DNA of 64,000 nucleotides from Selaginella moellendorffii (GCF_000143415.4 NW_003314283.1:737955-801954); one strand, 5' to 3'; positions 1 to 64,000 are shown, numbered from the stretch's first letter. The notes: a model not told the origin generated them from the letters alone. Translations and numbers: made by a program.

Positions 1-789
1 AAGGAATAAGAAATGTGCCTATTAATTAGCCCAAAAACCTTAATTTATATACAATAGCAAATGGTTTATCTAATTAGAATTAGTTTTAAAGGAATAAGGA
101 TAGAATCAAATGGTAAAACAAAGTTTAATGTGTAATTACCAAGTCATATATTTATTTGCAATTGAAACTTTTAAAATAGATTCTATAGGCTATTCATTCT
201 TATAGATGTAAAAATAACTTATGCTGTGACACGGGAGTTGTCCCAAACCCCATGGGACAATTAGTAATGTTTGATGAAAGTCACCCTTAAAATAATAACA
301 ATGCCATGGAATGGAGATATATTTTTCTAGCTCAATTGCCAGAGGCCGACTCAGTCATAACGTAGAACATTGTCTTTGTACATGTCTGTACATCATAAAG
401 TAGAACATTCTCTCTGTATTATATATTCTCCAAGTAATGATGCTTGTAGCACTTAAACATATCAAGTATGGAGTCCACAGCAAGAGCAAGCAGTGTAACA
501 AATCCATTGTTAGCCTTCACTCTGAATGTGACACGAAAGAAGTACCTGTCTCAAAGGTGACATGATCTGAACTTCTGTGGAAAATAGACCACATGCCATC
601 AGTCTAAGGGTATAGTTCAAGAAGACCAGCAGGATATCAGATCGACATCAATAATCTCTGATTGGTCCAAGTAACCACTCCAAAACTTGATTTTGTTGCC
701 CCTGTCTCTAATTACATCGGGTAGCAGTTAAATATATCTAAAATATACGTGGCAGTAGAACTTACAACCAGTAAGGATTCGAGCGTCAT

Positions 790-3340
790 AGTTTCAGCAA
801 TAATTGTGATATACCAAAGATGACTACTAACTTCATTGATGATATTTTGATCCACTCAGAAGGGATATAGGAGGAACACGTTTGTGATGTTCGTAAGGTG
901 TTGGATCGGGTACGAGAAGTTGGTTTAAAGCTGAAGTAATTGAAGTGCGTGTTTAAGTCCAAAGACACAACTTATTTTGGGTATTGTATTTCTCATGAGG
1001 GTTTGCAAGTTGATCTTGACAAATTTGTGGCTATTCTAAAGTGCCTTACTACAAAGTGTGTGAATCATGTGCAATACTTCCTGAGCAAGGTCCAGTATCT
1101 CGCTCTTTTTGTTGATCATCTTTCTAATCACATTGCACTATTGCAAGCATTGTTAAAGTCGTCAATGTCATCTTTCATTTGGTCTGTAGACTGTGAGCAA
1201 GCAAATATGGATCTAAAAGAGCTGTTGACAACTCCTTCAGTTTTGGCATATCTTAACTACACTTGACCTTCCATTTTACACGTGGATGCTTCTGATATCG
1301 GTCTTAGAGGTGTATTGATGCAAAAAAGCTTGAGTGTGTTTGATTAGTGCCATCCCATTGGACATATCAACCACATATTATAACTAAAAGAGGTGAAGTA
1401 CTATACGACAAAAAAGGAGTGTTTAACAGTAGTTTGGGGTTGTGAGAAACTTTATGCATATTTATATGGTTTTTAGACATTACTAGAAGGTGATCATGCT
1501 GTAATTACTTCATTATTGAAACGGAAAAATTTGGTTAGTTGTATTACTTAGTGGGCTTTAAAGCTTCAAATATATAATTTTAATGTTGTTCATCACCCGG
1601 GGGGTTTTATGGCTAATGCTGATGCCCTTTCTTGAGCTCTTCTTCTTTTTTCGCTCTCTTTTCATATTTCTAACAAACATGTTATTCCAAAATTTGTGAA
1701 TTTTTTGGATGAGGATTCTGTGCCGTTGGTGGTTGTTGTATTTGATATTCATGGTTTACAAGATGTAGAGCAAAATTTACCTTCTCTTGACGAAGTTTAT
1801 AAGGCCCAAAAGATTGAGCTGTAGATTTTAAAGCTTTGCAATGGGTTTGAGAATTTTGTATCATTTGTTGATGATTTGCCATTTCAATATTTACATTTTC
1901 AATATTTCCTTGATGATAATCTTCTTTATTTTGTGAGAACAGATCCTAGTGATTACTTATGGCTAGTGATGCTTTCAATCTTTATTCTACACTTTCTCCA
2001 TTCCTATCATAATTCTCCTAATTCTCCTATGGGACATCGTCGTATAATTGAGAAGTTGTATAGGCCTTTCTATTGGCCAGAGATGCAATATAATATTATT
2101 TGATATGTGCATAGTGACATTTAGTACCAAGTTCATTATACTCCCCCTCATGCTACAAAAGGACGGTTGGAGTCAATTACAATTTTCTATCCATTTGAGT
2201 TAGTGGTGTTTGATTTGATAAGACTTTTTCTATGATTGACTATTGATAATGAATATGTCATTATTGCTTTTGACTACTTAACTTATTGAGTGGAAGTAGG
2301 TGCTCTTCCTAGCGCATTTACAACTGTTGTTGGGTACTTCCTCCTTAATCAAGTAGTGTTCCAACATTCCTATCTTGAGCGGATTATTTTGGATAATAGT
2401 CCCATATTTATGACTGAGGCATTTTATGTTTTGACGTTTTAATTGGGGATATGCCACACTTTTATGAGTGTTTATCATCCATAATTAGATGGTTTGATAG
2501 AACAGCTTGTTCATACCTTCAAAGGGATGATCATAAAGTATGTAAACTTTTAGCATTTAGATTAGGATGGATATTTGCCATATTTTCGGTATCTGTATGT
2601 TATAGGGCTATAAAGTTTTATTAGTGCTTCACCATATAAACTTCTATATAGTCATAATTCAATATTGCTAACAAAGTTAGGTTTACCTTTGCAATTGTTA
2701 CAAACTGCTAATGCTAGGTTGTGGGATCAATATTTGACAAGCATTCATCCACTTGTCCAAGTAGAATTTACCGAACACCTGGGCCATGTACAAGTGGGAT
2801 AATAACATTATAACTCCCATCATTGTTCACCTGCGGAGTATAAAGTAGATGACTTAGTGTTAATCTGTTTTCTCCATCTTATGGTACATGGATTATCTAA
2901 AGGGTTCCTTGCTTAGTAGAAATATCCATATCGAGTGTTGTGGCAAGTTGTACTACAAGTTTATGAGGTTTAGCATGATATTTAACAAGCCAATCCTTCA
3001 GAAATTGTGCATGTGCAGTGGCTAAAATACTTCATACAAAAAGATTAGGAATAATTAGCACCATCTACAAATCCACTAATGCCTCCTCCTGATGTTCCTC
3101 TAGACCCTGGCCTATCCATGAAAGAACCTTGATTGTGTTTTATTATTCTGAGACGAGGGAATAATATAAGGTCCAAATGTATGGCAATGATGCTATATAT
3201 TAATATTAACATAGTGGGATTTTGGTAGCTATTGAATTGGTTTCAATCTGGACTACTCACTCCTATATACAAGCTAGGGTTTTTGGGTTTATTAATATGC
3301 ACATATCTTGTATTCTCTTTCTATATTCCATGCACTCATA
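790..3340 (+). mobile_element. Degenerate Ty3/Gypsy LTR retrotransposon, 3' half (RT C-terminus, RNase H, integrase, PPT, 3' LTR)
   Basis: FIDDILIHSEG RT core at ~832-864; KCVF...YFGY; RNase H-like 'VDASDIGLRGVLMQ' at ~1282; integrase-like 'MGHRRIIEKLYRPFYWPEM' at ~2029 and 'PERIILDNSP'-like text at ~2370-2400; many stops and frameshifts; purine tract at 3150-3163 precedes the LTR. Confidence 0.9.
3165..3340 (+). repeat. 3' LTR of the left Gypsy element
   Basis: Aligns by eye to 50180-50403 (ccaaatgtatggc...ttcaat..ggac.actcactcctatata...attccatgcactca); lies directly after the PPT. Confidence 0.8.
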
Positions 3341-3564
3341 AAATTTTATTAATTTGATATACATACTTCTTAGTGGAAGAAGATTTAATAAAAAAATATT
3401 CAAAAAAATATTTACATATTTAAATATTTACTAAATATTAAACTAATATATAAATAAATTTAAATATACTCATATAATATATCACTTAGTAAAGTCAATA
3501 CAAAAATATTAAATAATTTTCCATCATGAATGTCACTTAAAAAAACTTATTCAACAAAGTTTTC

Positions 3565-3567
<3 letters not shown>

Positions 3568-3631
<64 letters not shown>
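3568..3631. repeat. (TA)n microsatellite, ~32 units
   Basis: Seen directly. Confidence 0.98.
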
Positions 3632-3635
<4 letters not shown>

Positions 3636-4175
3636 TTTTAAATTAAGGTTTCTAATCTGAAAATAAAACTTTTTCTCAGTATACTCATACAAAAAAAAAT
3701 AGCAAAGAAAAGATTTTAATGATAATAGTATTTTGAATTTTTACAATGTCTTTTTATAAGTTTTCTTAATGTATTAGAATTTTATTAAAACATTTAAAAT
3801 AAAATTTATATTTTTTGGTTATATCAAACTCAATCTAAATTTATAACTTGTAAAAAAGAATAAATGAACATTTTATAATATGAATATTGAAAAATTACTC
3901 ATTTCAAACATTATTAAACTAAACCAAGTATATCTCTTTACAAATCATTAAGTTATAAATTATTACATTATTAAACTCTCTCTTTATAGAATGTGTGATG
4001 TAGGCATGATTTGTTAATATTATAAAGAAATGAAGTTTTTTTTATTAATATATACTAAGTGGAAATAAAAAATATAAGAAATTTTTTCACACTAGTGTTG
4101 CATTCCCAATTTATGTTGTTATGAGTTTTTATACAAAATAATTAGAGAAAATAAAAATAATTCATCATATTATTA

Positions 4176-4275
4176 NNNNNNNNNNNNNNNNNNNNNNNNN
4201 NNNNNNNNNNNNNNNNNNNNNNNNNNNNNNNNNNNNNNNNNNNNNNNNNNNNNNNNNNNNNNNNNNNNNNNNNNN
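4176..4275. other. Assembly gap (100 N)
   Basis: Run of N inside an AT-rich tract. Confidence 1.
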
Positions 4276-5498
4276 GCAAGTTTTCTATTTGGATATTTTA
4301 AATATTTTTTGCTAAATAAATTTTAATTCTTAAGGGAGGTTAAAAACTATTTATGATGGTCATGTATACCAATGTTTTTTTATTACTAGCGTATTAATAA
4401 TGAAAAATATTCTCTAATATACATAATAAGATTCAGTTATATACATCTTAAAAGGTAATTTTTGAAAAATATTTCTATCTAGACTCCTTATAAAAATATT
4501 AAATTATTTATTTTAAATTTAAATATTATACTTAAAAAGATGTTATAAAATTTATAGACATAATAAATGAGATAGAATATTAAAGAGTTTTGCTAACTTT
4601 GTTTTTTATTTTAAAAAAATTATTAAAATCTATAAAATATTACTTTATCAATATTGGTATTTTGAATCTGTAAAATATATTTATTTAAATGTTTCTAAAT
4701 ATTTTTTTTACTTCTTTTTAAAGATAAATTTATTAAGCTTTATTATTATGGTATGCTCACCCTTCATTTAGCACTCATTGTGATTTATAAATTGTATACT
4801 TATATAAAAAATTGATGGATAACACTAATTAATTTCTAATGGTTTTTGTTATTAGAGATTTACTAATAGGTTGAATAAGTTTTTGAAAAACATATCAATG
4901 TAAAAGTCAAAAAAATATTATTTAATTGCATTAATAATTACTTGCATCTATAAATCCTTCCCAATACCACTGAAGTTAGGGTTTTATTTGTGGACAAGAT
5001 TTTTAAATTATCAGATTAGTGTAAACTAGATCATAATTTATTTATATAATATATAGCTTTATTAATTGGTATCATACTAATTTGAAATATGTATGCTTAT
5101 TATGTAGGACCTTCTTTGATCAGGGTGTGATAATTGATTAAAGAATTATTCATTTAAAGAAGGAATTACAGAAAGAGAGAAAGTTAACGGAAGAAGATTC
5201 AATGAAATCAAAATAATATCCAAATCAATTACTCTTTATTAAATATAATATTAGTAAATAAATGTTTTTAGATATATTCATAGAAAGTATGCAAGCTATC
5301 ATCTAGTAAAGCCAATGTTAACTGTGGATGGGAGATTGGGCAATGTTTGCTAATGTTGCAAAGGACAGGAACCTTTTTCATTCTTAATATATATTAAATG
5401 GGAATAAAAAATAAGAACAGTTAAAGCTGGCACTAAGATTCCACTCCCCCTCAAGCACTTCCCCAAGTTGTCTTCCATGAGAGCTCTTCAAGTAGAGC

Positions 5499-6437
5499 TC
5501 AAACTCTTTCGTCTTGTTGCAGGCAGTTTCCTGACGCTGCCGTCCGGATTCCACTCTCCCTCAGGTACGCCCAGCCTCCCCTCTGATACAAGAAGTCCTG
5601 CTCCGACTCATTGAGGCATTCTTCCTCGAGTTGAGAGCAACTCTGGCTTGTTATGTGCCACACCCTGAAAGGAACGTCACGAGGCTTGTCCACTGCCCGG
5701 CGCTTCAAAAACAGCTGCTGTAAACCCGCAAAGTCTTTCCTGAGCAGCTCTGCAAACTTGGTGTTGCCACACACGAAAACAGTCCTCCAGGAGCCAGCGC
5801 CTCCGTCGATGTCAGTGGCTGCTTCGGCAAACAGATTAGCCGACTCCGCACATTCCGCATCATCCTGCTGGCCATGGAGCTTGAGCCATTCCGGAATAAC
5901 CTGCGAGGACAAAGAAGAAGAATCAATACTATCGATCAAGGAGAAACCTTCTTCATTGAAAGTCACCGTCTTGCTTAGGGTTGGCAGCATTGCCTTGGGT
6001 CGCCCAAACAATGTGATCACCCTCCAGCCCGGTACCTGGTCGTAGTTGTGGTGTGCAAACAAGGCACCGAAACGGAGACGCTTGGTCACCCAGGCGCCCA
6101 GCTCCGTTCCTCGGAGATGAGCATCATTGAACACCTGGTAGGCAGCCTTGTCGCACAAGAAGACGTCGCTCTTCTTCCCATCCTCGTCCCGAGGAGTGTC
6201 CCTGTTACGAACTGGAAAGAAGCCATACTTCATAGCCACCACCTCATCCAGTCCGGTGGGGTGGAGCTTGCCTGGAATGGGGACCCAACCAGTGGCCTCC
6301 TCCTCCTCCTCCGTGCATGGACGCCTCGGGGAGGCGTCACCCCTGCTGCTACGACTGTGCCCGGGGCTCCTGGAGCGCGGCCTCTCGCCCGAGCGTGGCC
6401 TTCCATCGTCGTGCCTGCGCAAGCTAGAGTCATCCAT
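5499..6437 (-). CDS. Intronless hypothetical protein (~312 aa) with an Arg/Ser-rich N-terminus
   Basis: Uninterrupted GC-rich ORF in AT-rich surroundings; first ATG at 6437 (MDDSSLRR); no family recognised. Confidence 0.65.
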   Translation of the reverse strand: MDDSSLRRHDDGRPRSGERPRSRSPGHSRSSRGDASPRRPCTEEEEEATGWVPIPGKLHPTGLDEVVAMKYGFFPVRNRDTPRDEDGKKSDVFLCDKAAYQVFNDAHLRGTELGAWVTKRLRFGALFAHHNYDQVPGWRVITLFGRPKAMLPTLSKTVTFNEEGFSLIDSIDSSSLSSQVIPEWLKLHGQQDDAECAESANLFAEAATDIDGGAGSWRTVFVCGNTKFAELLRKDFAGLQQLFLKRRAVDKPRDVPFRVWHITSQSCSQLEEECLNESEQDFLYQRGGWAYLRESGIRTAASGNCLQQDERV

Positions 6438-7509
6438 TCCGTCTTTTATCAAGAGCCCTAATTTCTACGGCTGCTAATACCCTAATCTCCCAGATTAGGG
6501 CGAGTTACGGCAAAGCTAGATTTGCAAGAATAATATAAATTCATAGGTATATATATTGATCAGTATAGGCCAAGTTTATCTTTTATTATTCAACTGATTA
6601 CCACACATTGCATCTACATCATGCATTTATGTCTCCATTAAGAGCTTGGAACCTTTTGTACCACACATTGGTTTCGAAGAGCCTGAAGTGCACCCAATAG
6701 TTAAGATGGTTGAAGTTATTAATGTCCATCTGGCTTATTGCTGAACTCACATTGATGATGCAAGGTCTATGGTGAGATTGTATCTCATGAGATGAAGCAA
6801 GCACTAAATCATCATCCAAATTCCATAGAAATTCATGCTTATAACATCCTTGGAACATTGGATTGCCCAAGTTCTCATTTCTTAAAGATTCCAACATTGT
6901 TGACCTGTAATTAATTTAGTACAAACCACCAAACTTAGTTTCAATCCATTTAGCAAAGTTTTGGATGGATTAGCTTCTCACGACCAAGACGTGGAACTGA
7001 AGTGTTGCCAGATTAATCCTTTGATCCTGCTTGAGAGAATTCAGAGCCACCAACCCTCTCTGCTCGTCTCTGGCAGTCAGGACCGTCATCGCCAGGCCTT
7101 GAGCAATGGCAAACCCAAGGCCCTTGTTGCTCCCAGTCACCACAGCAATTGTATCTTTGGACCACTATCTTATATCGAAGATTTGGATCCAGGAAGAGCA
7201 TTCCAAGAGACTAGTTAAGTGATGAAAGAACTTTCTCTAGACACTTAATGATTGCAAGAGTCCGCCATAGCTTATGTGGTTGGAAATACAATCTTCGTAA
7301 GTTTTCATGGTGCTTGCAACTGGCGACAAATGACAACTGTGGTGAAACTATTGTTAAGCTGGAACTTCTCAGCAATCTTCTTCAAAATAAATCTTCTTCT
7401 TTTTGCAAGGTTTGGCATATGCAATTTGCTATGCATTCCAAGTCGTCTACGTGCTTGTAGTTTGAAACTCGTCCAAACACGAAATCATGTTCTTGAAGAG
7501 TGAGGTGCT

Positions 7510-9280
7510 GCGATGAGTGGTCTTTTTGTCGACGAGCGAGTTGTGGTCTTTTTGTCGAATGGATCAGTAGGTAACCACAAAAAAGAGGGAAAGAGCTTAC
7601 ATGCTTTTGTTGATTCATGTTTTTCTGGTATCCCTCTACCCTGGAAACGAAGACTCGCAAAAGATTCGTGCTAAGTCTTTGTTTGAGGTCAACGAAAATG
7701 ACTCCAAAGGTTTTTCTTTCTTTCTTGGTTGGTTTTTCTCAAAAAAAATAAAATCTCAGGTGATGGTAACTTTTTTAAGATAGCGGGAGTGATTACTGCA
7801 CTTCTCAAAGTCTTGGTACGTTTTTCTCTCTCTCACTTTTGAAAAATTCTTTGTCCAGGAAGGTCGGGTTTGATTCTAGCAGAGGGGATCTTCTCCAGGG
7901 CAAGGTAAAACTTGTGAGCTTTTTTCACTCCTCTGCAGGATTAGTTCGTGAGCTTGTTCTTGCTGTTGTATTTTGTATTTGGTGTTGGTCCTGTCGTAGA
8001 TTCTTTCGGGTAGTTTGCTAAGTTCGAAATTTTCTAAATGGCCTTTATTGTACCTGGAGTTTTTTTTTTTTTTTTTTTGACAATTCTTGGAGGTATATAG
8101 TTTCAAGCTAAATCAAGCACAAACTCACCGTTATTTCTTACAGGAATCAATGAACCAATCCATATGGCAATGGTATCGGCCTTAGGGTATGTTATGAGTT
8201 TCTGTAAGTCCATTTCCTCTTTTGATCTCATAGCAAGATCTCTGAAGAAGACAGAAAACGAGAACTCATTGAAAGAACTTCACATGCCATACGTGAGAAT
8301 CAGTTTTGCTTTTTTTTCCTACTTTTACATCTTGTTTGCACGGATATCTTTGAGCCTTGGCATTCTCATGTACAAATTAGCAGCTTTTCTTATTGATACT
8401 ATTGTGCCATGATGGCCTTCTATCGTAAAATCTCAGTTTTTTTCATTTTAACGGATTGTTGTTGAAAACAAGCGCTGGACTGATAACGAGAAGCATGGTT
8501 ATACTTCAGGTAGCTTCAGAAGAAGAAAAACACTCAAGTTGCAAAACCATCCTCTTGAGCCAGCTGACCGTGCTTGGCTATGCAAGTTTGAGGTACCAAG
8601 CTGGCTCTATCAAGCATATCGACCATTCGCTCTCGAAGTTCTGGTTACAAGACAAAAGATTCGTGTGTTCTTGACTGTGTTCTTGGTGTTTTACTCGCTT
8701 TGGCCTCGACAGTGGGAGCTTTGGCTCAATGGCCTGTTAGCTTTTTCTTTTGAATCAGATCTTTGCTCAAGATGATCGAGGTCTGAGATGGGAAAATCCT
8801 TTTGCAGACAAACATGTCAAGGAGGTAGTGAAGTAATTTTTGCTCTACAGTCTTTCATTTCTTCGCTTTCAGGTGTGTTTACTTATGATACCCACGGCCA
8901 TATCCAGCTCGCTGCTGACAAAATTCATCCTCACTCGCGCATGACTGTGGCGGAGTTTTTAGAACGAAGTGGAGACTCCACGCTTGTGGGCTTTCTTCAA
9001 CGCTTAAGAGGTATTAAATTCTTTTCACACAAAAATTGTGGGACCTGGCATGGCTTTAGATTTTCTTCTTTTTCATGTTGCAGAATTTTTTCCGGAAATA
9101 TGTATCAACTCTTGAAAGAAGCTGTCAGAGGAACTTTAAAGTTGAAAAGGAATTGCTTCATCAGAGGTGCAAGAGATCCAAAGACAAACTTCAGGAGGTG
9201 AAATCGAAGCTGGTTAAGGCAAGCTTTCCTACTGTGATTCAGTTTAAAGCACCTGACTTGAGAGGAGGACTGACTTGAAA
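7510..9280 (+). other. Possible multi-exon gene or pseudogene of unknown function
   Basis: Alternating short exon-like blocks and ~50-60 nt pyrimidine-rich GT..AG segments (e.g. gtacgt 7817, gtaaaa 7905, gtgaga 8293, gtacca 8593, gtagtg 8825); open peptides such as KTLKLQNHPLEPADRAWLCKFE and VFTYDTHGHIQLAADKIHP; full model not resolved. Confidence 0.35.
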
Positions 9281-9595
9281 GATTGCTTACCAGCCGGGAC
9301 CTGCAAATACATGTAGCTGCAAATTTTAGCCATATCCAGCATCGTAGACCACAGAATATGCCCAACACATACCCAAGCCTGTGCACATGAAGAATTTGGA
9401 CAATATGAAAATGAATTCAAAGCATGCAATTCTACTTTGAGCTTTTCAGATTCTGCCGCCTTGATCGTTTGGGGATCGTGGCATCCGCGAGTGTGTCGGG
9501 GTCGCCCAACCTCCCGTGGCACATTTAGTTTGCAAGAGTGCTAATTAGGAATATCTAATATTCTCCTCTTTAGAAAGCTAAATCGATGCATCAGG

Positions 9596-10871
9596 ATGCC
9601 GAAGAGAAAGTGGGACGGCATGATAGACAGGATCAAGAAGAGCATGACCCATGCGTGTACCCAGAGGAAGAGGCCAATGGATCCTTCAATCTGGTCGCGG
9701 TTGCCCCAAGACATCCAACAAGAGCTCATCACTCTCCTCCCAATCCCGACGCTCTGCCGCTTCCGCTCCCTCTCCAAGGGTTGGCACGCGGCAATCCTGC
9801 AGCAGCAGTCACGGAAGCAGTGGTACATCTCCCTTGGTAACTCTGCTAAGCTTCAAATTTCACCCGACGGTATCTCCTGGAAGGTGTTGTTCACTCTCCC
9901 CCTCTCAAAGGGAAGCATGAGCACTTGCTCGGCAGGCTTGGTACTGGCCTTCTGTCTCGCCACGGAAAACTTTGTGGTACTCAATCCAATGCTTCAAAGC
10001 AGGCAGGAGCTGCTTCCGCGGCTGGACGAATATGTGATCTTCACTGCTATTCAATCAGTGCCATGCAGCAGCGAAACACTCTCGTACATCGTTGTTGCAG
10101 TGACTTCCATGACTGTTGGCGACCTGCGGATGCACTTGTATGATTCCAGGGCGGCAGCGTGGCTCTCTGCTGTAAGCTTCCCTATGCCAGACCGGGCCAA
10201 TGGCGAGCTCTTTTGTTGTGCCACAGACGATGGCTTGAACAACTGCATGCTGCTCCAGGACGATCATCTGTACTTCTTCACTATTTCACCAGGAAATGTG
10301 ACAACACTCAAATCCTTCAACGTGTGGAACCCCAAGGCCACCCTCCAAACCGTGGCAACCTGGACAAGCCTCCCCTTGGGCTTTGAACGGCAACCATCGT
10401 ACGAAGACGCGGCTTGTTTTGCTAGGAGCGGATACGGCTATGCAAGAAAGGATATGTCTCTCATCTTTTGTGGAGGTGACTCTGCATTCTGGTGTGGTAT
10501 GTTTGTAGCTGATCGTTGTGGTAATTGCAGGAAAGATACTGCTTGGCATGATGGACCCAAGTGACGACCTCAGCGACCGTGGAAGCCGCAGGTTTGGTTT
10601 TGTGTATCTGGATGAGGAGAGTCGCAGCTGGCAGGCGATGACATCCCTGAGCTTAGGCAGTGTTTTTTCGCCCGAAATCTTCAAAAAGTCTCCATGCACC
10701 TTCATGCTGGCTGCTGGAAACAATAACAGTACCGAGGTGACACTGCTCTTTCATTACAAATGGGGATGCGTTTTAGATCTAGCTTCTGGTACCTGGCGTG
10801 CCAATTATTGGTACCCAGAGGCAAAGGCATATGCGTTTCTTCCATTCTATCCTTCCTTCCAGAAGTTCTAG
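9596..10871 (+). CDS. F-box protein (N-terminal F-box, beta-propeller-like C-terminus), 2 exons
   Basis: F-box motif MDPSIWSRLPQDIQQELITLLPIPTLCRFRSLSKGW; a 55-nt GT-AG intron at 10476-10530 joins ORFs 9596-10564 and 10518-10871 in frame (LIFCGG-KILLG). Confidence 0.85.
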
Positions 10872-11521
10872 TTTTTGCAGTTGTCATCACCTAAGAAACA
10901 TCACAACAATAAGTTATTTATTTATATGTAGGTTTTCTGCAAAATCCCCTAGAATATTCTTTGCATCTTACAATCACGACCATGAAGGCACTTTTATGAA
11001 AGACTGTAGCATAAATTGGTAACAGGAATAAAGAATTCCTTGACTACACAATGTTCTTGGATGGAGTGAACCTTAGTGTCTCACTTCTAAAGACTTGGTG
11101 TTTCCCAATTGTCACATCTTCTGATCAAATTGCCTGTTACTTGCTGTTCCTAGGCATCCCAATTCACCCTTGTTTATAGCGTTTAGAGAGCACGAGCTCG
11201 TAGGTTGGCGTGCAAGTTTCTCATGTTATTGGGAGCATAAATCATCTCGGTTCTTATAATTTTGTTTTTGTTCTTTTATTTTCAAAGCATTCTAATTTTT
11301 TAAGTAAATCGTGAAATACTCACCTTCAATAAAAAGATGTCAAAGATAGTTCATTATATCCCTCAGCAACAAAGAATTATGAAGCGACACCTTCTTGCAT
11401 TTGCCTTCTCCAGGGAGCCAGAAGAACCTTTTTCATCCTTCTAGGAAGGTCCAAGGTTTCCCAGGGACGCTCGGATGGTGGCCACTTGTTCTGGGACTCC
11501 AATCCCCCTCAACCGAGTGAA

Positions 11522-13344
11522 CTAACGTTCTTCTCGTTGTGGTCTATTTGGATTTGAGACCATGTCCATCATCATTTTCTCCGGAGAGTCTTGCCAGTTC
11601 CCAAAGGCCTTCAAATCCACCTAGGAAAAAACCCATCGGAAGTGAAACAGGCACATCTCACTCTCAAAACGCTCTCAGAAGTGAAAAAATCTGCACACAC
11701 CTTTCTGCGCTGCTCAGCAAAAAGCTTTTCGCGTTGCTGGAATGTCGCCATTCTTTCCTGCGCGGTTTTACTCCCCAGGCCCCAGACTTCCACCTCCAAA
11801 ACTTGGCAGCATAGTGGAGCATATCCCTGCTTAAGTCACAGATAAGTCTTGTTTTTAAACATTATCAAAGCGGAAGCACCTGATAAGGAAGAATAAATCC
11901 AGCTTGGTATGTCTTGTCCACAGCGTGATGCCTCAAAGTCACCGTGGAGAAGTCGTCACTGATCCAAATACGCTCGTTTTCCACGCTTCCACCAAAGCCA
12001 ATTCCATTTGGCATCGGTCTAGAGTTGTAGCCACCACCAGGAGCAGTCTTGTGACTGTAGACATAGTTCTTCTCCTTGCCTGAATTGATGGAAAAATGAG
12101 AAACAGAAGAAAAAGTAATCACCGACCTGTAGGATGAAGAGCAATAAACTCGGGATCCAAACAGATCAAGCACGAGTTGCTAGTTCCATAGAAGTTACTC
12201 TTGTTTTCAAGGCCGCTGGGTATCACAGCCGCGAGCAACCAGGTCTTGGACGGATCTTCGGCAGACATCCCAGAAAAGAGAAACAGCACAGCTTCTCTAT
12301 ATCCTTCCACCTGTGACCATAAACGATTCATTCCTTTTCCATGCACAGGAGACCTGTAGCCTTCATCTTCCTTCTTAGAAAAGCAATCGAAAGTAAAAGA
12401 CTAGTTTGAGTACCTGTAGAGGAGAGTAATTGAATCTTCCAAACACGCTGACAAGAGAGTGTCTCCAGTCTTGTCTTTGAGAGCCAGTGCTAGAGACCAT
12501 AGCCTTCCTGGTGTCAAGTGTCCAGGCAAGTGAGAGAGGCCGCTTTTCACTTCGGTGTCCTCGTCCTGGAAAAACGATCTCAGTGTCAAAAGAAAAGCTT
12601 GAGGAGAGAGTACCTGAAACAAGCAGTACTGGACGTAATCCACGAACACGTTGCCAAGACTTGGAATAGTAGCAAGCATCCACGAGTATAAATCCTTGAG
12701 AGGGACTTTCTCGCTGTCTTGGAATGCCCCTCGGACGAGAGGCTCCACAACCGGCAATTCAATCCCGTTGCTTAGCCTTTTGTAGAAAGTCATCAGCCAG
12801 CAAAGCCAAAGAACGTCTCGGAATTCTCGGGAAGAAACCTGACCTTCCAAGTTCTCGTCCAGATCACTGGAAGTCTCGGACGAACTCTTCTTCCCTTGGC
12901 TCTTGAGGCTGCGCACGAAAAGCAGTAGAAATCTCAGTCTCGTAGACACTAAATTTTGCTGGCAGCAACCATCGTAGCCTTTGAGAAAACCTGGCCAACT
13001 TACGTATCCTTCCACGGGCTTGAAAGCCACCGCCGTGAGGGTCGACCCAAAATTCTCGAGCAAGGATTTTAAATCTGAGCTTTCTTCGCCGGGAAGATCT
13101 TTGATGCGTCCCACTTCCATGCCAAAACATCTCTGGATTCACGACGATCACCTGTAAGTTCCAGAAATTTTAAGAAGAAAAACCAACATACCTCGAGCTT
13201 TGATTCGTGAATAGCGTTTGGACCCTCGGATTTCGTCAAGCGCGAGAATGCGCTGGCCAGGAGCTCGAAATCTCGCCCCAGGCGACTCCGCAAGTTCTGT
13301 AGCTCCTTTTGCTCATCGGTGAGTGTGGAGGAAGCTCCGCCCAT
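11522..13344 (-). CDS. TLDc (TLD)-domain protein, multi-exon
   Basis: MGGASS start (possible N-myristoylation); LLYRSS..HGKGMNRLWSQVEGY; GIGFGG..ERIWISDDF; EVEVWGLG; C-terminus WQDSPEKMMMDMVSNPNRPQREER, stop at 11522. Confidence 0.9.
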
Positions 13345-13679
13345 GGCACCGGACTGGAATCTCTCCCCAGGAAGAAAATCACGTAGGAATTCTTCACCAC
13401 AGATGGATTCCCAAGATCAAATTCCGCTCAAGAAGGTCGCGATCACACTCACCGAAGCATCGCCACGGACACCATTGCATAGCTCCTCGCGTTCGCCAGA
13501 GGGCGACTCTCTTTAGGGCTAGCGCGCGACGTAACTATGTAAAAATTTCAAAGTAAACAACGTGGCAGCTTTTCATTGCGCTTTGTCAGTGACGTGGCAT
13601 ATTATTTTGTGGCACGTGTCAATCAATTTCGACTTTGGAGTGGACATCTCTTGTTCTTGTTTTTGGTCGGTATTTTACG

Positions 13680-13965
13680 TGTAGATTTTCTTTCTCTTCG
13701 TGGATTTTTTACGCGTTTTTCCTTTTCTTCACTTAGATCGATTTTTTTTTCCGGGCTTTTCTTCCTGCATAGACTGATCCATGGTTCATTTCTTTGATTC
13801 GTTTGATCCATTTGATTATTTTGTTTGAGCATTCGTGATCCATGGTTCGTTTCTATGATTTTTTTGTTTGTAGTCTTGATGGTACTATCAGTTGTTGTTC
13901 ATACTCTTAACAGTTTCTTTTTGGTTTTTTAAACTAAAGCAGCTTGTTCGTGATTCCAAGACATG
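13680..13965 (+). repeat. Dispersed duplicate of the intron/exon segment at 24452-24730
   Basis: Shared blocks gtagattttctttctctt, cacttagatcgatt, gatccatggttcgttt, ttgttcatactctt, tcgtgattccaagac. Confidence 0.8.
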
Positions 13966-14689
13966 CGCCAACTCCAGGACCTGGTTTGTAAGCTTGTCAT
14001 CTCGTTCTATTATCTTGCAATCCTGGATTAAACCTTCTGCAATCCTCTAACCCTAAACCCTAAACCCTTCTGATTAGTTTATTAAAATAATTCAGAAAGG
14101 CAACATATGATTAAAAAGAAGTATAAAAACTTGTCTGCATAATATTCTAACATCACTATTCAATTTTTCACCACTTAGTTTCCTTTCGTCAGCTTTGGCC
14201 CGCTTCACCACTTGCTCAGCTTTAACAGGCACACTCATTGACCCTCTGGCTGCTCCGCCATCGGCACTGCTGCTGTTGCCCGCTCCACCACTTGTTCGAT
14301 TGTGTCCTCCTCCACTACCAGCTCAGGTCCAAGCTCTGTTGCCGAGTGAGGAAGTACTAGCGGCTAAAAAGGGCGTCGCTTCATCCTTTTCGATCTTATA
14401 CCTTGCCAACTCTTGCAGTTCACCCTCCGAAAGCAGGAATCTTGAAGCTATTTCTTTCACCGGAGCATTTGTTGAAAGCAGTCGTTCAATGCCATATCCC
14501 TGGTCTGAGCGTCTTCAACTCTCTGCTGTCCGCAGGCCTCGATGCACCATGAAAACTCCCGGAAGCCCAGCGCAGCATTAAGTTGCCCAGTCTACTTGCA
14601 GCCTCAACATACAACAGACAACTCTTTTCTTAAGCTTCTCATGTCGCCCACGCTGTCCTCGCTGCAACATGCTCCCAGCAAGTGTCACT

Positions 14690-15260
14690 TCTTATGTAAT
14701 GCTTTTTTGTCTACTCTTTTTTGTTCTTTCAGGAGTTGAGGAGCCCCTTGCGAGAGGTAATGCAAACGATTCTGAGCGCGAGTGCAAACTACTTGGTTTC
14801 TCGTTGAAACCAAAGACAGCTTTGGCCAGCACCGTGCCACCGCCAAAGATGACGGCGACAAGGATCTCGAGTTGGAAGCTTCCGGCTTCAGGAAGTGTTT
14901 TACTGGCCAGAACTGGAACCAGCATCAGCAACAAGCAGGACGTGCACCAAAGTAAGATCTCATTCGAGTCCAGAGCTCACTGCACCGTGTTTGGAACCTT
15001 TGAAAAGTAGAAGAGATTCAGAGTTTGGTGCTTCAAAAAATCCAAGTTTCCTGAGTACACGCAACTCCTGGAGGAGCTGCAGCATCTGTTCGGCATTGAC
15101 GAGAACCTGAACGGGTCCGAGTGGCAAACTGTGTACGTAGATAACGAGCTCGTCGGAGACGACCCCTTAGACGTTTGTTGATTTCATGGTGTATTTGTTT
15201 AAAGAGTTTTTACATTTCAGGGCGATGCGATGCATACGGATCCTATCGCTCAGCAGGATT
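14690..15260 (+). pseudogene. Auxin response factor (ARF) C-terminal/PB1 fragment
   Basis: ECKLLGFSL (cf. the CKLFGFSL repression motif), RTCTKV plus splice donor, YTQLLEELQHLFGIDENLNGSEWQTVYVDNE-LVGDDP (usual GDML residues and terminal W missing); no B3 domain seen. Confidence 0.75.
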
Positions 15261-15434
15261 ACGAGTAATTAAATAGCTCGTGCTTCGTTTTGAACTAATT
15301 GAGAACTTAGCTCAAGTTTAGGGTTCATCGTTGATGAAGGGCTAACGGGATTTCTTGAGGTAAGTTCGTTTAGGTAGGACTTTTCTTTGCGTTCGCAATA
15401 TAAGACAGATTGCTGGGGACAAGAAAGCGAGGTA

Positions 15435-16405
15435 TGATCAATGATAAACAAAGGCTAGAGGGTCAGAAACTCAACGTTTGAAGACACCAGGGTCGCTCTT
15501 TCTTTTCGATTGCAACGCAAAAGGGAGCCAGTGACACAGTGAAGCTAAGATGATATGCTCAAACAACTCAAACAAGTAAAGTGCAAAAAAACGGGCCAAG
15601 GAACTCCCAACGCGAAGGGATGTGGACAACGCTGTGTGTCACGTTGCCAGGTTCGCATGTGTTTCGATTTGTTCTAATTTTTTGTCATGAAGAAGCCAAG
15701 TGACGTGCTGGTGGTGCTCAACGACGATAAAAACTGAAAAACGCCATGTCACAGCGTGTGCCAAGAAGAAAAATGCTACTAGATTGGAGAGATTTTGTGT
15801 CAACGTTTTAGAGAGATTGTCAGTGCTTAGAGTTATGTTGTTGCTGCGCTCAACGCAAGGAGAAACAACATTCATCTTCAGAACTTCAATCCAGCTGAAG
15901 ACGTACATGACAATAGTCCAACCTCAATGAAAACAACGATCATGATCCTTGACCGGGTCCACTCTCGCTCGCAAAGTAAATTTGTTTAGGGTTTTTCTTT
16001 GTGTTAGCAAGACAACGAAACCAGAGATATTTTCTGTGCTTGCAACGAGCTAAGAGATATGCTCTAGAATGATCAACGATAAAAGAAAGGCTAGAGGTGA
16101 TAAAAAATTCGTGTTGAAACTCTCAACGTTTGAAGACACTGGGTTCGCTCTTTCTTTTCAATTGTCGACGCTATGCTCAACACAAAAGGGAGCAGGTGAT
16201 ACAGTCAAGCTAAGATGATATGCTCCTAAGTGCAAAACAACGGTCCAAGGAACTCTCAACGGGAAGGGAAACTTGTGAATACGAACAAAACTAACGATCA
16301 TTGAAAGTTGACGCTTCATGAATTTCTTGTCATGAAAAAGTTATGTTGTTGCTGTGCTCAACGCAAGACCGAGAAGCAACGTTGGGCACCTCCGATCTTC
16401 AGAAT
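15435..16405 (+). repeat. Imperfect direct repeat (15435-15620 vs 16069-16270; 15830-15885 vs 16340-16405)
   Basis: Shared ctcaacgtttgaagacac..ggg..cgctctttctttt, aagctaagatgatatgctc and gttatgttgttgctg.gctcaacgcaag. Confidence 0.85.
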
Positions 16406-16568
16406 TACTAAGTGGTCAAGGCTCAGAGAACCCATTTACTAGTCAACCTAGTGGAGTTTCTCTGACGATGGGATAGGCCTTCCTGCAGTTTGCACAAGGC
16501 CTTCTATAGTCCCCACAGCTACAACCAAACGTGACGCATCAACTAGTTTATCTTGATAAGAAGAAGAC

Positions 16569-17124
16569 TTACCATTTACACTTGAACGCCGATACGTTCC
16601 AAAGAACAGCCACGGTCGAAGTGGTGTCAGAGCAATGCATCTCTTCTGAGATCTTGTCTGTTTTCTCGGCTGGAGAATAAAAAAAATGCGTGTGCTCGGT
16701 ATCTAGATCCCACGACTTAATGCTCCAATCCTGGGAGTTAAAAAAAAGAATCCAATTCATGCAAAAGATCTATGCCAAAAGCTGTATCATACCTCTAGAG
16801 TGAGAGCATCAACTCTGCAAGAAAATTCACCATCATCAGCCAAACCTCTCACATTCTTAGTAAAATTTCCGGATCACGTGAAGTCCTCGCGTCAATTCGG
16901 AGAAATTAGCTCGGAAATCTCACCAGTGATGTGTTGCCCAACCAGCCGCGAAGAGTGCCTGCGAGTGATGAAATGCTCCACACTGTGGCCGAGCTCCACC
17001 GCTCTCGGCTCCCTGGACCTTCAGATACTGCCTCGCCGTCCAGTCCATCGCTGCTCCCTATAAACCCCCTTATATCTGCGTCACACCTTTCGCGCCATGG
17101 CGTCGCTCCCGGATCCACATACAC
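16569..17124 (-). pseudogene. Possible WD40-repeat gene remnant
   Basis: DWSIKSWDLDT and VAVLWNV WD-like ends flanked by splice-like sites; fragmentary. Confidence 0.3.
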
Positions 17125-17289
17125 AAAACCCTAGCTCACCTCGCGCGAAGCTCCTACAAGCTATACTGCTGCCAGTGTAGAGCTCGCACCGAATTCCAAG
17201 TGGTTAAAATCCAACGGTGCAGATTTCCGAGCCCTAGGGTTTAGGGTTTATCCACCGCGCGCCTCCTCCAAGAGTTCTCTGTTCTCACG

Positions 17290-18252
17290 GCTGGCATGCT
17301 CGGCATTCCTGCCTTCCATTGCCCCAGATGGGATTTTCCAGCCAGGGGGATTGGATTGCACAGGCCTAAAACCCGTGCTCTTCTGCTAGCCTTCAGGCTG
17401 CAAATCCGTGCTCTTCCGCCAGCAATAGAAGAAATGAGAAGGAAAGGGAAGAAAGGAGTGGCTTTGAAAGCCTCGACTGCTGGAAGGCTGACAACGTGAC
17501 GAAGAAGGCTCCTGCGAGAAAATCTAAACGGACAGCAAAGCCGCAAGAAGAGACCCTAAGGATCATATAAGAAAAATGCCAGATCCAAGCAGCAAACGGT
17601 GCCTGTGGAACAAAAGCCCGTGAAGAACGAATTGAATGCTACGAAAGAAGATGACTCAGGAAAGGTGAAAGCTGTCGCGAAAGCAACGAAGCTGAAGCCT
17701 CCCATGGACGTAAAAGATGGTGAAGATTCGAAGTAAGTCCTCAAGAAGCCAGAAGAAGGCTGAAGTAGTAGAAGCCATCGCCTGGCACATTCTCGAGATG
17801 ATTAAGCTGGAAGGCATCATGAAGAAGGGGCTTAGTAAATCCGCTGGAAGAATCCAGTCAGCTGCTGGCTTGGAGAAGGAGATCGAGCGCTCCCTGCGCA
17901 GAGATTTCTCCAGCACACAGCAAGGGACAAGTGAGCTTTCCGGCACAGCTTGTGAGCCACAACGGCGTCAAACTGGACCAGTTCTCGCTCACTGCTGGCG
18001 ATGCTGAGGCCGTAGACGTACTCTCCAGCACGCTTTCGACACCGGATGGTGGCGGCGTTCTTGTCGCGCTACTTCAGCGAGGATGTGAACTACGGCTTCA
18101 CGGCCAACATGGAGGAGCAGCAACTCGACGCTGTTTCGTCCGGGAACATGAAGTGGAACGCAGTGTTGCAGCAGTTCTGGCGAAACTTCCACGACAAAGG
18201 TAGCAGACATGCAACAGGTAGACGACTAGCTTTCCAGCCCATGCGGTTTTGA
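17290..18252 (+). pseudogene. Type IA (TopA-like, organellar) DNA topoisomerase remnant, copy 1, heavily deleted
   Basis: EAIAWHILEM (~17771), SAGRIQSAA..EKEI (~17840), VNYGFTANMEEQQLDAVSSGNMKWNAVLQQFW (~18085); these motifs are normally hundreds of residues apart. Confidence 0.8.
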
Positions 18253-18564
18253 CCCGCCAAGGTTGCTCGCCAATGTTAAAGAGCTCTTTCTCAATTGTGT
18301 GAAATCCTTCTGTATATCACATCTTGGATCTGGAGAGCCTTCATGAGCATGGAGGAATATAGACTCACGACTAGTACGAAATCATTTGGACCACGAAGAC
18401 TGCCGTATGAACGAAGCCTTCACAAGCACGGAGGCGTGACACACACGACTAGCGTTCTGGCCCATGCGTTTTTGACCCGCCAACTTTGCTCGACATAAAA
18501 AGGAAAGCAGTTCGAGCAGAGCTTCGTGGCAAAGAGAAAAAAAGAGATTTAGTTCATTGCAGGC

Positions 18565-20770
18565 ATGGGAGGGGCTCTTGTTCTTGGTGCTTATGTAATG
18601 CTCTGCATTTCAGCTTGTATACAGGCATGGGAAATGTATGAGCTCCAGGCTTTGCTTGTGTTTAAAGGAGGTTTATCAAATCACACTGCTCTATACGGCT
18701 GGACAATGGAAAATTCTCACAATCTCTGTGTGTCTTGGGAAGGAGTGACCTGCAGTAATGTTACTGGTCATGTTATAATGCTCGATTTGTGGGATCTCAA
18801 TCTGGAAGGAATAATCAGTCCGGAAGTATCCAAGTTGAAAAATCTGGAGGTGCTTGACCTCTCTCGGAATGAGCCTCTACCAAAAGAGTTTGGAATGATG
18901 AAGAAATTGAAACAATTGTATTTGTCATGTGAAATTCTGGAATTTATTGGCAATTTCTCATCGCTTGAATGTATTCGGGCTGACATTGCTATTGGAGGAA
19001 TACCGAGGTCAATTGGGCAGCTAGAAAACCTACTTCACGTTGAAATTTTATATGACTATATTTTTGGGTCAATCCGGAGGAAATATACATTGAGCCTAAT
19101 AACATTATTGAAAGTTTTATACCATTGTCACTCACGCTTCTACCTCTTCTCAAAGTTTTATCTTTGACTCGTTTGAATGGTACTGGGGCAATCCCAAAAG
19201 AAGTATAGAACTTGACTCATTTGGAGGAGCTTACTCTAAGACATTGCTCCTTGATAGGTTCATTAACACCACAACTTGGTGTTCAATTTAGAATTCTGGA
19301 TTTGTCCAACAACTTTCTATCATTATTTTCAAGTTATCTTCAGAGTTTAGATATGAGTTATAGCATGTTCTGTGGAAGCATACCAGTCAGCTTAGGACAA
19401 ATGGGAGGACTAACGAGCCTAGACCTTAGCAATAACAGGTTCACAGGTAAGCTTGGGGCATTTATCAAATTTAAGTTATCTTTATTTGAGTAACAATTTG
19501 TTGACTGGTGCTATACCAATGCACTTAAGGCAGCTATCGAATCTGAAACTTCTTGACTTGCATATCAACAGTTTAAATGGCATCTTACCAAATTTCCTGA
19601 CAACAATTTCAATTCAAGAATTGGATCTATTAGGCAACAAATTCAACAGACATATGCCCATTTCAAGGGATATGGACTACCTAGATTTGTCAGAGAACAT
19701 GCTCACTGGGGAAATACCAAGAATAAGTACTGGGCCTTCATGTAATTTGCAACACTTGGATGTGAGCAGTAATAGATTAGTTGGGGGTCTGCCAAATTGG
19801 CTCAAGCACTACACTGGTCTACATTTCTTCGGGTTCATAATAACTCTTTGAGTGGAAATCTTGTCTTCAAAAACATGACAAGTCTTTTATATCTTTCACT
19901 CTCATATAACAAATTTAAAGGTGAACTACCAGAAAGTCCATCACAAGAAACACAGCACATTATCATCAGTGATAACAGGTTTTCTGGCAAAATTCCTTCA
20001 TTTCTTTCACATTTCAAAGATCTCACTGTGCTAATCATTGGTGGAAACAGATTCCATGGACCAATACCTGATTGGCTGTGGAACATGCCCCACCTTTGCG
20101 TCCTTGATCTCTCCCACAACAAGTTTGAAGGATGTCTTCCAAGTTCTATAAGCCAATTAGATGCATTCAAACATGCCAAAATCTTAGTCCTCAACAATGG
20201 AGACCATTAATGCTTATGGTCAAAGGAAAAGAATAACAATTTCCATATTTTGATCTATCAAATACCATCCTTAATCTGTCATCCAACCAATTGACGGGAG
20301 TGATTCCTCCAAGTTTGGGTGAGTCAGATAAACTCCGCATCCTCAATCTCTTTAATAATCACTTTTCTGGAAACATTCCCCTAACTCTAGGCAAGATAGT
20401 ACAGCTAGAGCAGCTGGACTTCTCCTTTAACAACATTACTGGACACATTCCCAATACGCTTCAAGAACTTCATTCATTGTCATCTTTGAATCTTTCATTC
20501 AATATGCTTGACAGGCAAATGAGCACATTTGAAAAGTCAAGCTATTTGGAAAATCCAGGCTTCTGTGGAAAGCCATTTGACAAAGAGTGTCCCAGCAATA
20601 GTAGCTCCACATTATTGGCTTATGAGCACTTCAGTAGCTGGTGGCAGGAAAATATGTTATTATGGGCATTTACACTTGGCTTCATAATTTCACTCATATA
20701 GGTAAGCATATGTATGAGCATATTTACAAGGGTTAGGGTTTATATGGTTCATTTTTCTAGTAACAACTAA
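18565..20770 (+). pseudogene. LRR receptor-like protein (RLP) pseudogene
   Basis: Signal peptide, LRRNT (ALLVFK..CVSWEGVTC), many LxxLDLSxNxLxGxIP repeats, SSYLENPGFCGKP and a TM segment; split over at least 5 ORFs by frameshifts and stops. Confidence 0.9.
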
Positions 20771-20859
20771 CTATATGAAGTTGTAGAGAAAACTACTTAT
20801 AAAGTTGAATACTTGTTACTAGAAAGTAACAAGTAGAATAAGATCTCTCAAGTTTGTCC

Positions 20860-22030
20860 TCGTGGCATTTCTAGCTTCCATTGCTGCATGTAGGATATCG
20901 TGTGGGATTTTCAGGCCAAGGGTGATGGCACAAATCTGTGCTTATTCTTCCACTAAGAGTAGAAAATAAGGCTGAGAATTTGACAAATTGAGGGAAGCTT
21001 ATACCAAAGAAATATAAGAAAAATGCCAAATCCAAACAACAGGCAGTGGGATGACTACCAATGCTGCAAAGAAGAAGGAACGAAAGAAGATGGAAAGCAA
21101 CGAAGCCCCAAGGAAGTTGCAGCCCCAGAATGCAAGAACTGGATCGACCCAGTGTTCATGTACCTGGGAGTTCTCAAAAGATCACGAATGAACCAGGTGA
21201 TCACAAAACATGACAAGCAATGATGTTCTCACATTGAAGGTTGCATCGGTGCAAGGAAAATAGTGAGGGACAGGTGACTCACGGAAGAGCTCCACAACTT
21301 GCTCTGCCTTTGGGCACAGCAGGATTGTGCAAGGTGTGTGCTTCTGCAACTTTTCTTTTCTCTACATCTTGGACTCAAGACAATGAACATACATTTCCAA
21401 TGATGCAAAGCAGCTGATCTTCTGTGCGACACATTTTTCAAAGGCTACTGGAGATTTCCACCAAGAAGAAATTGGCCAAGTAAGTCCTTCTAAATGTAAT
21501 ATCAATTTTGAAAATGTTTGGTGCTCGTCCAGGATTCCTTTGATAAACTCCATTCCGTTCCCACAACATTGCGATACTACTTGGAGGGCCTTCAAGACCT
21601 TGATATTGATGATCCTCAAGCTTTACTCCAAGAGACTTATCCTTCAACAGATCACAAATGATCAACGAGTATGTTTTGCTCGTTTCCTGTTCCATCTGAC
21701 TGCCTTCCAGATATGCATTTGAGACAGCTTCGGTTAGAGATGCCAGCGGCTGATCAAGCATCGGTTTGGAAGGAAAAGAATGGCTGGAGTGGCTTTCACA
21801 CCCACGCTTTTTCTAAACCAAGGCTGAGCAAAATCCTTGAGATGCAAGAAAAGGGCTGAAGTAATAGTTGCAACTGCCACTGATTCCTCCAAAGAGAGAA
21901 TAGAACAAGAAAATGGGCTGCTCTCACGGGAAAGGTGGTGGCCATGGTGGAGTCTCCTGCCAAGGCCAAAACAATAGAGAAGTACCTGGAAGAGAACAAT
22001 GTGGCGAGCTATAGTGACATACCAAACTCA
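20860..22030 (+). pseudogene. Type IA topoisomerase remnant, copy 2 (5' part), interrupted by a kinesin fragment
   Basis: 20860-21060 matches 17300-17610 (gcttccattgc, tgggatttt, atataagaaaaatgcca.atccaa); TOPRIM start VESPAKAKTIEKYL at 21947-21988. Confidence 0.75.
21229..21761 (-). pseudogene. Degenerate kinesin motor-domain fragment
   Basis: Motifs in kinesin order: IICDLL..GVKLED..QGL; RAPNIFKIDI..FFLVEISSS (cf. RSHAIF..LVDLAGS); RQSKL..LTIFLAPMQPS (cf. RDSKLT..TLMIACISPS); frameshifted. Confidence 0.45.
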
Positions 22031-22749
22031 AGTTAGCACAGGCGATGGACATAAGTACGCAAGCGTAATGGATAAGCCTAGATGAGGAAGATTAAAAACG
22101 ATGAACGGCTTGGATTTACTTTGAATTACAACCAGGATTTAAGTTATAGGACCATTACAGTGAATTGGTCCAAGCATTCCCATGGTGACTTAACCAATGC
22201 TCTCGTAAACACAAGCTTGCACCAAGTATAATGTGCTTGGCGAAGATGTACATGACAACCTGAATGAAAACAACGATCATGCAAACTCCGAAGTCAAAGG
22301 AATGTGCATAGCACGAATTTACAAGAAAAGACGCTTGAATCAACTCGTATACTGTTTGTTCTAACTAGGATGTTTGCTGTTCAACGAAATGGAAGTCGAA
22401 GTTTAACAGGTTCAGTTTGTTCTAACCAGAATGTTTGTTCAGCGAACTGAGAGGCTTCAACCTTCCAGGTCTATGTTCTCCGTAGTTTTCTTTGTGGTTT
22501 TTCTAACTTCCTTTTGTTTTTGCAACACCATGAGATTGCAACGGTGCCATAGAACAACGTTTCAGGGCCAGCTATGGAAGTTTACGCTTTGGCAGCGGCA
22601 AAACGTACACAAAGCACTCTGTGGTTTCCTTGAAAAGAAATGAATACATTTACAATGTTGCAAACATTTGTCGAGTAGTTGTGTCAAAAAACACTAAAGT
22701 AGCTTGTGAGATTCCCAGAGACGAGCGTCTGGGCGCTGTGGCAGCTACT

Positions 22750-23950
22750 CAAGAGCTCGTTATACCTCTTGTGACTGTCTGAGCTTGAAGACCTTGGGCT
22801 CGTCACCTCCAAAACTTCCAAGCCGATCCCCTCTGGCGTGAGCTTCGTGTCCTCTGTCCACAGCCGAGGAATTTCTTCCAGTCCAGTCGCTGCTGCCTGA
22901 GCGTTTTCATCCAGCCTTTTGTCCAGCCTTGCACTAGCTCGTCCAGTCGTGCCTCTGGCTCCGTCTGAAGTAGCACTGCCTCTTCTTCGTCCGTGGCCTT
23001 CGGGAGTAGACTCAAAAGGAGCTCATCTCCACTTCTCAGGTACTCGAGCTCGCTCGTGTATCACGGGCAGTCTCGGTCTCCTGGTGTACTGCTGGTTGTA
23101 CCTCTCCACAAAACTCACAACCTTTCCTGGATCGACTTGGGGACGTCACCACCTTGGAACCGAAACGCAAACGCGAGACTCTTTTCGTAGTCCCCTACCT
23201 CGTCTCTGAAAGGATATATCGCAAGAGATAAACCGTCGGGAGAGGCTCAGAAAATGCTCCGGAACACCCGATGCCACCGGGAGCCACCTTCCGCACTGCT
23301 CCATCCAAAATGCTGGCTGCGACACGGTTAGCCTCCGGTTCTTCGTAGCCGAGAGGTACACTTCCAGCGGAGAGCTCTCACGCAGTCGAGGATTGCCTCC
23401 GCCGACAACGGTGAGAGAGCTAGAGCAAACGCGGTTCGTCAAGGCGAGGAAAGGGAGGCTGTCGGTCCAGCGCGTAGAAAATTGGCTGCAAAGTCGCAAA
23501 GCTGTTCCAGCCTGCGGGAGGAGTGTCCAGATCCTTATACCAAGCTTCCGGCGAAGTAAGGCAAGGTCGGGAGGAGGCCAGTGACTGGGACTCGTACTGG
23601 CAGCGTTTGTCAGCTCAGACTCTAGCCAGGGGTATTGAGTGGCTCACGACTTTAGCGCCGGCTCACCCTGCTGTTGCTGTGGATCTCCGCGACTTGGTGG
23701 CAGAAAAGCTCCTCCATGGGAAGAAACCCCTGGAGACTATGTAGCAGTCTTCAACAAAGCGCTCCACGACGCTACAGCGCACTGCAGTAGAATCTGTGCT
23801 CGCTTTTCCCAGTGATCGATAAGACTATCCAGCGGCTGCATGTGTAGATGAAGCAGCAGCGCCAACTCTTCTTCTGGGGGCGGCCTTCTGTTGAGATTGC
23901 CTTCGTCTGATCCAAAGCCACTTGAAAATACCAACAGTGGCACAAAGGTC
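22750..23950 (-). pseudogene. GC-rich coding-like tract of unknown family, disrupted
   Basis: Successive minus-strand ORFs (23737-23943, 23146-23499, 22803-23015) with coding-like composition but no continuous frame. Confidence 0.25.
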
Positions 23951-24373
23951 CCGGTCGGAAGAGCGAATGTAGCTTGCTGCGCATCCTGCTTAGAGGCGAG
24001 CCTTCGTCAACCAAGAACAGCGCTTGCCCCGTTGATACTGTCGAGAATGCACAGGGCACCCAAAAGGTGGTTGTAGTTAGATTAACTTCTAAGTTGATTT
24101 TTGTTTCTAAATTTGGTTTATGTTGGGGCATAAATATAGAAGTGTTCAAAATTCCACGTGTACCTATATTGTTCACATGGGCAGCCAATATTTTGACGCG
24201 TGTCAGCCAAGTCAGCATTGGCATTTCTAGGGTTACGTCGAGTGAGGGGAGGAGAGGGATGTTGCTTATGGCGGTTTGTGGATGCACCACGCCCACCGAG
24301 GAGCTCCCAACCAGTCGGCCGCCTCCGCGATCGCGAAGGAAGAGCAGCGCCATCACTGCCGCTAGGCTCTCCA

Positions 24374-25948
24374 ATGCCGATCCAGAAATCGCCAGAAAGG
24401 TACACTAGATTTTGATCCTTCGCGCATCTCCATCGTTCTTTGATTTTGTGTGTAGATTTTCTTTCTCTTTGTTGCTGGATTTCTTACACTTTTCTTTGTC
24501 TTTCTTTCACTTAGATCGATTGTTTTTCTAGCTTCTCAGGCTTCTCTTCGTGCATCGTGAGATCCATGGTTCGTTTTTTTTATCCTCTTGTTTGAGCTTT
24601 GGTTTGTTTCTTTGATTCTTTTGTTTTGATTACTGTTTGTTCGTTGTTGTTCATACTCTTCTAAAAGTTTTATTTTTTTTGGTTTTTTCCAGTTGGAAGA
24701 ACTTAACCAGCTTCGTCGTGATTCCAAGACCCGCACCTTGAACGCGCCGCTCCAGAAGAAATACGACGACCTCGAGAACAGCCTCAACAAATGCAAAGAC
24801 GACCTCCGCGACCTTCAGCGAAAGGCAGTCACGGCATCGCCGTCTCAGCTGCGCAGCAAGTACGAAGCACTCGGCGATGAGCTAAAGAAGTACAAGCAAG
24901 ATCTGGAAGCTCTCCACAGCGAGACACAGTCGGCGGACTCGGAAAGCTTGCAGAAGAAGTACGAGGCTTTGCAGTTCGTTCTTCTCAGGTACCGGAAAGA
25001 CATCGAGGACGAGCTCCAGAAATGCTGGACACAGCTGAAGCTCCTTCATCTCGAATCTCAGCTCGCGAGCCCGACTCATGGTAAAACAGAGAAAGGTTCT
25101 AGCAGGCCAGAGTCACAAGATCTTCGCAAGTGATGGTGGTGGTGGTAGAAACAGGCGTAGTTTTTTTTTTTCCTCGGGCCGTGAAGGACTCTTTGGTGAA
25201 AGTTTTCATCCAGTGACAAGCTTTGACGATGGTGGTGAAGGTGAAGGCGAAGGCGAAGGTGACGGTGAGAGCGAAGCAGGCGGTGACGAAACCTCGGCGT
25301 GTAAAGGAAGTGAGACGGAGAGCGAAGCTGACAAGCTTCGTCTCGTTCCATTAGCTCTGGAGAGAAATCCTCGACGGCCACGCTGCGCGCTGCTTTGGAA
25401 GCCACCACTTCCGGATTCTCGAGATAAGTAAGATCTCTCGTTTTCCCGATTCGTCGACTCGAAAACTCACTCTTTGTTCTTGCTTTGTTTTGGTTTTTTC
25501 TTTGCAGGACCAAGCACTACGACGAACGCAAGCTCTTGGAGCATTTGACTTGTCGGAAGCACCGGCTGGGATACCGAAGCAAGCCGCCCAAGTACTTTCC
25601 ACAGTGCGAGGTGGAAAACTGTGGAGATTCTTTCTAAGAAGAGGAGAAAAAAAAATTGGAATCGTGCCGCGAGAGAGCTTGGCTGGATCCGTGGAGGAAC
25701 TCTCGTCGCGGAGCGCGAGAATTCTGGAAGTTAAGTCTTGGATTTCAAGCTCCATACTAATGAATTCGACAACGTGCAGCACATACACTCAAAGAATCTT
25801 GTCGCGTCACCGAATAGAAAAATTCAACACGAAAGAACTTCCTAGAGCATGGGACGTGATCTTGATTCTATCAGCTGGCCATTACCTGCGCGATGACTTC
25901 ATCAACTCCAAACTTGATGGAAGTGTTTGTGAGTCATATTTCTTCTAA
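24374..25948 (+). CDS. Putative multi-exon coiled-coil protein
   Basis: ATG 24374 (MPIQKSPE) with donor at ~24400, acceptor ttccag at 24692; exon 24693-25080 has three heptad-rich repeats; downstream acidic GEGEGEGDG exon; 3' structure uncertain. Confidence 0.45.
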
Positions 25949-26553
25949 CCTCTATCATGGTTTCCAGTCTCCACACATGGTTTTAAATGAAATTGCTATT
26001 TCTTGACAGTTTTGGTACATATGGTTCTTAAATTTTTATGCTGTCAATGTTGGAGGTAAAGCGTCCTGCGCGTTCGCGTGAAAGCTTTTCGCAAGACTTG
26101 ACTTCGCAGTCAGAAATGGAGGCGCCCGCTTTTGGTTGACTTAGCCCACTAATCATGCTTATGCACCTTTAATTGGCCGGATCGAACCCCGGACCGGGGC
26201 GTTTTAGGCCAAAAAGCTGGGCATTATAAGGAATAATAAGAAGAATCCCTTGTTTTGCTGGAAGCTCCCCTGCTTTGGACTTTTGAAGCTCCTGGCTATG
26301 GAGCTCACAGGCGCGGGTAAGGATTCTTCCCATTGTCTCCTTCCCTCCAGGTTCTTGTTTTCACCCCTCTTGTCCTGGAATTGATCCAGATTCTTTACTG
26401 TATGATCAGTCTCCTCATTGAATCTCTGGCAGTGTCTCTCATCTCCCTTCAAACTCTCAATCCTTGATAGGCAATTCTTGCAGAGGCATAGCTCTGATCA
26501 CAAGGAGGAGAAGAACAATCTAGGAAGAATAAAGGAGGAAAATCATCAAGATC

Positions 26554-28392
26554 ATGGCAACAGTTCCAGCAACTCCAGCCTATGCTCTGGCAGCCACAGT
26601 CCCAGAGTGGCTCAACAAGGGAGACAATGCCTGGCAGCTGACAGCAGCCACACTGGTGGGGATGCAGAGCGTTCCAGGCCTGGTGATCCTCTATGGCTCC
26701 ATTGTCAAGAAGAAGTGGGCAGTGAATTCAGCCTTCATGGCACTCTATGCCTTTGCTGCAGTGCTCATCTGCTGGGTGGGCTGGGCTTACAGGATGGCAT
26801 TTGGTCACAAGCTCCTCCCATTCTGGGGCAAGGCAGATGTGGCCCTTGGCCAGAAGTACCTCATGCAGCAGGCATCCATCCCTTCCTCTGGTCACTACTA
26901 CAAGAATGGGACCGTGGAGACTGCAGAGATCACTCCATTCTACCCAATGGCCACCATGGTCTACTTCCAGTTTGTGTTTGCTGCAATCACTGTCATCCTC
27001 ATTGCTGGGTCTCTGCTGGGGAGGATGAATTTCAGGGCCTGGATGATATTTGTTCCACTATGGCTCACTTTCTCTTACACTGTGGGGGCCTATAGCTTGT
27101 GGGGTGGAGGATTCTTGTTCCACTGGGGGGTGATTGACTACTCTGGGGGCTATGTCATCCATGTTTCAGCTGGCACTGCTGGTTTTGTTGCTGCCTATTG
27201 GGTAAGAACTCCCCCATTCCAAAGAAAACAGAGTCCTTTTTTTATTTGATTTGATGATCTCCTTGTGATTCTCCTTTGGTTTTGGTGTGTTGTGCTTGAT
27301 ATTCTTTTAGATTTGATGAGCTGGATGTATCATTTCATCTTGCCTGCTCACCTTGATTCAATTATCTATTGCCACTCATGAAAGCCTTGTGAATTGCGTG
27401 ATATTTGGATCACTCTCTTCCTTTGCTGGTGGCCATCTTTCCATTTCCACTTTCACACCATTGTGGTGACAATTGCTCTGAAAGAAAGCTCTAAAAAATA
27501 TCTTTTTCTGCTGTGATCCACAGGTTGGGCCAAGGCTGACCAAGGACAGGGAGAGATTCCCACCGAACAACATTCTCCTCACACTCACCGGAGCTGGGAT
27601 GCTATGGCTGGGCTGGAATGGATTCAATGGCGGCGACCCCTACGCTGCAAACATCGACGCCTCCATCGCCGTGCTCAACACCAACATCTGCGCCGCAACC
27701 AGCCTCATCGTCTGGACGATCCTCGACGTTACGTTCTTCAACAAGCCGTCGGTCATCGGTGCTGTCCAGGGAATGATCACTGGCCTCGTCTGCATCACTC
27801 CAGGAGCTGGTCAGTATAGAAACTCTCCCAAAACCAAAACTCTACCTCTCACTGATCTTCTTCTTTTTCCTCAGGTGTTGTCCAGTCCTGGGCTGCTATC
27901 GTGATGGGCATTTGCTCCGGTTCCATCCCCTGGTTCACCATGATGGTCGTTCACAGACGATCCACACTACTCCAAAAGGTGGATGATACTCTTGGCGTCT
28001 TCCACACGCACACCGTGGCCGGAGTTCTCGGAGGAGGCCTCACGGGGCTGCTAGCCGAGCCGGTTCTAACTTCATACTTCGTGCCCGTGACTGGTTCTCG
28101 GGGTGGCTTCTACGGAGGTGTCGGAGGTGGCCAGTTTGGACGGCAGATCGCAGGAGCGCTGTTTATCATCGGCTGGAATATCGTGGCCACCACCATCATT
28201 CTGCTCGCCATTCGGCTCTTTGTGCCACTCCGGATGCCGGACGACGAGCTGCAAGTTGGCGATGATGCTGTGCACGGAGAGGAGGCGTATGCGCTGTGGG
28301 GCGACGGTGAAAAGTATGAGGCGTCGAGGCACGGCAACGATGATATTCATCACGATGGTGGAAACGGCCGGAAGGTCACTGTGCAAGTTTAG
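26554..28392 (+). CDS. AMT2: Ammonium transporter, AMT2 (MEP-related) family; exons 26554-27201, 27524-27809, 27875-28392
   Basis: [66 protein letters not shown]; canonical splice sites restore the frame. Confidence 0.97.
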
Positions 28393-28580
28393 GCTCAATG
28401 GAGAAGAGAAAAGTCAGAACCAAACAGGAACGCATACAACAGGTGAAATTTTATCTAGATTCTTTTGACAGGAAAAGGAAACAAAAGAAAAAGGCTTACC
28501 GTACCTGAACCTGAGCGTCGCAGATTGCCTTGATTTCATACAATCAACTTTAGTTGTTTCCGAGAATGAAAAAAACTCTT

Positions 28581-29787
28581 TCACTCAAAATCTGTGTCGG
28601 ATAAGCCAGGGATGTATTCTAAGCTCACGTCGAAAACCACCGGTGTGTTCGGAAGAACTCTCGGCCTACCAGCAGCAGCATTCAGCCCCCGCGGGAATGC
28701 CAGCTGTGAGAAAATAAAGTGTTCCATTCGTCAGCATTTCATGTGAAAGCTCATGACAAAAAAGAAGTCGAGGTCATTGACTTACAGAGCCGGGAATGTA
28801 GAGCCTACGTTTGCCACCAACTTTCATGGTCGAAATTCCTTCATCCAGCCCCTTCACCACCTACGAAAAGCGTTGCTTTCATCAGATCCGCAAAGAAGGT
28901 TCTAAGGGAAAGAACTCGAGAGCTTACTGATCCGGCTCCAACACGGAAAATGTAAGGCGCTCCTTTTTCCAGCGAGCTGCGAAATACCAAATCAATCAAT
29001 CATGCTGGAGAAAACAAGCTTGTACCTGTCAAAGACTTGCCCGGAAGGAATCATGGCGACGTAGTTTGCTGCGACCTGGCACACAAACAAGACTGGAAGA
29101 AACTCAGTACACGCACGAGGAAAAAATCCAACACAGACGAAATAAACCAGAAGGAAATCCGAAAACAAAGAAGAAGAACAAAACCACAGAGGCCACAGAC
29201 CAAATAGATCAGAAAAAAGAAAAAAGAAGAAACGAGGAGAAAGAAAGAAGACCTGGAATCCAATCGGTGGTGATGGGCCATTTCCGAGGACGATGTCCTT
29301 GTACTGTAGTCCGGATGGAGTAGTCACCATTGGAGCCTTCAAGAAAAATCCAATCAATCAATTCTAGAGAGGTGACAGACAGCAAGAGAAAGAAAAAGAA
29401 GAAGAAATGTTACCACACATTTTCGAGCTCCGATTCGCAAGCGTTGTCACAGAGTTGCTTGGGAGCTTCCGTGGGAATGCTCTCGGCTCTGGCAAATCCA
29501 GCGAGCGAAAGAAGAGAAAATGCCGATGATCCGAGAGAAAATTCCCTCCGGCTAGCGCTGGCGCTGCTACATTTCACAGCGCGATGCCGGAGAGGCGCCG
29601 AGAAGCTGGAGAAAGATCGAGAAATCGATGGGGAATGAGAGAAATCCGAGAATGCCCTACCTGGAAGAGCAAGAAGAAGAATCGCAAGACGCTCTAGCCA
29701 CGAGACCTGGAATGGATGTGGATTACGATCGAGATTGGCGCGGCGCTACTACTTACAGGGATGGGGCATGCAAGGAGACGACGCCAT
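28581..29787 (-). CDS. FKBP16-3: Chloroplast FKBP-type peptidyl-prolyl isomerase (FKBP16-3-like), multi-exon
   Basis: MVTTPSGLQYKDIVLGNGPSPPIGFQ|VAANYVAMIPSGQVFD|SSLEKGAPYIFRVG..GLDEGISTMKVGGKRRLYIPG..LAFPRGL..PVVFDVSLEYIPGL; start codon approximate. Confidence 0.88.
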
Positions 29788-30045
29788 CGCCGAGAAGCTC
29801 CTCCCAGGGAAATGGATAATGCCCAAAAGGTGAGAGAATATGCCCCTTTCATGTTATGGCGGGGTTAGGGTTTAAGGAAAGAGGGTTTTTCTCGTCTCTT
29901 CGAGCGAATGTAGGTTTGCGCCGATCGATCCGGCTGGAGAGCAGTGATTCATGTAAGTAGTAGCCTTTTTCCTGGCGCATCGATCGAGCGTTTGTTTTTC
30001 TAGGCGAGATATTAGCGCATTGATAGAGAGGAGAAGGAGATTTCG

Positions 30046-31681
30046 ATGGCTTCCATCCTCCGGAATGAGCTGCTTGTGCTACAGACCGAGAACAAGCTCG
30101 AGAAAATGACGGTGATTCAGCTCAGGAGCCTCATGAAGTGAGCGAATAATTTTTTTTCTTCTTTTCCTTCACATCGTTTGTGTTGTTCTTCTTTATCGTG
30201 CGTAGGAAGATGAAGGCTTCTACTAAAGGCACCAAGCAAGAGCTTCTAGGAAAGATCACAGAGTTTTTAGAGCTTGAGACTTCTGGTAAGAAGTTTCACT
30301 TTTTTGACATCTCAATCGACTTTTCTCAACTCTAGCAGGAGAAACTTCTGAAGTTAGAGCTCTCAAACGGGTCCAAACAACGGAGACTACAGTCGAGAAA
30401 TCCTCCAAGAAAGTTTCCAGACGAAAGACAACGACGACTACCGCTCTCGAAGTAAGCAGCGAGAAATCTGCCAGCCCGTGGGCTCTACTCCGGCACAAAA
30501 AGCCCAAGCCCGACTGGATTGCTTATGATCCGTCCACAATGAGGCCTTCGTCCCTGCCAAGCGAGAAGAACTTGGTGAAAGTTATCTCCTGGAACGTCAA
30601 TGGCTTGCGGGCTTGCATGAAGCGCAAAAACGAGCTGGAAGAAGAAGGCTCGGCACTGGCTCGTCTCGCAGACTCGGAAGATTTCGACGTCCTTTGTCTC
30701 CAGGAAACAAAGCTCCAGGTCTGGCTTTTTGGTTTCAAGGTTTCTTAAGTAAAGCTCTTTGCAGGAAAAAGATGTGGAGGCGATCAAACAAAAGATCTTG
30801 GGTGGCTATTCCAATAGTTTCTGGACTTGCAGCACTTCAAAGCTTGGCTACTCTGGTTGCGCTCTCATATCACGGGTATTTACTTTTTCTTCCTTCCACT
30901 GAGTTTGTGATCCATCATCGCAGATCAAGCCTTTGTCTGTGACGTATGGATTGGGAATTTCTCAGCATGATGGCGAGGGCCGCGTCGTCACAGCCGAGTT
31001 TGATACATTCTTCCTAGTTTCTGTCTACGTCCCAAACTCCGGACAACGTTTAGAGAGACTGGTACGTTTTCTTTCATTTTTCTTTTGGACTTTCCATATT
31101 TTCTTCGCATCAGACTTACAGAACAACGGAGTGGGATCCTGCATTCAGCACATATTTGCTGGTAAAGCTTTCTAGCCTCTAATAATCTGATACAGTAATC
31201 TTTTCTCAGGAGCTCGAGAAGAGAAAGCCCGTGATTGTCACGGGTGACTTAAACTGCGCACACGAAGAGATTGACATCTACGATCCAGACGTAAATCGCT
31301 TGCTTTAAGTCCTATCAATGCAACGCTGGCTTTTGGATCGTAGGGAAACAAAAGGAGCGCTGGATTCACGAGCGAAGAGCGGACCTCCTTCCAAACGAAT
31401 TTCATAGACAAAGGACTCGTGGATACGTTTCGAAAGCAGCATCCACTGGCTGTTGGTTTTACATACTGGAGCTATCGCAGCAATGCTAGACCACAGAACA
31501 AAGGTATGGCTTTTACTTTACAAACTTACAAAACAATTGTTTTCCTATGATAGGATGGAGGTTGGACTACTTCCTCGTTTCTCAAGGACTGGTTTGCAGT
31601 GTCGCGGATTCGTATGTTCTTCCTCAGCTTGATGGCAGCGACCACTGCCCCATTGGACTTATCATTCAGACCGAGCAGTGA
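30046..31681 (+). CDS. ARP: AP endonuclease (ExoIII/APE1 family, ARP-like with a SAP domain), multi-exon
   Basis: [13 protein letters not shown] (SAP-like), [66 protein letters not shown]; an upstream transit-peptide exon from ~29856 is possible. Confidence 0.93.
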
Positions 31682-31783
31682 AACTTACTTCGCAGGTAAA
31701 ATCACGTTCGATGTTTACAAGTTGGAAAATGAATAGGTACCTTGTTTTCTACGATGATCCACTGGGTGTCCGATTTGAAGCGT

Positions 31784-34238
31784 CTATTTAAACGAAGCCT
31801 CAATCTGCTCTAGAGTGCGACCTCGAGTCTCCGGAACAAAGAGAGCGACGAAGATAACTGTGGCGAGGCAAATCGATGCGTATAGCCAAAAGCAACCTGC
31901 GTGAGAAAGTTTTACATGAGCTCTGGACACAGCGCTATGAAACAACGCGTACCATAAGATGTCCAGTTGAGCAGGAAGTTGAAGGTTAGTGTCACGGCCC
32001 AGGCGCAAGACCAATTCACTAGCGTAGCAAGGCTTCCGGCCAGGCCTTTGACACGAGAAGGAAAGATCTGCAAAACCAGCATTTAGACTTACAGCAAAAG
32101 AGAGCTTGGAAACTTCTTACCTCCGACATTATAACCCAGGGAATGGCACCGAGACCGAATGAAAATGATACCACATAAAACTGGAAGCAAGTTAGAACGC
32201 TTTCTTTCTCAAAATGCTCGTTCTTTTCTTACCAGAAGGCTACAAAGTGCTAGAACGTTGATGAATGTGTCCATTTCAGGAGATGGATTCTTTATGTTCT
32301 GTTGGAAAAAGAAGCAAAGAAAATGTTACACGAACATTCACAAGCCATTGGATCTTTTTAAGCTTACGCGTAGAAAGAATGAGAATCCCACGAGAAAAGC
32401 GCTGAGAGCCATGCCTCCCGATGATAACTATACATGATTTAGACGCTGTTAGTAGGGAGGAGAAATCATTTTGAGCTCATACCAACAATAACAAACGCCT
32501 TCCAGCCTTTTCCATCAATCCTGCTGAGGTGAGCGTCACGGCTACCTGTTATAAAAAGACATTAATACGTGCAATAAGAACAATACAAAAGAATTACTTG
32601 TAGCATGGCTAGAAGCAAGGAAGCTGCGTTTGGTGACTTAAATCCTGCAAGCAAAATAATTTTGAGTTTTGAGCACAGAAACTTGTATGAGCTTACCGAC
32701 TGTGCTGAAAATTTCACCAGCATAAAGCATGATTCCGTTGATTCCACTAAATTGCTGCAAGGCCATTACGCCTATTCCTGCCTATACGAATACCATATTC
32801 ATGTTGAGACAAAACGGAAAAAGGAAGAAATAGCTTACAAGTAGGGGCCGGAAGAGTCGCCATTGAAATAGCTCTGTAACTAGCACGCTGGGCTGCAATC
32901 TGGATACCTCCGCAGCGTTCTGACGCACTTGATGTTATTGTAACTACAGAGCAGAAACTCACCGTTACCATTACCTGAATCTCAGAAAGCTCCGAGCTTA
33001 TGTTATAATCTTTTCCTCGTAGTCTCTGAAGAGCTGTAGCGAGATCTTTGTTACGATCGGCATTTCCCTGGAAAGCAATATTTTGAGGAGAAATTTGAAA
33101 TCTTTCCCCATACCAGCCAGCGAGGTGTTTCAATGATAAAACAAAGCCCGATCAAAAGTAGCGCTCCGGGAATAGTAGCTGTGACACACTCGCAAAAAGT
33201 TAGGTGGCTTTCAAAAAACGTGAGAAATGTTACCAATTAGAGCAAGCATTCTCCACTGAAAAAACAATCCCCCCATATATGCCATCATGATACCAACAGT
33301 TACTGCCAGCTGCAAGGACCGAACTTAAGAAAACAGGAGACAAAACAAAACCACCGAACCTGATGCATGGCACCCAAAGTTCCTCGCATATGTTTGGGAG
33401 AAACTTCTGCAATATAAGTTGGAACCTGCACAAGAACTTTTACTCGGTATGTAGCTGGAACAAAATGAGACTTACAGTAAAGGAGACAATCCCGCCACCA
33501 AGTCCTTTCAAAAACCTCCCAATGTAAAGAAATTGCAAATCCTGGAAATAAGGAAATTAAGCTTTTCTTCTTTCGTTCGTTATTGATTACTTTTGCCATG
33601 GCGACCATAATCCATCCTACAAGATTGGGAATAGCTGCTGCTACTAACGCCTGCAAGCCGTGATAAGAAATCAGCTAAGCAACGCACGAACTTGAATAGA
33701 AAACATACTCCTTTACGGCCGAGACTATCTGCTATCCTTCCACTTGAAACAGCACCGACCATGCATCCCAAGTTCACGAGAGAACCAAAGAAAGAATACT
33801 GAGAAAAAAAAATGGAGGTCACCATAATCTGTCAAATGAGTGATAGATGTTCTGCACCTGAGATAAGCTTAAATGGAGATCGTGAATTATATCAGCTTGC
33901 GTCGGTGAAGTATACCCGAGCTACATAAATCGTCAGTAAGATGTGAAAAGCTGACAACAAGGAAAGAAACTTACAGCAATTCCAAGAGACAAAGTTCCAA
34001 GAACAACGACGAGCGTGAACAGTGTTGGGATAACCGAGCTGGGTGGCTTGATGAAAGCCCTCGATTTAGCTCGCAGTAGAGGCTTTTGGAGGTCACCCTT
34101 CAAGCCAGACGAGTTGAGCCTTGAAAGCGCTCCTGTCTGGATGCTCCTTTCGGAATGCAAAGCCCCATGAGAGAACTGCCTTTGAATCGTCCCACTGCCT
34201 TTCTCATCCGCAAGCATTGGGCCGTCGGACGAACCCAT
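31784..34238 (-). CDS. MFS sugar transporter, ERD6-like, many exons
   Basis: [97 protein letters not shown]. Confidence 0.95.
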
Positions 34239-34540
34239 TCCAATCTCGCCAAAAGCTTCGAAACGAACAAGAGTTGTGAGAAACCAGCACAATGCAAGGT
34301 TGAAGGTTACCTCGTCTCTCTTGAAAAGGAGATCCATATAGATTGGAATCGCGTCAGTAGAGACAAGGCGGAGAACACGCTGCCGTCATCGAGGCGCCGC
34401 GTGTGTCTAGACGTGGCACGGACATGCCTTGGTTGACTATACAATGGCCAGGATTGAGTCAAAGCCTCGTCAACGGTGTGTTTAGTCCACTGGTTGACTA
34501 GCTTGAAGAAAAAAACCACCAGAGGGATCAAAAGCTAGAG

Positions 34541-35818
34541 TTACGTATGAAACGCAGTGACAAACCGAGACATCTCAGCGAAATCTTTCACAACTTTGAT
34601 GTCTTCGAAAGGCTTGTCGGACAGGATCTTTGCGACGGTTTGCGCTTGCTCGCCACCATCGGTCTGCAAGATCAAACAGAGATTCAGCAGGAAAAAGGAG
34701 GGAAAAACACAAGGAAGAGACCTCGAGCGCTAGAAAACCACCGGACTTGAGAGCCCAGCAAGCTCCTTGGCAGATTTCCGCAAGGTGGTCAATTCCATCG
34801 TCGCCACCATCCAGAGCGCACATTGGCTCGTGCTTTCCAACCTCGGCTTGCAATCTCCCGAGGTTCCTGGACGGAATGTATGGCGGGTTGCTCACGATCC
34901 CGGAGAGCTTTCCAGCTTCGTCGCGCAAAGGCGTCAACCAGGAGCCCTTGACAAGAGTCACAGCGTCCTGCCAGGCACGAAAGAAATCCGTGAGAACAAA
35001 GAAAAAACGTTAAGAACAAGCTCTAGACTCAAGCACGAAGAACACAAATAAAAGGACTAAAGAAGAAAGAGAACGTTCTCTGGACTGGAAGAATCTCTTA
35101 CCTGGAGCTTGTAGCGTCGAGCATTGGCCTCGGCCACCGCGATCGCGACCTCACTGGCATCCACAGCGATCACCGATCCCCTCCCATCGAGAAGCCGAGC
35201 CATTCCAATCGCGATCGCGCCGCTGCCAGTCCCAAGATCAACCCAAACCCCTCGCGCGAGCTCGGAATTTCCATCCATGGCGGCCGCCGCGAGGTCGATC
35301 AGCTGCTCGGTCTCTGGCCTTGGGATCAGCACTCCCTCCTGGACGCCAAGCACCAGATCCCGCCAATGCGAGCTCCCTGTCACGTACTGGAATGGCCGCC
35401 GGCGATCGATCCTCTCCTTCCATCCCTGTTCTAGCTCCTCCAAGCTCGCGCGAAGAAATATTTCGCCATGGCCGGCTAGGGTATCGTTGCGCTCTTGATC
35501 AAGATCATCGCGGTCGCCGCGGCCGCATTCTTCCAGCTCCAGCGCGGATTTGAGGTGCCTCCATCCCTGGATCTTCCTCTTCTCCGGCCTGTGGATCACG
35601 CAACTCTCCACAGCGTCATCCAGCAGCCACTCCAGCTCCGTGAGGAGCTCACTGGAATCCGGCCCGCCATCGAGCTCCGACAATGCGGTACTGATCGACG
35701 ACGCCTTGTGCCGGGATTGCGAGCGCCAGCGCAAGAGCTTGGCGAGCGTCGTGGATTTGGAGGCCGGCCTCTCGCAGATGGGGAGCACTAGCTCCACGCT
35801 CCCGCGAAGAACAGCCAT
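34541..35818 (-). CDS. prmC: Release factor glutamine N5-methyltransferase (HemK/PrmC family), 3 exons
   Basis: RRPFQYVTG, GVLIPRPETEQL, VDLGTGSGAIA, VSNPPYIP, HEPMCALDGGDDG. Confidence 0.95.
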
Positions 35819-35904
35819 TTAGCAAATTTTAGGGTTTTGGTAGGGTTTGTGGGAAGCGAGCGTAGATGCATCGCTCGATTCTCTAGGCGCGCCAGTGGAT
35901 AGCA
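35819..35904. promoter_or_regulatory. 86-bp divergent intergenic region (HemK / RBL) with telo-box-like motifs
   Basis: ATGs at 35818(-) and 35905(+); ttagggtttt and tagggttt (reverse complement AAACCCTA) at ~35829-35849. Confidence 0.6.
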
Positions 35905-37937
35905 ATGAATCTTTCGCTACTCGGTGAGTTCTTCTCTTCTGGATTTCTCCTGTGATCGGCGATTCCTTGCAGACCCCTTCCAGAACGATTTCCCAGAAGT
36001 GATCGAAGAGTTCCTGGAGCACGGGATCACGAAGAGCATTGCCTTCAATCGGCGTGGAACGCTACTGGCAGGCAAGATCTCTTGGTTCTTAGAGAAATCT
36101 TTTGCTTCTTACAGACACGCGATGGGATAGATAAAGAATTCTCAAGCTTTCGTTATTTTGTTCTTTGCAGCTGGCTGTGCCGATGGCTCCTGCGTGATCT
36201 GGGACTTCCACACGCGAGGCGTGGCCGCCGAGCTTCGTGACAAGAGCTGCTCCTCTCCAGTGACGAGCGTCAGCTGGTCCAAATGCGGCCACCACCTCGT
36301 CGCGGCAGCCATGGACAAATCACTCTCCTGCTGGGACGTTGCCAAAGGCGTCAAGATCGCTTCCACCACCCTCCATCAAACAGCTCTCCACGCTCGCTTC
36401 CATCCGGGGAGGAAGAGGCCGCTCCTCTGCCTTGCATGCCCGCTCTCCAGCGCTCCACTTCTCATCGATCTCTCGACTGGTGAGAGCTACCAGCTTCCAC
36501 TCTCGGCGTCACCCAAAACTCCGGAAGCCGCCACTGGCCAAGCTGCGAAGGGAAAGGCCGAGGCCAGCTCGTACTCTTTCTCCGGAGCGAGCTTTAACAA
36601 GAAGGGCGATCTCATCTTCGTTGGGAACTCCAAGGGGGAGGTGTTGATCGTGGATACAGATACACGGCAGGTCCGGAGGACTGTGCAAGTCCCGGGTGGT
36701 GCGACTGTCCGACAGATTGTTTTCAGCCGGAATGGACACTACGTGCTCACGAACTCGTCGGACCGTGTGATCCGGGTTTTCGAGAACTTGCTGCCGAGAG
36801 AAAATGCTGCGGCAGCGCTTGCGGAAGATCCCGAAAAGTGCGACGTCTTGAGCAGTCCCAAGGAGTTTTCGGACGGTGTTTTGAAGGCGGTGTGGAAGAC
36901 TGCCTGCTTCAGCAACGATGCCGAGTTTGTTGTTGCTGCTTCCGGCGCGAAAGGAGAGCACAAGATACAGGTGTGGAACCGGGAGTTCGGTCAGCTAGCA
37001 AGGATGCTCGAGTGTCCCAAGGAAGGCCTCATCGACATAGCTTGGCACCCGACTCGATCTATTCTGGCTTCGGTCTCCATGTCAGGCTTGATATATATCT
37101 GGGCGAAAGACTACACGGAGAACTGGAGCGCGTTTGCTCCAGACTTTCGAGAGCTGGAAGAGAACGAGGAGTACGTCGAAAGGGAGGATGAGTTCGATTT
37201 GAATGCTGAGGCTGAGAAGGTAAGCACTCTTTAGGTTTTTCTATGTGAATCTTGGTGCGACTTACATTGTATTCTTTTTCTTGCTGCAGGCTAAACCAGT
37301 GCAAGCTGACGATGATGCTGATATTGATATTACAACAACGGAGAAAGTGGCTGTTTTCAGTGACTCGGACGAGTCTCAAGATAATCTCTACTTTCTACCG
37401 ACTGTTCCTCAACCAGACAGTCCTGTTCCAGAAGAACCATCGCAAGCTCCAGCCAGCCCACCCAAGGTCCAGGCCAGCCATCCTTCCGAGTCGAACGATT
37501 CTCCAGAGTCGGAGGAGCAAAACCAGATTGAGCTGACGACGATTGTTCAACAGAGCGCATCTCCACCAGGTTGGCTGCGCTAATGTATTTCTAATGCTCA
37601 CGAGGTCTGTCTAAACAGAAGAGGAGGTCGGAGCAAATGGTAGAATCAAGAGGAAAAGGAAGCTGTCCGAGAAGGCTGCCGAGTTGCAAGCCGAGATCGG
37701 CCGCAAGTCAAAAACCAAAGGTGTTAAGACCAAGTCGACTAGAAGTGTGAATGGCGGCGAAGAGGATGAGGCACAAGAGGACATACAGGAGGTAAAGAAT
37801 GCTCTACTTCGAAAGCATCTAACATGTGTTTTATTCAGGAGCCTTCCCCATCTCTGGGCTTGAAGAAGCTTAACAAGAGGCCGCAAAGGGTGAAACAGGT
37901 TTCCAGCTTAAGAGAAAACACTGGCGACCCGCCCTGA
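35905..37937 (+). CDS. RBL: RBBP5-like WD40 protein (COMPASS H3K4 methyltransferase subunit)
   Basis: MNLSLL|DPFQNDFPEVIEEFLEHG..AFNRRGTLLAAGCADG, WD repeats, ENWSAFAPDFRELEENEEYVEREDEFD signature; GC-AG intron 36072-36170; TGA at 37935. Confidence 0.95.
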
Positions 37938-38135
37938 GAAGAGCAGCATCGCTTGTATTCTACTCCGAGAGAGCTAACATTCTAATTCAGGTACTCGTTT
38001 GAAAGAATCCGAAGTTCTCATTCTCTCGTGTTCTCGTGATCTCGTGACCGAAGAAGATCGTACCAAAGTGGTAGCTCTTCTAAATCTTCGACAGGTGCCT
38101 TACAGACGAGAAAACGGACAAAGGGGAACGCATTG

Positions 38136-39655
38136 ATGCTTGGATACGCAGAAAACGGCGAGGGTGGTACGCTTACTAGCGGAAATGCAAGCAGCATCCG
38201 AAACTCTTGGAGCTCTCAAATGCTATCATTGCCGGAAAATGCCGCCTCAGACGCTGGATGAGGTCATCGCTCTCTATGCAGAGAGCTACGTCTTTGCAGA
38301 AAGGTAAGTCCCTTTTCTTCTTCCATCAACCAAAGCAGTACATCCGACGCTTGTGTTGTTCACTTCATCCAGATTGTTCTCGCAGTTGTGTGTGCAAGGC
38401 GGCATGAGACCCGTGCATGTCGCGGCCTTGATAGCTCCTGGAATGTTTGCGAGGCCTACCAATGCCGAATGGGACGAGTTTGAGAAGCACAATCCTTCAT
38501 GGACTAGGGAATCCATGCCAGAGTTCGTGGAGAGGGCCGTGGGGGCAGCATCCATGCCCGAAGCTCTCAACCAGGGGTTCTCAATGGCGCCATACACTGA
38601 TGAAGCTCAGGGGGGCGAGAGAGCTCCTTCCTCGTCAACTGACAGTGAGAGCCCGAGTGAGAGCCCGGCGAGAAACTCTGGAGATGAAGGACCGGCACAG
38701 GACGAAAGCAGTTGCTACAGAGAAGATCTCCTGCTGTATACGAACAACAGGGAGTGATTCGTAACGTTGAGAACGGACACGGCATGCCAGTGTATCTCTT
38801 GTGTCTGGGCTTGGACAAGTGGCTCTACGGGGTCCTGGTGATCGAGGCATCGTTCAGGTCTTGCAGAGCGGAGCCCGGGAAAATGTCATCGATTATAACT
38901 ATGACTACAGCGGTAGGCCTGAATCTCTTGTGCTGCCTCTTCTCTTATCTCCGTTTTTTCTTTTTTTTTTTTATTGTTTTGCAGCCTTGTGCAACAACAA
39001 AGAGCAGTCGTGTTTCAAGTCACCAAGAGCTAACGGCGAGGCTGAAAGCTGGTCTTCAGACGTTACGGAGTATGTGCGCTGACAAGAGTATCTTGTTTCC
39101 CACCCAGAAGTACATTGTCGGAAAGCTCTTACAGAAGTGCACGTCCGCCACCGCTACTACGAACTTCCCACGTCTTCAGGGGCCGGAGAACTCGTGCATG
39201 ACGACGCGCGCCGTTTTACCGAGGGACTGATGCGGTTGATCCTGGGTGACGCGGTATTGAAATGGACGCCAGGGCAGGTTGCCATTGCTAAGCTGATCCG
39301 CGAGGCATTGATTTCCAATGCGGCAAAGGTTGGTGGTACCCATGTCTCTCGGGTCGGTAAAATGTTCTCTTGGTGCATGGAGGCCGTCGAACGAGGCAGC
39401 GTGCATGGCGACATCAAGGACATCGCATTGAACGATTGCTGTAAGCAAATCTTGACGTGGGCATCACCAACGGAAACAGTTTGCAAATTAGTGAGAAAAT
39501 ATTCTGGAGAGATTTCACTGAAAGAGTGGAAGGAGTTAATCACATGTATCCAAGAGACTGAGACGGCAACAGCATTGCCTAACGAAAAAATAATAATTTT
39601 AAAATTAATATTAAAATATTATTATTATTATTATTTTGGTTGGAATAAAAAATAA
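38136..39655 (+). pseudogene. Unknown coding-like locus, probably disrupted
   Basis: GC-rich ORFs 38353-38757 and 39137-39655, donor aaggtaagt at ~38302; in-frame stops between blocks; 3' end runs into an AT-rich tract. Confidence 0.3.
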
Positions 39656-40869
39656 TATTTCTACATATTTATAATATCATTGAGTTTATATTATTCAAAT
39701 AGTTAATACAAAGAATAATAGATTTAAAAGAGCATCCATATAGTTATTTTTGAGTTAAAAACTAAATAAATATATAAATTAAATTAATTTTGTAATAAAA
39801 TAATGTGTTTTATTCTCATCACTTTTTGAAATTCAAATACTCATGTGAGGGTTCATAAATTTTTTGACAAGGTTTGTAATGAATAATTTCATTTCCTTTT
39901 CCATTATCATCTGAATCCTTTACTTTTTAACATAAAATGAACTCAAATAAGTCAATGCTAAATATTTTTTACCTGGGATGCTCCACTCACTCCCACTTTA
40001 CCCTTACTAGCTACTCTTACTCTTCCACTGCTTAGTCACACCTAACTGTTGTTACAATTGCACTTTTACTTATATTAATAATTATGAAAAAAAACTAACT
40101 ATATTTCTTTTATAAAATGCTAGTTGGAAAACTAATTAGCCATATATAATCTATATCTTTTATTATAAAACTTTGTTTACTGTATTTATTTATTTATAGT
40201 ATTTTAGTTATATTAATTAAGTTACTAAAGGTATGAATGCATAAAAATAAAAGAAATTTATCTCATATGAATTTTAGCTTGCAAATGGATTTACCAAAAG
40301 AGATATTTAAATCTGGATTATTTTCTCCTTTAAATTTTATACTTTTATTTTTATTTTTCTTATTAAGAAAATCTTTTAAATATAGTTTTTATTAAATATA
40401 ATTTTTTTAACAGAGAGAAACTTGTATATTTATCAATTTCTAGATAAACATATTAATCAAAACCATTGCGAAAATAGTTGTTAATAAAGTCATGAGAAGT
40501 TTGCAGGAGGGCATAAATTCTATAACAATAAACAAGGTTATACACAAAAAAGTATTAAAATTGTTGGAGGCTAGAATAAAATAAATTATACCCAATTGTT
40601 AACCTTCAACATAACTTTCTTCTTTTTAAATGTTTTTTTTAACTATTATCAATTTAACAAAAAAAAATTGAATTTTTATTAAAACACCTACAATCCTTGT
40701 GGAAAGAAAGAAATGTTAATCACATGAATTTGTTTTAGTATTTAGAAATCATTAAGTTTGAGCTTTATAAAACTTCAAACATTAATTTACTAAATCCAGT
40801 CAAATTAAACAGCAAGAAGAAGAAAAGAAAAAGAAAAGAAAAAGGAGAAATAAAAACCAAATGTTCATA

Positions 40870-41947
40870 CCCATCTCTATGGCCATAAAATGCCCGAGCC
40901 TGGCAAATACTGTAGGAAAAAGAACCCAAAAGGGAAAATGCCTTACCTCCGGGATCTAGATTTTTTTCATGAAACACACAGCCATCAGCATGCTTCTCCA
41001 GTGCGTCAGAGATTGACCTCCTAAGCTGAAATGGCCCAACGGGAACATACAGAAAGCGCTGAGAAATAGACAGAGTATTCAAATCTTTGGCGCCAAGGCA
41101 TATTTGATTATCGGTTCCATTTTGTTTATTGAAACGTTGGTCGTGGAAGCCAAGTGCTTGAAGAAAAACCAAGTGCAAGCTGATGCTGGTACAACGGAGA
41201 AAGTGGCTGTTTTCAGTGACCCGGACGAGTTTCAAGATAATCTCTACTTTCTGCCGACTATTCCTCAACCTATCATCGCAAGCTCCAGCCAGCCCACCGA
41301 AAGTCCAGGCCGAGTCGAACGATTCTCCTGATTCAGAAGAGCAAAGCCAGATTGATCTCACAACGATTGTTCACCAGAGCGCGTCTCCACCAGGTTGGCT
41401 GTTCTACTAAACAGAAGAGGAGGAAGAGAAAAAGCCAAGCCGAGATCGGCCTCAAATCAAAAGCAAAAGCCGTCAATGTAGATGTAAGCTTCAAGATCAC
41501 TGTGAAAGAAAAAGCAAGGATGTTTGGAAGCCATAAAATGCCCTAGCCTGGCAAATGCTATATGACAAAGAGCCAAGACGAAAAAATGCCTTCCTCCGCG
41601 ATCTGGATCTCAGATTCTCCAAGACGAGGCGGCGAAGAAGGCCAAAACATGGCTCATGAAATGATTTTCGTTCGCTGAGAGACTCCCAGTGCTTGGCATC
41701 CTGGGAGAGATCAGCTGGAATGCCCCAAACGATTGCGGCTAAAACGAGAAGGAAACCGGATCTCACCAGTCGAGAAGCTCGCCTCGACATTTATGTACAT
41801 CTCCCACACCCTGGGGTGGCGAATCGGGAACATCAGAAGCGCTGTGGATTGTCGGCGAGAATGGGCTCCTCCTTGGTCGTCGACGATGGAGGAAGCGACT
41901 AATACAAGAAGAGGGGCGAGTATTCAAATCTATGGCGCCAAGGCATA
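40870..41947. repeat. Local duplication 40870-41105 vs 41525-41947
   Basis: Shared gccataaaatgccc.agcctggcaaat, aaaatgcctt.cctcc..gatct and gagtattcaaatct.tggcgccaaggcata. Confidence 0.8.
41165..41470 (+). pseudogene. Deleted duplicate fragment of the RBL 3' exons (parent 37293-37720)
   Basis: acaacggagaaagtggctgttttcagtgac.cggacgag..tcaagataatctctactttct.ccgact near-identical to the parent; intron remnant retained. Confidence 0.92.
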
Positions 41948-43221
41948 GTACACGTGACAATGGTCAAGGCCTGCTCCTGGATTCGAGAAACCTGGATGCC
42001 AGATGTATTTTCTTCGCGGCCAGCCTCAGCGCAGGCGCCAAAGGCAGCGGCAATGCAGGGGCGGCGAGCAGTGAGCGAAGCATATTTTCCCCGGAACACA
42101 GAATAATTTGACCCACTTGACCACGGCGCATAGAATGTATTTGCAGCGCAGGTAAGATTTCGTGAAACTTCCGGGGTTCAAAATCCTAGTTGAATTCTTA
42201 GTTGGGCACGACAGGAATGAAAAACATGGATTATTTACTCAGATGGCCACCACGTCGAGTGCAATAACAAGATAATCGCGCACATTTTCAAGCTAATGCA
42301 ACGCGATATTCATGTTGCGATTCTCACGCAGCTGGTAATGCACCTTTGGACGCGAGCTTTATTCTGGAAATCCGGAACAAGCGGAAAAGGTAATAGCTTT
42401 TTCTTTCGGTTTGAGTAAACTCACCAGCTAACTAGTGTATGCTTTGTTTTGCAGTTGAAGTTTCTTGCTGGAAGATGCAGCTGTATCCCTCCACAACCTT
42501 TTCGAAGGTCTTCATTACTCTTGGCGAAATCTGTCTCCAATCAAAGCATATGCAAAACATTCTCAGCTCTTAGTAGAGAGAAAGACACTGTTAGAAACAA
42601 ATAAACTTAAGAATTTTTCTGTGAAACGACCAACCATCTCTTCCAGAACCTGAAAAAGAAAAGAAGTCAATCGCTCTGAAAACTAGTGACCAAAAACACA
42701 AAGTTGAACTATCTGACGGCTCTTGGCGTCCGCACAAGCAAATTTAAGCGTACAGAGGCCGAATGGAGAGCTCCTTGAGCTTCATCTCGAGAGCAGTTCT
42801 TCGATTCCTTCTTCCGACCACTCCAGCATAATTTTCGACATCCGCCTGTCGCCCGGACTAGTTGTGAACCCGGGCAAGAGATAGTTAGCCTCTCATGACA
42901 TTGAAGTACCTCCAGGGTGACTAAGGAAGAAAGCTCCAAAGCTGAAAGAAGTCCAGAAAACTAGTTTTCCCACATGGACTTTCTTTTCCACCGCATGGAT
43001 CTCTGACATGAATGTCCATTTCAGCCCTGAAGTGTTAGCAACTTGATGCCGTAGTTTGGAGGACTATGAATGGAACGCTAACACTCCGGATTTTGTAATC
43101 TATAAAAGTTTTGTTTCTAATAGCTGTTTAGACCAGCCTATTTCTAGCATTTAAACATTTTTCTGCTTTGTAATCACTTCACGTGAATGCATTAGAACGC
43201 TTCGGAGATATCCAGCCTAGC

Positions 43222-43650
43222 GTTCTTGTTGGGAGCTCCAAGGGAGAGGTGTTGATCGTGGAACAGAGACATGGCAGGTCCGGAGGCCCCTGCAAATACA
43301 GATTGGACTCACGAACTCGTGATCCGGGTTTTCGAGAACGCGGCGTGGAGACCCAGCACAAAATCTAGAGATCATGCGACGTCTCGATCCCAAGGAGTTT
43401 TTGGATGTTTTGAAGGCGGTGTTAGAGGAGGAGGTTGTAGAAAAAGGCTGTACGAGAAGGCTGACGAGTTGCAAGCCGAAGTGTGAATATGGCGGCGAAG
43501 AAGAAGAGCATACGAGAGGTTTACCTCCAAAGAATCTAACATGTGTTCCTTCTGCATCTCTGGGTTTGAAGAAGCGAGAAGATAATGCCAAAACGAGGTA
43601 GTTCTTCTAAATCTTCGACAGGTGCCTTACAGATGGGAAAACGGACAAAG
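43222..43650 (+). pseudogene. Second deleted duplicate of RBL (parent ~36614-38122)
   Basis: Collinear blocks ctccaaggg.gaggtgttgatcgtgga, gatccgggttttcgagaac, agaaggctg.cgagttgcaagccga, tctaacatgtgtt, tcttctaaatcttcgacaggtgccttacaga. Confidence 0.9.
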
Positions 43651-43780
43651 AAAGAAACGCGCACGCTAATCCGGTGACGAGAGTTTCCCGTGCACGCTAT
43701 AAAAGAGCTACGCTTGTTCGCTCACTCCAAGTTCTTCTTTTCTCTTTGTTTCGGTTTTCTTTGCAGTGAGCGAGCGAGCG

Positions 43781-44215
43781 ATGGAGATGACGATCAAGTT
43801 CCAGCTCGCTCTAGCGGTGCTACTTGTCGCCGTGTGGATCCAGTCGGTCCAGTGCAAGATCATCGGCAAGGCGGAGGTGGATTTCTCGGGCTACTGCAGC
43901 GACGCCTCCATCCCGCCGGGGAGCACGTACTGGCAGAGCCTCAACTTGACGCTGTCGGACATCGTGGCCAACACTCCCAACGCCACCAACTTGACTTACA
44001 CGGTGAAGCACGGCCGGGACGACGTTACCTCTTACGGCCAGGGTGTGTGCTTCAACCAGCCGCCTCACGAGGTTTGCCGGGAGTGCATCGCGATGCTGGT
44101 GAAGAGGGCGTGGATCGAGTGCTCCTCCTCCATCTCCGTCGTGCTCATGCTCACGGGGCAATGCGCACTTCGCTACCAGGACACGCCCATTGACGTGCCT
44201 CCTCCGGCAGCTTAG
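43781..44215 (+). CDS. Secreted single-DUF26/Gnk2 (ginkbilobin-2-like) cysteine-rich protein
   Basis: Signal peptide, C-X8-C-X2-C (CFNQPPHEVCREC), C-terminal CALRYQ; TATAAAA at 43698. Confidence 0.9.
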   Translation: MEMTIKFQLALAVLLVAVWIQSVQCKIIGKAEVDFSGYCSDASIPPGSTYWQSLNLTLSDIVANTPNATNLTYTVKHGRDDVTSYGQGVCFNQPPHEVCRECIAMLVKRAWIECSSSISVVLMLTGQCALRYQDTPIDVPPPAA

Positions 44216-44329
44216 ACGATGATCCTCTCTCTCCACTCTCTTTGGAATTCATTCCAGAACTCTTCGCGAGATCTCTGGGATCTTCTCAGGTATAGAATTC
44301 TTGGAATAACGAAGTCAGTTAAGTTTTGC

Positions 44330-45425
44330 AGCTCAAAAACACGGTGAGAATAAGTACTCTTCCTTCCCCACAACTTTGCAACTATGGCTGTAGGTTGCCT
44401 TCTAAGCCTAAGCACTCCAAGCGTGGATTGTCAGTGAAAGATGACACCAAAAACAGTGAAAGAAGACAAAGTCCACTTTGTCTCTGTCCCAACCGAAGCA
44501 CTAGTTACGCACAAGTCGAAATATATTTGCATGACTTTCACGATCAGTGTGGTCATAAACTTCAGGTATTCCAAGTGTAGCAAGCTCGTACTCACGAAAG
44601 CTGAAGACAAGAGTCTTGTGACTTTGTGTTCTCAAGGAAGCCTCCAGACTCATGCAGCTATCCAAACAGTCCCTGAATTTCCAGCTCTTGCAAGCACATT
44701 GCACTCGAGCTGCAATACATGTGGTGGGTGACTCGTAGTTAAACTTCTGAGCGAGGGCAAGCGTCTTGAGCAACCAACAGTTGGATAGAAAACTCGAGAG
44801 TTCATCATTAGCCAAGCTATTAACAAGCCATAGGCTGAAATCCTGTATCAGTGAAAAGCATGAATTCGTGTGTCTCAAGCCTACTACAACTTTTAAACAG
44901 GAAAAGAGTGTGTAAGCACACTTACGCTGAAAGGCATGTCATGAACCTCGACCAACTGGTGGACTGCAGTTTTGGGGCCTGCTCAAAGCCGACAGTTAAA
45001 GAGTTTCATATGCAAAGAGTAAGCGTATACCAACGGGCAATGAAAGCTTCGAAGCTGCTTCGTTGATGAATAAATAGCAGCTGGAATTGTCTACGAAGAC
45101 TATGGCACTTGGAAGGTTACAATTGCCGATGACGTACTTCCATAACAAAGCCTTGTTCATGATCTGGATGAAAAACTAACTCTTTTAGATGCTGTGGACC
45201 ATTGATAACCAGAGTTTCACCCGTCAAGCTCGCAACACTAATCAGGCTCATTCTAGAGAGGTTTGGAAACCCATTAAAAAGCTCCATGGGATCAAAAGTG
45301 TTCAGCCGTGACAAGCTCAATTTCTCAAGCCTGTTACAACCCATAACTTTCATAATCGTGCTTTCTTCTTGGAATTTTGGATGAAAAACTGCTGCGGGCC
45401 ACTGTGATAATCGATTCACTCCCAT
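44330..45425 (-). pseudogene. RNI-like/F-box-LRR remnant
   Basis: CNRLEKLSLSRL, FPNLSRMSL, SSFLSNCWLLKTLAL, CMSLEASL; stops and frameshifts. Confidence 0.5.
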
Positions 45426-45801
45426 TTAACTTACACTCTGCTATTACTTCAAGCTTCGGAGCTATATCAATAATCTATATATATATATATATATAAAATC
45501 ATCCTAATCAATATATATTACTTGTATATCATCATAACTCAAATTCTCGTGAAACTTTAAAACGAAGAGAGCACTGACCAATTAATTTCTTCCGTGCTCA
45601 AAAACGTACCGAGTTGTTCTAAAGTTCCAGGTAATAGTCCGCAAGTGTTTTTAATTGATTAGGATGGCATCATGAAATTGTGTAACTATCCGTATATTCT
45701 TTGATTGGTAAAAAAAAGGAGGCAAATGTTCGTCACTAGTAAGAAACTACCACTGCAAGTAGGCGGCTACTACGTTTCGTCTGCCGAGAAAGAACCTACA
45801 A

Positions 45802-48018
45802 CTACCACCCTCCCCCAAACCCACCGCTCCTGCCCCCGAAACCACCGCCACCAAAGCCACCGCCGCCACCTCTCCCAAATCCGCCGCCACCGTAGCCGCC
45901 GCCCCCTCGTCCACCTCCAAAGCTTCTTCCGCCAAAACCGCTGCTCGCCACGTAAGTGTCCCTCGAAAAGTCTTGTGCGCAGCTCATGTCCACGTTTGGA
46001 ACGTTGAGCGCCTCGAATCTACACCCAACGTCGTGCTCGATCGTGTCCCTCACGCGCCCCTGCGCGTAAGTGTGCATCAAAATCGCCACTCCTTTCTTCC
46101 CAGCTCGGCCTGTTCGTCCCGACCTGTGAACGAACGTCTCTGAGTCGCCAGGAACTTCGTAGTGAATCACCTGTCGATCCAAACTTTAGTTAGCTACACG
46201 CTTCCCTGAGAGATCGATGAGTTTCCAGAAAGATATACGTACCAGATCGACATTGGGAATGTCAAGACCGCGAGCAGCTACGTCCGTTGCTACCAACACT
46301 GAAAATCTGCCGTCTCGGAAGCCGGAAAGCGTTCTCTCACGTTGGAACTGTGGGATGTCGCCGTGTAGAGCCTCGCAAGGGACCGAGCGGCTCATGGCTT
46401 GAGCTACATTGTGCGTGTCGCGCTTGGTTTTGGCAAACACGATCACTTTCCCACCTTTGCCATACGACTGCAAAAAGAAGAGGAAAAAGCAACGACCATC
46501 AGCGCTATGTCTGGATTTCTCTTACGTACATTCACAAGCTCCTTGAGAAGAGGACCCTTGTTATAGTCGGATGCCTCGCAAGAGTAAAGCTTAATACCCT
46601 CTGCAAGCTTCTCGTCGTTGTCTCCCACCTGCAGAGGAAACATAAAATGTAAAACCTGCGTTTTGGAAACAAATTGCTCACCAGATCGACCACAAGAGGA
46701 TCTTGCATGAACCGTCGCAACAAGTTCTTCACCCAGGACGGCATTGTGGCGGAAAACATCATAGTCTGCCTTTGCTTGGGGAGCCTCTCCATGATCTTCT
46801 CCACATCTTCCGCAAAACCAGTTGCAAGCATCTGATCAGCTTCATCCAGAACCATGAACTTCACCCGGTTCAGCAGCAAAGAACCGCGCTGTAGCATATC
46901 GATGACACGGCCAGGGGTACCGACAACAACGTCGATTGGCCGCTCCAGTGATCGTCTTTGAGACTCGATACTGACGCCTCCATAGATGCACACTAGTGTC
47001 AAATGTGGAGCAGTCGACGTCAACTCTTTCTCGACTTGCTTTGCTAGCTCTCGTGTCGGAGCCATGACAATGCAACGAGGACATCCAGGCTGAGTCCTGC
47101 AAAAAGAAAAAACCAACGGATTTAGAGCTTCAGAAACAAAGTCCTGGGAGGGAATACCTGCTTGTAGCTTCGCGCCTTTCAACAGTGATAGTATGGAGAA
47201 TGGGAAGACCAAAAGCAAGAGTCTTCCCCGTTCCTGTCTTAGCCCGAGCAATAAAATCGCGTCCTTTCATCGCAGGTTGATACACCGCGCTCTGCTCGGG
47301 AGAAACTCACAAGTTAATACACGAGAGAAACTGCCACAAAGACTACAGCCCATACCTGAACAGGAAAAAGATTTATGATGTTCTTCTGTGCGAGCGCTCT
47401 CACAATTTCCGGATCAATCCCGAGCTTCGCCACTGCGAGTTCCTCACCTGCCACCACCGCCGACGGATTGATAGTCTCGATGGGTGGACCAGTGTACGTC
47501 TCCTGTACTCCAAAGCCAGGTCCCCGAGAAGAACCAAAGCTCCCAAATCCTCCACCGCCACGACCACCACCTCCATAGCCACCACCACCACCACCATAGC
47601 CACCACCACCTCCATAGCCGCCGCCACCACCATATCCACCCCCTCCATATCCGCCACCGCTTCCTCCTCGACGATCATCGTCATAGTCAGTCTCTGGAAA
47701 TCCTGCTTGCCTTTGCGGAGTGGTCCAGTAGGAGCGTGAGTCCTGGGGAGCCGGGCTTGGGCTCGGCCACTGCCAGTCATTGTAAGTAGCACTGACGCGC
47801 AGCCTCTTGAGAATCCCGGGGACTGGATGGAACTTGGATGGTCCTCCATTTGTGAAGCTATACTTCGTCGCAGTTCCAAACGCCCTGCTGGAATCCAGGC
47901 TCGTCCGGAGCTTGAGGCATCGCGGCACACGGGCGTGCCAGCTTATGATGCTCCGCATTCCCGCCTTCTCCAGCGGCGCTGCACTGCACGACATTGGAGA
48001 AGACAGCCTATCAGACAT
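45802..48018 (-). CDS. DEAD-box RNA helicase, organellar RH3/RH9/RH53-like, multi-exon
   Basis: LFPVQ (Q motif), [80 protein letters not shown]; start may be the ATG at 47994. Confidence 0.95.
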
Positions 48019-48369
48019 GGCCAGGATCAGTGAAATCGAAACGAAGCATCGGGAAATCCCTTGCCCTCCTCTCTCGGGGAAGCGCAGCCATGGCGATGCA
48101 AGAAGAAAGCGAGAGAGATTTCGAGGGAAAGAATGCCAAGAAAAGGGGCAGAAGAGTAAATACCTCGGAGAATGTATGGCGCCGATGAGCTGCTAGCGGC
48201 GGCGGCAAGGCGGCGATGTGGTAGCTCCTCCTCCCCTCGTCGCCGTGCGCGGCTAGGGTTCTTCCACACTGCGGGGTTTAGGGCTTTAGCTGCGGAGATA
48301 CTCGGGGATATACTCGAGATATTTTTGCGACACTTTATCTCTGGGTAATCGTGTGTTCGAATCAAGTCC

Positions 48370-49476
48370 ATGGAATTCTTAGGGCAAAGTATGCAGCGTC
48401 TTCTAGGGTTTATCGGCCGCAAGGCCTTGCCGCTAGCAGAGTATGAGATCTCGGAGCTTCCATTCTGGCGATCGAGCGGAAGCGAGCTTCGCACAAGCGA
48501 TCTGGTGGCAAAGATCCACGGACTTCGCGAGCGCTACAAGCAGCTGGAGGAATCGGAGCTCAAATCCAAAAGCTACACCTACGAGCGCAGGGCGCTGGCG
48601 GCTTACTTGTTCCAGGTAAATCACATCGAGGGCGAGGGATTCGAGAGCTTTGAGGAGACGGAGGAAGCCATCGCGAATGGAGCGCTGGAGCTTGGGGACG
48701 CCGTCCAAGCCGATCACAGGCTGGAAGCATTGCGCTGTCTGTATCGAGGACTGAGGATCTTCTTCCCAGCGAAGAACAGCGGCAAAGAAGAAGAGGACGC
48801 GATCGGTTCCAAGCTGAGCGTCCACAAGATCCTGGAGGCTCACACCGAGCTCATGAAGACCACAAAGGCCGAGATCGCCGGGACACTGCGACGCCATCCT
48901 AGCCAAGTGGTGATGACGAGAACAAAGTCTGGAGGAATCCACGTCTTTATGTGGCCGACCGAGGTGGAAGCAGCGCTGGAGAGGCTGCTCGATCGATCCA
49001 GGGCCGAGCTCGTGGGGCTGCTCCAGCGCGACGACACCGATCCATCCGTGGACACCGTCGACAAGATCATCAAGTTTGGAGCCAGATTGTTCCTCGAGTT
49101 TGAACACATCCATCCCTTCCTGGATGGAAACGGCAGGATTGGAAGGATACTTCTCGCTGCTGTTCTTCGCCAAGTGATGCCGTATCCAAACGTTCTCTTC
49201 GCGGCCGAGGGGAGCGCAATCGATCCTCCGTTCGTGAAGATGGATGACTACTACGAGTGCTTCGAGAGGGCCCAGGACAAGCAGGATTTCGAGGTTCTTG
49301 GCGATGGAGATAGCGGGCCTTTCCGTAAGGTGGCGATCTCGCAAAAGGCTGTGGCCAAGACCAAAGTCTATCCTCCAGCGGACTTGGCTGCCATGGTCGT
49401 GGAGGGTGTCTACGTTGGATGGAAGAGCTTCTTCGATGCTCTAGATCAAAGCTACACAAGTAGAGAGGTTAAGTGA
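48370..49476 (+). CDS. Fic/Fido-domain protein (putative AMPylase), intronless, 368 aa
   Basis: HPFLDGNGRIGR at 49111-49146 matches HxFx(D/E)GNGRxxR; VNHIEG at 48616-48633 resembles the class II inhibitory helix; ILEAHTELM..AGTLR Fic core. Confidence 0.92.
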   Translation: MEFLGQSMQRLLGFIGRKALPLAEYEISELPFWRSSGSELRTSDLVAKIHGLRERYKQLEESELKSKSYTYERRALAAYLFQVNHIEGEGFESFEETEEAIANGALELGDAVQADHRLEALRCLYRGLRIFFPAKNSGKEEEDAIGSKLSVHKILEAHTELMKTTKAEIAGTLRRHPSQVVMTRTKSGGIHVFMWPTEVEAALERLLDRSRAELVGLLQRDDTDPSVDTVDKIIKFGARLFLEFEHIHPFLDGNGRIGRILLAAVLRQVMPYPNVLFAAEGSAIDPPFVKMDDYYECFERAQDKQDFEVLGDGDSGPFRKVAISQKAVAKTKVYPPADLAAMVVEGVYVGWKSFFDALDQSYTSREVK

Positions 49477-50404
49477 GGTTCTTTACTTGTTTTACCTTTC
49501 AACTTGCCACTCTAATCTTTCCAAAGAACTTGTGAGAAATCAGCCACTCTAGGCCAGTGTTAAAGCCACCGATCCCGCGTTCTAAAGCTTTCCATCTTGG
49601 CCCTCGCTTCTGAAAGAAAGGATGGAGGATTGTCATCGTATTTACTCAGCCTCAATCCAGAAACTCTTGGTAGTCGCTCGCTTGGTAGTCGATAAGATTA
49701 GCTTTTATTGACTTTCATTGATATTCATTCACTTTGCATTGACCATGCATTGACTCTTTTTTTGTGCTTGTGAGTTAGATTTAGAGCTCAAAGAGGTTCA
49801 CCACTATAACAACGTCATTTTTGAAAGTCAAGAAGTAAATAAGGCTGTCTATGATGGGATCAAGCAGCTGTGTGATAAGAAATATCAATTGCTAATCAAG
49901 GCCCATACCCAGATAATAGTGACAGGCATTCCCTTGAGGCCTAGACATGTAAATTTGTAAAGTCTATATAACTTCCTATGATTGCTTTTTCCTGTTACAA
50001 GATTAGGCACAATTGTAAGAATAAAAGCCTATGAAATTAACTATTAATAATTTAAATGCTTAAAATTAGGGATAGTGGATATATTTTAAATATTTTTGGA
50101 TATTCTAGTGTGTTCTAATGGTTAATATTGATTTAGATTAGTCTTTTTTTTATAAATTAAAAACATTGTGAGTGCATAAAATATGGGCCAAATGTATGGC
50201 TACGATGCCGTGTATTAGGCATCATATATTCCCTTTTAGAATATTTATGAATATGCTTTTAATTGGACGGTTACTACTTGACTAGCAATAGCTGTTGGAT
50301 TGCTTTCAATTCGGACCACTCACTCCTATATATAAGATAGAGTTTTTGGGCTAATTGATATGCATATTTTCTGTATTCCTTTTCCATATTCCATGCACTC
50401 ACAT

Positions 50405-50420
50405 TAGTGGAGATGAGGGG
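50405..50420 (+). promoter_or_regulatory. Primer-binding site, tRNA-Ala-like
   Basis: tagtggagatgagggg next to the LTR end; about 2 mismatches to TGGTGGAGATGCGGGG (plant tRNA-Ala 3' complement, from memory). Confidence 0.6.
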
Positions 50421-53150
50421 CACCTTTCATTATCCCTGAGGAATCCTTGGATTTGGAATTTTGGTTTAGATTTAGCTTTTGCATTGTTTAAATTTAGCTT
50501 TTTTCATTTCCTTTCTTTCATTCTTTCCTTTCAAAATTTTAGTTTAAATTTAGCTTTTCCATTGTCTAAATCTCCCTTTTCTTTTAATTTTTTTCTCATT
50601 TCTCTTCTTTTGCTCTTTCTTTTTCATTCATTTTCATGGCAAAGTAGTAGTCTCCTCTTCTAACTTTGAAGTAACAGTTGGTGCAATTGTTTAATACCAT
50701 GCAGTTGTAATTGAACAACCAAACTTAGTTGATGACGACATTCACAGCATGTGGTATAGTTCCTCTTGCTCTTTGTGCCAATCCTTGCGTTCGGCCATAA
50801 TTATTTCATAGGAATCCTGGGGATGATGTGTACCATTGGCTTGATCACTTCATAATGATTGCCATATATCATTCTTGGGATGATACTCGATATTTGTGTG
50901 AGTTTCTCACGTATCTTTAAGGGACGGTGTTGCAGTGGTACAATGGTTTGAATGCAACCATTCGTGGGGATTGGATCCCGAACATTTTCAAACGCACATT
51001 CAGACATGTTGATGATTGTGATGATGCCTTTCAGGAATTGCATCGTCTTCGTCAAGGGCTATATGAGTCGATGATGCAATTTGGCGTTCATTTCTGAAGC
51101 TTCTTACTTTGTGTGGAGCCAAATATGTCAAAGCGGATCAAGCTAGAAATGTTGTGGCCAGCACTTCGCCAAGATTTTGTTGGACTTATGCATGCACTTG
51201 CTCCAACCACCCTTGACGATACTCTTTGTTTGGCATAACATTATGAAACGTCGCCTCTTCCACTTCTCGTTGCCCGTCCTTCTACTCCACTTCCGATGGG
51301 TGATGGTCCTGTTCCAATGGAGGTTGATGCTGCTGCTGCTCAAGTCCAAGGACAAAGGCGAGGATGTGGTCGTAGCCGTGACATTTGTTGTTGGGCATGT
51401 GATGAAGTTAGTCACACTTATCGGCATTGTCGGCGTTTTCTAGATGGCGACTTCCATTTCCTAGATGGAGACCTTGGTGTTAACAACATTCTGTTGGTGC
51501 TATTGTAGTGGAAGGTTTGGACATCGAGATGCATCCGGGAAACGAAGAGTCACACAAGTAACGGAGGGATCTTGCGCGAATAAGTTAATGACCCCTCCAT
51601 TTTTCTTTTAGGAGCATCATCAAGGGGTTCACTTGGCACTAGTTCATCCAGTGTTTACTTTCCAAACTCGTTTTTATAACAAAAGGTCTCTTATTATTCT
51701 CTCTGTGTTGGTTGATACAGGTTCAAGTTTATCTTTTATTGCTCGACCTATTGCCACATGTTGCTGTCTACACTTGCATCGTGTGGTGGAACCAATTTTC
51801 ATTTTTTATGGCAATAGCTGTACACTTACATATGCACGGGATGAGGTGGATTTGGTTGTGCATGTGGGTGATCTCAAGTTTGAGTTGCAATCATTACGGG
51901 TGGTGTTAAGTCAAGCTTTTGACTTCATCCTTGGTATAGATTGGTTGCAATGCAATTATGCCAAATGTAACTTTGAAACTTCTCCCCCTTGTCTCATACT
52001 TCTTTATGTTTCATCTATTCTTTTGACTTCCATACCTCTTTGTCTCTCTACTTTTACCTTTACTTCCATTACTTTTGTCCCTTCACTATTTCCTCTTATG
52101 TTTCTGTTTTGTTCTACTCTTCCCTTTTCCAATCCCTCTAACAATCTTTGTGTTGCAATGGTTGACTGGCTCATGAAGGAGTATTTTGATCTTTTTGAAT
52201 TTGACCTATCATCTGGGGCAAACTTTCAAAACATTTCCTGCAGGACTTCCTCTGCTGTGGTGGTGGGGAACCGAGCCTGGCGTTGTTCTTACAGACCTTG
52301 ACATGATCAGTCATCCGATTCCAACCAGGGATGCTCGTCCAATCAAGGTTTCTGTTCGTTGTCGGTCACTCAAAAAAATCAAGATTTTACGTGTAAACGT
52401 CAAGGAAATGTTGGAGAAGGGTGTTATTTGGAAGTCGTGGAGTCCTTGAGCATGTCGTGACAAATTCTGATAGGAGTATTCATTTCTGCATTGACTATCA
52501 TCCGTTAAACGAAGTGACGGTCCCGAATGTGTACCCTCTTCCTCACACTGCTGATCTCTTGGACTGTCTGAGGCAAAGTCATTAGTTCACCAAGCTAGAT
52601 TTTGCTTCTGGGTACTGGCAAATATCGATGGCCAAAGAAGATATTCATAAAACTGCTTTTTGTACACCATTTGGTTTGTACGAGTTTTTGGTGATGCCAT
52701 TTAATTTGAATAATGCTTTAGCAACTTTCAAGCAGATGATGGACAAGGTTCTTTGTGATATGCTGAAAGTGACTACTGTCTTCATTGATGATGTCTTGAT
52801 TCACTCGGAGGGGACTTTAGAAGAGCATATTCGTGATGTTTGTAAAGTGTTGGATCGGCTACGGGACATTAGTCTAAAACTAAAGCGGTCAAAGTGCGTG
52901 TTTGGGTCCAAAGACACAATTTATCTTGAGTACCATATTTCTTGTGAGGTTTTGCAAATTAATCTTAACAAACTTGTGGCTATTCTAAAATTCCCTACTC
53001 TGAAGTGTGTGAATGATGTATAGTGCTTTTTGGGCAAAGTGCAATATCTCGGTCATTTTGTGAATCATTTTTCTGATCGCACTACACTGTTGCAAGCGTT
53101 GCTAAAGTTATCAATGTCATCTTTCATCTAATCTCCAGATTGTGAGCGGG

Positions 53151-54794
53151 TGTAACGCACCTTATCTCTCTCCCCTTAAGCCAACTGGAAAAGGGGCAAT
53201 TGCTTGATGAGAAAGCCCTTAGTGGCTATTTTATCCCCATTTATCCCCCAAGGTTCCAAGGATCCACGGTGACAGTATATCCAAATCTCATCCCATGCTC
53301 ACATGCGCTACACTCACCCCCCCCCCCCCCCTTGAGAGATGTCAATGTCCTCATTGACTATTGACTAACAACCCCTATTGAGCCAAGGGGAACTAGCACT
53401 TCCATTTCCGCACTCAATCTACCAATCCTTCCATTGTGTAGACTGTCTATTCCATGTGAGGCAACTAGTCATCCACCCGTACCGTAGTCCCACGGTGGAT
53501 ACCTTCGTCTGGGATGCTCCACAAGAGGAAGGATGTATGCATGGATGTCCAATATGTACGATTTTAAATTTTAGGGGTAGGAATATACCTTGCTCAAGGG
53601 TATATTATATTTTAGGTAGCCACTAATCAATGGGAATTGAACCCGTGCCATTTTCTCTGATACCAACTATAGCGCACGTGGTTTTGACCATTTATCCTAT
53701 GGTGATTTACCATAGGATAACACCATGAAGCGGAACCTAAACCCTCTTTATGCCACGTGACAGATGCCACATGTCCATGCCACATGTCCATAGGAACCCG
53801 AGGTTCAGGGCCTTGGGCCACTGAACGAAGGAACGGTGCCAGACTCCCAAGCATGAAGCCAAAGAGTGATGGAACCGAACCACGGAGCAACTCCCAAGCA
53901 TAAAGCCCAAGGAGCAAAGGAACAGGAGCCCGGAGCAACTTGGAACAGTCCTAGAGTAACCAACATCCCAATGCCAGGACCAGCATGCAAAACGGAGCCA
54001 AATGGTGTCTGGCACTATTTCGGCATACCGGTGGCCTAACGTAAGGACATGGGTACTCCACCAGCTAGCATGGAATGGACTTGGGCTTAGACCCAAGCTG
54101 GACGCAGAACAAGGACAAACACGTCAGCGGGAGCTAGACTATGCCTCAGGTTGGTCGGCCATGCCCGACCTACCCACTATCCCTATTATACATTGGGAAC
54201 CCCCCACAGCCCCCCCCCCCCCCCCCTTGAGGAACACACGCTTTGGGCCCAAGCCTCCCTTAGTATCAGGAGTTAGTCTCTGGGACAAGCTTAAAATTTA
54301 CTAAATATGGAATGTCCCTAGATTGCGAATTTGGACACAGGACGAACACCATTGTGTTCAGGACAATCTCTACATTCCATAGATATGTCAAATGAGCAAA
54401 TCTGGACACTTTCCATAAATAGCATTTGGGACCGAAATGAGACTAACACTAAGGGCATGATAGCGAGGGTGTTTGGCAGACACGGTAAGCTATCATCTAG
54501 CGATATTGAGGGACCAAGCTCAATATTGCGGGGGTTCCCAACACTAGCAAGTGCAAGTCAACGAATGAGTTTCTCTAACCAGGTCAAGTATGCTTGACAA
54601 ATAGCACTTAGGAATTCCGTCCTTATGCCCATCTGGTCAAGTGCACACGCGAGGACCAGTTTCTCAACTAGCTTAGGTGGAGACTGATAACAAGCCCAGC
54701 AATACCGACCTCCTGCCATTGTGGCAGTAAGAAAGAATATCCGAAAGGACTAGCTGACAGGTAACTTTCGATACCCAAAGTCACATTCGCGACA
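53151..54794 (-). mobile_element. Nested non-autonomous LTR-type insertion (1644 bp) with a 5-bp TSD GCGGG
   Basis: TSD 53146-53150 / 54795-54799; TG...CA termini; minus-strand PBS TGGTATCAGAG (tRNA-iMet) at ~53655-53665; poly-G PPT at 53317-53331 followed by a 162-bp LTR-like unit 53151-53312. Confidence 0.88.
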
Positions 54795-55399
54795 GCGGGT
54801 GTTCATGGATTTCAAAGAGCTATTGATGACTCCTCCGGTTTTGGTATATCCTGACTACACTCGACCTTTTATTTTGCGTGTGGATGCACTTGGCCCTCAC
54901 AACATATTTATAGAATAAACAATAGTTGGTTCGTAATCTTCTAATGATAAAATTATTTATATAATGTATTTGCTATTTAATAAGAAGTATATTTACTACT
55001 ATTGGCTGTGGTGAAAATTGAAACCCAAAACTTACTATGCACATGATAGGCATTTAGGATAAGTATAGACTTATATGTAAATTTTATTTTTAGATTAACT
55101 TAGATTTGAAAGAGTATTCAACACAAATTTATATTTTCTTTTTCATTGTTTTAGTATTTATTTAGTAGTTCATTGTCTCCCTTTCTCTTAATGTTGAGTT
55201 CTTAACAATTAAACAGTCTAATATCAATAATTTCCTTAAATTCTCTTCAACTCTAGTCAGATCTTAATACTCTATAAAAGTTATATAAAACATTAGAGCA
55301 ATCCAATATAACACTTCATTTATAACTCTAATAAATTATTTAATACCAACAATGGCTTCCTTAGAGAGGTGATGAACTCAAAAGACAAAGGACATAACT

Positions 55400-58300
55400 T
55401 TATAGATTGAACTTTTGGCACTTTAGGCAACACTTGGCATAGTTTATGGGATCTTGATGCATTATTGTCCAAAAATATCTATGCCGAAGAAGAAGTTGAA
55501 CTGTGGTCTTCCCAAAAAAGTATCTTGCATAAGTGTGGGAGGTTTACAACAACTGGGGAACCTTTTACTCCATGACACAATAGAGAAGAATGCAAGAGGA
55601 AGTTTGCTAATATAAAGAGCCATCGAGAAGGCAATAGCTAGATGCCTTGACATCAGGAGTTGATCATTGTTCCCTTGTGAGGTTCACTAGGAACTCATTT
55701 TGAGGCTAAGTATGTTGCCACCTCTTCAAGAGCATATGGAATGGCTTGGGTGTTCACCATTGATACTAGGAATTGATTGGGATCAAGAATACACCTTTGC
55801 TTGATGACAAACTTTGGTTGGAATTTTTGGATGGTGGTGATCCATGAAAGAACATGTGTGTTCTAAAGAGATTTCTGTAGTACAAATGTCATTACATAAG
55901 AAGAAACATGAAGAAAGATATCTCTTTCAAGGAGCATATGTTGGAAATGCTAAAGAGTGTACACCATTGTGACAACCTCTTTTTCAACAGTCACAAACTT
56001 TTGCTTAGACTTTGTCATAGAGTGGAAAGCAAAGTATGTGGCATGAAGTGGCTAATCTATTGTAGCAATGAAAGCTCCAAAAGCTCATTCATCAGTGGTG
56101 ATAAAGATGTCAAAAGGTTGGCCAAGGACTAATGGTTGTAGAACTAGAGCTTGCTACAACATTGTGTGTAGTTTGGTGAAAGCCTGTTGGGCTGAATCAT
56201 CCTAGAGAAAGGATGTGTCATTCTTCCAGTGGATGTGTGAGAGAGGCATAATTGTGGATGAACTGATGGAAGAAACCAGTTTGGCCAAGAAATCATCACA
56301 TTTTCTTAACATTTTCTGGTGAAGGGAAGTTAAGAATCTCTTTTCTCTTTGTATCGTATGGTTGAATTTCATCACGAGAGACATTAAAACCAAGGAAGTG
56401 GCATTTTGTGATATTGAAGTTACACTTTGCAATGATGTTGGCAACAAAGAAAAACTTGCTCCAAGTGATGAAAATATGCATCAAATATGACTAAGACAAA
56501 GTAGAGATCATCCATGTAAACTTGAGGAATATCCCCTAAGATATCATGGAATGCATGGGTCATAAAATGCTAGAATGTGGCTCCTGTGTTACAAAGCCCA
56601 AATGACAACATGCTAGAATGTGGCTCCTATGTTACAAAGCCCAATTATAACTTGAGAACCTGTCCACAAAAGAGTAGAAGGGATGGCCTGTCAACTTATC
56701 AATGATAGAGTCTATAAAAGGCATAGAAAAATGATCTTGTAGTGTGACTTTGTTGAGATCTTGAAATTCCATATAAAGCCTAAGTTTGTCTTTGATGTTG
56801 GGTAACAACACTAGATTGTAGTGGCACATCTTATGCTTGATAGGCTTTATTGATCTTGAAAGGGTGATGCAATGTATGATTATGTCCATGGGAACTCTTG
56901 GAAGCTAGGTAAAGGCATCCTTGAATCTCCAAAGTAGGAGTTGGGTGTTAACAATCCTAGACACTTTCCATAAATGGCTAATAGAGGGGCATGATATTGA
57001 GAGTGTCTTAGTAGACAAGTGCACTCAAGTGTAAATCTATCAGAAGAAAATCCGCATCCAAACTTGCATAAAGCAGCCATCCTAGTGTAGTTGGGATATC
57101 CTAGTGAGCTGTAGGGGCCAGAGGGGTGTGGTCCTCAAGTAAAGAGGCCAAACCTATTGCTTGCATATCCCACAGTAATGTGAAGGGTAAAGGTGGCAAA
57201 AAGCACAGGCCTTGCAGAAAAGGTTGAGTTGCCATCATATATTAGTCCTGGTATTGATTGACTTGTAGTTGACACAGAAAACTCATGGATGGCACTAATG
57301 CTATATACCTCTGTCTCCGGCACTGATGCTATTTACCTGAAACAAGTTGAACTTACTGTCTGATTTCCTGAACTAGGGAAGACCAGGGTGAATTAGACAA
57401 CTTGATGACTCCTGCCTCCAACATCCTGCATACTTACTTGGCTACCACTTGCCTTTGCTTCAGAGTTTCTCGATATGGTAGCTGCTTGATCAGCCTCTTA
57501 GAGTCTTGTGTCGCAAGAGACTTGTCTTCCCAAGTGTCCAGTATTGAAAATATCCCTGAACTCTAGAAGAAACTCATCCAGCCTATCTAACTATCTTGAC
57601 TCCTCTGCAAAATTACCAACCTTCAATGTGTTGTTGTATCAAGTATAGTTGATCTCTTTTGTTATATTAAGTGTTGCTTGCCACTTTGGGATAGATGATA
57701 TAATCATATATGATGGCTCTGTTGCAAATTGATGTAAAGTTTTCTTGATCCATTGTATTGTATACTAAGTTGAATATTTGTTTCTTAAATTTTAATTGGT
57801 AGTTTCTGAATTACTTCTAAGAATGTTCTAGTGTCCAACATCTAAAGAATGAATTTTCACTGATTCCACCTTGTATGTTGCTTGTTGTTTCCTATCATTT
57901 TGTTTCCCCAATTCTAGGGATGTAGGTGTTGTTCAATTACTTCCTAACGTCTAGCACATTCTCTTTCAAGGTCAGTGTTGATTGCCTTGGGAGCTTCCCA
58001 AGGTATAACCTCAATCAGTATTCTTGCATTATAGGTTTGTAGTCTTGATATAGGATCTCCTAAAATAAGTTGGTATTTCTTAAGCTTGTTCTTCCATGTT
58101 GGCCTTGAAGAATGTTTATCTCTAAACTTAGATTTCAATTTTGGATCTCAGTCTTGAAGTCAAAGTTCAAAAGTGAATTCAATCTTGATTGAGGTATTAT
58201 TCAATTTTGCCTTGAGTTTCTTCTTTTCCTTCTTTGATTTCTATGTTCAAGCTCCAGTTCAAGTTGATCTCTTGAACTTAGGTTTTGAGTTCAAGGTTGT

Positions 58301-59900
58301 CTAACTTGATTTCATTATCCTGATTCCTTAATTCTTCAGCTATCATTGTTTGTCCTGCCAATATGCTATGGTGTATAGTCTAACAAGAGTACTTTTTGGC
58401 AAAGTTACTCAAGAGGTCCTTGAAGAATTTGGTAGAGTATTTTGCATTTTCCTCAAAATCTCTAAATCTAAGGGCATTGTAGCTCAAAAGTTCCACATTT
58501 TGTTTTTGCTATAACTCTAGTTAATTCAGTGTTGAGGACAAGTGTTAGTGGTTGAAAGGTTTCTAGCTTATGTGTGCAAAGAAACTCAATTATTGTTTGC
58601 TAAAAAATGTGTCTTCTATACACCCAAGTCAAAATTCTCCTTGTTGCAAAGTAATCTAAGAAAACAAGTTGTTATTTTGGTATAGTTTCATTTACATATT
58701 CTTTCTACTTGCTCATAATCCTGTAAATTAACCACAAGACAACCTCTCGAATCTTAAGAAAGCATATAATACTTTCCCTATCTTCTTTTTCTATGTTGTT
58801 TTCATTTTCTTTAATCCCTAGAATTTCATTTACTAAGTTCACCTTGTTTTCTTAGATCTTACTTCTACTACCACTTTTTCATCCTTGATTCTCAATTTAG
58901 CTTTTGCCCTTTTGCAAATGTCACAGTTCCATTTAGGATATCACTACATATGTAAGGTTTGAAGCAATTCCTAAAATCACACAAAAGGCAATCTTCATAT
59001 TTTGTACAGCTTCTATCCCCAAATGGGCAATTGTGCTTTATCATTCTTCATCCATGATCAATAGTTATTTTGTGTCAACCACTTGCCAAAATAATTATGT
59101 GCTACTTTTTGATTTTTGAAAGCTTCAATCTACACATTTTTTTTATGTCTTGGGTCTTTGTCATGTTTTTTAACTTTAGTTCTTCATATTTGTCTATCAC
59201 TTCATTTTTTTTTCTTTTCTTGTTTTCACTGAGTTTTGTTGATTTCTCTTTTCTTGCAATTCTTCACTTCATTACACACAAAAATTTTATCTTGCTATAC
59301 TCTATGCTCTTCATGTTGCCTATCCCACTATGGTCGCTAGTGGAAAACCTACAAAAAATCCCCCACTGAGATCTTCCAAGTTTTCTAATCTTATTCCTAA
59401 AGCTATAGCTATACTACAAGAAAAATGCTCTTACTCTCTTGTACCAAGCCATGTTGTGTATGTAAATTGGGAAGCACTAAAGTTGGATTGAAGTCTAGGG
59501 CATTAATCCAATTGGTTTACCAAGCTTGGAATGCACTAGAGCAAGTTGCCAAAAGAAATTTGAATTTGCTCTAATAAGTATGCTAGGAGTGTGGTTGTGG
59601 TGTTTTGAAAAAATGGAACACTCTATTGTAAATCACTATGTGAGTGGAAAACCAAAAGAAACCAAACTTGAAGACTCAAGTTTAGGAATGCATTCTTGAG
59701 TGAATCAACATTAGGGATGTATTTCGAACGTTCACTCAAGATGACATATGAGTAGTGGCTACTATAAAAGTTGGACTTAGAATATTTGAGACTCATTTCT
59801 AATCCAAAAATATATTGCAATACATCTCCCATTGTTTAACTCCTTGGCTCTTCATTGCAATTCCTTACTTACTCATTGAGCTCTCATCAAAAGAAGCTCC
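55400..59900 (-). mobile_element. Second degenerate Gypsy element (Athila/Tat-like non-chromovirus), minus strand
   Basis: RT LRLYMEFQDLNKVTLQDHFSMPFIDSIIDKLTGHPFYSFVDRFSSYN (56632-56790); KCHFLGFNVS; PBS tagcgaccatagtggga (59323-59339, tRNA-Arg(UCG)-like) abutting an LTR end at 59341; outer boundaries approximate. Confidence 0.8.
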
Positions 59901-61899
59901 AAAAAAAACCATTAGAAGATCATTGTATTTTTGTGCCTCTACCATACTCACCACCTTCTATTTAGCCTAATGTCTTTGCCCATGCTCATTGAGAAGAGTT
60001 GCTAACTATTGTCCATCTGAGATGGTCATTGTTCATAAGCACTAAGTCCATTGCTTTGTGTCAAGACTAGACAAGGATGATATAGTCTCCATTGTGAGAT
60101 GCTCTAGCTGCCCCATAATCAACCACTAAGAAATCACACCTTGAAGTGTGTACACCTCTATAAATACTCATTGGGACAATAGTATGGTTGGCAAATGTCT
60201 TGAGAATGATTGCTATAATAAATGAAATTTCTAGGCCCAAATGAAGCATAAGGTGTAAAGAAATTATATTTGCTCCCATAGCCAAAATCTAAAACTATTC
60301 CATCAATCAATGTCCTAACAATCGCAATTGGTGTGAGAAAAGTGCTTGGATCCAATTGAACTTGCCCAACCTAGAACTTTATAAACACTCAAGGCTAAAG
60401 TATTCTTGGAGAGATAAGGACTCCATACCAAAGTCTCCAGGTCTATCACACACTCAACTAAATGTTCTTTTATTACAACTTCTACTGCATAGTTGCCAAC
60501 TTACTTGTTGCAGAATCTTCTATATATAGTAAGATTCTTATCTCCTAACATTCCTCTTATAAAAGCATGTGAAACATCACTTAGTTAATATAAATAGTTC
60601 ATGAGTAATCTTATTATTAGGCAAAATGGCTCTAAGGGTAATTATGATATTTATGATTTTAATTTTGGCATTAGGCACCTGCTTTGACCACCTAATCAAC
60701 ATATGTCAAAAGTCAACAAGGGTATATTGGATAAGGATGGTGGAGCTTTTGAGGTAACTTGGGGTGGTTGGGCAGTTAGGAACTTAAAAAGGTAATTTAG
60801 ATAAGATTAGGCCACTTTGGCTTTATTATTTAGTGCAGGGTTATTAGAGGAGTTGGAACTAAGATGAAGGTTGGAGTCCTAATATTAATGGTGATACTAA
60901 TAGTAGTGTTAATGGAGTTTATAAAGGTTTGGACTATCCATGATGTTGTTCATGAGTTGCAAACCCTCAATAAAAATTAGTAAAAGATGTTATGACATGA
61001 TAACTACCATGCATGGGCAATATTGAGGCACTCGAAGCTGACAACAGTAGTGCTCCAAATAAAACTTACTTGATAGATCAATTTAAGATTTCAACTTTTT
61101 TTAGTGATAGCGGTGTGAATGAGTATTTAGCTTGGTTAGCCAATGTGAAAAAGTGGCTTCTAGAAGAATTTTAAATATAAAGGTTTTAGTGGTTATTCCA
61201 ATGGTTTTGCATGATAGCAAACTTTCTCATAGATATACTAGCCTATATGAAGTGTTAAACTACATTGGTAAAGTGGTTTATCAAATGCAACCAATTGTAT
61301 TTGGGATTGAATTTATCTGGGAAAATTCATCTGGGATAAAATTTATCTAATATTTTATGTTAGCTTGGAATGAAGGGTCTAATGATTCCTTAATATATAC
61401 AGCTAAAAGCTTGAGCAAAGTTCCTTAGAAAAGGTGATTATTAGTATAACTCATGTTTGGGACAAAGACTCTATTAGGAAGAATAGTTAGATGCCAGCTT
61501 GATCAACATGGGTCAAATTTAAGGTCCAAGGGTAAAAAACATAATCTACCCTAAGGGTTAAGACTGAAGTATAGTGAAGAACATTAAAAGGAAGTGTAGC
61601 ATAGTTTAGGTGAGGTTAGGCCTTGGTTATAATATGAAATCCTTGTCTTCTAGCATATAACAATTCTACAAAACACATCATACATCACTTTCCACAAACT
61701 TTTAAATGACAATTTGCAAACTTAAAATTAATCTCTCAATGCTACAAGTGAAATATCACACTCAGAAGTTTATAACTGTGAACTTCAGAATTCCAGAACT
61801 CATGGCAGACACTTTGTTGGTTCTCATATTCATGGCATTTTGTGTCATAAGCTAGAATTAAATACGACCGATTGTGCTCTCCACCAGGGGTACTTAGAG

Positions 61900-62500
61900 G
61901 GATTCCACTTTTCCATGCTCCATCCATGAGAGGCTATCGCCCCTTGAGTGCTGCACATCAAGCAGGAAATCCAAGCTTCCAGCAGGACATCACTCGAGTT
62001 GTGCAAAGCCGCTGGTCTCTTGTGCGGTGATGAAGATCATGAGCTCTTTCAGCACCACCATGACCACCATCACGACAGGAGCGCTATGGAATCCTCCACT
62101 TGAGATCTTGCCGAGAGGACCTTCTTCCAGCTCAAGACGCTTGTTGGTGCCAAGAACATACAGGTGCCACCGCCGCTGTGCTGGGAAAACTCCATCCCTG
62201 TGAGTAAACAACTCCATCTGCTGCTAGAGCCTGCGCTTGCATCCATGAATCTGTCCCAGCTCCTGAGCCAGTCTCCATTTGCAGTGACGAGCAAGGATAG
62301 CCTGGCGATATGCTGGTATCAAGCATGAGACCAACGCTTGTCACATCTCGGCAAAGTCAGGCCTCTTCGACCCTCCACAAGCTCGACTTGAAGTATACGG
62401 TCAACACTCTGGAGTTTTATCCAAACAAGCCATTCCAGGTGGTGGAGACGAGCGTGGTGGCTGCAAATGGATATCTGGCCTGTCATCCATGACTTTCCCA
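61900..62500 (-). pseudogene. GC-richer gene remnant, possibly PPR-like
   Basis: Weak similarities only (YFKSSL..EEA..RDVTS; MELFTHRDGVFP). Confidence 0.25.
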
Positions 62501-62809
62501 TTCGCCATCTTCATGTGCCACACAATACCGAACAGTCTCGTGTTGGAGGTGGATCTACTGAGAAGTTCTTCCAAAAACACGAAGCGTGCCATGGTGTATG
62601 GATACCTCTGATTTTGCGCCTTCTCACATCTCTTTTAAGATTCTTAATACCAAGCGAGAGGTTTGTCACTGGCTTCCTACTTCTCATCTTGTGTGGTATT
62701 AAGCACCAAGCCTGAATGCTAGCGTGATTATATAGTAGAGTGTGATCACTAGGAGAATAAGGATTATGTGACTCTCCATGCCTTAAACGTCTTTTAATGA
62801 GCCATCCTG

Positions 62810-63056
62810 AGGCTGAGGATCTTCTTCCCAGCGAAAGAAGAAGACGTGATGCTGAGCGTCCACTAGATCTCTTATGAGGACCACAACGGAGGGCCATCCC
62901 AGCGAAGTGGTGGCAACGAGCAAAGTCTAGGAATCCACATCATTGTATGGGGTGGAGTGCAGGCGCGCTGTGTCGCTTGTGTTGGTCTCTCCGCCTGGGC
63001 AGAGCGATGCCACACCCTGCGCTCGTGCTGGCACCTCCAATCCATCCGTGGACACC
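62810..63056 (+). pseudogene. Deleted duplicate of the Fic gene (parent ~48748-49056)
   Basis: ctgaggatcttcttcccagcgaa, gctgagcgtccac, gccatcc.agc.aagtggtg, caaagtct..gaatccac and tccatccgtggacacc, all collinear with the parent. Confidence 0.9.
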
Positions 63057-64000
63057 AAAGCTCTTGGTTAATAATCATTAAATTAAATTTGTTTATGATA
63101 AGCTTTAAGAATCGGGATTTGGCTGGAATAAAGATTGGCTTCCTTGCCATACCATACATTTGAGAACATAACCTTGGTTCATTATAGTCGATGTTCTAAC
63201 TTGTCTGAATGATATATGTACTTCAGGCATCTACAGCAATTCAAATGTTCAAGGACAAAGGGGCCACATTGCAATCTCAGTCCTTGATTTTTAGCAACAA
63301 GGCATGGAGAGGCTCAAGACTCTCTAATGTACAGCCCATGCATAGCAAAACGAATACAAACCTTTTGCTCTTGTACCACAATTTCTCGCATGCACACCAT
63401 AGCCCTCACCTTGGCTCACCTCAAACCCATATTTTAATTACCACTAATGGCTCGTTATTTTTGGTTTGCTTAGATATATTTAGAATATGCTTAGATATTC
63501 TAAGATATTCTACCATTTAACAGTTGTTATTCATTTAAATAATCTTGTATTTATAATTTATAAACATTTAAAAACCCTTTCTAGTATATTCATTTTTATT
63601 CTATCATCTAATGGTTTTGTGTTCATAAATTACAAACATGCTTATAATTATAAACTTTATTTTGGATTAATAAGTAATAATAAAACTACTATTAAGTAAA
63701 CCAAGCATTGCTACTCTCAGTTCAATGAGACAAAGTTTAAGAAATGTCATTTCTAATCAGTGTTTAATGTTAATTTTTTTATTAAAAAAGTAACCATTTT
63801 GTTGAGGTACCCCTCTTTCTCATTGTTGCCATCTTCTGGATTTTCATAAAACCACTACAAGGAGTTAGGGTTTGGCGTTCTGTCTTTTAGGTTTTGTAAC
63901 AAATTAGTGTATTTTCCATTTGACAGAATATTTGGTCAACAGTCGTTGCTATATGTGCGGGCCCCATGAATTGCAACTCACACTTTTTACATACAAAATT

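What the first reader, a model, noticed from the sequence alone, without database searches (positions are those of the whole stretch)
48370..49476. Intact intronless Fic/Fido AMPylase-like gene in a plant gene island
Seen: a 368-aa ORF with a complete catalytic motif HPFLDGNGRIGR and an upstream VNHIEG helix, with no introns while most neighbours are intron-rich. Known: Fic enzymes transfer AMP or related groups to proteins; they are typical of bacteria (toxin-antitoxin modules, effectors) and of animals (FICD), and class II members carry an (S/T)xxxE(G/N) autoinhibitory helix. Here the Glu is kept but the S/T position is Val, and I see no FICD-type TM/TPR N-terminus. To my knowledge Fic proteins are not a characterised part of land-plant signalling. 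Inference: a candidate horizontally acquired or lineage-retained plant AMPylation/deAMPylation system; the basic N-terminus (MQRLLGFIGRK) might target an organelle.
Basis: partly seen in the sequence, partly recalled or inferred. Interest (0 to 1): 0.85.

Follow-up and report, generated by a model that had tools for sequence, protein, structure and literature searches.

The report
Expressed Fic enzyme gene in spikemoss
The spikemoss Selaginella moellendorffii carries an intact, transcribed, intron-free gene for a Fic-type protein-modifying enzyme; it belongs to a gene family shared with ferns that public annotation hides and that reviews say plants lack.

Summary
Window 48370-49476 (+) is an uninterrupted 368-aa ORF with a Fic domain above Pfam's cut-off, the canonical motif HPFLDGNGRIGR, and an upstream VNHIEG whose Glu aligns with the inhibitory Glu of FICD and C. 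elegans Fic-1.

The window is Selaginella moellendorffii nuclear DNA, 98% identical to public scaffold GL377593.1, which carries the same intact ORF. Contamination and misassembly are excluded. The gene sits head-to-head, about 60 bp apart, with a spliced DEAD-box helicase gene. Transcript contigs from four studies cover it colinearly with no splice.

It is not a lone or recent transfer. At least nine S. moellendorffii loci and several fern sequences form one well-supported clade. All 12 translated members keep the catalytic motif. Pairwise dN/dS is 0.15-0.40. No prokaryote is closer than about 31% identity.

At all seven loci checked, the public gene models remove or truncate the catalytic motif. 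That probably explains why the family went unnoticed.

Best reading: a cis-autoinhibited class II Fic AMP-transferase, possibly also a deAMPylase. Target, nucleotide and location are unknown.

Two first-stage notes of this scan (s1-398769, s1-410748) report further Fic clusters elsewhere in this genome.

The parts
48370..49476 (+). Fic-domain ORF, 368 aa including the stop; maximal reading frame
   Evidence: ORF list; Pfam Fic 52 bits; the same intact ORF on public scaffold L003:5194-6300 with 4 nt differences
48391..48393 (+). Second in-frame ATG (Met8); the likelier start codon, giving 361 aa
   Evidence: The transcript contigs begin at 48383, 48404, 48422 and 48452, all downstream of ATG 48370; sequencing adapter abuts 48383 in run X1. 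Inferred: contigs cannot fix a transcript start
48616..48633 (+). Inhibitory-helix motif VNHIEG (residues 83-88); Glu87 is nt 48628-48630
   Evidence: Profile alignment places it on TVAIEG of FICD and Fic-1; the E274G mutant entry 5jj7 differs from wild-type 5jj6 exactly opposite Glu87. It lies at the end of helix 61-86 in the AF2 model
49111..49146 (+). Catalytic Fic motif HPFLDGNGRIGR (residues 248-259; catalytic His248)
   Evidence: H248 and N254 are invariant and P249, F250, D252, G253, G255, R256 and R259 are at least 90% conserved across 111 homologues
48383..49748 (+). Extent of the unspliced transcript seen in RNA contigs, with about 270 nt of 3' UTR
   Evidence: table 8: X1 48383-49748, X3 48404-49567, X6 48452-49679, X7 48422-49627; no joints in this range
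48326..48382 (.). Gap of about 57 bp between the divergent helicase and Fic transcripts; presumed shared bidirectional promoter
   Evidence: Helicase 5' exon contigs end at 48305-48325 and Fic contigs begin at 48383. Promoter function is inferred
45883..48325 (-). Context: 5' part of the neighbouring spliced DEAD-box RNA helicase gene (start codon probably at 47958; 5'-UTR intron 47984-48163)
   Evidence: Pfam DEAD 120 bits; six CT..AC (= GT..AG on the minus strand) joints in all four runs; spliced translation

Best explanation
This is a bona fide, expressed nuclear gene of Selaginella moellendorffii. It encodes a soluble single-domain class II Fic enzyme and belongs to a multi-copy, intronless family shared by lycophytes and ferns. 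Mechanism (inferred by homology): His248 of HPFLDGNGRIGR deprotonates a target Ser/Thr/Tyr hydroxyl, which attacks the alpha-phosphate of ATP so that AMP is transferred to the target protein. Glu87, on the N-terminal inhibitory helix of the same chain, reaches into the active site towards the motif's second Arg (R259). This keeps ATP in a non-productive pose, so the resting enzyme is autoinhibited. As in FICD and EfFic, the same Glu may instead support the reverse reaction, removing AMP. Shown here: gene integrity, host linkage, transcription, Fic fold, motif conservation, long-term constraint, and the plant clade. Inferred: AMP as the transferred group, autoinhibition, bifunctionality. Unknown: target and cell compartment.
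For: Identity: Pfam Fic at 52 bits against a cut-off of 24. AF2 model pLDDT 88.8, pTM 0.89. Foldseek top matches are all class II Fic enzymes (BT_2513, FICD, Ce Fic-1, SoFic), probability 1.0, TM 0.54/0.73. The plant profile hits Ce Fic-1 at E=1.7e-15 and FICD at 2.6e-12, with Glu87 aligned to the inhibitory Glu. Host gene: 98.1% identical to S. moellendorffii GL377593.1 in the same context; that allele's ORF is intact; about 57 bp from a spliced DEAD-box helicase. Expression: unspliced contigs in 4 runs from 4 studies; the variants at 48791 and 49290 match the other allele, so both alleles are transcribed. Family and constraint: 11 plant rows form one clade, SH-aLRT 100, with ferns nested among Selaginella paralogues. 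All 12 translated members carry a complete motif: 11 plus L094. All 7 Selaginella loci checked as DNA are open. Nei-Gojobori dN/dS is 0.15-0.40 with dS saturated.
Against: There is no biochemical evidence of any kind. The S/T of the class II motif (S/T)xxxE(G/N) is Val here, so the helix may not regulate in the textbook way. A canonical Fic motif does not fix the nucleotide: some Fic enzymes transfer UMP, GMP or CMP. The two alleles differ by 3 nonsynonymous and 1 synonymous change, which on its own does not show recent purifying selection. All the runs were contigs guessed to be RNA; this is proven only indirectly, by the spliced joints in the neighbour, and expression level and transcript ends cannot be read from contigs. 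GC3 is 0.68 against 0.53 in the helicase, a mild compositional difference.
Confidence: 0.75

Rival explanations
1. Bacterial contamination or misassembly: the Fic ORF belongs to an associated microbe and was joined to plant DNA by error.
For: Fic genes are overwhelmingly bacterial. The ORF is intronless. GC3 (0.68) is higher than in the neighbouring helicase (0.53).
Against: The same ORF sits in the same context in the independent public scaffold/haplotype at 98% identity. The spliced host helicase starts about 57 bp away. No prokaryote among 185,579 species is closer than about 31% identity. The closest relatives are six other Selaginella loci flanked by typical plant genes such as PPR, RNase III/DCL-like, LRR kinase and pectinesterase.
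Confidence: 0.01
2. Recent horizontal transfer from bacteria into Selaginella only: a young foreign gene that has not been integrated into plant biology.
For: Intronless. Patchy distribution: not seen in seed plants or bryophytes in the searches run. Fic genes are known for frequent HGT (PMC4454073).
Against: Fern proteins (Adiantum P0007, P0016; transcripts P0008, P0162) fall inside the clade, nested among Selaginella paralogues. Paralogues are only 39-54% identical with dS above 1, so the family is old. The nearest outgroups are at most about 31% identical. They include two eukaryote-looking contigs, one EukProt entry and one bacteria-like contig. An ancient transfer into an early vascular plant or earlier ancestor is not excluded.
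Confidence: 0.05
3. Decaying or neutral relic: transcribed only because it shares a promoter with the helicase, with no function of its own.
For: The alleles differ by 3 nonsynonymous to 1 synonymous change. The divergent transcript starts about 57 bp from a strongly covered gene. The family is dispersed and sits near retroelements.
Against: The ORF is open in both alleles. All 7 Selaginella loci checked are open, and all 12 clade members keep every catalytic residue despite dS above 1. dN/dS is 0.15-0.40. The ORF differs by 0.36% between alleles, against about 2-3% in the 3' flank.
Confidence: 0.07
4. A Fic enzyme with a different chemistry or main direction: chiefly a deAMPylase as dimeric FICD is, or a transferase of UMP, GMP, CMP or phosphocholine rather than AMP.
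For: FICD and Ce Fic-1 are the best solved-structure relatives by profile, and in FICD the equivalent Glu is needed for deAMPylation (PMC6826200 and PMC8373988 listed). A mycobacterial Fic solved with CDP (7cb8) is also among the top hits.
Against: The complete HxFx(D/E)GNGRxxR motif is the signature of AMP-transfer-competent Fic enzymes (established knowledge, Engel et al. 2012). The AnkX-type and Doc-type deviations are absent.
Confidence: 0.12

Closest known systems
Metazoan FICD/HYPE and C. elegans Fic-1 (ER-resident bifunctional AMPylase/deAMPylase of BiP)
   Same: Class II layout with the inhibitory helix N-terminal to the Fic core in the same chain. The I-E-G of the helix motif and the full HPFxDGNGR motif are shared. 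These are the best solved-structure relatives by profile (E=1.7e-15 and 2.6e-12) and among the top Foldseek hits.
   Different: No N-terminal membrane anchor and no TPR repeats. Val replaces Thr at the first motif position. Plant-specific N-terminal PFWR block and C-terminal PNVLF...EGVYVGWKRFF region. Multi-copy in the genome rather than single-copy. Only about 14-18% identity in structural alignments.
Bacterial class II Fic proteins: SoFic (Shewanella, 3eqx/3zcn) and BT_2513 (3cuc)
   Same: About 350 aa, soluble, cis inhibitory helix, canonical motif. BT_2513 is the top Foldseek hit (E=9e-8, TM 0.73 by target). The shape neighbours in the ESM Atlas are about 350-aa bacterial Fic proteins, TM 0.62-0.65 over residues 17-368.
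   Different: Sequence identity is only about 14-17%. Many bacterial members carry a C-terminal winged-helix DNA-binding domain (HTH_24/MarR_2) that Pfam does not detect here. The plant proteins form their own clade apart from 27 named bacterial sequences.
S. moellendorffii XP_024542721/XP_024515747, named by RefSeq 'adenosine monophosphate-protein transferase fic-1' (P0013/P0158)
   Same: Same genome and same plant clade (SH-aLRT 100), with a complete Fic motif. This shows that automated annotation has already recognised one family member.
   Different: Only about 29% identical to the window protein. It is a deep branch of the clade, and it has Asn instead of the inhibitory Glu (VNTING). The window locus itself is annotated publicly only as a 154-aa fragment without the motif.
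'E2' eukaryotic Fic group of Khater & Mohanty 2015 (amoeba, plant and fungal Fic proteins grouped with bacterial ones)
   Same: A prior passing mention that some plant Fic proteins exist and are attributed to HGT (PMC4454073 supplement).
   Different: No species, gene or analysis is given for plants. Whether that group includes this clade could not be checked.

Membership tests
Fic/Fido superfamily (Pfam PF02661) | Match to the family HMM above the curated gathering score | tested here: met
   52 bits against a cut-off of 24, E=1.3e-13, profile positions 2-93 of 93
Fic/Fido superfamily (Pfam PF02661) | Catalytic motif HxFx(D/E)GNGRxxR with the catalytic His | tested here: met
   HPFLDGNGRIGR at residues 248-259; complete in all 12 translated plant-clade members
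Fic/Fido superfamily (Pfam PF02661) | All-helical Fic core fold with a beta-hairpin flap before the motif helix | tested here: met
   Predicted model only: pLDDT 88.8; strands 182-184 and 190-192 precede helices 196-219 and 227-247; Foldseek probability 1.0 to 44 Fic chains at E<=1e-3
Fic/Fido superfamily (Pfam PF02661) | Nucleotide-monophosphate (AMP) transfer to a protein hydroxyl | not testable with these tools
   Needs an enzyme assay
Class II Fic proteins (Engel et al. 2012) | Inhibitory helix in the same chain, N-terminal to the Fic core | tested here: met
   Helix 61-86 ends in the motif at residues 83-88, about 160 residues upstream of the catalytic motif; it aligns with the inhibitory helix of FICD and Fic-1
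Class II Fic proteins (Engel et al. 2012) | Inhibitory Glu followed by G/N, the xxxE(G/N) part of the motif | tested here: met
   E87-G88; E87 lies opposite Fic-1 E274, as shown by the E274G entry. Glu is kept in 9 of 10 plant sequences in alignment A4
Class II Fic proteins (Engel et al. 2012) | Ser/Thr at the first position of (S/T)xxxE(G/N) | tested here: not met
   Val83 here, and Val or Ala in all aligned plant members, whereas the bacterial relatives P0004 and P0005 have SNAIEN. The functional consequence is unknown
FICD/HYPE orthologues | N-terminal membrane anchor and TPR repeats before the Fic domain | tested here: not met
   No TPR hit in Pfam. Maximum 19-residue hydropathy is 1.39, located in the Fic core and not at the N-terminus
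Class I Fic toxin-antitoxin modules (FicT/FicA, VbhT/VbhA) | Inhibitory helix supplied by a separate small antitoxin gene next to the Fic gene | tested here: not met
   The helix is in cis. The upstream neighbour is a divergent eukaryotic helicase gene about 57 bp away
Doc toxins / AnkX-type Fic enzymes | Deviant motifs (HxFx(D/E)GNKR in Doc; HxFxDANGRxxV in AnkX) | tested here: not met
   The motif has G255 (not K), G253 (not A) and R259 (not V)

The most novel reading that the evidence does not exclude
Lycophytes and ferns retain an old, expanded family of FICD-like, cis-autoinhibited AMPylases/deAMPylases that seed plants lost. Its paralogues would have been sent to different compartments: one has a signal-peptide-like N-terminus, one a KKRRRK C-terminus, and others have neither. 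Non-seed vascular plants would then run a reversible protein-AMPylation signalling layer that reviews say plants do not have. A further possibility is that the in-frame GT..AG segments which public models remove from six paralogues are real 'exitrons', yielding motif-less, catalytically dead isoforms.
Probability: 0.3. Interest if true: 0.75.

Novelty: new member of a known kind. Interest (0 to 1): 0.55.

Why it matters
Fic-mediated AMPylation is studied in bacteria and animals, where FICD controls the ER chaperone BiP. A 2025 review states that Fic proteins are absent from plants and fungi (PMC12409994).

This work shows an expressed, constrained, catalytically complete Fic gene in a model lycophyte. 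It is one of at least nine loci, and it has relatives in ferns. That opens a testable question: what does Fic AMPylation do in non-seed vascular plants, and why is it missing or unseen in seed plants?

There is also a practical result. At seven of seven S. moellendorffii loci checked, the public protein models cut out or truncate the catalytic motif. Domain-based surveys that use those proteomes will therefore miss the family, and the loci should be re-annotated.

Tried and rejected
- First AF2 run, on a 5-sequence alignment: pLDDT 48.8. Discarded and replaced by the 111-sequence run.
- Word-indexed protein searches were capped at 8000 candidates. They added only two fern-like transcripts. Their blanks for other plants are weak evidence.
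- The scan of 185,579 prokaryotic genomes found only distant core matches of at most about 31% identity and no donor candidate.
- Naming the sister-clade proteins failed for 19 of 20: they come from unnamed Logan/ENA assemblies, apart from one EukProt entry. The outgroup's taxonomy, and so the origin of the family, stays open.
- Allelic dN/dS is uninformative, with only 4 differences. Paralogue dS is saturated, so the omega values are rough.
- The LTR search around the gene found no direct repeats of at least 80 bp in 47500-62000, so there is no sign that the gene lies inside an LTR element.
- The sigma-70 promoter and terminator scan of the intergenic gap is irrelevant for a eukaryote and found nothing useful.
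- No signal or transit-peptide predictor was available, so organelle targeting was left untested.
- Complex prediction (homodimer) was not used, because no binding claim is made.

Full report
**1. Observation**

- Window 48370-49476 (+) reads through 368 codons to a single stop. An in-frame stop 8 codons upstream bounds it.
- HPFLDGNGRIGR is residues 248-259 (nt 49111-49146). VNHIEG is residues 83-88 (nt 48616-48633).
- Pfam's Fic model matches at 52 bits against a gathering score of 24, over profile positions 2-93 of 93.
- NCBIfam gives only sub-threshold matches to the bacterial Fic equivalogs.
- Sequence search of the PDB finds only Fic proteins.

**2. Whose DNA it is**

BLASTN places window 45535-52219 on Selaginella moellendorffii scaffold GL377593.1 at 98.1% identity, with the flanks collinear. 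An earlier follow-up note of this scan names the same species for the adjacent piece.

The public scaffold carries the same 368-aa ORF (L003:5194-6300). It differs at 4 nucleotides: L12I, E141A, R319H and one silent change. Two independent sequence versions therefore hold the gene intact in the same context.

The public protein model for this locus (P0009/P0155, 154 aa) begins only at residue 270, after the Fic motif.

**3. Neighbourhood and expression**

Contigs of four public runs from four studies were laid on 44800-50400.
- In the minus-strand DEAD-box helicase gene (Pfam DEAD, 120 bits), the contigs skip six CT..AC segments, which are GT..AG introns on that strand: 46168/46241, 46467/46530, 46625/46679, 47095/47157, 47291/47356 and 47983/48164. 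This shows the runs are RNA.
- The same runs each give one contig colinear with the Fic ORF: X1 48383-49748, X3 48404-49567, X6 48452-49679, X7 48422-49627. None has a joint. The gene is transcribed and truly intronless, with about 270 nt of 3' UTR.
- The helicase's 5' exon ends at 48305-48325. The two genes are therefore divergent, with about 57 bp between them, which suggests a shared bidirectional promoter (inferred).
- All Fic contigs start after ATG 48370, and adapter sequence abuts 48383 in X1. The second ATG (48391, Met8) is therefore the likelier start. Contigs cannot prove this.
- X1 shows C at 48791 and X6 shows T at 49290. Both are the variants of the other allele, so both alleles are expressed.

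No LTR pair encloses the gene. A retrotransposon protease ORF lies 2 kb downstream.

**4. Fold and active site**

A 5-sequence alignment gave a useless model (pLDDT 48.8). A 111-sequence alignment gave pLDDT 88.8 and pTM 0.89.

Foldseek against the PDB returns only Fic proteins. The top hits are class II enzymes: BT_2513 (E=9e-8, TM 0.73 by target), human FICD, C. elegans Fic-1 and SoFic.

A profile of ten plant members finds Fic-1 at E=1.7e-15 and FICD at 2.6e-12.
- The plant block FLFQVNKIEGEGF lies on YHTVAIEGNTL of FICD and Fic-1.
- The wild-type (5jj6) and E274G (5jj7) Fic-1 entries differ exactly opposite plant Glu87. This identifies Glu87 as the counterpart of the inhibitory Glu, and Val83 as the counterpart of the motif's Thr.
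- The bacterial relatives P0004 and P0005 have a textbook SNAIEN at this place.

There is no TM segment and no TPR, so the protein is not a FICD orthologue in architecture.

**5. The family**

The exhaustive HMMER search gave 285 hits at E<=1e-3 but only 6 at E<=1e-30. The named close hits are all S. moellendorffii or the fern Adiantum nelumboides.
- Counting distinct loci, S. moellendorffii has at least nine: this one, P0001/2, P0003, P0006/154, P0010, P0011/156, P0012/157, P0013/158 and P0014.
- Two first-stage notes of this scan report further Fic clusters on other pieces of the genome (s1-398769, s1-410748). I did not test them.
- P0008 and P0162 are transcripts 68-71% identical to the Adiantum protein, so they presumably come from other ferns.

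In a 100-row IQ-TREE tree, the 11 plant rows form one clade (SH-aLRT 100).
- The Adiantum/P0008 pair is nested among Selaginella paralogues.
- Adiantum P0016 and Selaginella P0013 are deeper branches.
- 27 named bacterial sequences form a separate clade.

The sister group is 57 unnamed representatives.
- Two that I looked at lie on 0.6-1 Mb contigs with sparse, fragmented gene calls, an SH2 fragment and a split MFS gene, which looks eukaryotic.
- One lies next to a glycosyltransferase in a dense, bacteria-like context.
- One comes from EukProt.

By language-model features, the nearest Atlas clusters are eukaryotic Fido families from Mollusca and Ascomycota. By shape, they are bacterial Fic proteins of about 350 aa. 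No prokaryote among 185,579 species exceeds about 31% identity, and then only over the core.

My reading: the family predates the lycophyte-fern split, or spread between these lineages long ago. A recent bacterial transfer into Selaginella is excluded. The ultimate source, an ancient HGT or an old eukaryotic lineage, is unresolved.

**6. Constraint**

- All 12 translated plant-clade members keep a complete HPFxDGNGRxGR.
- All seven S. moellendorffii loci read as DNA are open.
- Nei-Gojobori dN/dS is 0.15-0.40 for eight pairs. dS is above 1 and therefore saturated, so the true omega is probably lower.
- The two alleles differ by 0.36% in the ORF, against about 2-3% in the 3' flank. With 3 nonsynonymous to 1 synonymous change, this comparison alone says nothing about recent selection.
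- GC3 is 0.68, against 0.53 in the helicase.

**7. Annotation artefact**

Six paralogue models (P0001, P0003, P0006, P0010, P0011, P0012) each lack an in-frame GT..AG segment of 99-297 nt that contains the Fic motif. The genomic ORFs read straight through it. At the window locus the model is truncated instead.

None of these models carries a precomputed Pfam hit. This explains why domain surveys miss the family.

At the window locus, transcript contigs show no such splice. For the paralogues I have no RNA data. Rare in-frame splicing cannot be excluded, but a gene-prediction artefact is the simpler reading.

**8. Mechanism**

By homology with class II Fic enzymes (established knowledge: Engel et al. 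2012; FICD work listed), His248 acts as the general base for attack of a target hydroxyl on the ATP alpha-phosphate. Glu87 of the cis inhibitory helix blocks productive ATP binding, and may support deAMPylation.

This step is inferred. The nucleotide, the target, the direction of the reaction and the compartment are all unknown.

Paralogue termini differ. L001 begins with a hydrophobic stretch ending in A-R-A (KD19 2.02). L093 ends in KKRRRK. The window protein has only a short basic N-terminus with no TM-like segment. Different locations are possible but untested.

**9. Literature**

- Kinch et al. 2009 list eukaryotic Fic proteins only in metazoa and a few fungi.
- Khater & Mohanty 2015 mention unspecified 'plant' Fic proteins in a mixed clade, E2.
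- A 2025 review states that FIC proteins are absent from plants and fungi.
- Full-text searches for 'Fic domain' or 'Fido' together with Selaginella found nothing relevant.
- RefSeq already names one distant paralogue 'fic-1'.

**10. Verdict**

This is a new member, in fact a plant-specific clade, of a well-known enzyme family. It is expressed and constrained, with ordinary predicted chemistry.

Its interest lies in three things: its lineage distribution, its contradiction of current reviews, and the systematic mis-annotation that hid it.

Noticed in passing
L001:6001-7092, L002:6001-7071, L091:2501-3382, L092:2501-3550, L093:2501-3526, L094:2501-3442: Six public S. moellendorffii gene models each splice out an in-frame GT..AG segment (99, 132, 138, 168, 297 and 276 nt) that contains the Fic catalytic motif, although the genomic ORF is uninterrupted. 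Most likely a systematic prediction artefact; real in-frame 'exitron' splicing is not excluded.
   Followed up: partly
L001:6001-6060 and L093:3460-3523: Paralogue termini differ. L001 starts with a signal-peptide-like hydrophobic stretch (MLLRFILAIALVIAVDARA). L093 ends with a basic KKRRRK cluster that looks like a nuclear localisation signal. This suggests paralogues act in different compartments.
   Followed up: no
P0013 / P0158 (S. moellendorffii RefSeq 'fic-1'): This deep-branching paralogue has Asn where the inhibitory Glu sits (VNTING) but keeps a complete catalytic motif. It may be a naturally de-repressed member, or one unable to deAMPylate.
   Followed up: no
window 45883-48325 (-): The neighbouring DEAD-box helicase has a 180-nt intron in its 5' UTR (47984-48163), with an alternative joint (48006/48163) in one run. 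It has a Ser/Arg/Thr-rich N-terminus that resembles a transit peptide, followed by a long GGYGGG repeat before the helicase core.
   Followed up: partly
L089:1-5927 (ENA metagenome contig, 620 kb): Three Fic genes lie in tandem on a sparsely coding contig that also carries an SH2 fragment, so it looks eukaryotic. It belongs to the unnamed sister group of the plant clade, which suggests Fic expansions in an unidentified protist.
   Followed up: no
window 51633-52301 (+); L007:9397-10242 (-): A retrotransposon aspartic-protease ORF lies 2 kb downstream of the Fic gene. In Adiantum a retrotransposon integrase ORF lies 0.5 kb downstream of the Fic orthologue. No LTR pair encloses the window gene.
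   Followed up: partly
window 44896-45135: Transcript contigs of two runs show a replaced 81-nt segment (44948/45030, with 19 other letters) and a joint that goes back 240 nt. This suggests a structural difference or small duplication between this assembly and the sequenced plants.
   Followed up: no
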